Shown: in pieces, positions 1 through 64,000 of the stretch
How the letters are laid out: each line of letters opens with the position of its first letter
Numbering within the stretch: position 1 is the first letter of the stretch
Origin: an uncultured Chloroflexia bacterium
GTDB taxonomy: Bacteria; Chloroflexota; UBA6077; JACCZL01
Assembly (NCBI GenBank): GCA_963765765.1
Contig: CAVXYC010000015.1
Span: 128,001 to 192,000, forward strand
Direction of reading: 5' to 3'
DNA: 64,000 nt
The notes under the pieces: model-generated
Databases searched by the model: none
What the model was told of the DNA's origin: nothing
What the model saw: the letters and a program-made list of their open reading frames with translations, nothing else
Program-made: the position numbers and the translations under genes

Positions 1-311
1 GACGGCGTGCCACACAATGCTCAGCTCAACCAAGCCTGCCACGCTCCGTGGCATTCGCGGCGTCACTGATGACGCCCTGCGCTTATAGATCTCAACGCCA
101 AATCCACCCATAAACCTGGCGGGATCCACCTCTCGGTCCTTCTGAGATCTCAACCAATATGAACCACGGGACATCTCCGCGCGCTAATTGACGCGGTATG
201 AATGCACAGGGTCGCGGCACGTATCTATTTCGTCGCGCCCATCAGGTCCGGCCGTCATTCCTTTTCAGGCATTGACGCGCGGGCTCCCGATCCCAGTCCG
301 AAGGAGTAGGA

Positions 312-1398
312 ATGTCAAATAGCTGGTCGCGGTGCTCCACCCCAGGCGTCTGGACCACTGCGATACTAGTTGTGCTGTGCTCCGTACTTAGTCTCAGAAC
401 AGCGCAGGCGGAGGAGATCTTCCGCGAGGCTCTCGATCCGGCGACTAGTCCGGTGTCGCCCACTGTTCTTCCCACGAACGAACCGGGCAGCACGGGTGCG
501 TCTGACAACGAAAGGAAGTCAGACAAAAAGAAGAAGGAGGGTCTGGCTGCAAGCTCGGGGTCGGCTACCCAGACAACGGATTTCGTGAATGCCGTGGCTA
601 AACCAGAAGCAGCCATTCTCCCGGACACCCCTCAGCGAACTGTCTCAGGACAACCAATGAGCCCACCGGAGATCGCTGTCGTCGTTCCGCCAGCCACTGT
701 GTCGGGTGCGCCAGTACCCATGCCGAATGCGACACCGGACGTTGCACTAAGTACCGAGTCAGCTCAGCTGCCGATCGTGATCGAGTCTCCGAGTGCACCC
801 GTAACAACGGGTAGCACAAAGCCAGAGGGACAGTCTCCCGTGACCAGTGACCCGATCGTGAATGATCTGGTCAAGTCAGCGGACGAGGCCGTCGAAGGAT
901 CATCGAGCAAGCCTTCCGCCCCGGCTTTAGTGCAATCCGGCGATTCTTCCTGACCCAGCCATTGCCGATCCGGCGGGCATCGTGCCGGTGGAAACTCAGG
1001 TTGCTGAGGAACCATGGTCCGCTGAGCGCACTATTGCGCTATTGACTGAGCGGGCAATTGCTCAAGGAAGCTCTCCCTACGAGGTGCTTGCCGTGGCGCG
1101 ATGCGAGACTGGATACACCTTCATGCCCTGGCGTGAAAACGGCAACCTGCTGCGCGGCTCCATGGGAGAAGTCGGCGTTGGGCAGTGGCTCCCGCCCGTT
1201 GAGCGGAACCACTGGGGCCGAACGCCGCATTGGCAGGAGTACCAGTACCACATCATGGCCGCCTACGTGAATGGCGACCCGAACGCAATCTGGTGGGACG
1301 CTGACGCGCTTGCTTGGTCCATGGGACCAGCTGCACCAGCGGGATTCAGGTCCGGCTGGTCATGCTGGCGCATCCGCGGCCCGTGGTGGTTCATGTAA
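312..1398 (+). CDS. Secreted protein: signal peptide, Pro/Ser/Thr-rich linker and C-terminal lysozyme-like (SLT/Rpf-like) domain; probably one gene split by a frameshift near 950
   Basis: RBS aaggag before ATG 312; hydrophobic N-terminus ending AQA; ORF 982-1398 has ARCETG...GVGQW...WSC, resembling transglycosylase/Rpf motifs. Confidence 0.55.
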
Positions 1399-1480
1399 GC
1401 CACAGGGACTATTGGTTAGGGGATGAGGGGCTAGCTGGCTCGATCGGTGTGAGCACTGGCCCTTATCCCTGGCCCTCCTG

Positions 1481-2121
1481 CTACGGTTTGCGCGGCTCCA
1501 GAAGCATAACCGTCGGTTCGTCGGGGAGTCCGGATCGGCTTATGGAGATGCGGGGCTGAGGAGTCTGTGACTCCACTCCCAATTCTTTACAGAACGCATC
1601 GGCAGAATCTAGCTGGCTCTCATCCCCGTCCACCGCGTAGCGCATTGGGATAATCAGTCGAGGCTCCAGCCTGCTCACAATCTGCGATGCCTGTGCCGCG
1701 GAGACCGTGCCATGCCCTCCAACGGGCAAGAGAAGTACTTCCGCGTCTTTGAGCTGCTCCATCTCGTCGTTCGTGGGGACGCTCGAGATTGCTCCAAGAT
1801 GGCAGACGGTCATTTCATCGAGTTGAATGAGGTACGCAGTGTTCTTCAGCTGTCTTCCGTCACCGAGCTCGAGTTTACTCGTCGCAACGCCCGTGATCAT
1901 GAGCCCCGCGATCTCATATTCACCCGGACCGCTGACGATTTTGCGAGCATCTGATACCGCGCGGGCATTGTTATGGTTCGGATGATCGTGCGAGATCGTA
2001 ACCACCGTCGCTGAACTCTTAAGCGAACCAAAGCCCGCGGAGGTCCATACGGATCGGTGACCACCGAGACGTCTCGGCTTCGCAATTTAAAGCACGAATG
2101 GCCGTACCAATTGATGTCCAT
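1481..2121 (-). CDS. MBL-fold metallo-hydrolase (frameshift near 2020)
   Basis: MDINWYGHSCF...VVTDPY in ORF 1897-2121 continues as VTISHDHPNHN...LLLPVGG...IIPMRY in ORF 1481-2005. Confidence 0.85.
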
Positions 2122-2246
2122 GCAGCATTTGTCCTCTAAGCGATTTCGTAGCGATGTGATCGGGAAAATAGTACCAAACCCCTCCGGAACACCTTCTCCG
2201 ATGAGGAAATCATGGTGCTCGCACCCGCCCCGCTATACTTCTTCTC

Positions 2247-2684
2247 GTGCTCGAATCTGCTGACATCCAGCGCATCATCCCTCACCGATACCCGGTACTC
2301 CTTGTAGATCGCGTCCTGGAGCTCGAGCTAGGCCAGCGCATCGTTGCCATAAAAAGCGTCAGTGGGAACGAGCCGTTTTTCCAGGGACACTTTCCGGGGA
2401 ATCCCATCATGCCGGGGGTGCTCATTGTGGAGGCGCTCGCGCAGACGGGTGTAGTGCTTATGCTCTCCGACGAAGCCAATAAGGGTAAGCTGCCGCTTTT
2501 CGCCGGGATAGATAAGCTTAAGTTTCGCCGCCAGGTCTTACCGGGCGATATCCTTCGTCTGGAGCTCAATGTCACCTCACAACGCGGTCGGGTTGGGAAG
2601 GGTCACGTGCGAGCGACAGTGGATGATCAGGTGGCCGCCGAAGGTGATCTGACCTTCGTCATGGTTGACGCCTCAGTGGCCTGA
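2247..2684 (+). CDS. fabZ: 3-hydroxyacyl-ACP dehydratase FabZ
   Basis: [36 protein letters not shown] signatures. Confidence 0.96.
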
Positions 2685-2751
2685 GTGTCTCCTCGTACGG
2701 GCAAGCCATGGCGAATCATTCGCGAAGTGATCCGACCGGCATGAGAACAAG

Positions 2752-3936
2752 ATGAGCTCGCGTCGGGACATCCGGTTGAACGTCCTGGAAAGCATTGGGC
2801 GTTTGACATCCCAGCGGCCCGAGGCCGCTCTTCGCGGCAATGCTCGTGTGCTGCTGATTCGGCCCGATCACATTGGGGATGTGCTGCTAACAACGCCCGC
2901 CGTTGCCCTTCTGCGCCAATCCATGCCGTCCGCGTCTCTGGCCGCGCTGGTAGGCCCCTGGAGCGCTGAGGTCATCCGGCGCGGCCCTCCGATCGATGCT
3001 GTAAGCACATGCGAGTTCCCGGGATTTACCCGACGACCGTCGCGTTGGGTAGGAGAACCGTACGTCAAGCTCCGTCGAGCGCGTGAGCTGCATCGACAGC
3101 ACTTCGACGTGGCAATCATTGCTCGACCAGATCATTGGTGGGGGGCGCTTCTGGCAGCGGCCGCGGGCATCCCGCATCGAGTCGGATTCAATGTGCCGGA
3201 GTGTGCTCCTTTTCTTACCGAGACGCTGGAGGCGCCAGCGGGAGCTCACGTGGCGGAGCTGTCATTGATGCTGGCGGACCGTGTGGCCCAGATGGCTGGT
3301 GCTACGGTGCCAATCACTGACAGGCGGCCAGTCTTTAACGTGACGGAGACCGAGCGACTCCAGGCGCGCGAGGCAATCTCCAAGATTCACTTCAACGTGG
3401 ATGGTCCTCTCATTGTGCTGCACCCCGGGGCGGGGACCGAGCTCAAGCTGTGGCCATCAGAGCATTGGGCATCAACCCTGGACCTATTGCGCGAGCGGAA
3501 GAACGCGCGAACGATCATCGTTTCGGCCTCATCCGAGTCCTCCATCGTCGATCAGATTCAGGATGCGTCCCGTTCCGAGCATGCCTACCTCAACACGGAT
3601 AGTGGACTCGGCTTCCTCGCGGCTGTGCTGGAGACGGCAGATGTTGTTCTGGGCTCTGATTGTGGCCCACTTCACCTGGCAGCGGCCATGGGTGCCGCTA
3701 CTGTCCGTCTCTATGGACCCACTGATCCTGCTCTCTTTGGACCATGGCCCTCAGATGACCGGCAGGTGGTGCTTCGGGCAATGACACCCTGCAGTCCGTG
3801 TGGTTACGTCACAGGTCCGCCATGTGGCGCTACCACGCGACCACTCTGCCTTATGGAGCAGTCTCCCGAGGACATCGTGGACGCGGCGAGCTGGGTGCTC
3901 CGTCGATCCGCGTGGCCCGAATCGGCGGTTCTGTGA
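2752..3936 (+). CDS. Glycosyltransferase family 9 (heptosyltransferase-like)
   Basis: RPDHIGDVLLTTP, LHPGAG..KLWP, GSDCGPLHLAAAMG, LYGPT motifs. Confidence 0.9.
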   Translation: MSSRRDIRLNVLESIGRLTSQRPEAALRGNARVLLIRPDHIGDVLLTTPAVALLRQSMPSASLAALVGPWSAEVIRRGPPIDAVSTCEFPGFTRRPSRWVGEPYVKLRRARELHRQHFDVAIIARPDHWWGALLAAAAGIPHRVGFNVPECAPFLTETLEAPAGAHVAELSLMLADRVAQMAGATVPITDRRPVFNVTETERLQAREAISKIHFNVDGPLIVLHPGAGTELKLWPSEHWASTLDLLRERKNARTIIVSASSESSIVDQIQDASRSEHAYLNTDSGLGFLAAVLETADVVLGSDCGPLHLAAAMGAATVRLYGPTDPALFGPWPSDDRQVVLRAMTPCSPCGYVTGPPCGATTRPLCLMEQSPEDIVDAASWVLRRSAWPESAVL

Positions 3937-3940
3937 GCGC

Positions 3941-5056
3941 ATGCATATAGGGATCGATGCAAGTAGAGCCATGGTCTCGTTGCCCACCGGAACCGAGCAA
4001 TATAGCCGCGAGATCATTGATCACCTGGCTCCACTCGCCGCGCACGATCGCATGACGCTCTATGTAAATCGCTGGGATGGCACGGATTGGCGGCCACCCT
4101 CGGGCGTTGGAGTTCGGGAGCTTCCATCGCAACGCGGTTGGACGCATGCACGTCTCTCAATGGAGATGCTTCGGTTTGCTCCAGACGTATTGTTTGTCCC
4201 GGCCCATTCCGTACCGCTCTGGCACCCGCGGGCCACAGTGGTAACGGTGCACGATCTGGGCTATCGTCGCCTGCCTGACGCACATCCCGATAGCTCTCGA
4301 CTGTACCGCGTATGGTCTACCCGCTTCAGCGCCCGAACCGCGACACGCGTGATCGCGGTATCTGAAACGACCAAGCGCGATCTGGTGGAGATGGAGGGCA
4401 TATCCGCGGAGCGCATCCGCGTTGTGCACCATGGTGTGGATACGTCGCTTCAGCGGGTCGAAAACGCTGCTCAATTGCGCGATGTCAGACGACGCTACGG
4501 ACTCCCGGAGCGTTACTTTCTCTACGTCGGTACGCTGCAGCCAAGGAAGAATCTTCAGCGCCTCATTCAGGCGCATCGACGGTTGCGAGAGTCGGACGCT
4601 CATTTGCCGTCGCTCGTTCTCGCTGGCCAAACTGGTTGGTTGGCGGACCCGATAATCCGCGAAGCGCGACAGAGTGTGTCCGCCGACTCAGTGATCCTCA
4701 CGGGCTATGTGGATCGCGCTGACCTGGCCGCACTTCTCTCCGCGTCGGTCGCCTTCGTGTACCCATCGCTCTACGAGGGATTCGGTATGCCAGTCTTAGA
4801 GGCTATGTCGTGCGGCACCCCGGTTCTTACATCGAACGTTTCATCATTACCCGAAGTGGCCGGAGATGCGGCAATGCTCGTCGATCCAGAAGACGTTGAC
4901 TCGATATGCGAAGGGCTTCGTCGGTTGGCCGACGATTCTGAGCTACGGGAGGACCTTCGCGGGCGAGGCCTGGAGTGGGTATGTCAATTCAGCTGGGATC
5001 GTGCAGCGCGGGAAACGTTGGCGGTGTTGCGTGAGGCTGTTGATGCGGCAAGGTAA
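3941..5056 (+). CDS. Glycosyltransferase family 4 (GT-B)
   Basis: MHIGIDAS start, TVHDL, VGTLQPRKN, YPSLYEGFGMPVLEAMSCG. Confidence 0.93.
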   Translation: MHIGIDASRAMVSLPTGTEQYSREIIDHLAPLAAHDRMTLYVNRWDGTDWRPPSGVGVRELPSQRGWTHARLSMEMLRFAPDVLFVPAHSVPLWHPRATVVTVHDLGYRRLPDAHPDSSRLYRVWSTRFSARTATRVIAVSETTKRDLVEMEGISAERIRVVHHGVDTSLQRVENAAQLRDVRRRYGLPERYFLYVGTLQPRKNLQRLIQAHRRLRESDAHLPSLVLAGQTGWLADPIIREARQSVSADSVILTGYVDRADLAALLSASVAFVYPSLYEGFGMPVLEAMSCGTPVLTSNVSSLPEVAGDAAMLVDPEDVDSICEGLRRLADDSELREDLRGRGLEWVCQFSWDRAARETLAVLREAVDAAR

Positions 5057-5080
5057 GCTCATGCCACTCGAGCATCGAAC

Positions 5081-6191
5081 TTGACTCCCTTGAGGCGTCT
5101 TCTCGTCATCAAACTGGCCGATCTCGGCGATCTGCTCTCGATCACTCCGGCGCTTCGGGCGTTGCGTAATGGCCTACCTGGCGCGCACATCAGTGCTCTC
5201 GTGACGCCTTCAAGCGCATGCTTGCTGGATCGGTCTGACCTTGTGGATGAGATCATCCCATTCGATAAGTTCGCCTTCGATCGCAAGCGTGACGCATATC
5301 GCGGGGTCCCGAACGCTGTTGGCCTCGCCAGTGAGCTGCGCTCGCGACATTTTGATGCGCTTGTGCTCTTTCACCACCTGGCCACCGGCTGGGGACGCGC
5401 AAAGTACGCGGCGCTTGCGCTGGCCAGCGGGGCACCCCAGAGAGTCGGCCTGGATAACGGCACGGGCTGGTTCCTTACCCACCGAGCGGAAGACCGCGGA
5501 TTTGGGGCTCGGCATGAGGTGGACTATTGGCTTGAAGTTGCCGCGCTTCTAGGTGGGCATAATCCGAATCCCACACTCGAGCTGACTCTGCGTGATGAGC
5601 ACCAATCCTGGGCTGACGATCGATGGGCGCGACTCGGGCTGAGCGGCCCTGTCGCGGTGCTCCATCCCGGCTCAGGAGCGTTCAGTACCGCCAGACGGTG
5701 GCCGACCGGAGCGATTTGCGACGCTTGCGCGGCAGTTACGCGAGCGACTGGGGCTGGGCATTGTGGTGCTGGCCGGGCCGGCTCCGTCTGAGCTCGCATT
5801 GGCAGATGCGGTGGGTGCTTCGGCGGTGGACGCTCAGGTCGTCAGCGATGTGCCTTCGCCGTTGCATCTGGCCGCCTTCCTTCGGAATGCCGCGTTAGTC
5901 ATAGGCAACGACAGCGGCGTTCTCTACATGGCTGCCGCGGTTCAGCGACCGATCGTGGCGATATTCGGTCCAACAAATGATCGAGCATGGGGACCGTATC
6001 CGCCTGACGCCGCGCGTCATCAGGTGGTCGCTGAGACTCTGGCTTGCCGTCCATGTATCCACCGCGGATTCTCTTTTGGCGACCCACGGGGATGTCCCGC
6101 GCGCACCTGTCTGCATTTAATCCAGCCTGACACGGTGTTCGATGCCGCCCGAAAAGCGCTTGAATCGGCCACTACCCAACTTACAATATGA
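5081..6191 (+). CDS. Glycosyltransferase family 9 (frameshift near 5705)
   Basis: KLADLGDLL and LHPGSG..RRWP in ORF 5081-5791; GNDSGVLYMAAA, IFGPT in ORF 5763-6191. Confidence 0.88.
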
Positions 6192-6731
6192 CCGTGAGCC
6201 AGGTACCCGAGGCAACCCGGTGCGCTCGCCACCCTGGTGTGGAGACGTACCTGCGGTGCAGCCGCTGCGATACTCCAATCTGTCCGAGCTGCCTTGTGCA
6301 GACACCGGTCGGCGCCCGCTGCCGAAATTGCGCCGGGCTCAAGCGCTTGCCGACGTTCCAGGCAAGCAAAATGCTCCTGGTGCGCGGCTTTCTGGCCGCC
6401 GTTACCGTCGCGATGGCGGGTGCTTTCGTAATCGATCTTGTGCGCGGCTTTGGCTTCATCCTGACGATCGTATTGGGAGTTCTGCTTGCCGAAGCGGTGA
6501 GCCTGGCGGCAAATCGTCGACGCGGGCCGTACTTTGCCTGGACCGCCGCGATTGGCGCTGTCATTGGGATGCTCCTGGAACGCGGAATACTCGTATTTAT
6601 TGCCCTTGGCCCGCGTGCTCCGGAGATTCGGCTTCAGGGCGCCCTCGCTGCAATGGCCTCGATCAACTCTCATTGGCTGGGTCATGATTCTCGCAGTGGC
6701 GGGCATCGCCTTCTACCGACTTCGTCAATGA
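6188..6731 (+). CDS. B-box-type zinc-finger membrane protein (frameshift near 6670)
   Basis: CARHP...CSRCDTPICPSC...ARCRNC, then hydrophobic helices; ATGA overlaps at both ends. Confidence 0.75.
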
Positions 6732-7724
6732 CCGATCGATCGGCGCGACTGAGCGCTTTGCTCGATAAGTTTTCATCGTTGCGCGTCCTGGTGGTCGGCG
6801 ACATCATGCTGGACGAGTACGTCGATCGGCGCGCCCACGCGAGTGTCCCGCGAGGCGCCCGTGCTTGTGTTGGAGCAGCGGCGGCGGTTCGTTCGACCAG
6901 GCGGTGGAGCAAACCCAGCGGTGAATGTGCTCGCGCTAGGCGCGTCGCCGCGATTGGTTGGCGTCATTGGCGATGACGCGGTGGGCCATGAGCTTCGCGA
7001 ATCGCTGGACCAGCTTGGTATAGAAGCGACAGACCTTGTTGTTGCCACCGGAACAGAAACAACTCGCAAGACGCGAGTTCTGGCCGAAACCTCAAGTTCG
7101 TATGGTCAGCAGCTCTTTCGATTGGACCGACTAGGCGCTGCTCCGGGCGCGACGGCGGAGCAGCGCGTCATGGGACGGATACGGTCGTTGACTGCCGAGG
7201 TCGATGCCGTGCTGCTGTCCGACTACAAGGGCGGTATCATCGGCCCGGCCACCATTCAGGCTGCCAGAGAAGCGGCGCGCTCGCACCGGAGGCTGCTCAG
7301 CGTGGACTCACAGGGCGGCTTGGATCGCTTCCGTGGATTCGATCTGGTGAAATGCAATCGTCCCGACGCTGAGTCGTATGTTGGTCGGGAATTGGACGGC
7401 GAACGAGACTGGGCGGATGCCGGGATCGCGCTGGCCAAAGATCTGGAGATCGGCTGCCTGATGATCACCCTCGGCGGAGAGGGCATCTCTGTGAGCTCCC
7501 GCGATGCCTCGAGTCACGTGCCCGCTTCCAACCGCACGGAGGTGTGGGACGTTACCGGCGCCGGCGATACGGTCGTCGCAGTTGCCACACTCGCCCTCGC
7601 CGCATCTGCAAGTGGAGAGGACGCAGCCTATCTGGCGAACCTTGCGGCGGGGGAAGTGGTGCGGCACCTGGGCGTGACCACGACGTCACGCGACGAGATC
7701 CGTAGGCTACTCGCGACTATCTGA
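6728..7724 (+). CDS. rfaE: PfkB-family heptose-7-phosphate kinase (RfaE/HldE domain I; frameshift near 6835)
   Basis: VLVVGDIMLDEY, SREAPV, GGGAN, LLSDYKGG, DVTGAGDTV. Confidence 0.88.
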
Positions 7725-8009
7725 AGCGCTTGCTCCGGCAGCAGCGGCCTCGCGTGGCTTTTTCTTTCGCGAGGCGCGCATGGCCTCTTGGAGTCGCCAG
7801 CAAGTACGCCGAGGCTGCATGCACTTATCCTGCTCTTCAACAGTGAGCGGCGGCGTGTTTTGCAGGCAAATCGACTGATACAGAAGCAACCCGTCTTCGC
7901 CGCGCTCGTCCTCGTGGAACCAGCGCTCGCGATAGTACGGACAGGCGCTCTTATGCCGCCGCCAGTTTGGATTGTCAGGAATCTGCACGTTGTCGCCAGG
8001 GCATGACAT
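7707..8009 (-). CDS. Small Cys-containing hypothetical protein
   Basis: Fills the gap between convergent and divergent genes; CPYY..C..C..CW pattern; no family recognised. Confidence 0.45.
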   Translation of the reverse strand: MSCPGDNVQIPDNPNWRRHKSACPYYRERWFHEDERGEDGLLLYQSICLQNTPPLTVEEQDKCMQPRRTCWRLQEAMRASRKKKPREAAAAGASASDSRE

Positions 8010-8205
8010 TCTCGATTTTAGCACGTGCCCGGTGATTTCAGGGCTTCCCCAGATCACGCATATTCCGCCTCTCATTTGGTCGCTTCCTACATGCGCCCGG
8101 TCGCGGATTATTGGGATCCGACCGATACATTCGCGAAGCCTAGATTGGGTATCGTGCCCTGTATACTGCGGCTAGTTTGGGACATATGTTCTGCGAGGAG
8201 GGCAG

Positions 8206-8861
8206 GTGCCGAGACCGCTGCGAATCCTCATTGCCCGACACGGAGAAACAGAATGGAACTTAAGCCGCAGGTTTCAAGGTCACCTGGATTCACCGCTCAC
8301 CGAGCGGGGGAATGAGCAGGCACAGCGTCTCGCGTCGCGACTGGCACGAGAGCCGGTAGCGGCGATCTTCTCCAGCGATCTTGGTCGAGCGATGCAAACG
8401 GCGACGCCCATTGCCGATGCGCTTGGACTGGAGGTGCGGACAAGTCCGCTGTTACGGGAAATCGACTGCGGGACCTGGACAGGCCGACTTAAGGAAGAGC
8501 TCGCCAGAGAGGATCCCACGGGGATCGAGCGGTATCGGATCAGGCCCTCGGAGCACCGGATGCCCGACGGGGAATCGCTGGCCGACGTGCAAGCGCGCGG
8601 CCTGGCATTCCTTCGGGAGGTGCAGGCGCGCGAGCTCCGCCGTCCCATCCTCATCATTACCCATCACATTGTGGTGGAAACGATCGTTGTTCACGCGCTG
8701 AAGCGCGATCTCTCACAGCTCTGGCTAAGTATTCCAACGGGAAATTGCTTCCTAGCGAGCTCGAGCTTGCCGATCGCCGACTTCGAGCATTGACGGTTTA
8801 CGATGGCGCGCATCTCGGTGATGCGGCCCAGCCATATTTTGAAGGCGAGCGGGTGGCCTGA
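8206..8861 (+). CDS. Histidine phosphatase (phosphoglycerate mutase family; frameshift near 8755)
   Basis: RHGETEWN, SSDLGRAMQTA, GES, ITHH; alternative frame ends DGAHL...TGA 8861. Confidence 0.88.
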
Positions 8862-8866
8862 CCGGC

Positions 8867-10046
8867 ATGCCGCTGGACGCACTTCAGATCGGCGGCCAGG
8901 TCAAAGCGCTCAGCGCGCATCTCGAGTCGAACCAGGTTTTTCGGCGAGAGCGGCTGCCGCTGGCCCGCGAGACGCTACGCAGCCAGGCCGCAAGCTGGGA
9001 GAGCCTCGCGACACTCGCGGCGCGCTCGCAGAGTAGGCTCGCCACGCCGATTGAGCCATTGGACGCGGTCGCGAACGCGACTCCGGCGCCCGAGGCGTAT
9101 ACGGTCATGGCCACTGACGGTTCTCAGATCGAGCCAGATCATCACGGGATTGCCGAGTACTTCTTGATCAATCTCGGATCGGTGCGTCATTCGATACGGC
9201 GCCTCGCCAAATGCCCGGCTGGAGACGGCGGCACAGCTCTACTTCACCGACGAGGATCGATTCATCACCGACGGCTCTTCGGGCCGACGTCGTGTCCCGA
9301 TCCAGGAAGGACACCTGGCAGCACTGCGTAGCGTGAAGGAGCTGGAGGCGGTCGTCAGGCTAGCGGACGGCGAGCGGCTGGATTTTGAGCCGCGCGTGGC
9401 GCTGCAAGACGGAACACTACTGTTGTGGGTGCTGGAGCAGCGGCCGAATGACTACATACGCGAGCGGCTCCTGCGGCCGTACGTGGGACACCTGGAGCGC
9501 CTGAAGAGGCTCAATGTGCCAGTCGCAAGCTATATCAGCAGGCCGCGCAGCACTGAAGTTAGCGGACTATTGCGAGAGGCAACCTGTGGCGGAGACGTGA
9601 GTGGCTGCGCGTCATGCAGGCGAATTGGCAATCAGTGCGCACTCGATGCGCTGCACGATCGCGAGCTGTTCGTCGACCTCGAAATCGGCCAACGGTCCGC
9701 GCGATTCGCTGTAACCTTGAGCAGCGATCTCGACACCTACTACGCCGGCCATCGCATCCACTTCTTCTTCGTCCGCGTTGATGGTGACGAGATCGCCCGT
9801 GTGGAAGTGCCTGAGTGGGTGGCGACCGACGAGGTCGCGCTCCAACTGGTCCACAGTGTTGTGCTGGATCAGTGTCGGCGCGGGCTGGGCTACCCGGTCT
9901 CGATTGCCCGGGCGCACGAGAAAGCGGTCGTCACCGGAGCCGACCGATCGGTGGTTCGCACATTGATCGAATCCAGATTGGCTTACGATGGATTGCACGT
10001 GTCGAGCTCAGCGAAACAAGCCAGTAAGCGGATTCACGCCGTATGA
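8867..10046 (+). CDS. nurA: DNA double-strand break repair nuclease NurA (frameshift near 9185)
   Basis: ATDGSQI, LQDGTL, SYIS, ARVEVP, GYPVSIARAHEKAVV motifs; herA context. Confidence 0.88.
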
Positions 10047-10641
10047 GCGGCTGGCAAGGAGAGGTCGTGGAGACGCGCTCCACGGAGTTTGTCGCGCAAG
10101 CATACGACCACCGATCAGTCCCGCCATTCGGGGCGTTGCTGTGCTCCACCGTGGAACGAAGAACGATCTATGCGGTCGTCTATCAGGTCGCTACGACGGG
10201 GATCGATCCGGGATCGCGGCCGGTTGTGCGTGGCCACACGGGCCTTCGGGATCAGGCGATCTACGACGCCAATCCGGATCTCGCGCAGGTGCTGCGAACG
10301 GACGTGTCCGCGTTGATTGTCGGCTTCCACGATGGACCGACTCTGCGGCAGGTGCTGCCTCCCGAGCCGCCGCCACTTCACTGGACGGTGTACGAGTGCG
10401 ACGCCGAAGTCTGCCGCGCGTTTGGTGCAGATACGGCGTATTTGCGCTCGCTAGTAGATGCAGTACAGGCGCCCTCAGATGAGCTCATTGGCGCCCACGT
10501 GCGACTCATGGACTCCTACGCGGGTGCAGGCGATGCCTATCTGCCGCGCGCCGGCCGAGAGCTGGTGGAGCTATTGCGGAGCGATTATCCGACGATTGAT
10601 GGTCGATTATTGAGCGGGTGAGGCCAAGCCGTGTCCGATGA
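10043..10641 (+). CDS. Stand-alone HAS-barrel-like protein associated with NurA/HerA
   Basis: GEVVETRSTEFVAQ..PPFGAL, LPPEPPPLH; corrected 3' end stops at TGA 10639-10641, overlapping the next ATG. Confidence 0.7.
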
Positions 10642-11168
10642 TCGGGTCGCATGTCTACTACGTGTACATCATGAGTAGTCTTCGCCGAACGCTTTACATC
10701 GGCATGACGAACAATTTGGAACGACGAGTGTTCGAACATAAGACCGGCACGGTACCAGGATTTACAAGTCGCTACCGAGTGACCCGTCTGGTCTACTTCG
10801 AAGACACGAACGACGTCGTCGCAGGGATCGAACGCGAAAAGCACCTAAAGGGATGGCTTCGCGCGAAGAAGGTGGCGCTGATCGAGTCGATGAACCCATC
10901 GTGGAACGACTTTGCCGAGGATTGGTTCACGCCGGAAGATCTAGCTGTACGCCGGAGTGCGTTCCTACGCACCGTTCGAAATCATCAACCCCAGACTCCC
11001 TGTCATCCTGAGCCCGCAGGCGAAGGATCTTCCCCGCCGGTATCAATAACCCCGGTGGGGAAGATCCTTCGCCTGCGGGCTCAGGATGACAAGAATCCCG
11101 GGCGAACTGGGGAAACTGCCGAAGTCCTGGAAATCGGTCAGGGCCCCAGTGGACCTGAACGCCAATGA
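10638..11168 (+). CDS. Small GIY-YIG nuclease family protein; ORF tail reads through a palindromic repeat
   Basis: YYVYIM..TLYIGMTNNLERRVFEHK..FTSRY..LVYFE..EREKHLKGW.R.KK..LIE..NP.W. Confidence 0.9.
   Translation: MIGSHVYYVYIMSSLRRTLYIGMTNNLERRVFEHKTGTVPGFTSRYRVTRLVYFEDTNDVVAGIEREKHLKGWLRAKKVALIESMNPSWNDFAEDWFTPEDLAVRRSAFLRTVRNHQPQTPCHPEPAGEGSSPPVSITPVGKILRLRAQDDKNPGRTGETAEVLEIGQGPSGPERQ
11001..11091. repeat. 40-bp inverted repeat (CGTC/TGTC-tagged REP-like doublet)
   Basis: tgtcatcctgagcccgcaggcgaaggatcttccccgccgg (11001-11040) pairs with 11052-11091, one mismatch, 11-nt spacer. Confidence 0.92.
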
Positions 11169-12830
11169 CCTTCCCTCCTCCCTTCCACGATCGCCTCGGC
11201 GTCATCGTCGCCGGCTCGCTCATTGACGGGCTGACGGCGCGGTTGGACGCTCAGGCTTCGGTTGAGGACATGCGCGTTGGGAAGTTCGTGCGCATCTCTG
11301 GGGAGAAGCACGATTTCTTCTGCCTGGTTACGGACGTTGAGCTGGGCGCATCCAATGCCCAGATCGCGGAGCAACCGCCGGACCCTGATGACGGCTTCTT
11401 GCGTCAAATCCTGGCAGGCACCGCCACGTTCGGCACCATTTCCGTCCAGCCAATGATGATGTTCGATCGAGCGCTCCTCGCCGAAGGTCAGGTGGACGTG
11501 GACTCTGCTCGCGCGGTGAAGACGGTGCCGGTGCACTTCTCGGCCGTGCACGCTGGCGGACGAAGAGGATTTCAAGCGAGTCTTCGGCGTGGAGGATCAG
11601 GAGCACCCCAATCACTTTGAGATCGGACGCCCCCTGGACATGGACGTGCCGGTCTGTCTCGATTTGAAGCAGTTCGTGGAGCGCTCGAACGGCGTCTTTG
11701 GCAAGTCTGGTACGGGTAAGAGCTTCCTGACGCGGCTGCTTCTGGCTGGCGTGGTGCGCTCCAAAGCCGCGGTGAACCTCATTTTCGATATGCACAGCGA
11801 ATACGGTTGGTCGAGTCAGAGTGAGTCGGGAGACCGTCGGCTGGTGAAGGGGCTCAGTCAGCTTTTCGGCTCTCAGGTGTCGGCATTCACCGTTGACGAG
11901 CGCTCCACGCACCGCCGCGATGTGCGCCCAACGCCGGTGCGGATAGGACTGGACGAGATCGATGTCGAGGACATCGTTCTCCTGCAGGATGAGCTCAAGC
12001 TCAATCCGACGGCGGTGGAGCACTCACATCTTCTGATGGACGAGTTCAAGGGCCAGTGGATTTCGCGCCTGCTGGAGATGGACAACGATGAAGTCGGCGA
12101 ATTTTGCAGTCGGCGTGGCGGGAATCAGCAGGCAGTTGCGGCGCTCAAGCGGAAGCTAGGTGAGATTCAGCGCCTCGATTTTGTGGACGCCCACGTCGAG
12201 GTCTCGGCCGTTGACAAGATCGTCCAGTGCCTGGAGCAGGGCACGCATGTCGTGCTCGAGTTCGGTCATCATCGCGGCCTGCTGCCGTACATGCTCGTGG
12301 CCAATGTGTTGACGCGCCGCATCCACCAGAGGTGGGTGGACAAGACCGAGCGCTACAAGGCCAGCCAGCAAGCCTCGGACGAGCCCCGGCAGCTCATGAT
12401 TACCATCGAAGAGGCGCACCGCTTTCTCAACTCACAGGCGGCGCGACAGACCATTTTTGGAACGATCGCCCGTGAGCTTCGGAAGTTCTACGTCACGCTG
12501 CTTGTTGTAGATCAAAGGCCATCCGGGATCGATGACGAGGTGCTTTCGCAGATAGGTACGCGCGTTACCTGTCAGCTCAACGACGAACGGGATATCGATG
12601 CGATTCTGGCTGGTATGCGTAATCGCGATCAGCTTCGCTCGGTGCTGAGCACCCTCGAGTCTCGGCAACAAGCCATGCTCGTGGGCCATGCCGTTCCGAT
12701 GCCGGTCATCATCCGGACGCGGTTGTATGACGAGGATTTTTACCGAGCCATGGCTGTGCCCCAGTGGAGTGCTGCCACAACCGGACGCGCTGGCGACGAA
12801 TATGAGCGGCTCTACGGGGTCGGGGAATGA
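11165..12830 (+). CDS. herA: HerA helicase/translocase (HAS barrel + ATPase; frameshift near 11555)
   Basis: N-terminal barrel; Walker A GKSGTGKS, FDMHSEY, Walker B IEEAH, ARELRK, DQRPS. Confidence 0.9.
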
Positions 12831-14044
12831 TTCGATTCGTCCACGTGGCAGACGTCCATATCGGCATGGATAACTACGGTCGAGTGAATCCGGCCACCGG
12901 CATGTCTACCAGGCTGGAGGATTTCCTCAACACCCTGGATGAGTCGGTCGATTGCGCCATTGAGCGGAACGCTGACCTTTATGTACTGGCCGGTGATATC
13001 TACAAGACGCGCGACCCAACGCCAACGCATCAGCGTGAATTCGCTCGGCGCATTCGGAAGCTCACCGGCGCGGGCATTCAGGTTGTGATGGTGGCAGGGA
13101 ATCACGACCTGCCGCTCTCACCAAGTCGGGCGACTGCGATCGATATCTTTTCCGCGCTCGATGTGCCGGGTGTTCACGTGGCAAGGGTCATTCGCTCGAT
13201 GCGCATCGAGACGCGAAATGGCCCGGTGCAGATCCTCGCGTTGCCCTGGATGACGCGCAGCATTGTGTTCGCGGACGATCAGCACAAGGGAGCGACGATC
13301 GAGGAGCTGAACCAGCGCATGGTCCAGATGTCCACCGACCGTCTTCGTCAGATCGGGGAGGACCTTGATCCGGAGATCCCCACGATGGTTATTGCGCACG
13401 CCCACGTCTTCGGTGCGAAGATCGGTGCTGAGCGCATGCTGAATGTCGGGCGTGATCCAGTACTTGCTCTCGATGCGTTCCCGGTGCAGAACATTGGATA
13501 CATTGCTCTCGGGCACATACACCGCCACCAGGCGCTCATCACGACTGACCCCGCCGTTGTCTATCCAGGGAGTATCAATCGGGTGGATTTCGGCGAAGAG
13601 GACGAAGACAAGGGTTTTGTCCTGGGCGAGCTGCACGTGGGTCGCTGCAAATGGGAGTTCGTCCCAGTAAAAGCGCGCCCATTCCTGACAATCTCAGCCG
13701 CTGTCGACGAGGATGCGCCGATGGATTCGGTGATCCAGGCGATCCGCTCGCAAGAAGATCGGCTGCAGAACGCGGTTGTCCGCGTGCAGCTGGTGACGAC
13801 TCGCGCGGGGGGATTGCTGGTCAAAGACGACGCGATCCGAGCCGAGCTGAAGTCCGCGTTTCTGGTTGCGCCGGTTCACCGCCAGTACTCCGATGATCTG
13901 GATCGGCAGCACGTGGAAATGCCAACTGGGCTGGCGCCTCTGGACGCGCTCGAGCTCTATTTGAGGCGCACCGGGCGATACGATGCCGACCGACAGCGCA
14001 CGTTGTTGGAGTACGCGCGCCGTCTCATGGCAGCCCGAGTTTAG
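12827..14044 (+). CDS. sbcD: SbcD/Mre11 nuclease
   Basis: HVADVHIG, AGD, GNHD, HAH, ALGHIH, YPGS...DFGE. Confidence 0.94.
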   Translation: MIRFVHVADVHIGMDNYGRVNPATGMSTRLEDFLNTLDESVDCAIERNADLYVLAGDIYKTRDPTPTHQREFARRIRKLTGAGIQVVMVAGNHDLPLSPSRATAIDIFSALDVPGVHVARVIRSMRIETRNGPVQILALPWMTRSIVFADDQHKGATIEELNQRMVQMSTDRLRQIGEDLDPEIPTMVIAHAHVFGAKIGAERMLNVGRDPVLALDAFPVQNIGYIALGHIHRHQALITTDPAVVYPGSINRVDFGEEDEDKGFVLGELHVGRCKWEFVPVKARPFLTISAAVDEDAPMDSVIQAIRSQEDRLQNAVVRVQLVTTRAGGLLVKDDAIRAELKSAFLVAPVHRQYSDDLDRQHVEMPTGLAPLDALELYLRRTGRYDADRQRTLLEYARRLMAARV

Positions 14045-14064
14045 GTGCGCCAGGAAGCGCAACC

Positions 14065-16617
14065 TTGATTCCGCTCAAGCTCGGCATGCGCAATTTCATG
14101 TGCTACACCGACGTGCACGAGACGCTGGATTTCTCGGGCATTCACGTCGCGTGTCTCTCGGGAGACAACGGGCACGGAAAATCCACGCTGCTGGATGCCA
14201 TCACCTGGTCCCTCTGGGGGAGATCCAGGGCGCGCTTCGCCGATGAGCTCATTCACTCTGGTCGTACCGAGATGGAGGTGGAGTTCGAGTTTCTCCTGGA
14301 CGACCAGCGATACCGAGTCATTCGAAAGCGCGAAAGTCGAGGCGCTGGCAAGACAGTGCTCGAGCTGGCGGGCTTCTATGAAGACGGCTGGAGGCCACTG
14401 ACTGGTAACACGGTGGCCGAGACCGAACGTCAAATCCAGCAGCTCCTGCGTATGAGCTACGAGACGTTCACGCAGTCATCGTTCATTCTCCAGGGACGGG
14501 CAGACACATTTACCACCGCCACACCCGCTCAGCGTAAGCAAGTGCTGGGTGAGATCCTGGGACTGTCGTACTACGACGAGCTGGAAGGGCTTGCCCGAGA
14601 TCACGCGCGCAACCGGCAGGAGCAAGCAAGCAATATTCGCCTCCGCGTGGAGGAGACAGAGCGAGAGCTGGCTCGAAAGCCCGAGATCGAGGCCGAGCGA
14701 GATCGGTGCGAGGCACGTCTGGCCGGAATCGATCAGGAGATCGAGAAGGCGGAGCTTCGGTTGGCGGGGGCGCAGGCCACGTTAGCGCAGCTCGTCTCGG
14801 CCGAAGGTCAACTAGAGGATGTCCAACGAAACCTCGAGTCACTGCGAAACGAGCGCAACCAGGTGCAGAAGCGCCGTGAGCAGCTTTCGCAACGCCTGGA
14901 GAAGGCCAATCGAACCCTTGCGCGGGAAGAAGAGGTCCGAGAGGGCCATCAACGGCTCATGGCCGCCCGGATTGAGCTAGCGTCGCTCAACGATCGATTG
15001 CGGGAGCATGCTCGTCTGACGTCTGAAGCGGCGGTGATCGAGCGCGAGATTGCGGCGCGGCGAGGGGCGGCTGAGTCGGCCGTGCAGACGCTACGCGAGC
15101 GGCTGACTTCGCTACAGGCCACGGCGAGCCAGCTCAACGATCTTGAGCGACAGAGGGCGGACGTCGATGCTCGGCTTGCCGCTCTAAGCACGCAGGAGCA
15201 ACGTCGTATCGAGGTGGAAAAGAAACGACACGCGTTGAGCGAACGTCTTGGCGCTCTGCGAGGCTTGAACGAGCGGCTCCTGGCGGACATGGTGAGCCTC
15301 AGGCAGAGGATCAATCAACTTGCCGGGGCGGACGCCTGCCCGCTCTGCCGGGCTGAGCTATCGCCGGCACGCCATGCGCATGTCACCAGTGACTACGAAT
15401 CGCAGGGCCAACAGCTCAAGCAGCACTATCAGAGGAACAAGCATGAAGCGTCGCGGGCGGAAGTAGAGGCTGAAGCACTCTGCGCCGAATACGATCAGCT
15501 CGGAGTGGCGTTGGCCGAGGCCCCGGCGCTCCAGCGGCTCCAGGCGAGTATCGCGGCTTCCCTTGAGCAGACGCGCTCTGCCGAGACTGAGCTCCGTGAC
15601 GGTCAAGCCCGACTCGCCGAATTGACCCGAGCATTGGAAGACCAATCCTTCGCCGCCGCGGAGCACGCGCGCCTGGCGCCGCTACAGAAACAGATCGCAC
15701 TGCTGGAATATCGTCCCGAGCGTCACGACGAGCTTCAGGCGAGCATCGGGCAGCTTCAGCAATTCGAGCAGGCTCAGGCAACGCTGGAACAAGCGCGACG
15801 CGTGGTTGAGGAAGAGCGTCCTCATTTTGATGAGGTTGAGCAGAGCCTGCTGCGATTGAGTGCCATGGTGGCCGAATCGGAACAGCGCATGGCCTTGTTG
15901 AGCGAGCAGGCACGCGGTGTTGCCAATGCTCGCTCAGCCGCTGAAGCTGCCGACAGTGAGGCCCGCCAACGCCGCCGCGAGCGCGATACAGTGGCAGATG
16001 AGCTTGCCGCCGCCCGTCAGCAGCTTCAGTTCTGCGAGCGCCAAGCCGAGGTGCGTCGCGAGCTAGAGCGCGAGCTTCAGGCAGTTCTCAAGGAGCAGGG
16101 CATTTACGCCGACCTCGTTCTTGCCTTGGGGAAGAACGGTATGCAGGCAATGCTCATCGATACAGCCATTCCTGAGCTGGACGAACACGCGAATTCTCTG
16201 CTCACCCGTATGACTGATGGTCGGATGCACGTGAAGCTGGAGATGCAGCGACCCAAGCGCAGCGGCGGTGGTATGGCAGAGACGCTGGACATCAAAATCA
16301 GCGATGAGCTGGGCACGCGTAGTTACGAGCTGTACTCAGGTGGAGAAGCGTTCAGAATTAATTTCGCGCTCCGAATTGCTCTCTCGCGGCTCCTGGCAAG
16401 ACGAGCCGGCGCGCGTCTGCAGACGCTTGTGATCGACGAAGGCTTCGGAAGTCAGGACGTGGACGGTCGAGATCGGCTGGTTGACGCGATCAAGGCCATC
16501 CAGGACGACTTCGAAAAGATCCTGGTCATCACGCACATCGCTGAGCTGAAGGATGTGTTTCCGGTGAGGATCGAGGTTTCCAAGACGCCCGCTGGGTCCG
16601 TGATCGCGCTCACCTGA
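14065..16617 (+). CDS. sbcC: SbcC/Rad50 SMC-family ATPase
   Basis: GDNGHGKS, coiled coil with CPLC zinc hook, YSGGE signature, IDEGFGSQD, VITH. Confidence 0.95.
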   Translation: MIPLKLGMRNFMCYTDVHETLDFSGIHVACLSGDNGHGKSTLLDAITWSLWGRSRARFADELIHSGRTEMEVEFEFLLDDQRYRVIRKRESRGAGKTVLELAGFYEDGWRPLTGNTVAETERQIQQLLRMSYETFTQSSFILQGRADTFTTATPAQRKQVLGEILGLSYYDELEGLARDHARNRQEQASNIRLRVEETERELARKPEIEAERDRCEARLAGIDQEIEKAELRLAGAQATLAQLVSAEGQLEDVQRNLESLRNERNQVQKRREQLSQRLEKANRTLAREEEVREGHQRLMAARIELASLNDRLREHARLTSEAAVIEREIAARRGAAESAVQTLRERLTSLQATASQLNDLERQRADVDARLAALSTQEQRRIEVEKKRHALSERLGALRGLNERLLADMVSLRQRINQLAGADACPLCRAELSPARHAHVTSDYESQGQQLKQHYQRNKHEASRAEVEAEALCAEYDQLGVALAEAPALQRLQASIAASLEQTRSAETELRDGQARLAELTRALEDQSFAAAEHARLAPLQKQIALLEYRPERHDELQASIGQLQQFEQAQATLEQARRVVEEERPHFDEVEQSLLRLSAMVAESEQRMALLSEQARGVANARSAAEAADSEARQRRRERDTVADELAAARQQLQFCERQAEVRRELERELQAVLKEQGIYADLVLALGKNGMQAMLIDTAIPELDEHANSLLTRMTDGRMHVKLEMQRPKRSGGGMAETLDIKISDELGTRSYELYSGGEAFRINFALRIALSRLLARRAGARLQTLVIDEGFGSQDVDGRDRLVDAIKAIQDDFEKILVITHIAELKDVFPVRIEVSKTPAGSVIALT

Positions 16618-16720
16618 GCGGGGGACAAAGGGGACAACAGAGAACATCGGACAACAGGGACATCAAGGACGGGTCTCTGTTGTCCTTGAGACCCTATTCC
16701 CCATGCGCTCCCGGTGCTAG

Positions 16721-17555
<835 letters not shown>

Positions 17556-17580
17556 ATCCAGCTCCGTTGACCGGCACCGT

Positions 17581-17692
17581 AGGCGCTCTGGAGTGCGGCG
17601 TGTGAGCGCCGCTTTGGATTGGACCCGAAATCTCTGGTGCGGATACTGGAAGAGTCCAAAGCGGCGCTCACACGCCGCACTCCAGAGCGCCT
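17581..17692. repeat. Perfect 38-bp inverted repeat (REP-like doublet, TGGAGTGCGG type)
   Basis: aggcgctctggagtgcggcgtgtgagcgccgctttgga 17581-17618 is the reverse complement of 17655-17692. Confidence 0.92.
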
Positions 17693-17716
17693 CAGAGGAA
17701 GTTGGAGCGCTGACAG

Positions 17717-18634
17717 ATGACTGAGTCGGAAACCATTGCCGTTGGGTACGCAACTGAGGGGCAGGGAGCGGGCCCGGTCTTCGTGACCCAGCGCGCGGGG
17801 CTCTTCGCTGCCGAAGGCCTGGATGTGACTGTGCGACAGCTCGGGAGCGCCAGCGGTGTCATTCGTGGGCTGATCGATGGTGAGGTGGTCTTTGGCAATC
17901 TGGCCGCCCCGGCGCTCGTCCGCGCCGGACTCGACGGCGCTCCAATTCGCTACATCACGGGCGGGATCAACCAGCAATTTCTTGTCGGCCGACCGGGAAT
18001 CTCGAGTGTGGCGGAGCTCCAGAACGGCCGTCTCGGCGCGAGCGGGCCGAATGACCTTGGCTACCTGCTCAATCGATTCCTGATCACGCAGCTCGAGCCG
18101 CGGGGTATTCAGGGACTCACGATTGTCGATGCTGGCAGTGGTCGAGAGCGGCTTCAGCAGCTACTCAAAGGCGAGATCGACGCTGCGCCAATCTCACCTC
18201 CCGTGGCAATTGAAGCACGCCGAGCCGGTTGTCCATTTCTTCTTGACTTCGCCGAATTCGGATTGAACTTCACGCTTGGCGGCGTGGCAACGACGCAGGA
18301 CATGATCGATCGTCGTCCCGATCTCGTTCGGCGATTTGTTCGCGCCTACATTGGCGGGATGCATCGCTACAAGACAGATCCTGCGTTTACGATGCAGGTT
18401 CAGGCTGAATACAGCGGGCTTACCGATTCGACGATCGCGGAAGAGACATACGCCATGACGGAGCCCGGGTTTCCTCGCGCGCCGTATCCCGTGACTTCAG
18501 GGCTTGAGATCTTGCTCCAGACGCTGGCGATCGAAGATCCACGGGCAGCAACCGCCAACGCCGCCGATCTCATCGACGATCGGTTCGTGCGCGAGCTCGA
18601 CACTTCGGGGTGGATCGAGCGACTTTACACCTGA
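17717..18634 (+). CDS. ABC transporter substrate-binding protein, NMT1/SsuA-like
   Basis: GLFAAEGLDV, LLKGEIDAA, RPDLVRRFVRA, IDDRFVREL..SG.I..LY. Confidence 0.8.
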   Translation: MTESETIAVGYATEGQGAGPVFVTQRAGLFAAEGLDVTVRQLGSASGVIRGLIDGEVVFGNLAAPALVRAGLDGAPIRYITGGINQQFLVGRPGISSVAELQNGRLGASGPNDLGYLLNRFLITQLEPRGIQGLTIVDAGSGRERLQQLLKGEIDAAPISPPVAIEARRAGCPFLLDFAEFGLNFTLGGVATTQDMIDRRPDLVRRFVRAYIGGMHRYKTDPAFTMQVQAEYSGLTDSTIAEETYAMTEPGFPRAPYPVTSGLEILLQTLAIEDPRAATANAADLIDDRFVRELDTSGWIERLYT

Positions 18635-18835
18635 TGCAGGTCATTGGCGATTAGCCCTTTGCCTCTTCGCCGGGCGGACGAACGAGATAGAGTGCGACGA
18701 TGCAGAGGACTCAGGTCGCCGTCATGAACAGCAAGCCACGTCGGATTAGTGAGCCGCGAACTACCTGTCCGATCACCAGGCCGCTATAGTTTCCCAATCG
18801 CCAGGTGTCAGCAATGAGGACGGAGGCAAGGGACC

Positions 18836-19890
18836 ATGACGCAGCTATCGAGCATTGTGACTTCCGAAGCGGAGCTGCAGGAGTACTACGCGGAGCTTCG
18901 ATCGCAACACGTCAAACCCGCGTGGATCGGAGCACACCAGACCGACAAGCCCACGACCAAAGTCGTGCCGTATGTCTGGCACTGGCGCGACTTGCGACCG
19001 CAGGTCATGCGCGCGGCCCAGCTCATTGGCACCGATCAGGCGGAACGTCGCGTGCTGCGCATGACCAACCCGGGACTCGAGGAGTCGGCGAGCAACACGC
19101 TGGTTGCCAACTTTCAAATTGTCATGCCTGGCGAGATCGCGCGGGCACACCGCCATTCCGCGTCTGCGCTGCGTTTCATCGTCGAAGGCGACGGTGGATC
19201 CACGATCGTCAACGGCGTCCGTATTCCCATGTACCCCGGCGACCTGGTCCTGACGCCCAACTGGACATGGCACGACCACATCAACGACACCGCCGAACCG
19301 ATGATCTGGCTGGACGGCCTTGACACACCCCTGGTGCGCATGCTGGAGGCGGGGTTCTACGAGCAGTTTGGCCAGGACTCACAGCAGGTCGGTCCGAACG
19401 ATGACCCGTCGCTGATGAATGCTGGCTATGGCGGTTTACGGCCGTCATGGGAGCCCGCCTCGAGCCCGAGATACTCGCCGCTGTGGCATTACCCCTTGTC
19501 CCAGGCGGTGGCTGCGCTGGAGCGCCTATCCGCTGAGACCCAGGGCAGTCCGTTCGACGGTGCGATCCTCGAGTACACCAGCCCGCTCACGGGTGGCTCG
19601 GTAATGCCAACCATCGGCTGCTACATCCAGCGCTGCGTCCTGGTGAGCACACGCGAGCCCACCGACACGTCTGCTGCACCAACTACCACGTCATCGAGGG
19701 CTCCGGGTATTCGCTCGTCGGCGACCAGCGCCTGGAGTGGGACGACAAAGATGTCTTCACGGTGCCTACCTGGACCACCCACGAGCACGTCAACAACGGC
19801 GATCGTCCTGCTTATCTGTTCAGCTTCACCGACGCGCCCGCCATGAAGGCGCTGGACCTGTATCGCGAAGAGTCGGTGGAGTCGGAGTAA
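18836..19890 (+). CDS. Bicupin gentisate 1,2-dioxygenase-like protein (frameshift near 19632)
   Basis: AERRVL..NPG, HRHSASALRF, TPNWTWHDH, WLDGLD; second cupin HRH..YHVIEG..P.WT.HEH in the shifted frame. Confidence 0.88.
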
Positions 19891-20280
19891 GGACGCCCGC
19901 TTGTAGCGCAGTGGTCTTGCGCCCCGCGCCCCGAGACTCTCGTCGACCTGAAATGGCGGTTCAGGGTCCCGTTTCACCGTAGTGGCGTCCTTTACGGGCG
20001 CCACCTAGATACAATTGCCGCGACCGCTACCTGGATATCTAGGTTGCGTCCCTTTGCGGACCCCACTACGGACGATCGACGTGGGATGAGCGGGAACAGA
20101 TGCCGCCGGACAGGCCTATACGGCTCCAGTCGGCGAGTCGGACTAGTTCTGGACGGTGCTCAAGGTCTTAGCGTGCGAGCGCAACACCACCCAGCTACAC
20201 CGGTGACGAATGATTGAGCCCGATTACTTCTCCGTCGGTTAGGCTGATGCTGAGCCATCTTCTCGCCACTGGAACTGACG

Positions 20281-20802
20281 ATGATCATCTACCTGCTTAG
20301 GCATGGCATTGCCGAAGATCGTGACGCGGCCGGTGTTGGCAGCGACGCGGAGCGGCAGCTCACCGCCAAAGGCGTGCGGCGCATCGAGCGTGAAGCCTCG
20401 GGCATGCGGTTGCTCGGCATCGAGCCCGATCACATCTTCACCAGCCCGCTGATCCGGGCCGAAGAGACGGCGCGCATTGTTGCGGATAAGTACGATGGCG
20501 AGATCGATGTCACGGTGACGGATGCGCTTGCGCCCGGCCGCGGTTTTGGGGCGCCCCTCGACGATCAGAGTCCCGTCGTGGCGCTCCTCCGTCAGCCGGA
20601 GCTAGAGAGTGCCATGCTCGTCGGCCACGAGCCTGATTTGTCCCAGCTCGCCTCGTTGCTCCTGACAGGCGCCTTGAATCTCAATCTGCAGCTCAAGAAG
20701 GGTGGTCTGTGCGCCATAGACTTCCAGGACCCGATATGCAGCCACAAGAACTCGCTGTTATGGCTCCTGGCGCCGAAGCAGCTTCGGGCCGTGCGAGCCT
20801 AG
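20281..20802 (+). CDS. sixA: Phosphohistidine phosphatase SixA
   Basis: YLLRHGIAE, RQLT.KG, TSPLIRAEETA, LVGHEPDL, LKKGG. Confidence 0.9.
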   Translation: MIIYLLRHGIAEDRDAAGVGSDAERQLTAKGVRRIEREASGMRLLGIEPDHIFTSPLIRAEETARIVADKYDGEIDVTVTDALAPGRGFGAPLDDQSPVVALLRQPELESAMLVGHEPDLSQLASLLLTGALNLNLQLKKGGLCAIDFQDPICSHKNSLLWLLAPKQLRAVRA

Positions 20803-20928
20803 CCGCGGCGCATCTCCTGAAGCTACTCGTCCACGGCGATCCCCCGGTAGACGCGCATCCCTGTCCTCAAATGTATCTAGGCGGGACGTAGGCGGTAATG
20901 CCCTGGCCATTTCCAGGAGCCTCACATT

Positions 20929-22578
20929 TCAGCCGTCTGGGAGGCGGCCAGGAGCGACCAGTCGCCGCTCGCGAGCGCCGGGCAGAGCCTGGCTCACGTC
21001 GCAATTCGTTGTCGCGGCTTCGGCGACGGGGTCGAAGAGCTCCGGATGTCCGACGAGGATAGCGCCCTGGACCCTTCCGGACCGGAGGATGAGCTTGCGG
21101 TACCGGCGCGCGTCGCCTTCGTCGACGCGAATCTCAGCGACATCCTCGCCTGATGCCGTTATCTCCCCGACGGACAGGAGATCGATCCCGGCAACTTTCA
21201 GCTTGGTGGGGGGCGTGATGGCTCGATAGCGACGCGCCTCGCCGAGCATGTTGGCGGCCGCCACCCGGGCTTGTTCCACTCCAACCTGCCAGAGCCCGTG
21301 GACGCGGCCTTCGTAAGCGGCGACATCGCCGGCGGCGAAGATCTGAGGGTCCGACGTCGCCATGCGCTCGTCGACCACGACGCCCCGATCGATGGCGAGT
21401 CCGGCCGACTCCGCGAGCGCGACATTCGGCTTGATGCCCGTGGCCACGAGGCAGAGATCGGCCTCGAGGCGTTGGCCGTCCGAGAGCTCGACTTCCTCGA
21501 CGCGATCCGCACCGATGACGCGACGGGCCTGCACCTGGGGCAGGATCTTGATGCCCAGGTCGCTCATCATCTGCCAGAGCAGGGCGCCGGCGGGCCGATC
21601 GAGCTGGCGAGACAGCGGCCAGGGGGCGAGGTCGAGGACGAACACCCGCACGTCCATCTGGCTGATGCTCGATGCCGCTTCGAGCCCGAGCAGGCCACCG
21701 CCGATCACCACTGCCGTGCGGCACCGCCGGCGTCGGATGTGCTGCTGGAGCTGCACCGCGTCGTCGATGGACCGCAGGACGAAGCTGCCGGCCGTCCCGA
21801 AGCCGTCGATCGGCGGGACGAAGCACCCGGCGCCTGTGGCCAGAAGGAGGCGATCGTACGGGATCGTCTCACCGTCTTCCGTAGTCACCTGGCGCCGGTC
21901 GCGGTCGATCGAGCGGGCGGCCACCCCGCGGAGGTGGCGGATCTGGCGGCTCTCGGCCCAATCGTGGGGCATCAAATACAGTTGGCTGATCGCCATGGAT
22001 TCGCTGACCAGCTTGTTGATGACCATGCGATTGTAAAAGTCGTAGGGCTCCGCGCCGATGATCGTGATCTCGGCATCCGGGTGGCGATCACGAAGCTCGA
22101 CCGCCGCGGTGACGCCGGCGACGCCGTTCCCGAGGATCACCAGGCGCCGCACGTCCGCGGCCACCCGAACGGCCGCGGACACCGGCCCCGCGGACGCGGG
22201 CGCGAGGCCCGGCTCGGCCTGGACATCGATGCCCGGCGCAACCGTGATGGGGCCACGCACGCGGGCAGTGCAGGCCATGCGGCAGGCGGGCGGCAATCGC
22301 AGTCGCTGCAGCGTGGCGCGCTCCGCCGCTGATGGCGGAGACAAATTCTCCGCGCCCGCGATGATCCGTACCGGATCCGCCCCGCAGAGGCCCATCCGGC
22401 AGCCCGACTCGAGCGAGACCTGGTTCGCTTGCGCCACCTTGAGCAGTGACTCACCGGGGCGCGCAAGCACGGTCGGCCCGGGCGTAAAGCGGACCTCCGC
22501 TTTCTCGGGCAGAGTCTCGGCGTGGACCCGGAGCACGCTGTCGGCGACGCGTGGGGGCGTGTGGTGCTCCGTGGTCAT
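20929..22578 (-). CDS. 2Fe-2S ferredoxin fused to an FAD-dependent NAD(P)H oxidoreductase (rubredoxin reductase/NirB N-terminal-like)
   Basis: GCRMGLCGAD..RMAC ferredoxin; GNGVAG, LLLATG, GGGLLGLE, TSDPQIFAAGD. Confidence 0.85.
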   Translation of the reverse strand: MTTEHHTPPRVADSVLRVHAETLPEKAEVRFTPGPTVLARPGESLLKVAQANQVSLESGCRMGLCGADPVRIIAGAENLSPPSAAERATLQRLRLPPACRMACTARVRGPITVAPGIDVQAEPGLAPASAGPVSAAVRVAADVRRLVILGNGVAGVTAAVELRDRHPDAEITIIGAEPYDFYNRMVINKLVSESMAISQLYLMPHDWAESRQIRHLRGVAARSIDRDRRQVTTEDGETIPYDRLLLATGAGCFVPPIDGFGTAGSFVLRSIDDAVQLQQHIRRRRCRTAVVIGGGLLGLEAASSISQMDVRVFVLDLAPWPLSRQLDRPAGALLWQMMSDLGIKILPQVQARRVIGADRVEEVELSDGQRLEADLCLVATGIKPNVALAESAGLAIDRGVVVDERMATSDPQIFAAGDVAAYEGRVHGLWQVGVEQARVAAANMLGEARRYRAITPPTKLKVAGIDLLSVGEITASGEDVAEIRVDEGDARRYRKLILRSGRVQGAILVGHPELFDPVAEAATTNCDVSQALPGARERRLVAPGRLPDG

Positions 22579-22623
22579 CGATGCCTGCCGGCCACCGCGG
22601 TGCTTGCGTCTGGCACCACCGGA

Positions 22624-23091
22624 CTACAGTTCGCCGAGCAGCGCCAGGCGACGGTTGTGCTCACGAAAGCGCACGCTCAGGATGCGGCCCAGGTCCAGCA
22701 CGAAGCACATGGCGAGCCTCGGATACGCCAGACGCAGCTTGTCGAAGCCTGCCGGCGTCATGATGAGAGCTTCCGAATCCCCGACCGCCCGAACATCGGC
22801 TGATCGAGGCTCGCCATCGAAGAAAGCCAGGTCGCCGAAGATATCTCCAACTCGGAAGGTGCGAGCATGCCGAGGGCCACCTGGGGTCGGTATGAGTACC
22901 TCGAAGGCGCCCGCGGTGATGACATACAGACCGCGATCGGTGTCGCCACAGCGGATCGCCAGCTCGCTCGCGGCATAGCGGCGCGCCTCGGTGTAGCTCA
23001 GCACGGTGGCGATCTCGTCGTCGTAGAGGTCGTCGAGGAAGCCGGCGGTCTGCGCGTCGCGATCGGCGCGAAAGAAGACTGACGAGCCCAT
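22624..23091 (-). CDS. Stand-alone cyclic-nucleotide-binding domain protein
   Basis: LYVITAG, GDIFGDLAFFDGEPRSADVRA; no HTH. Confidence 0.85.
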   Translation of the reverse strand: MGSSVFFRADRDAQTAGFLDDLYDDEIATVLSYTEARRYAASELAIRCGDTDRGLYVITAGAFEVLIPTPGGPRHARTFRVGDIFGDLAFFDGEPRSADVRAVGDSEALIMTPAGFDKLRLAYPRLAMCFVLDLGRILSVRFREHNRRLALLGEL

Positions 23092-23120
23092 ATCTCACGT
23101 CTCCAGGCCGGGCCGGCGGA

Positions 23121-23528
23121 CTACTGCTCCGCGCCCTTGAGCATGATGTCCTGCACGACCTGATAGGCCTCGGCCCAGGCTGAGGTGTACTCGGGCTTCC
23201 AGGCCGAGCCGCCCATTTCGGCCATCGTCTCGAGCAGGACGGCGCCGACCACCGGATAGTGCTCCGGACGCGCCCCGTAGTCAACGTGTCGGGCACCGAG
23301 CTCCTCGAGGTCCGGAGCGATCACGGAGAGATCCCGGAGCGACTCTCGGAGCGTGATGAGAATCGCCAGCAACGAGCTCTTCTGGGTGTCCATGTCCACC
23401 GTCTCGAAGAGCGGCCGCGTACCGGGCGCGGTTTCGAACAGTCGATCGTAAAACCGATCGACGAGCTCCTGGCCGCGCGGGGCGATCAGGTCGAAGCTCT
23501 TCTCCAAGAGCTCGACATCCACTGGCAT
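23121..23528 (-). CDS. Single-domain globin of the flavohaemoglobin/M family
   Basis: FYDRLF..P..RPLF, Q(E7), LGARH (F8 His), PEHYPVVG..LL, AW..AY; RBS ggaggt. Confidence 0.92.
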   Translation of the reverse strand: MPVDVELLEKSFDLIAPRGQELVDRFYDRLFETAPGTRPLFETVDMDTQKSSLLAILITLRESLRDLSVIAPDLEELGARHVDYGARPEHYPVVGAVLLETMAEMGGSAWKPEYTSAWAEAYQVVQDIMLKGAEQ

Positions 23529-23730
23529 GTTCCCACCTCCAAACTGGATCGAGCGCACATCCTACTTCAGGGCCGGGATCGTAATGCTCCGCACGCCGCT
23601 CGTCAAGCGTTGCCCGCGCCCACCGGTGGAGCGCCGCCGCTCGGTTGGGACGCGCATCATCGGGCCGGATGGAAGGGCGCGGCCGATGAGTCCGGTTGTT
23701 GAGCAGGTTAGCGAGTGAACGCTCGGCGGT

Positions 23731-24148
23731 TCACGCGACTCCGATGATTTCGTGTGTCGCTTTCAGCAGCTCGTCAATGTCCATCGGCTTCGCGATCACC
23801 GGATGCTTCCCATACCGTGCCTGCTCATCCTGGGCCCGCGAAAGTAGCCCCTGCGCGGTTGACGTAAGTAGCAGTGGAATCCCCCGCGTGGTCACCGCGT
23901 CGTGCAGCTCGGTGAGCAGCGACCACCCCGCCTCCTGCCCGGCCACCAGATCCACGATGACCAGGTCCGGATGGAGGGCGTCGACGAGGCTCGAAGGTTT
24001 TCGGCACAAAGTTCGTCGTGGTGACGTTGAAGCCCTCCTCCTGGAACAAGATCCGGATGAAGTCGAGAAACTCCGGCGCTCCGTTCACGACGAGGATGTG
24101 CTTCCGGGCCATCTGCTGCTGTTCATCGCGGCCGTCGTCATGACTCAT
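23731..24148 (-). CDS. Response regulator receiver protein (frameshift near 23990)
   Basis: HILVVN...PDLVIVDL...PLLLTS...KPMDIDEL. Confidence 0.75.
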
Positions 24149-24728
24149 GCGTTTCACCATCCAATACTGTCATTCTCGATCACCGAGCTGAGCTTCTGAG
24201 TGCTGCCAATTCTATGACGCGTACTTTCTACAGATATTGTGGGCCCCCGGAAGGAGGGCGATCGTGGGGGACAATGGCAAGGGCAGCGGCAAGGCGATAC
24301 AGTTGCCCTCCGCGGCCGTCTTTACAGACTCCCGGTTGGGCCGCCGCTCCCATCTGCTCGGCGTAATTGTCCCGCGGCATGGCTGCTCCTTCGCACAACT
24401 GTGCACGCTCTCATCGGGGTGTTGGGCAGATCTTAGGTCGTGCCTCCGCCGACCTGGCAGCATGACGAAGGGGCTTGTCGCGAAAATCGACAAGCCCCTT
24501 CGTCCTCTTTATGTTCCTCGTCACCTCAGGTTTACGCGCGTGGGAGTCCGGAAGTGGACTCGTGCCCCGGTGTGTCTCGGCCCGACAGGCTGACGAGCAC
24601 TACGGCGGATCCTGAGGGGTCTGTCTCGCTCCGCGTTCTTTGAGCGCGGAGCCTCACTGATCCACTTCGAAGCGGTGCTGGAGGACAATCAATTTCACGT
24701 GCATAGGCCCTCCCTGGGGTCAAATTTA

Positions 24729-24760
24729 GCGGACGCTCCGAACGGTCCGCGTATTTTTTT
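24729..24760 (+). terminator. Putative intrinsic terminator
   Basis: gcggac...gtccgc stem followed by gtattttttt. Confidence 0.45.
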
Positions 24761-24892
24761 GTACCACTTCGAGCGACCTCGAGCAAGAGGTTCGGAGCCA
24801 TTTCCGGGGCCGCGTCCTGGTCTGATCAGATCGTCATACAGGCGGTGTCAGCGGAGTATCCGAACGAAGTGGGCATGATGAGCGGTTCCCGC

Positions 24893-25156
24893 CTAGAGAG
24901 GGGCGCTGTCACGCGGCATCGAGGCACTCAAACGATCGTAGAAATGGACGATCGCTTCTCCAAACCCATCGTGTTGTTCGACCAGACTGAGATGACCGGC
25001 GGATTCCAACTCGAGCAACTTCGATCCCGGAATCGTCCCGTGCATCAAGCGGCTCACCTCCGGCACGAAGACGCGATCCGTGTCCGATGTGAGCACCAGC
25101 GTGGGCGTCGTCAGCGTACGGAGTGTCGCGGTCTCGTCGAACTTAAACGACGCCAA
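24893..25156 (-). pseudogene. Alpha/beta hydrolase C-terminal fragment
   Basis: PTLVLTSDTDRV..IPGSKL..SAGHLSLVE; N-terminal half absent. Confidence 0.7.
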
Positions 25157-25505
25157 ATGGACCGGGTACGTTCTGTGCCTTACGGCCGGACACGGGCCGC
25201 GGGTCGGGCGACACTGACCCCGACGGAGAGAAGGTCCAGAAGGTGGCGGAGGAGACGCAGTCGGCGGCTCAGAAAGCGGCCAGCGAGCAAAAGCTTACGG
25301 CGTAAGAACGCTAATCTCCAGGCAACCGGGGCGGCTGAGAGGCCGCTTCAGTTTTTGCCTGGGGTAATGGCCAACAGCTTCCCGGGAAGCTGTTGCGGAT
25401 CGCTACCGATCGAACAGGATACTTCCTTCGGTCCGTGGACCCGCTCACGCCGATTAACGCCGTTCCGGTAGGGGTAGGAAATTGAGCTTCAGAAGGAATC
25501 CACCG

Positions 25506-26000
25506 ATGAATGGTGACGAACGCGACGCGCTCCAGGCGCTGGTGGATGAGCAGCGAAAAACGATCGCCGAGCTCCAGACGCCGGTCATTCAAATCTGGGA
25601 TGGCATCCTCGCGCTGCCGATTGTCGGCAGCCTCGATACCGCTCGCACGCTGGATATGAATGAGGCCCTGCTCGACAAGATCCAGGCCACCGAATCGGAG
25701 ATCGTCATTGTGGACATTACCGGCGTGCCCTTGGTCGACACCGCCGTCGCGAAGCATCTGCTCGAGACGGTGGCCGCCGCCCGATTGCTGGGTGCCGAAG
25801 TGCTGATCGTCGGACTCTCGACCACCATCGCGCTCACGCTCGTGCATCTGGGCCTCGATTTGGCGGGCGTCACCACACGCACCACCATGGCCAAGGGGCT
25901 CGAACTGGCCTTCGCTCGGCTCGGTATCGAGATCGTCGCGCGCCGGGGCAACCGCGACCGAGCGGGGGGCCATCGGTTCGACGCTATCGGAGATCTGTGA
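25506..26000 (+). CDS. STAS domain protein, RsbR/RsbS-like
   Basis: ELQTPVIQIWDGILALPIVGSLDTAR, VDITGVPLVDT, ARLLGA. Confidence 0.9.
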   Translation: MNGDERDALQALVDEQRKTIAELQTPVIQIWDGILALPIVGSLDTARTLDMNEALLDKIQATESEIVIVDITGVPLVDTAVAKHLLETVAAARLLGAEVLIVGLSTTIALTLVHLGLDLAGVTTRTTMAKGLELAFARLGIEIVARRGNRDRAGGHRFDAIGDL

Positions 26001-26604
26001 CGGACGCGTCGCGAGACGTTCGAATAACCATCGAGACACGTAAGAAACCGGGTTCTGATGATAGGGTATCAAAACGAGCGCTTCCTCAATTGGGATCACG
26101 GGTAGTGGATTCGAGGCTGTTCAGACCGTACTCTTTCTCCCCGGGCTGGCCACTCACGGGCGGTGTTCCAAGGGTCGGATCGCGTGACCGTCCTCCGGAC
26201 GGCTGCGGGCCCGCGCAGATCGGTAGGACCAAACGCGTCACGGCGCTTATCGATCCTCGGACCACCAGGGGCCGGTGCACTCGGGAGGAGAACGGTCAGA
26301 GGTAGAGAGACGCATCAGTTTGTCTGGGCGAAGCCTAGTGCCTCGTCCCCATGTAAATGACGTTGCTTCGGATGGGCAACGGGCTCAAGCGGGGGCTCTC
26401 GAGCGCCTGGCCTCGGGCGGCGTATCGGGCCGCTATATTGTGTTGCTCCAACCGTCGGAAGTCGAATGACGGCAGCGTCAATGTGAACGTGCTTCCGTGG
26501 CGTTCTCCCGCGCGCTCGGCCCCGGTAGTGATGATCGGGCGATGAACTGGTGGGTCCGAACTCCTGTAACTAGGCCGCCTGGCGCATAGGCTGGGTAGGA
26601 AAGC

Positions 26605-26724
26605 ATGCTCAACGTTACGCTGGACACAAACTGTTTGATCGATCTCGAAGAGGATCGTCCGAACGCCGTGCACGTACGGAAGATCATCGCGGCGGATGCC
26701 GCGGGCGTCGTGAAGGTTCGCCCG
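26605..26724 (+). pseudogene. Truncated PIN-like gene fused to a duplicated dioxygenase 3' end
   Basis: RBS, then MLNVTLDTNCLIDL; the sequence switches abruptly at 26725. Confidence 0.45.
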
Positions 26725-26839
26725 CCTGGACCGCCCACGAGCACGTCAACAGCGGCGATCGTCCGGCCTATTTGTTCAGCTTCACCGCCGCCCCGCTATG
26801 AAAGCGCTGGATCTCTATCGCGAGGAGGCGGTGGACTGA
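26725..26839 (+). repeat. Diverged direct repeat of the dioxygenase 3' end (19769-19880)
   Basis: About 112-bp alignment with 13 differences by hand count, mostly synonymous. Confidence 0.92.
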
Positions 26840-26955
26840 GAAAGAAGACATTATCCCGGGCTCACCGTCCTCAATCGAGAGCCTGACCGACTCGCCCTGG
26901 CGTGGGCGTTCCCAGCGAGGGCAGTCTGGTGGCTGCGCGCTCGGCGAACAGCGCC

Positions 26956-27759
26956 CTAGCGCGGCGGAGCCAATTTCGTGCCGCCAGGGATCTCAATCGA
27001 GATGCCGGCATCGACATGCAGCGTCTGGCCGGTGATCCAGCGCGCTTCATCGCTGGCGAGGAAGACGGATGCCCAGCCAATGTCCCAGGCGGTGCCTTCG
27101 TCCTTGATCACCCCTGACGTTGCCCGCTCCTCCCGCCCCTCGGGCGTCAGCCGCCCGGCCACAAGTGGTGTGTAGACCTGGCCTGGGGCCACGGCGTTGA
27201 CGCGAATACGGCGGTCACCCAGTTGGCCTGCTAAAGCCACGGTCAGGCCCATCGCCGCCGACTTGCTGGTCGTGTAGGCGGTCGACGTCGGTGGGTAGGC
27301 ACGCACGGCCGCGATGGACGACAGATTTATTATCGAGCCGCCGCCGGCCTGCTGCATATAGGGGACGACCGCCTGCGCTGCCATTACCATGCTGCGCAGG
27401 TTCACCTGGAAATGATGATCCCAGTCCTCTTCGGTGATGTCCTCGAGCTTCTGGCGCGACGGGATGCCCACGTTGTTCTGCAAGATGTCGATGCGGCCGT
27501 AGCGCTCAGACGCGGCGGCAGCCATCGCCTTGCACTGGGCCTGCTTGCTGACGTCGGCTACGAAGGCCGATGCGACGCCACCCTCGTCACAAATGAGCCC
27601 AACAGTCTCCTGCGCGCGCTCCTCAACGATGTCGACGCAAAGCACGCTCGCGCCTTCCCGCGCGAACAGGATTGCCGCGGCCTTGCCATTCCCGACGCCG
27701 GGGCCGCTGGAGCCCGCCCCGGTCACGATCGCTACTTTTCCCTGGAGTCGGTCAGCCAT
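26956..27759 (-). CDS. SDR family oxidoreductase
   Basis: TGAGSSGPGVGNG, NNVG, YTTSK, ITGQTLHVDAG. Confidence 0.93.
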   Translation of the reverse strand: MADRLQGKVAIVTGAGSSGPGVGNGKAAAILFAREGASVLCVDIVEERAQETVGLICDEGGVASAFVADVSKQAQCKAMAAAASERYGRIDILQNNVGIPSRQKLEDITEEDWDHHFQVNLRSMVMAAQAVVPYMQQAGGGSIINLSSIAAVRAYPPTSTAYTTSKSAAMGLTVALAGQLGDRRIRVNAVAPGQVYTPLVAGRLTPEGREERATSGVIKDEGTAWDIGWASVFLASDEARWITGQTLHVDAGISIEIPGGTKLAPPR

Positions 27760-27973
27760 TTGACACCCTCATTACTCGTCGTGCTCGCGTGGCAGTCTAG
27801 CAGCACTTGCAGCAGTATGCGCCGTATCGTTCGGGTGTACTTCGCGCGGCGCCAAAAGGCTGGGCAGGGACAGGGGCCATTGGCCGCACTGCTGGCTCAC
27901 TGACCAGGGGAATGCTCGATGACTGCTCGCCGTGGTGGCATAGTCTGCAGCCAGCAGAACGGAGGCACGCCCC

Positions 27974-28527
27974 ATGGCACGCATACCACTTATCGACTCA
28001 CGCGATCAGTTGTCCGAAGCGGACCAAGGCTATCTATGCCGAGACGCTGCGCATGCCGGGAGTAAGCCGGCAGATCACCGGTCCGCAGCGGCTGGTCCTT
28101 CGGGATGCGAAGCTCAATCACGCCTTCCAGGTACTCGTTAGCGGGCTGCGCACCGAGACCACGGTGACCGATCTCGATCACGAGCTGGCCATTCTGGCCA
28201 CCGTACGAGAGATGCGTAGCACCTATCCCTGGGGCGCCACGTGACCCGCGCTCGGGAAGCCGGCGTCTCGGAGACGGCCATCGACGTGATTCGGAGTGGG
28301 GCGACCGTGGACCGCCTGCCTGCTGCGGGTGCCGACATCGTTTCGTACGCGCGGCAGCTCGCGCGCGATGGTCAGGCGGAGCAAGCCGTGTTCGATCGTC
28401 TCCTGTCCGCGCCCGATGAGCGCTGCTCATGGAGCTGACGCTGCTGATTGCGTAGTACTGCGGCATCGCCACGTTCGCGAACGCATTCGAGATCGAGCCG
28501 GCGGACATCTGCCACCTGCCTTGCTAG
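27974..28527 (+). pseudogene. Degraded paralog of the CMD/AhpD-like gene at 46286
   Basis: Colinear nucleotide similarity including the upstream region; three indels plus Trp TGG to TAG at 28453. Confidence 0.8.
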
Positions 28528-28731
28528 GGTCGGTTTGTGACGGGACGGTGGTTGAACACGCACGGCTACACGAATCGCGACACCCCCGGGCGGCGAATAG
28601 AGGACGAAAAGCGCGCACGTGCGAATAACCTCACCCCGGTGATTGGAGGGCGGCCGGCAGTCGGATGATGGTTGGTATAGAACCGTTAGCATCCGTTGGT
28701 GAGAGCATCTTAGACTGTCTATGGAGTCCGC

Positions 28732-30195
28732 TTGATATACCCATCTGACCGCCGTGGCATCTGGTGGCTTCCGTCTGACCCATCCAACATGGTGCCCGGC
28801 TCACTGAGCTACTCCCCCGAGAGGGGCGTCAACCTCGACCTTTCCGGCATTCTCCAAGCTAATCGGCACCCCCTGACCTTGGACGTGCACGACATCGTGC
28901 TCGGTATTGTGGACGGCAGCATCCCGGTAACCCTTCACCGGGTGACGGCCAGAAACACAAAATTCGATTGGCCGTCGAGGCAGGACCTACACGTACAGTG
29001 GGCCTTCATCGGATGCCACTGCGACACCTCGTCTGATTTGCTCTTCGACCGAGCCAGAGCCCAGTACAGCCATCTAACAGACTGGGTGCGAAAGCCACCG
29101 TTCAAAGAAACATTGGAGCACGGCGCAAGCGGCGAGCGAGCTCGTTACGTTGTGGAGTACGTACGGCCTGCCTCCTTGACCGCCCGTGTTCGCGGGGCGA
29201 CGCTGACTATTGATCACGTGTTCCTTCAAGATACGGACTCACTACGCGACGTGTCGCTGCAACAATTGGCGGTAGTTGACGTTGTGCCGGATACTCCTCA
29301 GAGGCACGATGCGTTGCTGAGACAGTATGTCAGGCCGATGCAGGATCTATTGACCTTGTCGATGGATCGTTGCAACGCCCTGACGAACGTCGAGCTGCGG
29401 TTGTGCAATGACGATAAGAGGCAGCATGCCGACCCCTGGTGGAATGAGAGAATACAACTCTACTTTCAGCCAATCTTCATGGAAGATATCAGAGATTCCA
29501 AGAAGTTCTTCGCTCCAGCTCCAGAACATATAGTATTTGCGCTCTGGGATATCGAGAAGCGATTTGAAATCACAATCAACCGATGGATTGATTTAAGTGA
29601 AGAACTAGACAGTGTTTTCAAGACCTACTTCTCTCTGAAGTATCAAGAGTCTGCTGGATTCGTATATCAAGAGCAGAAATTTATTGCCGTATGTCAGGCG
29701 ATAGAATCATATCACAGGCGTGCGGTTCAATATACTCCTATGTCAAAGTCAGAATTTCGGACATTAACGCGTGGAATATATCGAAAGTTGAGCAAAGAAG
29801 AGTCAAACTGGATAAAACCAACATTGATGTACGCAAATGAGTACAGCATGAAGTCAAGATTACAGCAATTACTCGAGAAAGAATCAGTCATCATGAATCC
29901 TCTGATTTCAGACAGAGATAGGTTCATGAAATCGGTTGTTGATACGAGAAATTATCTTACGCATTACACCAGGACCAGCAAGTCCATCATCTTATCTGGT
30001 GCTGAAATGCACAGCGCGTTTGTTCTACTCGAGTTCCTTCTCGTTGCGTGTTTTCTTGATGAACTAGACAAGCCTCGCGGAGTCTTACCCGGACTACTAC
30101 GTCGCAATGACCGATACGCCCAGACTGCGAGGGTAGCGGGGAATGATGTTCGCACCTATCTCGAAGCGCCCTACAGCGGGTCTCATAGTAGTTGA
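28732..30195 (+). CDS. ApeA-like protein (ApeA N-terminal domain + HEPN RNase), putative anti-phage effector
   Basis: GIWWLP..VPGSLSY N-terminus, QAIESYHR, HEPN motif RNYLTH; AT-richer than flanks. Confidence 0.8.
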   Translation: MIYPSDRRGIWWLPSDPSNMVPGSLSYSPERGVNLDLSGILQANRHPLTLDVHDIVLGIVDGSIPVTLHRVTARNTKFDWPSRQDLHVQWAFIGCHCDTSSDLLFDRARAQYSHLTDWVRKPPFKETLEHGASGERARYVVEYVRPASLTARVRGATLTIDHVFLQDTDSLRDVSLQQLAVVDVVPDTPQRHDALLRQYVRPMQDLLTLSMDRCNALTNVELRLCNDDKRQHADPWWNERIQLYFQPIFMEDIRDSKKFFAPAPEHIVFALWDIEKRFEITINRWIDLSEELDSVFKTYFSLKYQESAGFVYQEQKFIAVCQAIESYHRRAVQYTPMSKSEFRTLTRGIYRKLSKEESNWIKPTLMYANEYSMKSRLQQLLEKESVIMNPLISDRDRFMKSVVDTRNYLTHYTRTSKSIILSGAEMHSAFVLLEFLLVACFLDELDKPRGVLPGLLRRNDRYAQTARVAGNDVRTYLEAPYSGSHSS

Positions 30196-31170
30196 TCCAT
30201 TGTCCCGTAACCGCAGTGCTGGAACCAGCCAGCGGCGTCGCGCGGGGTGATCGTGCGGAGCGCGGCCCAGGTCGCCGCGCGCAACGTTTCCTCCGTCCGG
30301 GCCTGGACCCGTCGCAGCTGCGCTTTCACCTTGGAGAAGGCTTCCTCGATCGGGTTGAAATCCGGGGAATAGGCCGGGAGGTGCCACATCTCAGCCCCCT
30401 GCGCTTCGATCAGCGCCCGCACCCGGGGATGAAAATGGGCCCGCAGATTGTCCATCACCACGATCTGCCCGGGGCGCAGCCGCGGAGCCAGGCCCCGTTC
30501 GACGTACACGGCGAAGGCCTGGCCGGTCATCCCGCCATCGACGGTCAGGCCCGGGAGCATGCCCGTCGGGGGCCGGGCGGTCACGACGGTGTGATTGACG
30601 CCGTTGTTCCGGGGCGCGGACCCTGGCGCGCGCGCGCCACGCGGGGCTCGGGAGTAGGTCGGCGTGAACCCGGTGTGACTGCCCGGTCTCGTCCACCCAG
30701 ACCCAGCGCCGCGGATCGATCGTGGCGGCCCGGTCCCGCCAGGCCGCGCGCTGGGCCTCGTTCCGTTCGGACGCGGCCAGCGACTTTTTTTGACCGTCCA
30801 GCCGAGATCGTGGACGATCACCCGGCTCAGCGTGGCCCGGCTCACTTCGATGCCGTGCTGCTCCGCGAACTGACGCCGGTAGTCGTTCAGCGTCGCGTCG
30901 GGGTGCGCCTGGACCAAGGGCAATAGAGGCGCCCGCAGGGCGGCCATCGTGATCGACGGCGCTCCCGGACGCGGGGACGTCCGCAGCGATCCCGTCTGGC
31001 GCTGGCGTCGCAGCCAGCGGACGATCGTGGGGAGAGAAACCTGAAACTGCTCGGCGACGACGGCCGGGGCACGCCGCGCTGGACTGCCGCCACCACCCGC
31101 TCACGCAAATCCACGGAGTAGGCCTTCATACTTCAGGCTACCAGACGATCAACTCCCCCTGGACCCGCTG
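30174..31170 (-). mobile_element. IS630-family insertion sequence, 997 bp
   Basis: Imperfect TIRs CAGCGGGTC-N7-AGTTGATC at both ends; TA duplication at 30172-30173 and 31171-31172. Confidence 0.92.
30183..31129 (-). CDS. IS630 transposase (HTH + DDE; A7G slippery site 30784-30791 plus extra indels)
   Basis: MKAYSVDLRERVV, WVDET, VVMDN, LPAYSPDFNPIEEAFSK. Confidence 0.92.
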
Positions 31171-31746
31171 TAGAATATCCTTCTTAACCCGTGGGCCGTC
31201 ACTTGGCATGGGTTTGCTACAGTACCTTCGACTGTAACCTCACTCGGTGCCTTCCCGGGGCAATCATCGAGGGGGATGAGATCCAGAGTCATTGAGTGGA
31301 CGCGAGCATGAGCATCGCTCCGCGAATTTGTACGCATACAGTCATGCATGTAGCCTGCTCGGTGCACAGTTGCGGTAGTTCCTGTCCGGTGGCCCCCTGC
31401 GCAGGTGGAAAGCCAGCCATGCGCAAGACGGCGTACAGAATCAGCCACCCAGCCAGTGGGCAGACTGAAAAGCGTGGTGATAATCCACAGACGGTGAGCG
31501 CCATATAGACGATGCCCGCGGCTGTGAGTAGCAGCGATCGCATGTGCACTCGCGGGTGGGTGAATGAAACGCGAACGCTACCGCACACCCGCACGTCCGT
31601 AGAATCGATGCTGCAACGGGGAGCGTGGATGATGGCTCCGAAGCCGCGTGTGGACTCCAGGAACGGCGCCCCTATGAGTCCGATGCGCGAGTCGGCAAGC
31701 GATTTTGCCCCAGCCGGACGACTCCACGCCCATCGACGGCTGCGGC

Positions 31747-32583
31747 TCAGACCTTGAAGAACAGGCCTCGGAATGTCCTGGCGGCATCCAGGTCGCCCGA
31801 GTCCTCACCGGCCTGGGTGCGCTGGAAACAGGTCAGCACGAAGTCGCTGGGAGTAAATGACAGCGTGGCCGGGGCGCTCGGGGACGGATCTGGCTGGGCG
31901 CTGAATTCACCGTTGTCCACCGTGACGTTCCAGGATCCGCCATTCGCGCCGGAGACTTTGATGGCACAGCTCACGGTCCGATTGGCGGCGCGCTGCGCGT
32001 CAACGGTGTACTGCAGGAGGATGAACATGAACGGTGTCAGGATGTCAGCCGAGAGATCAGTCAGCGGCTGGTTGATGCCCAGGGCACGCTGCGCATCCCA
32101 GGTATGGACCGAATAGTCCATGAGCTGGAAAGCCGGGAAGAAGAACGCCGGTAGCGGGCCCATGTAGGAATGGTTCACCAGGTGGCTGCCCCATTCTTCC
32201 TCGTTGAGCTGCTCGAAGATCGCAAACAGCCGATCCGCGTCGCTGTTCAGCCGCCGCAGCATCTCGTGGCGCGGCAGATCGCGAAACCGTCGCGCGCCAG
32301 CGTCCTCCAGCTCGGCCATCACCAGGAGGCCCACCGGATCAGGGAACGTCTTGCCAGTGCGGGCGCCATCAAAGCGCTCCAGGTACGACTCGGAGTTATC
32401 GACCAGGTGCCCGACGAGGTCGCGTATATGCCATCCTTCGCATGGCGTCGGTTTGGTCCAGTCGTCCTCGGAGGCCGAGACCAGTTGATTGAACGTAGCC
32501 CGGTCCGTACGCAGCGCTTCTAGCAGGGCATCCTTGCCTGCGAACTCCATTGCGTTGAGCGATCGTGAATGACCCTGCGTCAT
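31747..32583 (-). CDS. Maleylpyruvate isomerase/TIGR03083-like DinB-superfamily metalloenzyme
   Basis: W.KPTPCEGWHIRDLVGHL, DYSVHTWD, SCP2-like C-terminus. Confidence 0.8.
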   Translation of the reverse strand: MTQGHSRSLNAMEFAGKDALLEALRTDRATFNQLVSASEDDWTKPTPCEGWHIRDLVGHLVDNSESYLERFDGARTGKTFPDPVGLLVMAELEDAGARRFRDLPRHEMLRRLNSDADRLFAIFEQLNEEEWGSHLVNHSYMGPLPAFFFPAFQLMDYSVHTWDAQRALGINQPLTDLSADILTPFMFILLQYTVDAQRAANRTVSCAIKVSGANGGSWNVTVDNGEFSAQPDPSPSAPATLSFTPSDFVLTCFQRTQAGEDSGDLDAARTFRGLFFKV

Positions 32584-32912
32584 GGCTTCCGTCCTTCTTT
32601 CGCCCAACGCCCTGGCTCCAGCCAACGCATCGGCAAGCGGAGTTTCCCGGCAGTGTGGATTCAGCCCTTGAGAACGGGCTCAGTATACGCCCATTGCTGA
32701 CCTGCGCCCGCCCGTCATAGCGATGGGGCGTTCTACAAGCGGGAGGAACATCGACGGAGAAACGGCATCGTTGATGCACTGCCGACAGGATGTCGGCGGT
32801 CCCAGTGCTTAGCACAAGGGCTACTGGGAGCCGGACAAAGATTCCGCGACCGGGCCGGCGAACCAAGCGCACTCCTGGCTCGGTGTACGCCCGGCCCGCG
32901 CTGCTTAGTGCG

Positions 32913-34028
32913 CTAACGGGCGCCGACGAAAGTCTTCATGCGGGATTCGATCCCTCGCCGGGCCAATTCCTGTTCGAACATGGCCAGGATGCGGGGGTCC
33001 TCATCCTCGTATTCGAGCTGCCGACCACCATCTTTGACTGACAGGTCCGCGCCCCGGTAGGTGTCCCGCTTGTACTGCATGACCGGGTAGCGAACATTGC
33101 CGAACCCCATGGCCAGGTAGCGCGACGGCTGCTCGGCCGTGTTGAAATGCTGGTGATAGTGCTCGCCCGCCCCGTTGCAGAACATCGTGCCCGGCTTCCA
33201 GTCCACCCGGATCGTATCGACCGGCGACTCGCCCTCCTGCCACAGCAGGCTGTAGCCGTGACCGGAGACGCAGAAGATGTAAACACCCGACTCACTGGGA
33301 CGTCGGTGCGCCTTCTTGTAGGTCCCTATGGGAAACTCCGAGACATGGGAGTGGAGCGTATTCTCCGCCAGGGAGAACATGATGCTCCTGCCGCCAGCTC
33401 CGCGTGCCGACCACTCCCGCAGCACGTCCAGCTTCTCCAGGCTGGGGACAAAGCTCGTCTCCCACTGGTGGCGCCCGGGGATGACCTCGCGGAACTCGCC
33501 CTCACCCCTGAGGTACTTAGCATCGGCAATGCGATCGTCGAAGACGAACGGATTGTCGAACACGAACGACTCATTGTGATAGAGATTCAACGCGATGGGC
33601 ATGCTGGTGAGCCCGATGAAGCGAGCCGGCTCCGTGCCCGAGCCGTTGAAGATCTGATACGGGGCATTGATGGGAATGGCGAAGAGACTTGTTGGGCCCC
33701 ATTCGAAGGACGTCTTGCCGCCCGGCACTTCCAGGGTTGTGGCGCCCCGACCGGAGAGCACAAATATGATCTCCTCATACATATGCTTCTCAGGGTTGAG
33801 CGATCCGCCCGGCGGAATCTCCGCAACGTAGCAGGTGACAAAGTCGCCGCGGCCGGGAATATGCAGGTATGCGCCGAGGCCGCCTCTGCGCTGCCACGGC
33901 TCCAGAGGTAGCGTCAGGCAATCCGCGGTCAGCATGTCTTCGTAAACCGGGATTCCCTCCTTCGTCAGGAAGTCCCGAAACGGATCCCGCATGAAGTACG
34001 GGTTGTTGGTTGGCAGCGTATCCGTCAT
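32913..34028 (-). CDS. Bicupin protein
   Basis: EIPPGG..EKHMYEE..VLSGRG; GTYKKAHR; HYHQHFN. Confidence 0.8.
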   Translation of the reverse strand: MTDTLPTNNPYFMRDPFRDFLTKEGIPVYEDMLTADCLTLPLEPWQRRGGLGAYLHIPGRGDFVTCYVAEIPPGGSLNPEKHMYEEIIFVLSGRGATTLEVPGGKTSFEWGPTSLFAIPINAPYQIFNGSGTEPARFIGLTSMPIALNLYHNESFVFDNPFVFDDRIADAKYLRGEGEFREVIPGRHQWETSFVPSLEKLDVLREWSARGAGGRSIMFSLAENTLHSHVSEFPIGTYKKAHRRPSESGVYIFCVSGHGYSLLWQEGESPVDTIRVDWKPGTMFCNGAGEHYHQHFNTAEQPSRYLAMGFGNVRYPVMQYKRDTYRGADLSVKDGGRQLEYEDEDPRILAMFEQELARRGIESRMKTFVGAR

Positions 34029-34335
34029 TGACGCCTCCTTGTCCTTTGCGGCACCAGCCTACCACCTCAAGGATCAGCCATCAAACGCGCTCGGATCGAA
34101 CATTCACATTGAATATGAATAGCCGCCTCGAGCTCGGCCACACCAGTCGGTAAGCGGATCGGCTTGCGTGCCTGTGGGCGGCTTCTCGTTCGGCGGTGTG
34201 GGCGCCTCGCGCGGTGACGGCCAGAAGCAGGTCCTGGAGCTCGGCATGTTTGCGGATGTCGAGAATGCGGTGTTCGCTCCGTCCCAGGGATATCAGCGGC
34301 CATGACGGGGCGCGCAAGGAAGAAGGAAAGCCATC

Positions 34336-34770
34336 ATGATCGAACGGATGGACAACGTCGGAATCATTGTTGACGACCTCAAGGCTACTATCGCGTTCTT
34401 TACCGAGCTTGGTCTGGAACTGGAGGGCGAGACGACGGTTGAGGGGAAATGGGTGGACGGCTGCGTCGGACTTGAGGGTGTGCGCTGTGACATCGCCATG
34501 ATGCGGACCCCGGACGGCCACAGCAAGCTCGAGCTGAGCAAGTTTCAGACGCCACGGGCTGTCACCGCTGAGCCAAACGCTCCGGTGAACACGCAAGGGC
34601 TACACCGCATCATGTTCGCCGTGACGGACCTCAGAGAGGTCCTTGCTCGCCTGCAGGCCCATGGCGCCACGCTCGTGGGCGAGGTGGTGCAGTATGAGGA
34701 CCTGTTCTGGCTCTGCTATGTCCGCGGTCCCGAAGGCATCATTGTCGCGCTGGCCGAGCAGATACGTTAA
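34336..34770 (+). CDS. VOC/glyoxalase family protein
   Basis: MDNVGIIVDDL..FF.ELGL, CYVRGPEGIIVALAE. Confidence 0.9.
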   Translation: MIERMDNVGIIVDDLKATIAFFTELGLELEGETTVEGKWVDGCVGLEGVRCDIAMMRTPDGHSKLELSKFQTPRAVTAEPNAPVNTQGLHRIMFAVTDLREVLARLQAHGATLVGEVVQYEDLFWLCYVRGPEGIIVALAEQIR

Positions 34771-34805
34771 CGGCCCCATCACGCCCGCCCCCAGAGCAGA
34801 AGGAG

Positions 34806-35315
34806 ATGGTAACCGTGCAACCGAACGAGATCACTGAGATTCTGAACCGACCGATCAGCCAGGAGCTGTTGGCCCGCGACCTGACCCGCCTGGCCTACGT
34901 CGCCAGGGACGGCACACCCCGCAATGTCCCGATCGCCTTCACCTGGAACGGCTCGGAGATCGTCATGTGCACTACGAAGAACGCCCCGAAGCTCCCGTCC
35001 CTGCGCGAGAACCCGATGGTTGCCCTGACGATCGATACCGAAGTGCACCCGCCGAAGATCTTGCTCATCCGCGGTCGGGCCGAGTTGGATTTCGTCGATG
35101 GCATCCCGGACGAGTATCTCAAGGCGACTAGCACCTATACGATGACGCCCGAGCAACGGGTCGAGTGGGAGGCGGAGGTGCGTTCGCTTTACCACGACGG
35201 CATGGTTCGGATCGTCGTAACTCCCACATGGGTGAAGCTCATCGACTTCGAGACGACTCTGCCGAGCGCGGTCGAGGAGCTGGTCCGAGAGCGGGAAGAG
35301 CGTCGGCGCGCCTGA
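34806..35315 (+). CDS. Pyridoxamine 5'-phosphate oxidase-like (split-barrel) protein
   Basis: RLAYVARDGTPRNVPI, K...LRENPMVALTID. Confidence 0.8.
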   Translation: MVTVQPNEITEILNRPISQELLARDLTRLAYVARDGTPRNVPIAFTWNGSEIVMCTTKNAPKLPSLRENPMVALTIDTEVHPPKILLIRGRAELDFVDGIPDEYLKATSTYTMTPEQRVEWEAEVRSLYHDGMVRIVVTPTWVKLIDFETTLPSAVEELVREREERRRA

Positions 35316-35587
35316 GCGCCGCGCAGTCAGAGGCGTTGGGTGGATCGCCCACGCCTCAACCCCACAGCGGTGCGCAGACAACGTTTACTCCCCCTGCCCG
35401 TTGATCGCTAATCCGCAAACCGAGTGCAGCTCCAGACGACGGCGGCGCGTGCAAGCGTCTGGTTGATATGTCGGGTGTGGGCTCGGTAAAGACTGCGATA
35501 CGAGTCCGGCGCGACATCCGCATCCTCTGCCGCGCCGGACTCATGTGCGGCTTCTCAAGGGCTGATTGAGAGACCGAGGGTGCCACC

Positions 35588-35908
35588 ATGGCCAAACTGA
35601 TCTACGACGCGTGTACGTCGCTCGATGGTTATGTTGCGGATGAAAACGGCAACTTCGATTGGGCGGAGCTGGATGACGAAGTCTATGCCTTCATTAACAA
35701 CCGCGAGAGGCAGATCGGCACCTATCTCTTTGGGCGCAAGATGTATGAGACGATGGCCGTTTGGGAGACGCCAGAGGTCATTCCGGATCCCCCAGCAGCC
35801 GCGCTGGAGTTCGTACCGATCTGGCAGGCGGCTGAAAAGATCGTGTACTCGGGAACGCTGCAGACGGTCTCTACGGCCGATACGCGGCTCGAGCGGAAGT
35901 TCGATTGA
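35588..35908 (+). pseudogene. Dihydrofolate reductase/RibD-C family, C-terminally truncated
   Basis: SLDGYVAD, LFGRKMYE, KIVYS; stops before the GG motif. Confidence 0.75.
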
Positions 35909-36121
35909 TAGCTGGACTGCGGGTCGCGTGCACGCAGTTTCAACCCGAATCGGATTAAAGGCACGCTGTTGCTCACGTGGTATGCTCCTGTCACCCCCGC
36001 GGACGCTGACATGCTCTGAGCCATTCAATCAGCGCTGGATACCGCGTGCGGCGCACCACGGCCTCCCAGCCGTCTTGTGGACGGGATGCTCACCTGACAG
36101 AATGGATAGAGCATGTGCGCA

Positions 36122-36769
36122 ATGACACACTCGAACCCAAACGATACGGAGCCTATTCATTTCGCGGGTGGGGTGCTCGACAAGTATCGGCACGTGTGTG
36201 CGTTCTTTCCGGCGCCTGACGATGAGCACCGCGTGCTTGACCCGTACGTCCGCGAGGGACTCCATCGTGGCGAGAAAGCATTTCACATCGTAGATCCCGC
36301 TTTGCGCGATGACTACGTGCGCCGTCTCGCTGCAGCCGATATCGACATCGTCGACGGTATGTCGCGTGGTCAGTTCGAGCTGTGCACCTGGGACGAGGCG
36401 TACCTTCGCAATGGGCATTTCGACCAGGATTCCATGCTTGCCCTTATTCAGGAGGTATTGGACGGCGGGCGGCAAGCGGGATACCCTCTCACCCGCCTCG
36501 TGGCACACATGGAGTGGGCCCTCGAGGACCGTCCCGGAGTGGACGATCTCGTGGAATACGAAACGCGCCTTAACTATGTCTTACCGCGCTATCGGGACCC
36601 GGTCATATGACTGTATGAGACCGCCAAGTTTGGCGGCGGCATCGTGATGGACATCTTGCGCACGCACCCAATGGCAATCATGGGTGGGGTGTTGCGCGAG
36701 AATCCGTTCTTCGTTCCTCCGGATGAGTTTCTCCAGGAACTTCGCGAACGCGCGCGCGACCGTGCATGA
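36122..36769 (+). CDS. MEDS-domain sensory protein with in-frame TGA (36608-36610), candidate selenocysteine
   Basis: HVCAFF, YLRNGHFD, MEWAL, EYETRLN, then DPVI*LYETAKF...DILRTHP...ENPFFVPPDEFL in the same frame. Confidence 0.85.
36611..36640 (+). promoter_or_regulatory. Putative bacterial SECIS element
   Basis: TGA + 10 nt + CCGCCA-AGTT-TGGCGG hairpin; loop starts after a 16-nt spacer from UGA, with G in position 2. Confidence 0.55.
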
Positions 36770-36799
36770 GCCGCCCGAGGACGGAACTTAGGCTGTAGC

Positions 36800-38503
36800 G
36801 TGTCGGAGCGAGAGGTATCACGGGCGGCGGAAGGGGATCCGGCGCGCGAGTTGGCGGCGCTGCTCGCATTACCGGCGACGTGGAAAGGATGCGAGCCGGC
36901 TGCCATCGCGACCAGCATGCTCGACGCACTTGTGAGCCTTCTGCGCCTCGACATCGCTTACCTCGATCTCGATGACGGCCGCGTCGAGCGTGCGTGGCCA
37001 CCGGCCACGAGGTTCCCGCCGAAACTGGCTGACGTGGTGCGGGCGCGAATCGAGGATGGCGATATCGCTCCGATCCTAACCACGCCAGATCCGGCTCGTG
37101 ACGGAGCATTTCGGGTCGCCGGCCTCGCTCTCAAGCCGATGGGCCACGCTGGGCTCATCGCGGTTGGTTCCCGGCGTCCCAGCTTCCCAAGTCCGTTCGA
37201 GTCGTTCTTGCTGAGCATGGCGGCGGAGCAGGCACTCATCGCAATCGACACGGCGTTGCTGATCGCGCGAGAACAACGGCGCGCCCGACAACTGCGCGCA
37301 CTCACGGAGGCCGCAGCAGACATTAACGCCGCTGTGAGCACCACGGAGGCGCTGCAGCGCATCACGGACCGGGCTCGGGACATTATTGGTGCACACCAGG
37401 CGATGACGAGCCTTTCAGTGGACCAGGCAGCCGCGCCAGAAATCACCGCCATCTCCTTCTCGAGCAAGTACGAGCGCCACCGAAGCACCACGGTAGACCG
37501 CAGCCGATCGGGCTTAAGCGCACTCGTCTGTCACGAAAATCGGCCATATCGGCTGACACACGAGGAGCTCCTGAGCCACCCGGCCTGGCGCGGCGGTGAT
37601 CACGGAGATCAAGAACGCCCGCCGCTGCGCGGCTGGCTGGCCGCTCCGCTGATCGGGCGGGATGGGGAAAACCTGGGGCTGATAGAGCTCTCGGATCGCA
37701 ACCGCGGCGACTTCACGGAGAACGATGAAGCGATCCTAGTGCAGCTCGCGCACCTGGCGTCGGTGGCAATTCAGAATACTCACCTCTACGAACAAGCGCG
37801 TCGGGCTCTAAGCCTTCGCGACGAGTTCCTGGCGCAGGCGGCTCACGAGCTGAAGTCGCCCCTGACAGCCCTGAAGGGATACGTTCAGCTCTCTGCACGC
37901 CGCGGAGGGGCGGACCCGTTCAGTGCTCGCATGGTGACCCAGGTGAACCGCCTCGATCGTCTCGTTGGTGACCTTATCAGCGTGGTTCGGCTGGAGACTG
38001 GACAGCTCGAACTGGTTCGTCAAGAGACAGACCTCATCACCGTTGCGGAGTCCTGCATCGGTGCGGCTCAAGCCCTATCCGTGCGTCACGTTATCAGTTT
38101 GGAGTGCGCCCCAGCCTCGCTGGTTGGGAGGTGGGACCCGGATCGTCTGACCCAAGTGTTTGAGAACTTGCTCGCAAACGCGGTTAAGTACTCGCCGGGT
38201 GGAGGTGAGATCCGTGTCCAAATTCGAATGGTGGGGGCGGAGGTCCGCGTTTCGGTGCACGACGCTGGAGCGGGGATCGCAGCAGATGTGCTCCCCCGAT
38301 TGTTCGAGCGATTCTACCGGGCCCCAAGTGTCGCGCGTGAGGTCGACGGGCTCGGACTCGGACTGACGATCACGCGATCGATCATAGAAGGGCACGGGGG
38401 CCGGATTTGGGCGGAGAGCGCGGGCGAGCAGCGGGGCAGCACGTTCGCCTTCACGTTACCGCTAAATCGACTCCACACGCGGACAGGCGAGTACAGCGGC
38501 TGA
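36800..38503 (+). CDS. GAF-domain sensor histidine kinase
   Basis: RGWLAAPL..GDFT..DE GAF; AHELKSPL H-box; NLLANAVKY, D.G.GI, GLGLGL. Confidence 0.92.
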   Translation: MSEREVSRAAEGDPARELAALLALPATWKGCEPAAIATSMLDALVSLLRLDIAYLDLDDGRVERAWPPATRFPPKLADVVRARIEDGDIAPILTTPDPARDGAFRVAGLALKPMGHAGLIAVGSRRPSFPSPFESFLLSMAAEQALIAIDTALLIAREQRRARQLRALTEAAADINAAVSTTEALQRITDRARDIIGAHQAMTSLSVDQAAAPEITAISFSSKYERHRSTTVDRSRSGLSALVCHENRPYRLTHEELLSHPAWRGGDHGDQERPPLRGWLAAPLIGRDGENLGLIELSDRNRGDFTENDEAILVQLAHLASVAIQNTHLYEQARRALSLRDEFLAQAAHELKSPLTALKGYVQLSARRGGADPFSARMVTQVNRLDRLVGDLISVVRLETGQLELVRQETDLITVAESCIGAAQALSVRHVISLECAPASLVGRWDPDRLTQVFENLLANAVKYSPGGGEIRVQIRMVGAEVRVSVHDAGAGIAADVLPRLFERFYRAPSVAREVDGLGLGLTITRSIIEGHGGRIWAESAGEQRGSTFAFTLPLNRLHTRTGEYSG

Positions 38504-38758
38504 TGTAGACCTTCCGGCTCGCCATCAGCCACGGCGACAAGTCATCTCGTACGCGGGCAGAGGCAGTTTATCCAGAGCAGACCCGAACTCGGGCCGATCA
38601 GTGAGTCACCCGTTGCGGCGCCCGTGCCCTCAAGCACGGCGTGGTGCTCACGAGAGCCTGCGACGGAACAATCGCAGATCCGATGCGCCGCCCATTGCGT
38701 CGTGGCCCGGAAGGTGCATCGTGAGTGTAGCGAGCGGCTCGCCCGCGATCGGATCATC

Positions 38759-39142
38759 ATGCTCTGCAACCATTCCGTACTCCTCGTCGACGATCATGCC
38801 GATATACGAGACATCCTGAATTTCGTGCTTGCGGACGAGGGCTACAACGTTCTAAGTGCAAAGAATGGCGTTGAGGCCCTTGAAATGGTTCGAGACGACA
38901 CCTTCGCCGTCATCTTGATCGATGTCCAGATGCCGGTCATGGACGGCGTGGAATTCATTCGCAGATACCGGGCACTGCCGGGCCACAAGGCACAACTCAT
39001 CATCATGACTGCGGGCCAGAACGCGAAGATGTACGCCGAACTAGTCGGCGCTGATGCCTATCTCGCGAAGCCGTTTGAGCTCGACGATGTGCCCGAGATC
39101 GTGGGCAAGCTTGCTGGCAGAGTGTCGACGGACAGATGTTAG
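38759..39142 (+). CDS. Single-domain response regulator
   Basis: LLVDD, IDVQMPVMDG, MTA, KPF. Confidence 0.92.
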   Translation: MLCNHSVLLVDDHADIRDILNFVLADEGYNVLSAKNGVEALEMVRDDTFAVILIDVQMPVMDGVEFIRRYRALPGHKAQLIIMTAGQNAKMYAELVGADAYLAKPFELDDVPEIVGKLAGRVSTDRC

Positions 39143-39349
39143 GAGTTGGAGGTGGCAATCGTTGTATCCGCTCAGGCACAGAACTCATCTAGCTAGTGTC
39201 GTGCAGTGTGCCAGAGCGCATTAGTCAGCATGCAATGTGGGCCCCCAGGAAATGATAAGAAAAGGGGAAAGGGAGCAGACGGTTGACAGTATCGTCACCC
39301 TGACGAATAGTGGCAAGCGTCAGACCGCCTACCCGCCCGACAAGGAGTT

Positions 39350-39664
39350 GTGATGTTCATGCAGCTGATCCGTGTCAGGGTACGGCCCGACGCGTGGGAC
39401 AAGTTGGGGGCACTCGACGAGCGGTGGGAGAAGGAGCAGGCGTCAATCGCGCCCGGATTCCGGGGCACCACGATCTTGCGCGAGATCGATGCGCCTGACC
39501 GGGCCATCCTGACGGTCCTGTTCGAGAGCCGGGAGCTGGCACAACGGAACTCCGATCGGCCTGAGACGAATGCCTGGTACCGGGAACTGCTTACACTCGT
39601 GGAAGGGGAACCCGAATTCATCGGCACCGACGTATTCCGCTCCTACCTGCGTGAGGTTAAGTGA
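39350..39664 (+). CDS. ABM-like dimeric alpha/beta barrel protein
   Basis: RBS aaggag; APGFRG..., FESRE.A..NS.RPET pattern. Confidence 0.55.
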   Translation: MMFMQLIRVRVRPDAWDKLGALDERWEKEQASIAPGFRGTTILREIDAPDRAILTVLFESRELAQRNSDRPETNAWYRELLTLVEGEPEFIGTDVFRSYLREVK

Positions 39665-40061
39665 TTCACCGGTCCACAGGGTAAACGACCGAACTGGGAT
39701 TTTCGGTTGACACAACTACGCTGTTGTCAGGCCAACGCCTAATCCGATCTCTCACTAGCATGGATGCGCAATGTGCCACCGACCGGACGGAGGCGTCAGC
39801 GGTTTGTGGCCTGCTGTGCGATGTGGTTGCGTATGGCTCGGGCTCCGTCGTAAGTCCCGTTGCCAAAGAGGCTGTTGACTTGCGGCGTCGTCAACAATGC
39901 CGCCGATGCGCATCAATTCGGTGAGGACTTCTGGGTCGTTCAGCGCAGAACGAGCGCTTTGCGTCAAGCCTGGATGAGCTGCGTTACAGTCAGCGTTGCT
40001 GTCACCTGCGGCCGCCGCCCTGGTCAATCGCCAATTAATGCCAACAATTGAACTTGAATTC

Positions 40062-40148
40062 TGGTGCCGGGGACGGGATTCGAACCCGTACGCCCTCGCA
40101 GGCAGCGGAGTTGAAGTCCGCCGAGTCTGCCGTTTCACCACCCTGAGC
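40062..40148 (-). tRNA. Degenerate tRNA-Leu-like gene with nominal anticodon UCA
   Basis: GCTCAGGG TG GTG AAACGGCAGA CTC G GCGGA CTTCAAC TCCGC, long variable arm, ACGGG TTCGAAT CCCGT, CCCCGGC A CCA; mismatches in acceptor and D stems. Confidence 0.8.
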
Positions 40149-40254
40149 AGGTTTGTCAGCGCGTCGGTTGAAGATACTGCTGGAGGGGCGCTGAGTGCTG
40201 TGAACAACGCGCGCAGCAACTGTTCAGAGTAGAGAGAGAGCGAGAGATCGTAGT

Positions 40255-40372
40255 CGTAGCACGGGGGCTTGTCCACTGTGCTTGGGCATCGGGCCGGCGA
40301 TTTCGCGGTTTACGAGCCCGACAATGATGGCTAATTGCACTCCAGGCTCAAGGGACAGGCCCCCGTGCTACG
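40255..40372. repeat. GTAG-type REP pair (GTAGCACGGGG family)
   Basis: cgtagcacgggggcttgtcc 40255-40274 inverted with 40353-40372. Confidence 0.8.
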
Positions 40373-40473
40373 AGGACCGCCTCGTGAGTCTGAACACTTA
40401 CCGCGCGCAGTTAGAGCTTGCGTGAATCCCGAAGTTGGCGCAGGATTAGCCCAGGTTCGCAAGGGGGTTCACA

Positions 40474-42186
40474 ATGCCGTACGACCTGCTCATCAAGAAC
40501 GGTACGGTGATCGACGGCTCCGGCATGCCGCGTTTTCGCGCGGATGTCGGTGTGAGCCGTGGCAAGATCGCGCGCATCGGCCGCATCCGCGAGGCTGCCA
40601 GGGAAGTCATTGACGCCGAGGGCCATGTGGTCGCACCTGGCTTCGTCGACGGCCATACGCACATGGATGCGCAGGTTTTCTGGGATCCGCTCGGCACCTC
40701 GTCGTGCTATCACGGCATCACCAGTGTGGTCATGGGTAATTGCGGGTTCACGCTGGCGCCCTGCGCCGACGAGGACAAGCATCTCGTGGTGCGTAATCTC
40801 CAGCGCGCCGAGGACATCCCGCCGGCGGCGATGGAAGCGGGCATCAAGTGGAGCTGGACGACGTACCCGGAATATCTGGAGGCGTTAGAAAAACTGCCGA
40901 AGGGTATCAACTACGCGAGCTACGTCGGTCACTCGGCGATTCGTACGTTTGTGATGGGTGAGCGCGCCTATAGCGAAACCGCGAGCGAAGACGATCTCAG
41001 GGCCATGGAACAACAAGTGCGCGACGCGATTAGCGCGGGCGCCGTCGGCTTCACCACGTCGCGCTCACCCGCCCACGAAACGCCGGAAGCCATGCCCGTG
41101 GCTAGCCGCAAAGCGGCGTGGGAAGAAGTGCGCCGGCTGGTCAACGTGATGGGTGATCTGGGCGCGGGGCTATTCGAAATCGCCGGCGAAGGCGTGGATC
41201 GCACCGCGGGTGACCCAGGTGTGCGCGAGTACCATGAACGGCTGCGCGATCTCGCGGTCGAATCCGGCCGCCCTATTACTTTCGGCGTCTTCAGCCGCCG
41301 CAACGTGCCCGGCACCTGGCAACAGTACCTCGACCTCCTGGACGAGACGGCCGCCGCGGGCGGTCGCATGTTCGCGCAAGTGCACACACGTGCGCTGTCC
41401 GCTCTCGTGTCGTTCAAAACGCAAACGCCATTCGATCGCCTGCCAGTCTGGAAAGACATACGCGCGTTACCGGACGCGGAACAACAAGCCAGGCTCGCCG
41501 ACCCGGCGCTGCGCCAAGCGCTGATCGAGAATTCCAGTGCACGGACGGACCGCGAAGCTCGCGGCACGGAAGCTCAGCCGGCCGACTACGACTGGCTGTT
41601 CGTGCTCGACACCGTCGAAGGCCCGCACCGCTCGGTGGCCGAGGTGGCGCGCGAACGCGGCCAGCATCCAGCCGAGACCATGATCGAGCTCGCACTGGAA
41701 AAGGACCTGAACCAGTTTTTCCTGCAGCCCATTGCCAACGAAGATCAGGACATCGCGCTCACACTCATGCGTCACCCGCGCACGGTGACCACCTTCTCCG
41801 ATTCTGGCGCGCACGTCTCGCAGCTCATGGATTCCTCGCTGCAGACGCACCTGCTGTATCACTGGGTGCGCACCAAGCAGGCGTTCACGCTAGAACAGGC
41901 CGTGCGCATGCTCTCGTTCGTGCCCGCGACGTCCTGGGGCTTTCACGACCGTGGTTTGCTCCGCGAAGGCATGGCCGCCGATATCGTGGTGTTCGACCCG
42001 GACACCATCATGGCGGAACTTCCCGAAGTGGTGGATGACCTGCCCGCGGGCGCGCGCCGCCTAGTCCAGCGCACACGTGGCGTAAAGGCCACCGTCGTCA
42101 ACGGCGAAGTGTTGCTATGCGATGGCGAACACACCGGTGCGCTGCCGGGCAAGCTGCTGCGCGGGCCGTTGGGGCAAATGGCTTAA
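40474..42186 (+). CDS. N-acyl-D-amino-acid deacylase family amidohydrolase
   Basis: NGTVIDGSG, PGFVDGHTH.D, GNCG, SDSGAH, ADIVVFDP. Confidence 0.9.
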   Translation: MPYDLLIKNGTVIDGSGMPRFRADVGVSRGKIARIGRIREAAREVIDAEGHVVAPGFVDGHTHMDAQVFWDPLGTSSCYHGITSVVMGNCGFTLAPCADEDKHLVVRNLQRAEDIPPAAMEAGIKWSWTTYPEYLEALEKLPKGINYASYVGHSAIRTFVMGERAYSETASEDDLRAMEQQVRDAISAGAVGFTTSRSPAHETPEAMPVASRKAAWEEVRRLVNVMGDLGAGLFEIAGEGVDRTAGDPGVREYHERLRDLAVESGRPITFGVFSRRNVPGTWQQYLDLLDETAAAGGRMFAQVHTRALSALVSFKTQTPFDRLPVWKDIRALPDAEQQARLADPALRQALIENSSARTDREARGTEAQPADYDWLFVLDTVEGPHRSVAEVARERGQHPAETMIELALEKDLNQFFLQPIANEDQDIALTLMRHPRTVTTFSDSGAHVSQLMDSSLQTHLLYHWVRTKQAFTLEQAVRMLSFVPATSWGFHDRGLLREGMAADIVVFDPDTIMAELPEVVDDLPAGARRLVQRTRGVKATVVNGEVLLCDGEHTGALPGKLLRGPLGQMA

Positions 42187-42891
42187 CAAAAACGTGGGCC
42201 CAGGAGTGGGCATCGGCTCCAACTAATTCGTGGATTGATGCGATATTTCAGTCGTAGGGCGTCCCTTCACGGGGCGCCCACCGGCATCTTGCATTGCGAT
42301 CGGCCGTCCGAGAGACCGAAGGGCGCCCGTGAAGGGACGGCTACGAGACTCCAAGCAGGCTATGGCCTCCGCCTTTTGGAGTGCGCGTGGCCGCGACACC
42401 GCTTTCCCTTCCGCGATCGCTTCGGACAAGAGCATCTGGAATGTGGACATTCGCCGAAAAGAAAGTGGTGTCGCGGCCACGCGCACTCCAAGAAAGGGCA
42501 TGGCGGATCCACGGATGCGCCCAAGAGTGCCACACGTGACCCTGGAGACGCGCCTGGCCGGGCCGACAGCTCTCTTGAGGCGAGCGTTGACCGACGAGCC
42601 AGTCGGACGGTGTCGACAGACGCCAGCCCACGTCCCAGAGACGAGAGGCCTTTGCCGCGTGATGAATAGCGGGGAAGTTATTTCTCCGATGGCCAGGTAA
42701 CTAGTGCCCTCCGGGTCTCGGATTCAGAAATGTCCGCGTTCAGCCTTACCTCATCGCAATCGGAACATCTTGTGTAACAAGTGGGTAGCCCTTACACTCC
42801 GTCCATCAAATGTTCTGGATGGCTCTCTGCGCCTATATTTCGTTTGATGTACATACGGTGATCCGGCGATTTTGCGCGAAGGGCTGCCTGC

Positions 42892-44043
42892 ATGACTTAC
42901 CGGCTTCGGTCGAATCACTACCAACCCTGGACCACGTTGATACTGGCTATAGTTGCCCTTTCGGCTATCGCGGCTCCGTGGCAAGACGACAGTGTTCGCG
43001 CCGCCGGACGCACCGAGTTTCTCGATATTAGTTTTGAGCTGCCCGGTGCAGATTGGTCACCCGTCAGCGACCCCCTTCCGGGCGCTCAGCTGGATCGCCT
43101 CGTACAGTACGTGCGAGAGCAGTCTCCCCATGAGCAGCTGGTGACTATTTGGTCCCTGCCTGTCCAGGCTTCTGCTAGTCGAGCGGCGGTCGCTGCCGGC
43201 GTATTCGGTGCCTTCCGGCAGGTACAGTCTGAAGAGGGTCGCATCGATGCCGCGGCACCGACGCAACGGAGTATCGCTGGACGATCTCACCCGGTGATGA
43301 CCTTCCGGCTCGTACACGATGATGGAGTGTTCGTCCGCGATGGGCTCTATCTCATCTATTTCTCCGACGACTTTGAGCAGCGTCAGCGAGTTCATGTCCT
43401 TTCGTGGTTCGATAACCATTCGTCAGATGTAGCTGCCAGCGCTCTGGACGATTTCGACGCCATTGTCGCGAGCCTGGAGGTGATGGCAGTGGGTTCGCCT
43501 CTGCAATCGGACGACTTCTCGGTTGTATCACCGGGAACCTTCTCGCCGGGCAGCACCCGCCCGGAACGCTACGTTGATGGCGAGTATGTGCTGTCCAATA
43601 CCGAAACCGCGTCCGGGTTCACGGTGGTGACAGAGCGGCGATTTGTGGATAGCTCCGTCGCGTTTGACGCGCGCTTCACCAGTGACACGCCGAACCAGAA
43701 CGTGCAGATAGTGTGTCGACGCAATCTCACCAACGGGACGATGAACGGCTACTACGTCCGTTTATTCCCGTTCTCGGGGCGGGTGGACGTTACCCGACGA
43801 GATAGCGACAAAACGACTGTGCTTGCTTCGCGCCAGTCGCCAGTGAATCAGCTCGGCGAGACGCCCGTGCACCTGGAGCTGATTTGCAGTGGCGGATCGA
43901 TTATCGCCAGCGTCAACGGTACCCGCGTCGTGCGGGTGGAAGATGACACCTTTACCGAAGGGACCATGGGGCTGGGAATCGTGGCCCCTCTGGGTTCGGT
44001 AGCCGAAGCGCGGTTCGACAATTTCGTGATCACCCAGCGCTGA
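42892..44043 (+). CDS. Exported hypothetical protein with C-terminal beta-sandwich (DUF1080/LamG-like)
   Basis: Signal-like N-terminus; VNG....VEDDTFTEG.MGL...FDNFVI tail. Confidence 0.55.
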   Translation: MTYRLRSNHYQPWTTLILAIVALSAIAAPWQDDSVRAAGRTEFLDISFELPGADWSPVSDPLPGAQLDRLVQYVREQSPHEQLVTIWSLPVQASASRAAVAAGVFGAFRQVQSEEGRIDAAAPTQRSIAGRSHPVMTFRLVHDDGVFVRDGLYLIYFSDDFEQRQRVHVLSWFDNHSSDVAASALDDFDAIVASLEVMAVGSPLQSDDFSVVSPGTFSPGSTRPERYVDGEYVLSNTETASGFTVVTERRFVDSSVAFDARFTSDTPNQNVQIVCRRNLTNGTMNGYYVRLFPFSGRVDVTRRDSDKTTVLASRQSPVNQLGETPVHLELICSGGSIIASVNGTRVVRVEDDTFTEGTMGLGIVAPLGSVAEARFDNFVITQR

Positions 44044-44442
44044 GTCTCGCGCCAGGTGGCATGACGGCAAGTCACTTTCGGCCAATGATGCAGGAACAAA
44101 GCGGATGGATCGGGCCGTTAGGGGCGGAATGACTTACAGAGCCGCTGTCTGGGCTTCATATCCCCCGTCTGCCCGCCGCTGGTGGACGACAGTGATCGCG
44201 CTTATTGCCCTGGACATCTCTAGGACGTTGCGGAAAGCCCCGGCCACTGGCGGCCGACGCCACGCGGGATGATCGGGTTCGTGTTCTTCGCTGGCTCCAT
44301 TTCCTACTCCCTTCCCCTGGCGCTACCCCCGCCCCCTTTGGGGGGCAGATTGAAATGACCGCGGCGGGAGCCGCTACAGCACATACCTGCCGTGAACGCG
44401 ACGACGCGTGAGAAAATCGGGCGTCCTCCTGACTGGCTTCTT

Positions 44443-46021
44443 TCAGTGTCCGAAGCGGAGCGCACGGCCGGGAAGTGCCCCGGTGTGCGCGCCGTTGTCA
44501 ACAACGATCTTGCCGTTCACGATGACGTAGGGAATCCCTAGCGGGTACTGCTTGGGCTGTTGCGGTGTCGCGGTGGCCTTCACGGTGGCTGGGTCGAAGA
44601 TCACGACATCCGCCTTCATGCCGTCTCGGAGCAGTCCGCGGTCCCGTAGGCCAAGCCGCTGTGCGGGAAATGAGGTCATCTTGCGAATCGCCTCCGGCAG
44701 TTGCAGATGCTTCTCCGCACGCACGAACTCAGCCAGGATTACCGGGAAGCACCCATAGGTGCGCGGACTGGGGTACTCACCGAACAGGATGGCGTCGCTG
44801 CCCACCATGCCACACGGGTGGGACACGAACGCCGGCAATGTCTGGGGATTGGTACCGACTGAGATGATGCAGAGGCTGTGGCCCTCGCTCCGCATGAGGT
44901 CGAGGAAGGCGTCCAACGGGTCCTGGCCGCGCTCCCGGGAGATGTCAAGCAGCGAGCGCCCTTCGTACGCCACGTTCTCAGGCCTCCGGAAATTGGTGAG
45001 CCACCCCTCGCTGGTGCGCCCCAGGGAGTTGCGCGCCAGCATCTCCTGGCGGAGGCGGGCCCGTTCTTGCGGCGAATCGAGGACTGCCCGAAAGTCGCTC
45101 CGGGCCGCCGTCCATCGTCCAGCCTGGTAGACAGATGTTGGCGCGGGTGCTGCCGTACACGTAGGGATAACAGTCGAAGGTGACGTCCATCCCCTCGTCG
45201 CGACTGCGCTCCACCAGACCCAGGTAGTCCAGGTGCGAGCCGTCGCCCTGCGAGCCCTGGCGGTAATGGGTGAAGTGCACGCCGATGCCGCCTGCGCGCC
45301 CAATCTCGAGCGCCTCAAGCCACGGCGCCAAAAGCCCCTGCGCTCGGAGGAGCCCACGCGTGTGCGTGTGATAGAAGCCGCCCACGCGCGCCACCACCTG
45401 AGACAACTCGATCAGCTCGTTGGTGTCGGCGTATGACCCCGGCGGATAGTCAAGACCAGTGGACAGGCCGAAGGCCCCTTCCTCGCAGACCTCGCGGACC
45501 ACGGACTTCATGTCGTCGAGCTCCGCGCGCGTGGCCGGCCGGTCGTTCCAGCCAACCGACCAGATCCGCACGGGTGAGTTCCCGAGGATGAAGCAGATGT
45601 TGACCGCTACCTTGTTGTCAAACATCGAGAGCTGCCCGGCCATGGTGAGCCAGTCGGCCGGCATCGGGGGCTCGCCATTGAGCCCGGAGTCAAGCTCAAT
45701 GTAGCGGTGCAGGTCTTCGCGAGTCTTGAACGGCGCGTGCGAATTGCCGTCGATGCCGATGAGCTCGGTGGTGACACCCTGCCGAACTTTCGGCTCGTGC
45801 CGCGGTTCGGTCAGGATCGTCAGACCCGCATGCGAATGCATATCGATGAAGCCCGGCGCGACGACGTGACTGCTGGCGTCCACCGTGCGCGAGGCGACTA
45901 GCGCACTGCTATCGCCCCTGAAGATACGAAGAACATCCCCTTCCACTCCCACAGTGGCGTAGTAACCGGGATTCCCGCTGCCGTCAATGATGAGGCCGTT
46001 GCGAATGATCAGATTGAGCAT
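44443..46021 (-). CDS. D-aminoacylase family amidohydrolase (frameshift near 45095)
   Basis: NGLIIDGSG, PGFIDMHSH, STGLDY, PRTYGCFP, ADVVIFDP. Confidence 0.9.
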
Positions 46022-46285
46022 AGGGCCCCCTCCAGCGGGCTTCACTGAGGACGATGGCAGGGTGAGTCTCGCACGAGCGGCACGTGCCCGGCGAGCACGC
46101 CGGCCGATCGCACTATCCCCAGGATCCGCACGGATGAGAGGCCGTGCAACGCAGGACCCTTTCAGTGGGGCCTCCCTAGGAATCGCCCGCCAACGGTTCG
46201 GGACGTCCAGGTCCTCGGTCGCTGATTGCTCGCTGATCGGGGCATGATGGCATAGTGTGCAGCCAGCAGAACGGAGGCGCGTCCC

Positions 46286-46846
46286 ATGGCACGCATACCA
46301 CTCATCGACTCGAAAGATCAGCTATCCGAGGCGGACCAGGCCATCTATGCCGAGACGCTGCGCATGCCCGGGGTCACTCAGCAGATCACCGGGCCACAGC
46401 GTCTGGTCCTGCGGAATGCAAAGCTCAATCACGCTTTCCAGGTGTTCGTTAGCGCGCTGCGCACCGAGACCACGGTGACCGAGCTGGATCACGAGCTGGC
46501 CATTCTGGCTACCGTGCGCGAGATGCGTAGCGCCTACCCCTGGGGTGCGCACGTGATCCGCGCACGGGAAGCCGGCGTTTCGGAAACCGCCATCGAGGTG
46601 ATTCGGAGTCGTGCCGCCGCGGACCGACTTCCGGCCGCGGATGCCGACATCGTTATGTACGCGCGGCAGCTCGCGCGCGACGGTCAGGCCGAGCAGGCCG
46701 TGTTCGACCGTCTCCTGTCGGCGCACGACGAGCGCTGGCTCATGGAGCTCACGCTGCTGATCTCATGGTATTGCGGCATCGCCACATTCGCGAATGCCTT
46801 CGAGATCGAGCCAGGGGAAGGCGCGGATCCGTTGCCATCTGACTAA
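46286..46846 (+). CDS. Carboxymuconolactone decarboxylase/AhpD-like protein
   Basis: ELAILAT......Y.WGAH..AREAGVSE. Confidence 0.8.
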   Translation: MARIPLIDSKDQLSEADQAIYAETLRMPGVTQQITGPQRLVLRNAKLNHAFQVFVSALRTETTVTELDHELAILATVREMRSAYPWGAHVIRAREAGVSETAIEVIRSRAAADRLPAADADIVMYARQLARDGQAEQAVFDRLLSAHDERWLMELTLLISWYCGIATFANAFEIEPGEGADPLPSD

Positions 46847-46893
46847 CTGCTCGGAAGTCCAGGCGAAGCGGAGCAGTCGAGGGCGGATGAAAC

Positions 46894-48267
46894 TTAGTTT
46901 GATTTCGCCCGCGCTCGGCCGCTCCCAGCTCCGCGGAGCGGCTCAAACTCACGTCCGCTTGCATGGATTGCAGGAGCAGCATTGTGGGGCGGACGAACCA
47001 GATAGAGCGCGGCCGCGCAGAGTAGCCAGGTCACCGTCATGAACAGCAAGCTTGGATAGTAGCTCCCAAAGAGATCGGCACTGTAGGCCATCAGCCAGAC
47101 GCCTCCCCATGAGGCAACGATGCCAAATGGGCGGGTGAAGCCAGTGATCCGGCCGAGGTGCAAACGTCCGTAGTATTCGGCCCAGATGGATCCGGAGATG
47201 GCGACGAACCCGCCGACACTCGAGCCAATCAGCAGCGCGTAAGCAAATGCCTGCCAGCCGACCGTTGGATCGGCCAGCATGATGAGGGGCGTGCAAGCGG
47301 CGGTATAGAGCGAAACCGCGATGAGCACAGACCGGATCGGAAAGCGCACAGCAAGCGTGCCCCAGACCAGCTTCAGACTTACGGAAGCAATGCCGAACCC
47401 GGTCAGGCCAAGAATCGCCGCCTCGTTCGAGAATCCATGATCGGCGAGTAGTAGAGACATATTCGTTGGCATGGCCGTCTGGCTCAGCATGCCCAACGAC
47501 ATCCCAACGACCAGGATCCAGAATCCGGAGCTATCGAGTGCTTGTTGGGCGGTCATGCTGGACTCTTGCCTCGGTACACCGTTCGAGCTCTGCGCTGACG
47601 GCGCGAGATCGCCATCCGGGCGTAGCCCGATGTCTTCAGGCTGGCGACGTATCAAGAATGCCGGCAGCGTCGTGACGATGAATGCGATCACCGCCAGTGC
47701 TACCCAGGCGCCCCGCCATCCAAACGACGCCTCCAGCGAAGGAACGAGTATGGGCATCCCGATGGCCGATGACGCGCCACCCATCGTGGTGAGTGCCCCG
47801 GTCAGTCCGCGGAGGCGCACGAACCACTTGGGCACGATGGCCGTACTGATCATGAACCCTTGAAGGATCCCCGCGACGCCTCCCAGAATTCCAAAGAGGG
47901 CTAAGAACTGCCATTCAGTGGTGGCCAGGCTGATGAGTGCCAGCCCAGTGCACGAGATCACTCCGCCAATGACCGCCAGGATAAGGGCGCCATGTTCGCG
48001 GTCGACATAATGGCCAAATAGCGGCGAGATCACGATGCCCATCAACCCGCGCAGGGCAACAGCTCCCAGTACCGCGGAGCGGCTCCAGCCCACGTCCGCT
48101 TGCATGGATGGCAGAAGCAGCCCCGCCACAAATCCCAGTCCCAGGCTGAAGAAGCCCATGCAGAAGGCGATCGCCACGATGATCCACCCGTAGAAGAACG
48201 GCAGTCGGGCTTGCCAGGGTGGATTGCTAACGACAGTCGATCTCAGGGTGAGCTCCGTTGATGCCAC
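46894..48267 (-). CDS. MFS transporter
   Basis: FFYGWII, about 12 TM helices, KWF..RG, FGWR, EYYGR..LG. Confidence 0.9.
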   Translation of the reverse strand: MASTELTLRSTVVSNPPWQARLPFFYGWIIVAIAFCMGFFSLGLGFVAGLLLPSMQADVGWSRSAVLGAVALRGLMGIVISPLFGHYVDREHGALILAVIGGVISCTGLALISLATTEWQFLALFGILGGVAGILQGFMISTAIVPKWFVRLRGLTGALTTMGGASSAIGMPILVPSLEASFGWRGAWVALAVIAFIVTTLPAFLIRRQPEDIGLRPDGDLAPSAQSSNGVPRQESSMTAQQALDSSGFWILVVGMSLGMLSQTAMPTNMSLLLADHGFSNEAAILGLTGFGIASVSLKLVWGTLAVRFPIRSVLIAVSLYTAACTPLIMLADPTVGWQAFAYALLIGSSVGGFVAISGSIWAEYYGRLHLGRITGFTRPFGIVASWGGVWLMAYSADLFGSYYPSLLFMTVTWLLCAAALYLVRPPHNAAPAIHASGREFEPLRGAGSGRARAKSN

Positions 48268-48405
48268 GGATGTCGTGGCGCATGCGAGAAGATCATCGAG
48301 TCAGCGCCTGACCGGGTCAAGTGATTTGCGATGCACTCAAAGCGCCCGGGCGGTGAAGGTCATCACGAACCGCTAGAATCAAAAACTACAACGGAGGGCT
48401 TTCGC

Positions 48406-49695
48406 ATGTTACGCGCTGAAGAGAATGCTCGACTGACCCAGACAGGGCCGGGAACGCCAATGGGAAACCTGCTTCGGCGCTACTGGCTGCCCGCACTCAA
48501 GGCGTCTGAGATTCCATCGCCAGATTCGCCTCCAGTTCGATTGCAGCTCCTGAGTGAGAACCTGGTTGCCTTCCGCGACACCAATGGAGACATTGGCATC
48601 GTTGCAGAGAATTGCCCTCATCGTGGAGCATCGCTGTTCTTCGGGCGGAATGAAGAGGCCGGCATCCGCTGTGTCTATCACGGTTGGAAGTTCGATACCT
48701 CCGGCGCATGTGTGGACATGCCCAATGAGCCACCGGAATCAAACTTCAAGCACAAGGTGCGGGTGACGGCATACCCGGCGCGCGAGGCGGGTGGACTGAT
48801 CTGGGTGTACATGGGACCCGCCGGCACCGAGACGGCTATGCCCGAGCTCGAGTGGCTTGGACTGCCATCAGACCACTACTACATCACCAAGCGCTACCAG
48901 CGGTGCAACTACCTCCAGAACGTTGAAGGCGAGCTCGACTCGAGCCACGTTTCGTATCTCCATAGTCGAATAGGCGGGAACGCCTACGATGACGTGAACA
49001 AGAATAAGTACGACGATCCCAATAAGGGACAGTTCCCGAGCTATATGGCCACGGACAAATCTCCGGTCTTCACCATCGCGGAGACACCCTACGGTTTTGC
49101 CGTGGGCGCCCGTCGGAACGCGGAAGTGGATTCGTATTACTGGCGAATCACCCAGTTCCTCATGCCGTCCTACACGATGATTCCTGCCCCGGTAGGCGGA
49201 CCGGTCAGCTTTACCGGGGCCGTGCCCGTGCGCGCTGACTACATGGTTGGTTTCACCGTCACCTGGCATCCCGACCGACCGCTCAATCGCGACGAGATCG
49301 ATCAGATTGAAATGTGGACGGGGATCCACACGGAAGTGGACCCGGTCACCTTTCAGCCATTGCGCAATAAGGACAACGACTACCTGATCGATCGCCAGGC
49401 CCAGAAAGCCTGGTCGTTTACCGGCATCCGCGGAATTCGTGAGCAGGATCTGGCGGTTCAGGAAGGGATGGGGCCGATCTACGATCGGAGCAAAGAGCGG
49501 CTCGGCACGAGTGATACGGCGATCATAGCCGCGCGTCGGCGCATCTTGCGGGCGCTCAAAGATCTTGAGGAAGGCCGCCTACCCTATGAGGTCCAGGATG
49601 GCAGCGTGTACCGAATTCGGTCGGCTGCCCTGGTCCTTCCCCGCTCGGTCCCGTTCCTGGAGGGCGCAAAAGAGGCTCTCGTAGCCACGGCCTGA
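48406..49695 (+). CDS. Rieske non-haem iron oxygenase (phthalate 4,5-dioxygenase/LigX-like) 1
   Basis: CPHRG...CVYHGW; EGELDSSHVSYLH; QD. Confidence 0.92.
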   Translation: MLRAEENARLTQTGPGTPMGNLLRRYWLPALKASEIPSPDSPPVRLQLLSENLVAFRDTNGDIGIVAENCPHRGASLFFGRNEEAGIRCVYHGWKFDTSGACVDMPNEPPESNFKHKVRVTAYPAREAGGLIWVYMGPAGTETAMPELEWLGLPSDHYYITKRYQRCNYLQNVEGELDSSHVSYLHSRIGGNAYDDVNKNKYDDPNKGQFPSYMATDKSPVFTIAETPYGFAVGARRNAEVDSYYWRITQFLMPSYTMIPAPVGGPVSFTGAVPVRADYMVGFTVTWHPDRPLNRDEIDQIEMWTGIHTEVDPVTFQPLRNKDNDYLIDRQAQKAWSFTGIRGIREQDLAVQEGMGPIYDRSKERLGTSDTAIIAARRRILRALKDLEEGRLPYEVQDGSVYRIRSAALVLPRSVPFLEGAKEALVATA

Positions 49696-49846
49696 CTTCG
49701 GACCAGTATGTAGTCAGTCTCTCCAAGATCCGCGATCGAACCCAATGCTTGGATTCGGTCGCGGATCTTGGTACATCACTAGTTGCCCGCGGACACATGG
49801 AACCTGGAAGCACAATGCTGCCAGGCGCAAGAGTCGAGGAGGACTG

Positions 49847-51640
49847 ATGTTTCGAGATCGAATCGCCGCGCACCGTTTGCTCGGTGTACTCGCAGCCGGC
49901 AGCGTCTTGCTGGCCGCGTGCAGCGGCGGTGGCGCGGCTCCAGTCAAGCCGGAAACCAAGACAGAGGCAAAGCCGACCGCGGCGGTGAGCCAGCCAAAAG
50001 TAGAGTTCCGGCCTAACGCGGCGGCGCAGCCGAAGACTGACGCGCAGCCCAAGGCCGATGAGCCCGTCCGGGCGGTGCCCCCCGCCGCGACGAACCCGAA
50101 GACAAACCGCCTCGTCATGGGGATCGTCCCGCCCGCGTTAGAGACGAACGCGATCCGCGACCTGACGCCTACCATCATCTGGCAGCTCAAGCCGATGTAT
50201 GAGTATCTGCTGATGGTCGACGGGGCCACGGGGAAGCTCGCGCCGGGGCTGGCCACAGAGTGGACCCAGGAGGACGGCGGTAAGAGCTTCCGCATGAAAT
50301 TGCGTAGGGGTGTGCAGTTCCACGACGGCATGGGTGAATTCACCGCTCAGGACGTCGTTTTTACCTGGAAAGATGTCACCGACCCGGCCGCCCAGTACAG
50401 CGACGCGCAGGTCTTCCGCGACATGATCAAGGACATCCAGGTTGTGAACGACTACGAAGTCGTCTTCACGCTGGATCAGAACGCGCCATTCTTCCTGTAC
50501 TGGGTATCACAGGGCCAGGGCGGCTTTGAGATCCGCAGCAAGAAGCACGCGGATGCTATGGGCCCAGTCCCGCCGATAGACCAGCGACCTCTGGCTGGCA
50601 CTGGCCCCTACCAGTTCAAGGAGCGCGCACAGGCACAGTTCATTCGATTCGAACGGGTCCCCTGGTCGCACTGGCGGGTCAATCCGGACTTCCCGGAGTT
50701 CGAGTATCGATTCCAGCGTGAGCCCTCCACTCGGGCTGCCGCTCTCCAGACGGGTGAGACGCACCTGACCGCGTTACCGACGGACCTTCAGAATCAGTCT
50801 GAGAGGGCCGGAATGAAGGTCATTCAGGGATCGGCGGCCGGCCCCGGATCTTCCTGAATCTCTCGTGCTGCTTCATGCAGGACCCGGCCACGCTTTCAGG
50901 CTTGATGTTTCCGGATAGTCCGTTGCTTGACGTAAAGGTCCGCAAGGCGCTGCAAAAGGCCATCAATCTCGACGAGCTAAACAAAGCGTTCTTCGGCGGT
51001 AAGGGCCAGCCCATGGTTCAGACGCACATGCATCCGAACAGCCCGGGCTGGAATCCTGAGTGGGTCTCAAAATTTGCCGATGAGTACGGGTACGACCCAG
51101 CGGCCGCCAGGGCGCTGCTCGCCGAGGCGGGCTATAGCGCGTCGAAGCCGCTGCAGACCAATCTGCACCTCATCGAATCTCCCGCAGTTCCCAGGTACGT
51201 TGGACGTAGTTGAAGCGATCGGTGGCTACTGGCGCGCCGTGGGTGTGCAGCCCGAGATGCCGCAGATCGACGCCGGCGAAATCACGCAACGACAGCGACA
51301 GATGGCGTTCAAGAACGACTTTTTTATCTCTGGGACGAGCTCGGTGGAGTTCATCGGCACGTCGGCATACTGGACGTCGGTGCTGCCTCGAAACAGCGGC
51401 TACGAGGACCCTACGCTCGACGGCCTCTTTCTGAAGATCCGCAGTGAGACGGATGAAGCCAAGCGTACCGAGCTCTGGCGACAGTTGGGCGACTACGCGT
51501 TTGTCACACACCCATCAATCAATCTCTTCTGGCTGCCTGCTGAAGGATTGGTGAATCCACAGATCGTTGGCGAGTACGTCTTCCCAGGCTCCATCACCGG
51601 CACCTGGACGCACGTGGAGTACATCAAGACCGCGAAGTAG
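49847..51640 (+). CDS. ABC substrate-binding lipoprotein, family 5 (frameshifts near 50845 and 51180)
   Basis: Lipobox LAAC, PGLATEW, LR.GVQFHDG, GTGPY, DVKVRKAL..AI, YDP..ARALLAEAGY. Confidence 0.85.
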
Positions 51641-51651
51641 ACCGTTTTCGT

Positions 51652-51737
51652 GTAGCACGGGGCCTTGTGCCCTGTGCCTGGAAATCCTCAACCTAAGTAG
51701 GAGAGGTCCAGGCACAGGGCACAAGGCCCCGTGCTAC
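51652..51737. repeat. Perfect 31-bp inverted GTAG-type REP doublet
   Basis: gtagcacggggccttgtgccctgtgcctgga 51652-51682 is the reverse complement of 51707-51737. Confidence 0.92.
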
Positions 51738-51807
51738 GCCTGGTTCGCGCCGTCGATCAAAGGTGCCTGACAATAGCTTGTATCCGGGAATAGGGGGAGT
51801 CTGCACC

Positions 51808-52324
51808 ATGGCGCGCATCACCGCCGTAACGAGTCGAGACCAGCTCAACGAAGCTGATCGCGATCTGGGACGAGATCCAGGCGAGCCGAGGCGCGGTTCG
51901 CGGTCCGTTCGCGGTGCTCCTAAACCGGCCGGAGCTAGGTCGGCGGGTGGCGCATCTTGGTACGCACATTCGATTCGAGACGTCGCTCGACGGGTACGTC
52001 AGGGAGTTTGCCGTCCTGGTTACCTGCGGCACCCTCGAGTGTGAGTACGAGTGGTCGGCGCACGAGAAGCAGCTACGCGAGCTTGGCGGAACGGATCAGA
52101 CGGTGAATGCCGTCCGCGATCGGAATCCGGCTGCGTTGTCCGAGCAGGATCGGATCGTCTATGCGGTCGTGACAGAGATCCTGGAGAACCACCGCATCAG
52201 TGATGGAACCTACGCGCAGGCCCGGGAGCGATTCAGCGAGGCGCAGCTTCTCGAGTTGTTGGGAACGGTCGGATATTACGCGATGCTCGCCTGCGTGCTG
52301 AACGGTTTCGAAGTTCATCCGTAG
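51808..52324 (+). CDS. Carboxymuconolactone decarboxylase/AhpD-like protein (frameshift near 51860)
   Basis: MARI..., GPF.VLL.RPE, REFAVL....CEYEWSAH, LLEL..TVGYY. Confidence 0.8.
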
Positions 52325-52562
52325 TTCATGCGGGGGCCTGGTCTAGCCTGATGGCGTGGCGACCCCCTTTGGTGGCAAGTCGTCAATCCACCTGTCAATC
52401 GGTTACGATTACTTCAGCGTGGTCGTCCGTGGGACGATAGCGCTTCCGTCAGCATTGCTCGTTTCGTTGGTTTCCTCCCAGGGGCGCCCACCGGCAAATG
52501 ACTGGTGGGCCTATGTTTGCTGGCCCGTATGTGCGCACGGCTCTGTCCAGGGAGGACATTCA

Positions 52563-54026
52563 TTGTATTCGTCATTTGCTGACTTTTCTTTCCGACCTTC
52601 CAGCCGCAAAGCGCTCGTAGAGCTCGGATTCGATACCCCGACACCGGTTCAGGCAGCCACGCTTGCGCCTCTTCTCGAGGGAAGAGATGTCATTGGTCAG
52701 GCTCGAACGGGCTCTGGGAAGACACTTGCGTTCGCGTTGCCGCTAATGGAGCGGATTGATTGGACCGAGCCCGGCGTGCAGGCGCTTGTATTAGTGCCTA
52801 CGCGCGAGCTGGCTGCACAGGTTGCCGGAGTCATCGAGCAGCTCGTCAATAACCCGCGCTCTGCCCCGGCGCTGCTCTTCGGCGGCCGCCCGTTTGGCCC
52901 GCAGGTGGCAGCTCTTCGGACGGCGCGCATCGTCGTCGGAACGCCCGGCCGAACCCTGGACCACTTGCGTCAAGAGACGCTGAGTCTCCGTCACGTCCGT
53001 TATCTCGTGCTTGATGAGGCGGATGAGATGCTCGATCGCGGGTTCGCCCCGGATGTCGAGCGAATCATGCGGTCTGCGCCGCGGTCGGCGCAGAAGGCGC
53101 TTTTCTCCGCGACCATCGCGGAGTGGGTGCATGAGATCTCGGCTCGCCACCTGACCGATCCGCTCACGGTTCGCGTTGATGGTGACCGTGGCCATGATGA
53201 CGGCAGCGTCTCTGAGCTGATCTACAAAGTCTCCGCGGAGCAGAAGCAAGCTGTGCTCGAGACACTGCTCGACCGACGTGGGCGAGGCTCGGTGGTCGTC
53301 TTTGGGCGCACCAAGCACGGCGTTCAAAAACTCGGCAAGCGGCTGGCCGCAAAGGGGTTCCCCATCGCGGTGCTTCAAGGCAATCTCAGCCAGAATGCGC
53401 GCGATCGCGCGATGGCCGAGTTCCGCGCAGGTCGAGCCCCGATTCTGGTCGCCACAAACGTCGCGGCACGTGGTATCGATGTCACCGACATTGAGCTGGT
53501 GATCAACTACGAGCTTCCCGAGAATGCCAGCCTATTCACGCACCGCATCGGTCGAACCGGCCGCATGGGACGTGAAGGCGAGGCAATCACGCTATTGAGC
53601 CCCGGGGAGCAGCTACAGTGGCGCAAGATCGAACGCGACCTGGGCCGGAAGATCACCACGGCAGTATGGGACGAGCAGGTGTCCGAGTTTCCTGTGATAC
53701 AGGAGGCAATGAACGCCAAGGCTCCCACCGCGCCTCGGGAGGACGAGCAGAGGCGGGCTCCTTTCAGAGCGCGCACGCAGGGCCGTGTCACCGCGGAAAA
53801 CGGGCGCGCGCCACAAGGCGGGCATAGCCGCGGTGATGGATCGAACGATGCACATCGGAGCGCGCAGGAGCAACTGCCGCGTCACCAAAAAAGGTTGAAG
53901 TCGGTTCGGTCGCTGGTGCCGCGAGTCCATCGCCCCGGGCAGGCCGGCGTCGGTGGCGGAAAGCCCGCTAGACTTTCGACCAGACCCTTTGTAGAACGGA
54001 ATTACTCTGTTCTACAAAGGGGATGA
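52563..54026 (+). CDS. DEAD-box RNA helicase
   Basis: RBS ggagga + TTG; PTPVQ, ARTGSGKT, PTRELA, DEAD, SAT, HRIGRTGR. Confidence 0.94.
   Translation: MYSSFADFSFRPSSRKALVELGFDTPTPVQAATLAPLLEGRDVIGQARTGSGKTLAFALPLMERIDWTEPGVQALVLVPTRELAAQVAGVIEQLVNNPRSAPALLFGGRPFGPQVAALRTARIVVGTPGRTLDHLRQETLSLRHVRYLVLDEADEMLDRGFAPDVERIMRSAPRSAQKALFSATIAEWVHEISARHLTDPLTVRVDGDRGHDDGSVSELIYKVSAEQKQAVLETLLDRRGRGSVVVFGRTKHGVQKLGKRLAAKGFPIAVLQGNLSQNARDRAMAEFRAGRAPILVATNVAARGIDVTDIELVINYELPENASLFTHRIGRTGRMGREGEAITLLSPGEQLQWRKIERDLGRKITTAVWDEQVSEFPVIQEAMNAKAPTAPREDEQRRAPFRARTQGRVTAENGRAPQGGHSRGDGSNDAHRSAQEQLPRHQKRLKSVRSLVPRVHRPGQAGVGGGKPARLSTRPFVERNYSVLQRG
53985..54021. repeat. 16-bp hairpin (GTAGAAC-type REP or terminator)
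   Basis: ccctttgtagaacgga-attac-tctgttctacaaaggg. Confidence 0.7.
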
Positions 54027-54257
54027 CGCCCCTCCAGCCTATGGTAGGCATTGCCAAAAGTAGGGAGCAGCTCCTTCTTATTTGATGCCTGCACCCGTAC
54101 GGGCGCACCTCCACTAGAGAAGCTTTACCAGTGCGCCAGCGTGCCTCGGAAATGGCACGTCGTTTGCCCTTAGCTTGACAGAAGTAATTCCAGAAGGTAA
54201 CTCGCGTCCTGGATATACTTCTAATCGCCTTATGTCAACAAGAGGGCAGGGGAAGTC

Positions 54258-55514
54258 ATGTTAAGCAAGGAAAACAACGAGCTCATTACTCGGGTTGGTC
54301 CTGGCACTCCGATGGGCCAGACGATGCGCCGCTACTGGATGCCGGCCGCGCTTGCATCGGAGCTGCCAGAGCCGGATTGTCCGCCGGTCAGGGTACGACT
54401 CCTTGGAGAGGACCTGGTCGCCTTCCGCGACACCAACGGGCAGGTCGGGCTCATCCAGGAGAACTGTCCACACCGCGGGGCGTCGCTCTTCTTTGGGCGC
54501 AATGAAGAAGCTGGGATTCGGTGCGTCTACCACGGCTGGAAATTTGACACATCGGGCGCCTGCGTGGATATGCCAAATGAGCCGCCCGAGAGCAATTTCA
54601 AGGACAAGGTCCGGGCAACCACCTACCCAACAACCGAGAAGGCCGGGATCATCTGGGCGTATATGGGGCCGCCTGAGAAGCAGCCACCCGTACCGAACCT
54701 CGAGTGGATGCGTGCCCCTGAAGGCTGGTGTCGCGTTTCGAAGACGTTCCAGGACTCCAACTATCTGCAAGGACTGGAAGGCGGTCTCGACACATCACAC
54801 TCGTCCTTCCTGCACCGCACCCTGGACCCGGAAGGACTGCGTAACCCTCGTGCTCGCTCCACCCATCCGCGACTGGAAGTACTCACTACCGACTACGGCT
54901 ACATGTACTCCAGCATTCGGCATCTGCCGGACGAGAACAAGAACTACGTCCGTCTGTACCACTACGTGATGCCCTTCTATCAGATTCGGGCCGCTGATGT
55001 GGACGAGGACAACCGGGCAATGCACGGTCATATCTGGGTGCCTATTGATGACGAGCACACCTACGTCTTCAATTACATGTGCAACAAGGATCGTCCGCTG
55101 CCCTATGAAGAATGGCAGGAGCAGGAGCACCGCGCCGGTCGGGGCGTGCAGGACTACATTCCGGGCACCTTCAAGCTGAAGCTGAACAAGAGCAATGATT
55201 GGGGCCTGGACCGCGAGATCCAACGAACCACCAACTTCCCGGGCATCGTCGGTGTCAACACCCAGGACATGGCGCTCCAGGAGACCATGGGCGCGATTTT
55301 CGATCGTTCCCAGGAACGGCTTGGAACGGCGGATACGGCCATCATCTTCATGCGCAAGCTGCTCATGCAGGCAGCCAAGGATGTGATGGAAGGCAATGAT
55401 CCGCTCGGCACCAATGGCGAGGGATCAGACGTTCGCCCCGCGGAGATGATCCTTCCCGCCGATGTGCACTGGTATGAGACGGCTCTCAAGCAAGAGACCG
55501 AAGCAAAGTTTTAG
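54258..55514 (+). CDS. Rieske oxygenase 2
   Basis: CPHRG..CVYHGW; EGGLDTSHSSFLH. Confidence 0.92.
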   Translation: MLSKENNELITRVGPGTPMGQTMRRYWMPAALASELPEPDCPPVRVRLLGEDLVAFRDTNGQVGLIQENCPHRGASLFFGRNEEAGIRCVYHGWKFDTSGACVDMPNEPPESNFKDKVRATTYPTTEKAGIIWAYMGPPEKQPPVPNLEWMRAPEGWCRVSKTFQDSNYLQGLEGGLDTSHSSFLHRTLDPEGLRNPRARSTHPRLEVLTTDYGYMYSSIRHLPDENKNYVRLYHYVMPFYQIRAADVDEDNRAMHGHIWVPIDDEHTYVFNYMCNKDRPLPYEEWQEQEHRAGRGVQDYIPGTFKLKLNKSNDWGLDREIQRTTNFPGIVGVNTQDMALQETMGAIFDRSQERLGTADTAIIFMRKLLMQAAKDVMEGNDPLGTNGEGSDVRPAEMILPADVHWYETALKQETEAKF

Positions 55515-55695
55515 TCCAGCCTCGTGCGGTCTCGAGGTTTAGTCGCGGTCATTAGCGGTACTCAATGGAGAAGGTAGGTTCGAAGCGGCTTCGGTCGTTG
55601 GCGTGTTCATCCTGCTGATGACCGTGGGGGTGGCGTTCGTTGCCGCATTCTCGGTCTACGTGTCGGGCCGCACGCCGGCTAGATCAAGTAAATAG

Positions 55696-55730
55696 GACGT
55701 AGCACGGGGCCTTGTGCCCCGTGCTACGTC
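55696..55730. repeat. GTAG-type REP hairpin between convergent genes
   Basis: gacgtagcacggggc-cttgt-gccccgtgctacgtc. Confidence 0.88.
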
Positions 55731-55741
55731 AGGTTCAGTCG

Positions 55742-57058
55742 CTAGACGGCTGCGATGCCTCCGAGTGGATCTCGCGACAGCTCCGGATGATCCACAAAGC
55801 CCTTACGAAGCTCCTTCGTGGATTCCACCCAGTTCGAGCCGGTAGGAAGCACCACCGAGCCGGTGCGCTGCCCCCAGGCGCTGCAGTCCTCGATTCCGGG
55901 TGGGAGCGTGCCGTGGTCCCGTAGCGCCTTTGCCGCATTGATCAAGCGTCGGCGGGTGCGAATGATCATCAAATCGCTCGTGCCGAGTCGCTCATGAGTA
56001 CGATCGTAGATCTCCCCCATGCTTTCCGTGACTGCCTGATCCTGAATAAATATGCTGCTGATCCCGGTGTAGCTCTCTTTGCGAGCCTGGGCATCGCGAT
56101 CGATATTGTAATCATTCCGAGCGTTGTCCACGCACTGGAACCGGTTGTACCAGCCCGTCGAGTTCGGAATCGTCTCGGTCATCGGAGCTGGCCGGCCGTC
56201 CACGCTGCGGGCGTATCGGGAGACGCTATTCACCGAGTAGGCCAGTGTATGACCGTCGTCCATCGGTACCCAGGCTCGGTAGCGCACTTCCAGGCCGAGG
56301 ATGCCTGTTGGGATCATGGCGTAAAACGGGAAAAGGAATTGGGCGATGCGCCAGTACGTGCGCTGTTCGTCCAACGGACGGAAGCAGCCGTACATCGTGC
56401 CAATCTCGGTGTCTACGGACTCGTAACGCGGCGCTCGATCTTCCAGTGAGAGGCGAGCGTACGATCCCTCTGGTGCCTGCTCCGGTTCCATCGCGCCGAG
56501 ATGCAGAAAGACGGTGTGGCCGGTGTCGATATCGCCTTCCAGCGCCTGCATCCAGTTGCACTCGCGCTGCATTACCTGGACGGTGTACTCCCCCTCCGGC
56601 ATCATGTTCGCCTCGAGGTCCGGCAGTGGCGGCGGTGTCTCACGCTGACCCATGTACGTCCACACGATGCCTCCGCGCTCCACGCACGGGTACGCGGTCA
56701 CGCGTACCTTATGCTTGAAGTTGGACTCCGGGGGTTCATTGGGCATGTCCACGCACGTGCCCGACGCGTTGAACTTCCACCCGTGATACACGCATCGCAG
56801 GCCAGACTCTTCATTGCGACCGAAGAAGAGCGACGCGCCGCGGTGAGGGCAGTTCTCTTGGACAAGGCCGATTGCGCCCTCAGTGTCGCGAAAAGCGATC
56901 AGGTTCTCGCCCAGGAGCTTGATGCGCACCGGCGGGCCATCTCTCTCCGGAAGCTCCTGCGAGAGACCCGCGGGTACCCAATACTGGCGCATAAGCGTGC
57001 CCATCGGCGTGCCGGGGCCCACACGGCAGAGCAGTTCGTTGTCTTCGCGACTCAGCAT
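55742..57058 (-). CDS. Rieske oxygenase 3
   Basis: CPHRG..CVYHGW; EGDIDTGHTVFLH. Confidence 0.92.
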   Translation of the reverse strand: MLSREDNELLCRVGPGTPMGTLMRQYWVPAGLSQELPERDGPPVRIKLLGENLIAFRDTEGAIGLVQENCPHRGASLFFGRNEESGLRCVYHGWKFNASGTCVDMPNEPPESNFKHKVRVTAYPCVERGGIVWTYMGQRETPPPLPDLEANMMPEGEYTVQVMQRECNWMQALEGDIDTGHTVFLHLGAMEPEQAPEGSYARLSLEDRAPRYESVDTEIGTMYGCFRPLDEQRTYWRIAQFLFPFYAMIPTGILGLEVRYRAWVPMDDGHTLAYSVNSVSRYARSVDGRPAPMTETIPNSTGWYNRFQCVDNARNDYNIDRDAQARKESYTGISSIFIQDQAVTESMGEIYDRTHERLGTSDLMIIRTRRRLINAAKALRDHGTLPPGIEDCSAWGQRTGSVVLPTGSNWVESTKELRKGFVDHPELSRDPLGGIAAV

Positions 57059-57347
57059 AGATGCCTCTCAGACGCAGATCGTTTCAATCATGATAAATGG
57101 CGAACCCCGTTGTCCGGGAAGGATTTCCCAGGATCGAGCGACTTGCGCCTCTACAAATCCGGGCTGCTGGGGCATCAGACTTTGAATCTGATGGAGCTGT
57201 GTGACCGCTTCGCTCTGGCGACTATTGGGAACGCGCAGCAGCCCTGGAACAAGAACACGGGAGCCTCCAAGGGGATGGGAAGGAAAGGGCGGCGCCTGTC
57301 GGACCAGATGATCCCGCCAGCGCCGCCCCGTGTTGAGTCTGGATGAA

Positions 57348-58163
57348 CTAAGCGGTCAGGAAATCAGAGACGAGCTTGTTGAACTCATCAGGCTTTTGCT
57401 GCGGGACCATGTGGCCTACGTTGTCGAAGACAACGAGCTTCGCGCCCGGGATGTTCTTTGCCGTGTCCTCGCCAAGCTCCAGGGCGTTGGTCTCGTCATC
57501 GCGGCCCCACACAACCAGCGTCGGTGCCTTGATGTACTTCATCCGACGGATCGTGTTGTACTTGACTCGGGTCGGATTGTTTGTCATGTGCTTCATGACC
57601 TTGCCGAAGGCCTCACCATGACCCGGTAGCTCGGCCTTTTTGATGAACGTCTCCGCCAGCTCGTCGACGTTTACTCGCCCGGGAGCATAGCGATGGGAGA
57701 GCTGTTCCTTGACTTGCTCCGCGGTGGGGACCTTGAAATCCACCATGTTCTGGAGTGGACGCGTGGCGGTGCCGCCGCCGGCGACGTTGACCACCTTGTT
57801 CACTCGATCTGGGCTCTCGTAAGCCATCAGCGTGACCAGCCAGCCACCCATCGAGTGGCCCACGAAGTTCGCCTTCTCAATGCCCAGTGCGTCCATGAAC
57901 TCACGGATGTGATCCACCATGTACGCAAAGGAAAGCTCCATGTCAAGCACATCGCCGGTGCCCCAGTTGAGGCAATCTACCGCTATGACGCGGAGCTTCT
58001 CCGATAGTGGGCCAATGTTGAGAGCCCAGGTCTCGCAACCGCTTGTCCAACCGGCGCCGTGGAGCAGGATGGTGGGATAGCCGGTTCCGGCCTCCCAGTA
58101 GCGTGTCTTGCCGTGGCTCAGCTCTACAAAGTTTTCAGTCCATACTTTGGGTTCAACTGCCAT
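57348..58163 (-). CDS. Alpha/beta hydrolase (MhpC/BphD-like C-C hydrolase candidate)
   Basis: LLHG, GHSMGG, PTLVVWGRDD, GH. Confidence 0.88.
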   Translation of the reverse strand: MAVEPKVWTENFVELSHGKTRYWEAGTGYPTILLHGAGWTSGCETWALNIGPLSEKLRVIAVDCLNWGTGDVLDMELSFAYMVDHIREFMDALGIEKANFVGHSMGGWLVTLMAYESPDRVNKVVNVAGGGTATRPLQNMVDFKVPTAEQVKEQLSHRYAPGRVNVDELAETFIKKAELPGHGEAFGKVMKHMTNNPTRVKYNTIRRMKYIKAPTLVVWGRDDETNALELGEDTAKNIPGAKLVVFDNVGHMVPQQKPDEFNKLVSDFLTA

Positions 58164-58322
58164 GATCTTGCCTCCACCGGGTCATGTGTGACGCTCGTTT
58201 TCCCAGACGTGCCCTTTGGAAAGCCGCGCCTGATGCCGAAGGACATGATAGCGCTCCCCGTCCATTGGGTCGAGCAACGAAACGGCGCTACTATGCAGGT
58301 CAGGAAGCGAGGGACCGAAGGT

Positions 58323-59214
58323 ATGGCTGATCTACCGACACAGCGACTTGGACGCACCGACATGGATGTAACGGTGTTGGGCTATGGCGCCATGGAGCTC
58401 CGCGGGGCGCCTCGCGGGCGCGACATCAGCGAGGCGGATTCAGATCGCATCTTGAACGCGCTCCTCGACATGGGCGTGAACTACATTGATACATCGATCG
58501 ATTACGGCTTGAGCGAGGAGCGCATCGGCCGAGCCATCAGCAATCGTCGCTCGGAGTACTTCCTTGCGTCCAAGTGTGGGTGCCCGCTTGATTCAGAAGC
58601 GTCCAGGTATGGTCGGGGCGAGCACGTCTACACCGCTGACCGAGTTCGCGATGGCGTTCTGCAGAGTCTGCGTCGACTTCAGACCGACTACCTCGACCTC
58701 GTCCAATTCCACGCGAGTCCCACACCGCAGCAGCTCACTGAGCACGGCGGCTTTAGAGGCGCTTCAGGAGCTTCAGCATCAGGGCAAGGTTCGCTACATC
58801 GGTATTTCCGGAACGATCCCGAATCTCCGCGACCAGATTGCTATGGGTGTGTTCGACGTGTTCCAGATACCGTACTCGGCTCTTCAGCTCGAGCACGAGG
58901 AGCTCATGGCCGACGCGTCGAACGCGGGCGCCGGCATCGTCATTCGTGGTGGCGCGGCACGTGGCGGTCCTGCAAAGGAATCGGGTGATGCCTGGTCCAC
59001 CTGGAAAGCGGCCGGGATGGATGATCTCATCGGCGATATGGATCGGATGGAATTCGTCCTGCGCTTTACTTACAGCAGTCCGGATCTCGATACGACCATC
59101 GTGGGGACGCTGAACCCGGACCACCTTCAACAGAACATCGATGCGCTCATGAAAGGGCCTTTGCCGCCCGATCTCTATGACGAAGCGAAGCGGCGTCTCG
59201 CGAGCGCTCAGTAG
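58323..59214 (+). CDS. Aldo/keto reductase (frameshift near 58750)
   Basis: LGYGAM, NYIDTS..YG.SEE, SLRRLQTDYLDLVQFH, GKVRYIGIS. Confidence 0.9.
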
Positions 59215-59222
59215 GTTTCAAG

Positions 59223-59559
59223 GTGGAGCCCGAGGAGCTTCGTGCGTTTGCCCTCAGCTTTCCAGAAGCGGTGGAGATCGAAACGTGGGGCCACCCCACG
59301 TTTCGAGTTCGCGAAAAGATTTTCGCCACGCTCGGGGACAGCGGAACGTCCGGCGTCAAAACATCGAAGCTAGAACAGATCGCCCTGGTGAGCTCCCAGC
59401 CGGACGTGTTCAGTGTGCCGGCGTATGTCGGCCGCTACGGCTGGGTGAGCGTTCGATTGGATCGCGTGGATGCCAGATCATCTGAAGGAGCTTGTTGAAG
59501 ACGCCTGGCGACAGACCGCGCCGAAGCGGCTGGTGAAGGAGTACGACGCCAGCAGCTAG
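59223..59559 (+). CDS. MmcQ/YjbR family protein (frameshift near 59480)
   Basis: WGHPTFRV..KIF, YVGRYGWV, then ELVEDAWR..APKRL. Confidence 0.85.
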
Positions 59560-59562
59560 AGC

Positions 59563-59934
59563 CTACGGTTGATCTCGTCTCTCCTCCAGCACGCAAAACT
59601 CATTTCCTTCAGGGTCGGCAAGGACCACCCAGGTCTGCTGGCCTTGACCAATGTCTACTCGCTGGGCACCGAGAGCGATGAGTCGGGCGACTTCCGCCGC
59701 CTGGTCGCAGCCGCGGGGATTCACATCGATGTGGACACGGTTCTTTGCGCTCTTTGGCTCATCGTTCGGAACGAAGGTTATTGATGGAATTGAGCCGTCG
59801 GACGCGCCGATTTCCAGTGCTCCTTCGTAGCGTCCGGTTGGCTCCCAGCCGAGTGCGGCGCACCAGAACTCACTGAGCCGTTGTGGGTCCCGGGCGTCGA
59901 TGATGAGCTCGGTAAACGTGCAAGACACTGGCAT
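59563..59934 (-). CDS. VOC family protein
   Basis: DARDP..L..FW..ALGW, KNRVHID, WVVLADPEGNEFC. Confidence 0.92.
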   Translation of the reverse strand: MPVSCTFTELIIDARDPQRLSEFWCAALGWEPTGRYEGALEIGASDGSIPSITFVPNDEPKSAKNRVHIDVNPRGCDQAAEVARLIALGAQRVDIGQGQQTWVVLADPEGNEFCVLEERRDQP

Positions 59935-60108
59935 TCTCCTCTCTTGTTGACATCCTCACCCTAACGCCAGGCAGCTCGGGAAGTTGTTGTTCAAAATTAG
60001 CCGAAAATCGGGACTAAATTGGCCTCGTTGAGCGTTTGAAATCCGGTAAGATCGGAGCAGGTCCGGCCCGCCGCTGATCGCAGGGTCGTTCCTCTGGAAT
60101 CACACGAC

Positions 60109-60528
60109 ATGCTGATCAACGCCACTAGCTGGACCGACATGTTAACGTCCCCCGTGACGATGTGCGCGCTGTTTCTGCTGGCGCTTTTCTTCGTCGGCGA
60201 GCTCGTGACGTTCTTCTGCACCTCTGTTCCGAGGCGCGCCTCAGCATGGATGCAGTCCAGCAATCTGGTGATTCTTGGGCGTTTAGGCAATGGCTGGGCG
60301 ACGCACCGGGTTGTGGCGATGGAACAGGCTGATCACGCTGTGACTCTGGACGAAGTTGGCTCCTGGGTGACCGTGGCTCGTGCCCCTAAGGCTGAGCCTG
60401 ACGACGATCACTCAGCGTCCGGTCCGCCCCCAGATCAGCTCCGCGCCTTTGCGCGCTGGTTGGCCGAGCGCGGACGGCTGGGTGAGTGGGATAGCTCGGA
60501 CGCCGAGCACCGCGACATACGCCTCTAG
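60109..60528 (+). CDS. Hypothetical membrane protein
   Basis: One hydrophobic segment; FARWL.ERGRL.E tail; may be frameshifted. Confidence 0.4.
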   Translation: MLINATSWTDMLTSPVTMCALFLLALFFVGELVTFFCTSVPRRASAWMQSSNLVILGRLGNGWATHRVVAMEQADHAVTLDEVGSWVTVARAPKAEPDDDHSASGPPPDQLRAFARWLAERGRLGEWDSSDAEHRDIRL

Positions 60529-60604
60529 CAGCCCGCTCCAGTAACGAAGCTCCTCCCGTATCATCCCGGTGCGCTGGGATGGCGCACGCCGGAGGACAAA
60601 GATC

Positions 60605-61679
60605 ATGCCAGTCATCGATGCCGATGCACACGTGGTGGAAACCGAGCAGACCTGGGAGTACATGGATCCAGATGACCTGAAGTATCGTCCTCAGATCGTC
60701 GAAGACCCATCCGGAAATGGCGTCACCTACTGGCTGATTGAGGGAAAGATTCGTCGCACCGCTCGCGGCGCCGCGGGCTTGCCAAAAGGGCTGTCAGAGA
60801 AGGTGAAGCGCAACATGGTGACCGATGAAGCCAAGCGCTTCATGCAGGACATCCCTGGACGTGTTGCGCACATGGATGAGCTGGGCATCGATATTCAGGT
60901 GCTGTATCCGACGATTTATATCCAGCGGGTCTGCGATTCGCCGGAAGCCGAAATTGCTCTTTCCAAAAGCTACAACCGCTGGCTCGCTGACATCTGGCAG
61001 CAGAGCAAGGGACGCCTGCGCTGGACGTGCATCCTACCGTTAGAGACGCCCGATGAAGCGATCAAGCAGCTTCACTGGTCGGTGGAGCACGGAAGCTGTG
61101 GCGTCACCATGCGGGGGATCGAGGGCGAGCGCTTACTGATCGACCCGCACTTCTTTCCGATCTACGAGGAGGCTGAGCGGCTCAATGTGCCGATCACCGT
61201 GCACATCGGTAACTCAAATCTCGACATCCTGAGCATCATGGCCAAGGATGGGATCGGCGGGACATTCGGAGCCTTCAGGCTTGCCTCGGTAGCCAGCTTT
61301 CATCAGCTCGTGACCACGGGCATGCCCAAGAAGTTCCCCAAGCTGCGCTTCGGCTACATCGAGGCCAGCTCGCAGTGGATCCCCTACGTCATCCACGATC
61401 TGCGGCGCCGACTCGAGACCCGCGGGCGGCAGCTCGAGGAGGACGTGCTGGGCGCGTACAACATCTGGGTGACCGCCCAGACGGATGACGATTTGCCGAC
61501 CGTGCTGAAATACGCCAACCCGGGTCATCTGATGATCGGCACGGATTACGGGCACCAGGACCAGAGCAGCGAGATCGAAGCGATGCGGAACATACGCAAT
61601 CAGGGTGGGGTGGATCCCGGCGATCATTGACCGTATTCTGGGCCCCAACGCGGCTGACTTCTACGGGATCACGGTCTGA
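60605..61679 (+). CDS. Amidohydrolase family 2 (decarboxylase/hydratase-like)
   Basis: IDADAHVVE, YNRWLAD, VH, IEAS..W, GTDYGH; corrected tail ILGPNAADFYGI. Confidence 0.9.
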
Positions 61680-61892
61680 TCATCGTTTGGGGTGCCCGCG
61701 CGAACAGGTCATCCACCAGATTAGATCGACGATGAGCATCTATTCCGACACCAGCTACCTCCAGCATTCGTCCTACACAATCCGCCGGAGATTCATACGG
61801 CCAATGGCATTTTTCGAGAGGAACCGCTTCCTCACGGGCGCGGCTCTGAGGCTGTCTGGGGTACGCAACCCCACGGGATGCGGCTCTGTCGG

Positions 61893-62831
61893 CTACAGAT
61901 CGCCGCGCGCTCGACGGGCCTCCAGATTTGTGGAGTCCGTGCCCATGTAAACGCCGCGCTCCCATTCGCGCTTGAGCGGATCGTGCACGTGGATAGACAT
62001 GCGGCCGATCTTCTCGATCTCTATTTCGCAGAATTCGCCATCCTGCAACGGCCCAAGTCCCTCGTGATTCGTGCCGCAGGCAATCACGTCGCCGCTGTTC
62101 AAGGTCATGATCGTCGTGGCGAATTCGATAAGCTCCGGAACGCGGTGCTCCATGTCATCGGTCACGTAGTCGTGTCTGAGATCGCCGTTGTTCCAGAACT
62201 TCACCCATAGCTTGTTGGGGTCTTCGATCTCGTCGGCGGTTGTGATGCACGGACCGATCGGGGCGAAGGTGTCAAAGCTCTTTCCCATCCAGCTTCCCTG
62301 ACGCCAGGTGCTGCGACCTTGGCCGCGGGCAGACACATCGATGATCGCGGAATAGCCGAAGATCGCCTTTCGCCAGTTGTCCTGGTTCACGCGTTTGGCT
62401 GGTCCACGGATGATCAATGCAAGCTCGGCTTCATGCTGGAACACCCATGGGTCGGTGAACTCGGGCAGCTCCACGGTGTCACCGTGGCCGATCACGGCGT
62501 CCGGATTCTTCAGGAACATATTGAGCGGGCGCGCCTCGCGTTGGGCGTGCTCCCAGTAATTGCCGATGCAGCACAGGATTTTGCCCGGCCTGGGCAGTGG
62601 CGGTCGCAGCCGAACTCCGCCGAGCGGCAAAGGTGAGCGCTCGGCCACCAGCCGTTCAAAGGACGGCCGAAGCGCCTCAAACTCATCGATGATGAGCTGC
62701 ATCAGGTGCTGTGGAGAGATCGCGTTCAGTCCCGACGTGGCAGACGAGACGTCCACCACACCCTGGTCTGTGAGCACCCCGGGATGCAGAAGCTGACCGG
62801 TGCCGGGACGTTGAAAAAGCACGAGCCGCAT
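61893..62831 (-). CDS. Fumarylacetoacetate hydrolase family protein
   Basis: KILCCIGNY.EH, HEAEL, DVSAR, GKSFDTFAPIGP, GDVIACGT. Confidence 0.92.
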   Translation of the reverse strand: MRLVLFQRPGTGQLLHPGVLTDQGVVDVSSATSGLNAISPQHLMQLIIDEFEALRPSFERLVAERSPLPLGGVRLRPPLPRPGKILCCIGNYWEHAQREARPLNMFLKNPDAVIGHGDTVELPEFTDPWVFQHEAELALIIRGPAKRVNQDNWRKAIFGYSAIIDVSARGQGRSTWRQGSWMGKSFDTFAPIGPCITTADEIEDPNKLWVKFWNNGDLRHDYVTDDMEHRVPELIEFATTIMTLNSGDVIACGTNHEGLGPLQDGEFCEIEIEKIGRMSIHVHDPLKREWERGVYMGTDSTNLEARRARGDL

Positions 62832-62982
62832 GGGGAATTCTCCAGTGCGTGAGCCGAATTGTGGGTTGGGTTAGGATGGACCTTACCGGAATCGAGATTA
62901 AGAGGGAAGTGAACATCCGGGACCGCCGACAGGAAGTCGGCGGGCCCGGGGATGCTCCAGTCTTTTAGGCGCGGGGGAGAAC

Positions 62983-64000
62983 ATGAAGCGAAGCACCGAT
63001 CGCATTCTGACAACGCATACTGGTAGCCTTGCACGTTCTCCAGAGCTTGTCGAGATGCTCCAGGCGCGCGAGGCCGGTGAGCCGCTTGATGCGCGAGAAG
63101 TTTGCGGCTACTGTGCGTCGGGAGGTCGCCGACACCGTACGCAAGCAAGTCGAGGTCGGTATCGACATCGTGAGTGACGGCGAGCTTGGAAAACCGAGCT
63201 TTGCTTCCTACGTCGCGGACCGCATTGGCGGATTTGGTGAGATCAACCCCGAGCTGCGAACGTCCAAGGACTGGGAAGTCTTCACTGAATGGTCCAAAGA
63301 CAAACCTCGGCCCAACATCAAGCGCCGCTTCTGCGATGGTCCGATCGAGTGGCACGGCGACGATGAGGTTGAGTCGGACCTTTCGAACCTGTCTGCTGCC
63401 GTAACCGCCTCAAAGGCCGTCGAGGCGTTCATGCCTTCAGCATCAATCGGGATCATCGCGGACGTCATGGCCAACCGACACTACCCCAGTGAGGATGCCT
63501 ACCTCACCGCGCTTGCTGAAGCGATGCGTCACGAGTACCGAGCCATCACGGACGCTGGCTACGTCCTTCAGATCGACGCTCCTGATGCCGCGATGGGTCG
63601 ACACATGCAGTTCCGAGACGATTCGTTGGAAACGTTTCGCAAGGCGACCGAGGCTCGGGTGGAGGCGCTCAACTATGCTCTTGAGGGCATCCCCGAGGAT
63701 CAGGTCCGCTATCACATCTGCTGGGGTAACAATGAGGCTCCGCACGTTCATGACGTCCCGCTGGCGGACATCATCGATCTCGTTCTCAAGGTGAACGCTG
63801 GAGCCTATTCCATCGAAGCCTCAAACCCGCGGCATGCGCATGAATGGCGCCTGTGGGAGTCGGTGCGACTTCCTGAAGGGAAGGTGCTCATTCCAGGCGT
63901 CATCGACTCGGCCACAAACTTTGTGGAGCATCCCGAGCTTGTCGCCGAGCGGATCGAGCGGTTCGCGCAGCTCGTGGGCCGGGAAAACGTGATCGCGGGA
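62983..64000 (+). CDS. Cobalamin-independent methionine synthase II / epoxyalkane:CoM transferase-like protein (frameshift near 63100; runs off the window)
   Basis: ILTTHTGSL.R, DIVSDGE, LQID.PD, HICWGN, EASNPRH, PGVID. Confidence 0.88.

What the first reader, a model, noticed from the sequence alone, without database searches (positions are those of the whole stretch)
36122..36769. Candidate selenoprotein sensor: MEDS domain with UGA at the conserved Cys and a SECIS-like hairpin
Seen: the ORF stops at DPVI-TGA, but the same frame continues 52 codons (LYETAKFGGGIVMDILRTHP...ENPFFVPPDEFL). A CCGCCA-AGTT-TGGCGG hairpin starts 10 nt after the TGA. Known: this MEDS subfamily reads PVIC.YD...RTHP...ENPF, so the TGA replaces the conserved Cys. 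The bacterial SECIS model places a G-containing apical loop about 16-37 nt after UGA; here the spacer is 16 nt. Most other lesions in this window are indels, not clean Cys-to-TGA changes. Inference: a Sec-containing sensory domain. Most known selenoproteins are redox enzymes, and I do not recall MEDS among established families, though I cannot check that here.
Basis: partly seen in the sequence, partly recalled or inferred. Interest (0 to 1): 0.85.

Follow-up and report, generated by a model that had tools for sequence, protein, structure and literature searches.

The report
Selenocysteine codon in MEDS sensor gene
The apparent stop codon inside this soil bacterium's MEDS sensor gene is almost certainly read as selenocysteine, which adds a signalling protein to the selenoproteins and marks the residue that probably does the sensing.

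Summary
The MEDS gene (36113/36122-36769) has an in-frame TGA at 36608-36610, 52 further open codons, and a CCGCCA-AGTT-TGGCGG hairpin 10 nt downstream.

It is neither damage nor chance. Of 80 homologous loci from other genomes, labelled as at least 9 phyla, 75 carry TGA at the same column and 5 carry Cys codons. The four codons that form the hairpin (GCC AAG TTT GGC) never vary among 75 Sec forms, while all 76 other degenerate codons nearby do. None of the 5 Cys forms keeps them. One stem pair covaries.

The genome has selA, selB, a Sec-type selD and a Sec formate dehydrogenase. I found no canonical selC in this 92%-complete assembly. The "tRNA-SeC" that ARAGORN calls in the window is a mutated tRNA-Leu copy.

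The protein models as a KaiC/RecA-like fold without a P-loop. Sec replaces one of four deeply conserved residues (H27, C29, C/U166, H185). In 70 of 79 loci a kinase follows whose first domain is a conserved, GAF-like domain with no Pfam match.

No catalogue or paper I could search lists a MEDS selenoprotein. This scan reached the same reading earlier on other DNA (e1-3321496, e1-4844560).

The parts
36113..36769 (+). MEDS-domain selenoprotein gene, 218 codons with Sec at codon 166. The start may be ATG 36113 or ATG 36122.
   Evidence: PF14417, 131.6 bits. AF2 model pLDDT 89.5. Foldseek best matches FlaH, KaiC and RecA-type ATPases, TM 0.5-0.6.
36608..36610 (+). In-frame UGA read as selenocysteine (U166), at the column of a deeply conserved MEDS cysteine.
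   Evidence: TGA at this column in 75 of 80 loci from other genomes; TGC or TGT in the other 5. Cys in distant MEDS homologues and in 115 of 120 listed database proteins.
36621..36636 (+). SECIS-type hairpin CCGCCA-AGUU-UGGCGG. The core CGCCA/UGGCG and the loop are conserved. It lies inside codons +4 to +9 after the UGA.
   Evidence: The RNAalifold consensus is this hairpin. Five pairs are invariant and the sixth covaries: UG 39, GC 23, CG 8, UC 5. Codons +5 to +8 use one codon each in all 75 Sec forms. None of the 5 Cys forms keeps it.
36611..36766 (+). The 52 codons after the UGA that complete the MEDS fold (rest of strand 164-169, helix 170-182, the RTHP motif, two strands, C-terminal helix).
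   Evidence: Amino acids are conserved while synonymous codons vary. Secondary structure from the model.
36767..36769 (+). True stop codon (TGA) of the MEDS gene.
36800..38503 (+). Sensor histidine kinase. An N-terminal GAF-like domain with no Pfam match (residues about 16-175, 36845-37324) is followed by GAF, HisKA and HATPase_c. It is the probable signalling partner.
   Evidence: Pfam. No family for residues 1-180 at E<=10. AF2 pLDDT 84.9 and GAF-type Foldseek matches. A homologous N-domain gene lies directly downstream on the same strand in 70 of 79 loci.
38624..39142 (+). Receiver-only response regulator downstream of the kinase.
   Evidence: PF00072, 85.7 bits, residues 52-159.

Best explanation
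The TGA at 36608-36610 is a selenocysteine codon.

Inferred decoding: while the ribosome sits on this UGA, the hairpin 10 nt downstream (core CGCCA-AGUU-UGGCG) acts as a bacterial SECIS. It recruits SelB carrying Sec-tRNA(Sec), Sec is inserted, and translation runs on for 52 codons to the stop at 36767-36769.

The product is a stand-alone 218-residue MEDS domain, modelled as a KaiC/RecA-like fold that has lost the P-loop. Sec166 occupies the place of a cysteine that, together with H27, C29 and H185, is conserved even in MEDS domains only 26-37% identical.

Inferred function: these four residues form the sensing site, and the selenol does the chemistry. That chemistry could be a reversible selenenylsulfide with C29, a reaction with an oxidant or electrophile, or ligation of a metal or cofactor.

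Inferred output: the state of the MEDS protein is passed to the kinase encoded 30 nt downstream through that kinase's dedicated GAF-like N-terminal domain, and from there to the receiver protein at 38624-39142.

My odds: about 0.9 that this is a genuine Sec codon with a SECIS, about 0.6 that MEDS and the kinase form a functional pair, and about 0.35 that it is specifically a redox or electrophile sensor.
For: (1) Conserved UGA. TGA sits at the same column in 75 of 80 loci kept by the search for related loci (166 relatives were found and the best 80 kept). The record titles name Acidobacteriota, Myxococcota, Rokuibacteriota/Methylomirabilota, Chloroflexota, Binatota, Gemmatimonadota, Dormiibacterota, Armatimonadota and Pseudomonadota.

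(2) Sec/Cys pairing. The other 5 loci have TGC or TGT. Paralogues in G000:C27 and G026:C289 have Cys. Of 120 listed database homologues, 115 have Cys. Eight distant MEDS homologues (26-37% identity) whose alignment spans that column keep H27, C29, W135 and C166, and keep the His of RTHP.

(3) RNA-level selection. In a window of codons -40 to +45 over 75 Sec forms, only 4 of 80 degenerate codon positions use a single codon. They are consecutive (+5 GCC, +6 AAG, +7 TTT, +8 GGC) and form the hairpin. Elsewhere Phe prefers TTC. The consensus fold is that hairpin. Pair 20:35 covaries (UG 39, GC 23, CG 8, 5 broken), and 0 of 500 shuffles reach the observed covariation score. None of the 5 Cys forms keeps the 14-nt core.

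(4) Translation past the UGA. Amino acids at +1 to +45 are conserved with 2-6 synonymous codons each. The model places U166 in strand 164-169 of the fold.

(5) Sec machinery in G000. selA and selB are adjacent on C14 (472.7 and 312.4 bits). selD has Sec at GAGUACK. A formate dehydrogenase on the same contig has ARI-U-H. The hairpins after the FDH and selD UGAs start 11 and 7 nt downstream, against 10 nt here.

(6) Sec machinery elsewhere. Strong SelA matches occur in 4 of 6 other TGA-form genomes tested. Two of 4 Cys-form genomes have none.

(7) Synteny. In 70 of 79 loci a same-strand gene starts about 200-270 nt after the Sec codon, and its first ~160 residues are homologous to kinase residues 16-175.

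(8) On a FastTree of 193 rows, Sec and Cys exchange at least 20 times. Well-supported branches alone force at least 5 changes.
Against: No canonical tRNA-Sec was found in G000.
- RF01852 gives no hit at E<=1e-8, although only 123-150 of about 835 candidates were scored.
- ARAGORN's only default call is a tRNA-Leu derivative.
- Two relaxed ARAGORN calls fail Rfam.
- A motif scan and a synteny check with the same-genus selC flank found nothing.
- The assembly is 91.84% complete, so selC may simply be missing from it.

SelA was not found in 1 TGA-form genome (G043), and only a 44.6-bit match was found in another (G048); both are MAGs.

The stem is short (5 invariant pairs plus 1-2 more). On one sequence such a hairpin follows 2% of TGAs.

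Most stem pairs never vary, so they say nothing about pairing as opposed to primary-sequence constraint.

There is no direct evidence of selenium in the protein. RNA-library contigs cover 36030-36367 and 36960-37164 only, and they do not prove transcription.

The proximity of C29, U166, H27 and H185 is inferred from strand topology. I had no model coordinates. No test of MEDS-kinase binding could be run.
Confidence: 0.87

Rival explanations
1. The TGA is a nonsense mutation or an assembly error, so the gene is a pseudogene like other damaged genes the first reader saw in this window.
For: The assembly is a MAG with 6.85% contamination. On one sequence the hairpin is only a 2% event.
Against: The same TGA is present in 75 of 80 loci from other genomes and in an independent metagenome contig. 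Downstream codons are under purifying selection. The hairpin is conserved at synonymous sites.
Confidence: 0.01
2. UGA is read through by something other than the Sec machinery. Candidates are a near-cognate tRNA or, in this genome, the tRNA(UCA) at 40062-40147, which would insert Leu. In that case the protein carries an ordinary residue at position 166.
For: A tRNA with a UCA anticodon lies 3.3 kb downstream. It derives from tRNA-Leu and keeps A73, and (recalled) bacterial LeuRS does not read the anticodon. Canonical selC was not found in G000. Three database proteins show W at this column.
Against: That tRNA has 2 of 7 acceptor pairs broken and a weakened D arm. No tRNA with a UCA anticodon was called in 60 other loci scanned, which have 3-kb flanks. 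A Leu, Trp or other residue would replace a residue that is otherwise Cys in 115 of 120 listed homologues. The SECIS-type hairpin is conserved only in TGA forms. selD and FDH in this genome need real Sec decoding.
Confidence: 0.04
3. The UGA is mainly a regulatory checkpoint. Termination gives an inactive 165-residue fragment, and full-length MEDS is made only when selenium and Sec-tRNA are available. The two-component module would then report selenium status rather than use the selenol for chemistry.
For: Sec insertion competes with RF2 termination; the abstract of PMC4513850, seen in the listing, gives 30-40% recoding. The protein is a regulator, not an enzyme. The codon before the UGA is the rare ATA in 91% of Sec forms, and the base after it is A in at least 90%, which suggests a tuned context.
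Against: The recoded position is exactly a residue conserved as Cys in distant MEDS domains next to conserved His and Cys residues, as expected for a functional residue. A checkpoint could sit anywhere in the gene. Sec and Cys forms interchange repeatedly, which is typical of catalytic Sec/Cys pairs. This reading does not exclude the main one.
Confidence: 0.07

Closest known systems
Bacterial selenoprotein genes with an in-ORF SECIS read by SelB (prototype E. coli fdhF; in this genome selD and the formate dehydrogenase alpha subunit)
   Same: There is an in-frame UGA at a Cys position of homologues, and a short G-containing apical-loop hairpin starting 10 nt after the UGA (11 and 7 nt in this genome's FDH and selD). 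Sec and Cys forms interchange across the tree. selA, selB and selD are present.
   Different: The host protein is a sensory or regulatory domain next to a histidine kinase, not a redox enzyme. The stem is short, and its sequence is almost invariant across phyla, which may point to horizontal spread. MEDS is not among the 119 families of the 2026 review's Table 1.
Cys-type MEDS domain proteins (Pfam PF14417: DcmR, RsbA-type anti-sigma factors, the EtnR two-component regulator of Mycobacterium)
   Same: It has a full-length Pfam match and the same conserved residues: H-x-C in strand 1, W135, C/U166, the His of RTHP, and N197. Like these proteins, it has a presumed sensory role in a signalling module (passages read in PMC11507031).
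   Different: It has Sec instead of Cys. It is a stand-alone domain rather than a fusion to HTH, HATPase or kinase modules. It scores only 45.2 bits against a 210-bit cut-off on NF041045 RsbA. It is paired with a kinase that carries a special GAF-like N-domain.
KaiC / FlaH / RecA-superfamily ATPases
   Same: The predicted fold matches: Foldseek E 2e-6 to 5e-4, TM 0.5-0.6 to FlaH 4yds, KaiC, SSO2452 and PH0284. There are weak profile hits to SSO2452 and KaiC.
   Different: There is no Walker A motif. Strand 27-32 (HVCAFF) is followed by PAPDDEH rather than GxxxxGK[ST]. Identity is 9-16%. It is therefore probably not an NTPase.
Sec/Cys pairs as markers of redox-active cysteines (Fomenko et al., Science 2007; recalled, not read here)
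   Same: By that logic, a sporadic Sec at a conserved Cys column marks the Cys as chemically active. Here it marks C166 of MEDS.
   Different: It is applied to a sensor domain with no known chemistry. No redox partner has been shown.

Membership tests
Bacterial SelB/SECIS-dependent selenoprotein gene | In-frame UGA aligned with Cys in homologues | tested here: met
   Five of 80 loci have TGC or TGT. Two paralogues have Cys. Of 120 listed database proteins, 115 have Cys. The distant MEDS homologues aligned across that column have Cys.
Bacterial SelB/SECIS-dependent selenoprotein gene | UGA kept in orthologues of several organisms, with conserved coding sequence downstream | tested here: met
   75 of 80 loci carry TGA. 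Codons +1 to +45 are conserved as protein with varying synonymous codons.
   The hairpin is at 36621-36636 and its loop AGUU starts 16 nt after the UGA. It is the consensus structure of 75 sequences, with one covarying pair and four synonymous sites frozen. bSECISearch itself was not available.
Bacterial SelB/SECIS-dependent selenoprotein gene | Genome encodes selA, selB and selD | tested here: met
Bacterial SelB/SECIS-dependent selenoprotein gene | Genome encodes tRNA-Sec (selC) | tested here: inconclusive
   selC was not found in G000, which is 91.84% complete. Nineteen of 20 relatives have it at 62-74 bits. The tRNA(UCA) in the window is a tRNA-Leu derivative.
Bacterial SelB/SECIS-dependent selenoprotein gene | Selenium shown in the protein (75Se labelling or mass spectrometry) | not testable with these tools
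   No proteomic or labelling data were available.
MEDS domain (Pfam PF14417) | Score above Pfam's gathering threshold over the whole model | tested here: met
   131.6 bits against 29.8, profile positions 1-161 of 161, on the read-through product.
RsbA-family anti-sigma factor (NCBIfam NF041045) | Score above the curated cut-off, and a C-terminal kinase-like half | tested here: not met
   45.2 bits against 210. Only model positions 1-175 of 303 match, and the protein ends after the MEDS domain.
KaiC/RecA-type P-loop ATPase | Walker A motif after the first core strand | tested here: not met
   The fold is similar, but the sequence after strand 27-32 is PAPDDEH, with no GxxxxGK[ST].

The most novel reading that the evidence does not exclude
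MEDS domains in general would be covalent chemical sensors rather than reversible ligand binders. The conserved Cys (here Sec166), backed by H27, C29 and H185, would react directly with oxidants or small electrophiles. This fits the reported links of Cys-type MEDS regulators to dichloromethane and epoxyethane. The Sec forms would be high-reactivity versions that soil bacteria acquire by horizontal transfer. The stand-alone Sec-MEDS protein would then switch its partner kinase through a dedicated GAF-like docking domain. That would be the first two-component pathway gated by a selenol.
Probability: 0.3. Interest if true: 0.85.

Novelty: new variant of a known kind. Interest (0 to 1): 0.68.

Why it matters
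The selenoprotein families in the 2026 review's Table 1 are overwhelmingly redox enzymes, metal or sulfur handlers and transporters. The only entry named as regulatory is the FmdB family. A selenocysteine in a signal-sensing domain wired to a histidine kinase extends selenium biology to signal transduction.

It also gives the poorly understood MEDS family (DcmR, RsbA and the EtnR regulator) a concrete, testable active residue.

In practical terms, gene callers cut these genes at the UGA. One database entry ends at DPVI, and three show W at that column. The family is therefore under-annotated in soil metagenomes, above all in Acidobacteriota.

This genome also shows a trap: a tRNA that ARAGORN labels "SeC" is a mutated tRNA-Leu, not selC.

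Tried and rejected
- **Single-sequence folding.** Folding of 36600-36680 was not better than shuffles (z = -0.43), so I relied on comparative data.
- **tRNA-SeC in the window.** I first took the ARAGORN call as selC and rejected that. It is 90% identical to this genome's own tRNA-Leu(UAA), and its same-genus counterpart is an intact tRNA-Leu.
- **Search for the true selC.** All attempts were negative: RF01852 on the own genome, relaxed ARAGORN candidates on C7 and C11 tested with Rfam, 20 kb around selAB and around selD, an anticodon-loop/T-loop motif scan, and synteny with the G001 selC flank.
- **Linkage of a tRNA(UCA) to the MEDS gene.** None was called in 60 other loci scanned.
- **Read laying.** Run X1, the best holder by shared words, laid nothing. 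RNA-library contigs cover only 36030-36367 and 36960-37164 and do not cross the UGA. I make no claim of expression.
- **Receiver gene after the kinase.** It could be seen in only 6 loci, because the flanks end at 3 kb.
- **Prevalence.** In an even sample of 200 genomes of the phylum of G041, 5 had a match at E<=1e-50. Two of them carry one TGA, one a TAG and two no stop. The family is therefore patchy, not universal.
- **Literature.** Searches for 'MEDS domain'+selenocysteine, MEDS+selenoprotein+SECIS, and DcmR+selenocysteine each gave 0 papers. The search on selenoprotein/anti-sigma factor/selenocysteine/RsbA gave 2 irrelevant papers. The search on selenoproteome+Acidobacteriota+soil gave 1 paper, on hydrogenases.
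- **Papers checked for 'MEDS'.** The word occurs 0 times in the main text of PMC13188914 (where I also read parts 1-2 of section 7, which hold Table 1), PMC12013277, PMC13326102, PMC5029168 and bioRxiv 10.1101/2022.07.06.499078.
- **Not seen.** Haft & Tolstoy 2025 is not held; I saw only its families as listed in the review's table. Supplementary tables of these papers and the BSepDB web lists were not seen and could hold a MEDS entry.
Full report
**What is in the sequence.**
The + strand carries an ORF from ATG 36113 (second ATG at 36122) that ends ...RYRDPVI-TGA at 36608-36610. The frame then stays open for 52 more codons to TGA 36767-36769. Read through, the 218-residue product matches Pfam MEDS PF14417 over the whole model (131.6 bits against a cut-off of 29.8). 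The hairpin CCGCCA-AGTT-TGGCGG lies at 36621-36636, 10 nt after the TGA, and its loop starts 16 nt after it. On this one sequence the hairpin means little: 39 of 1994 TGAs in the window (2.0%) have a comparable hairpin after them, and the local fold is no better than shuffles (z = -0.43).

**Comparative test of the UGA.**
A search of 41 related genomes found orthologues with one in-frame TGA in two other families of the same order (G026, 73% identity; G036, 67%). It also found Cys paralogues in G026 and in the window's own genome.

A scan of one genome per species (genome contigs) found 166 relatives, and the best 80 were kept. At the aligned column, 75 of the 80 have TGA, 4 have TGC and 1 has TGT. 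My first regular expression missed L073 and L078, which I then resolved by tblastn.

By record title, the TGA forms are:
- 53 Acidobacteriota (including two Candidatus Acidoferrum)
- 5 Rokuibacteriota/Methylomirabilota
- 4 Myxococcota
- 3 Chloroflexota
- 3 Binatota
- 2 Pseudomonadota
- 1 each of Gemmatimonadota, Dormiibacterota, Armatimonadota and an unclassified bacterium
- 1 more (L078), resolved after that tally, whose title names Terriglobales

Bin labels on short contigs may be wrong.

In the protein database, gene callers truncate TGA forms. There, 115 of 120 listed homologues (60-71% identical, about 215-230 residues) have Cys at this column. Three have W, one has Y, and one entry ends at DPVI.

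Ten MEDS homologues only 26-37% identical were aligned. All keep H27, C29 and W135. The 8 whose alignment reaches the later columns also keep C166 and the His of RTHP. The TGA therefore replaces one of the few conserved residues of the domain.

**The hairpin is selected as RNA.**
I stacked 75 Sec forms (the window plus 74 loci; 65 distinct rows) in register. RNAalifold returns exactly the hairpin as consensus: 6 pairs with loop AGUU. Five pairs never vary. The sixth shows UG 39, GC 23, CG 8 and 5 broken. For a 7-pair version, 91.2% of cells pair against 38-54% when the 3' partner is slid by 1-3 columns, and 0 of 500 shuffles reach the observed covariation score.

The strongest signal lies in the synonymous sites. 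In codons -40 to +45, 80 positions have synonymous alternatives, and 76 of them use 2-6 codons (major-codon fraction 0.32-0.98). Only four use a single codon in every sequence that has the majority residue: +5 GCC, +6 AAG, +7 TTT and +8 GGC. These are consecutive and form the stem and loop. Phe elsewhere in the gene prefers TTC. L078, added later, has the same core.

None of the five Cys forms keeps the 14-nt core. They read TCC AAG TTC GGC, GCC AAA TTT GGG, CCG AAA TTT GGC, TCC AGG TTC GGC and ACT AAG TTC GGC. The covarying pair also explains a linked amino-acid pattern: Leu or Thr at +4 goes mostly with Gly at +9, and Cys at +4 goes with Ala at +9.

Amino acids at +1 to +45 are conserved while their codons vary, so the ribosome reads on past the UGA.

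**Selenocysteine machinery.**
The window lies at G000:C15:128001-192000 in a 6.49-Mb assembly of 33 contigs, 91.84% complete with 6.85% contamination.
- selA (472.7 bits) and selB (312.4 bits, 337.1 with its C-terminal piece) are adjacent on C14.
- selD on C21 has one TGA at the canonical GAG-U-ACK site.
- A formate dehydrogenase alpha subunit on the same contig as the window (C15:217264-220269, minus strand) has ARI-U-H. An earlier first-reader note (e1-6372642) pointed to it.
- The hairpins after those two UGAs start 11 and 7 nt downstream, so the MEDS hairpin (10 nt) fits this organism's own usage.

Among other genomes with the TGA form, 4 of 6 tested have a strong SelA match (G026, G036, G041, G042). 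G043 has none, and G048 has only a 44.6-bit match. Among 4 Cys-form genomes, two have none and two have SelA.

**The missing selC and a misleading tRNA.**
ARAGORN calls a tRNA-SeC(tca) at 40062-40147 on the minus strand, 3.3 kb from the gene. It is not selC.
- Rfam scores it as a generic tRNA (33 bits) and lists no tRNA-Sec match on that strand.
- It is 90% identical to this genome's own tRNA-Leu(UAA) at C20:72131-72211.
- Its counterpart in the same-genus genome G001 is an intact tRNA-Leu(taa).
- The window copy has TAA changed to TCA, an inserted base and a substitution in the 5' acceptor strand (2 of 7 pairs broken), and D-arm changes.

A canonical tRNA-Sec is present in 19 of 20 relatives (62-74 bits). 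I could not find one in G000 by any route tried. Because selD and FDH in this genome themselves need Sec decoding, I attribute the gap to the incomplete assembly. It remains the one defining feature I could not confirm.

**The protein.**
AlphaFold2 on an alignment of 37 sequences gives a confident model (pLDDT 89.5, pTM 0.86). The alignment holds 31 Sec forms read with Cys at the TGA, 4 Cys orthologues and 2 paralogues. Foldseek against the PDB puts FlaH, KaiC, SSO2452, PH0284 and RecA first (E 2e-6 to 5e-4, TM 0.5-0.6).

The first core strand (27-32, HVCAFF) is followed by PAPDDEH instead of a P-loop, so the domain is probably not an NTPase. U166 is the third residue of strand 164-169, and C29 is the third residue of strand 27-32. 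In RecA-type sheets (recalled strand order 5-1-4-3-2) these two strands should be neighbours, which would bring C29 and U166 side by side. H27 lies on the same face as C29, and H185 lies in the loop after helix 170-182. This geometry is inferred, because I had no coordinates.

The invariant columns in the alignment include H27, C29, W135, C/U166, Y168, R183, T184, H185 and N197.

**The module.**
Thirty nucleotides after the stop begins a 567-residue kinase with GAF, HisKA and HATPase_c domains. Its first 180 residues match no Pfam family even at E<=10. That N-terminal part models as a GAF-like fold (pLDDT 84.9, with GAF domains dominating the Foldseek list at TM 0.45-0.6).

In 70 of 79 loci examined (own locus included; L073 and L078 not examined), a same-strand gene begins about 200-270 nt after the Sec codon. 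Its first ~160 residues are 28-38% identical to kinase residues 16-175. Kinase-like ORFs of varied length follow in 66 of 79 loci.

A receiver-only protein follows at 38624-39142. Other loci rarely reach that far.

The conserved pairing across phyla argues that the MEDS protein acts on this kinase through the special N-domain.

**Evolution and spread.**
On a FastTree of 193 rows, with the Sec/Cys column masked, the fewest Sec/Cys changes number 20. Well-supported branches alone force at least 5. This repeated exchange is what selenoprotein families usually show.

The window's protein groups with the Chloroflexota locus L045, which is the same contig as G026:C398. An even sample of 200 genomes of the phylum of G041 gave only two further TGA forms. 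The family is therefore widespread across phyla but sparse within them, which, together with 62-74% identity between phyla, suggests horizontal transfer.

**Independent sequence evidence.**
A contig from a different soil metagenome run (X2) covers 36305-36690 with four differences, none in the TGA or the hairpin. Contigs from two RNA libraries cover 36030-36367 and 36960-37164. That does not prove transcription, and they do not span the UGA.

**Comparison with what is known.**
The recoding mechanism is the ordinary bacterial one. What is new is the host protein. MEDS is absent from the 119-family table of the 2026 review PMC13188914 (I read parts 1-2 of section 7, which hold Table 1). It is also absent from the main texts of deep-Sep, BSepDB, Peng et al. 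2016 and the Haft & Gwadz preprint (word searches). NCBIfam 20.0 has only a sub-threshold RsbA match. Three full-text searches pairing MEDS or DcmR with selenocysteine terms returned nothing. Haft & Tolstoy 2025, all supplements and the BSepDB web lists were not seen.

The literature I could read treats MEDS as a predicted sensor of small hydrocarbon derivatives with no defined ligand site (PMC11507031 and bioRxiv 10.1101/2024.10.04.616672, passages only).

Two earlier follow-ups of this scan reached the same reading on other genomes (e1-3321496, e1-4844560). My tests here were run independently of them.

**Verdict.**
This is a genuine selenocysteine codon with its SECIS in a MEDS sensor gene (about 0.9). 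It belongs to a conserved MEDS-kinase module (about 0.6), and the selenol probably does the sensing chemistry (about 0.35 for a redox or electrophile switch). I class it as a new variant of a known kind, and rate its interest at 0.68.

Noticed in passing
window 40062-40147 (-): The tRNA with anticodon UCA that ARAGORN labels tRNA-SeC is a diverged copy of tRNA-Leu(UAA). It has two broken acceptor pairs and a one-base insertion. It is either a decaying duplicate or a Leu-inserting opal suppressor, and it is not selC.
   Followed up: yes
G000 whole assembly: No canonical tRNA-Sec was found, although selA, selB, a Sec-type selD and a Sec-type FDH are present and 19 of 20 relatives have one. The selC flank that is syntenic with the same-genus genome (C20:868039-869507) has no tRNA-Sec after it.
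   Followed up: yes
window 36605-36611: The codon before the Sec UGA is the rare ATA in 91% of the Ile codons at that position in Sec forms. The five Cys forms read ATC, ATC, GTT, ATT and ATA there. The base after the UGA is A in at least 90% of Sec forms. This may be a recoding context effect.
   Followed up: partly
window 36800-37339 (+): The first ~175 residues of the kinase form a GAF-like domain with no Pfam match. It is conserved next to MEDS genes across phyla, with F129, P130 and Q144 invariant.
   Followed up: partly
G000:C15:217264-220269 (-) and G000:C21:109702-110619 (+): Two further selenoprotein genes lie in this genome outside the window. One is a formate dehydrogenase alpha subunit (ARI-U-H). 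The other is selD (GAG-U-ACK). Each has a hairpin 7-11 nt after its UGA.
   Followed up: partly
database proteins P0013, P0016, P0035: These three full-length homologues show W at the Sec column. They are probably TGA forms translated with a TGA=Trp code by a gene caller.
   Followed up: no
window 35588-35908 (+): This 106-residue ORF matches only positions 2-84 of the 197-position RibD_C profile.
   Followed up: no
G118:C6:106506-107129: A 53%-identical MEDS homologue in the G041-phylum sample has a TAG inside the matched stretch. I did not examine it.
   Followed up: no
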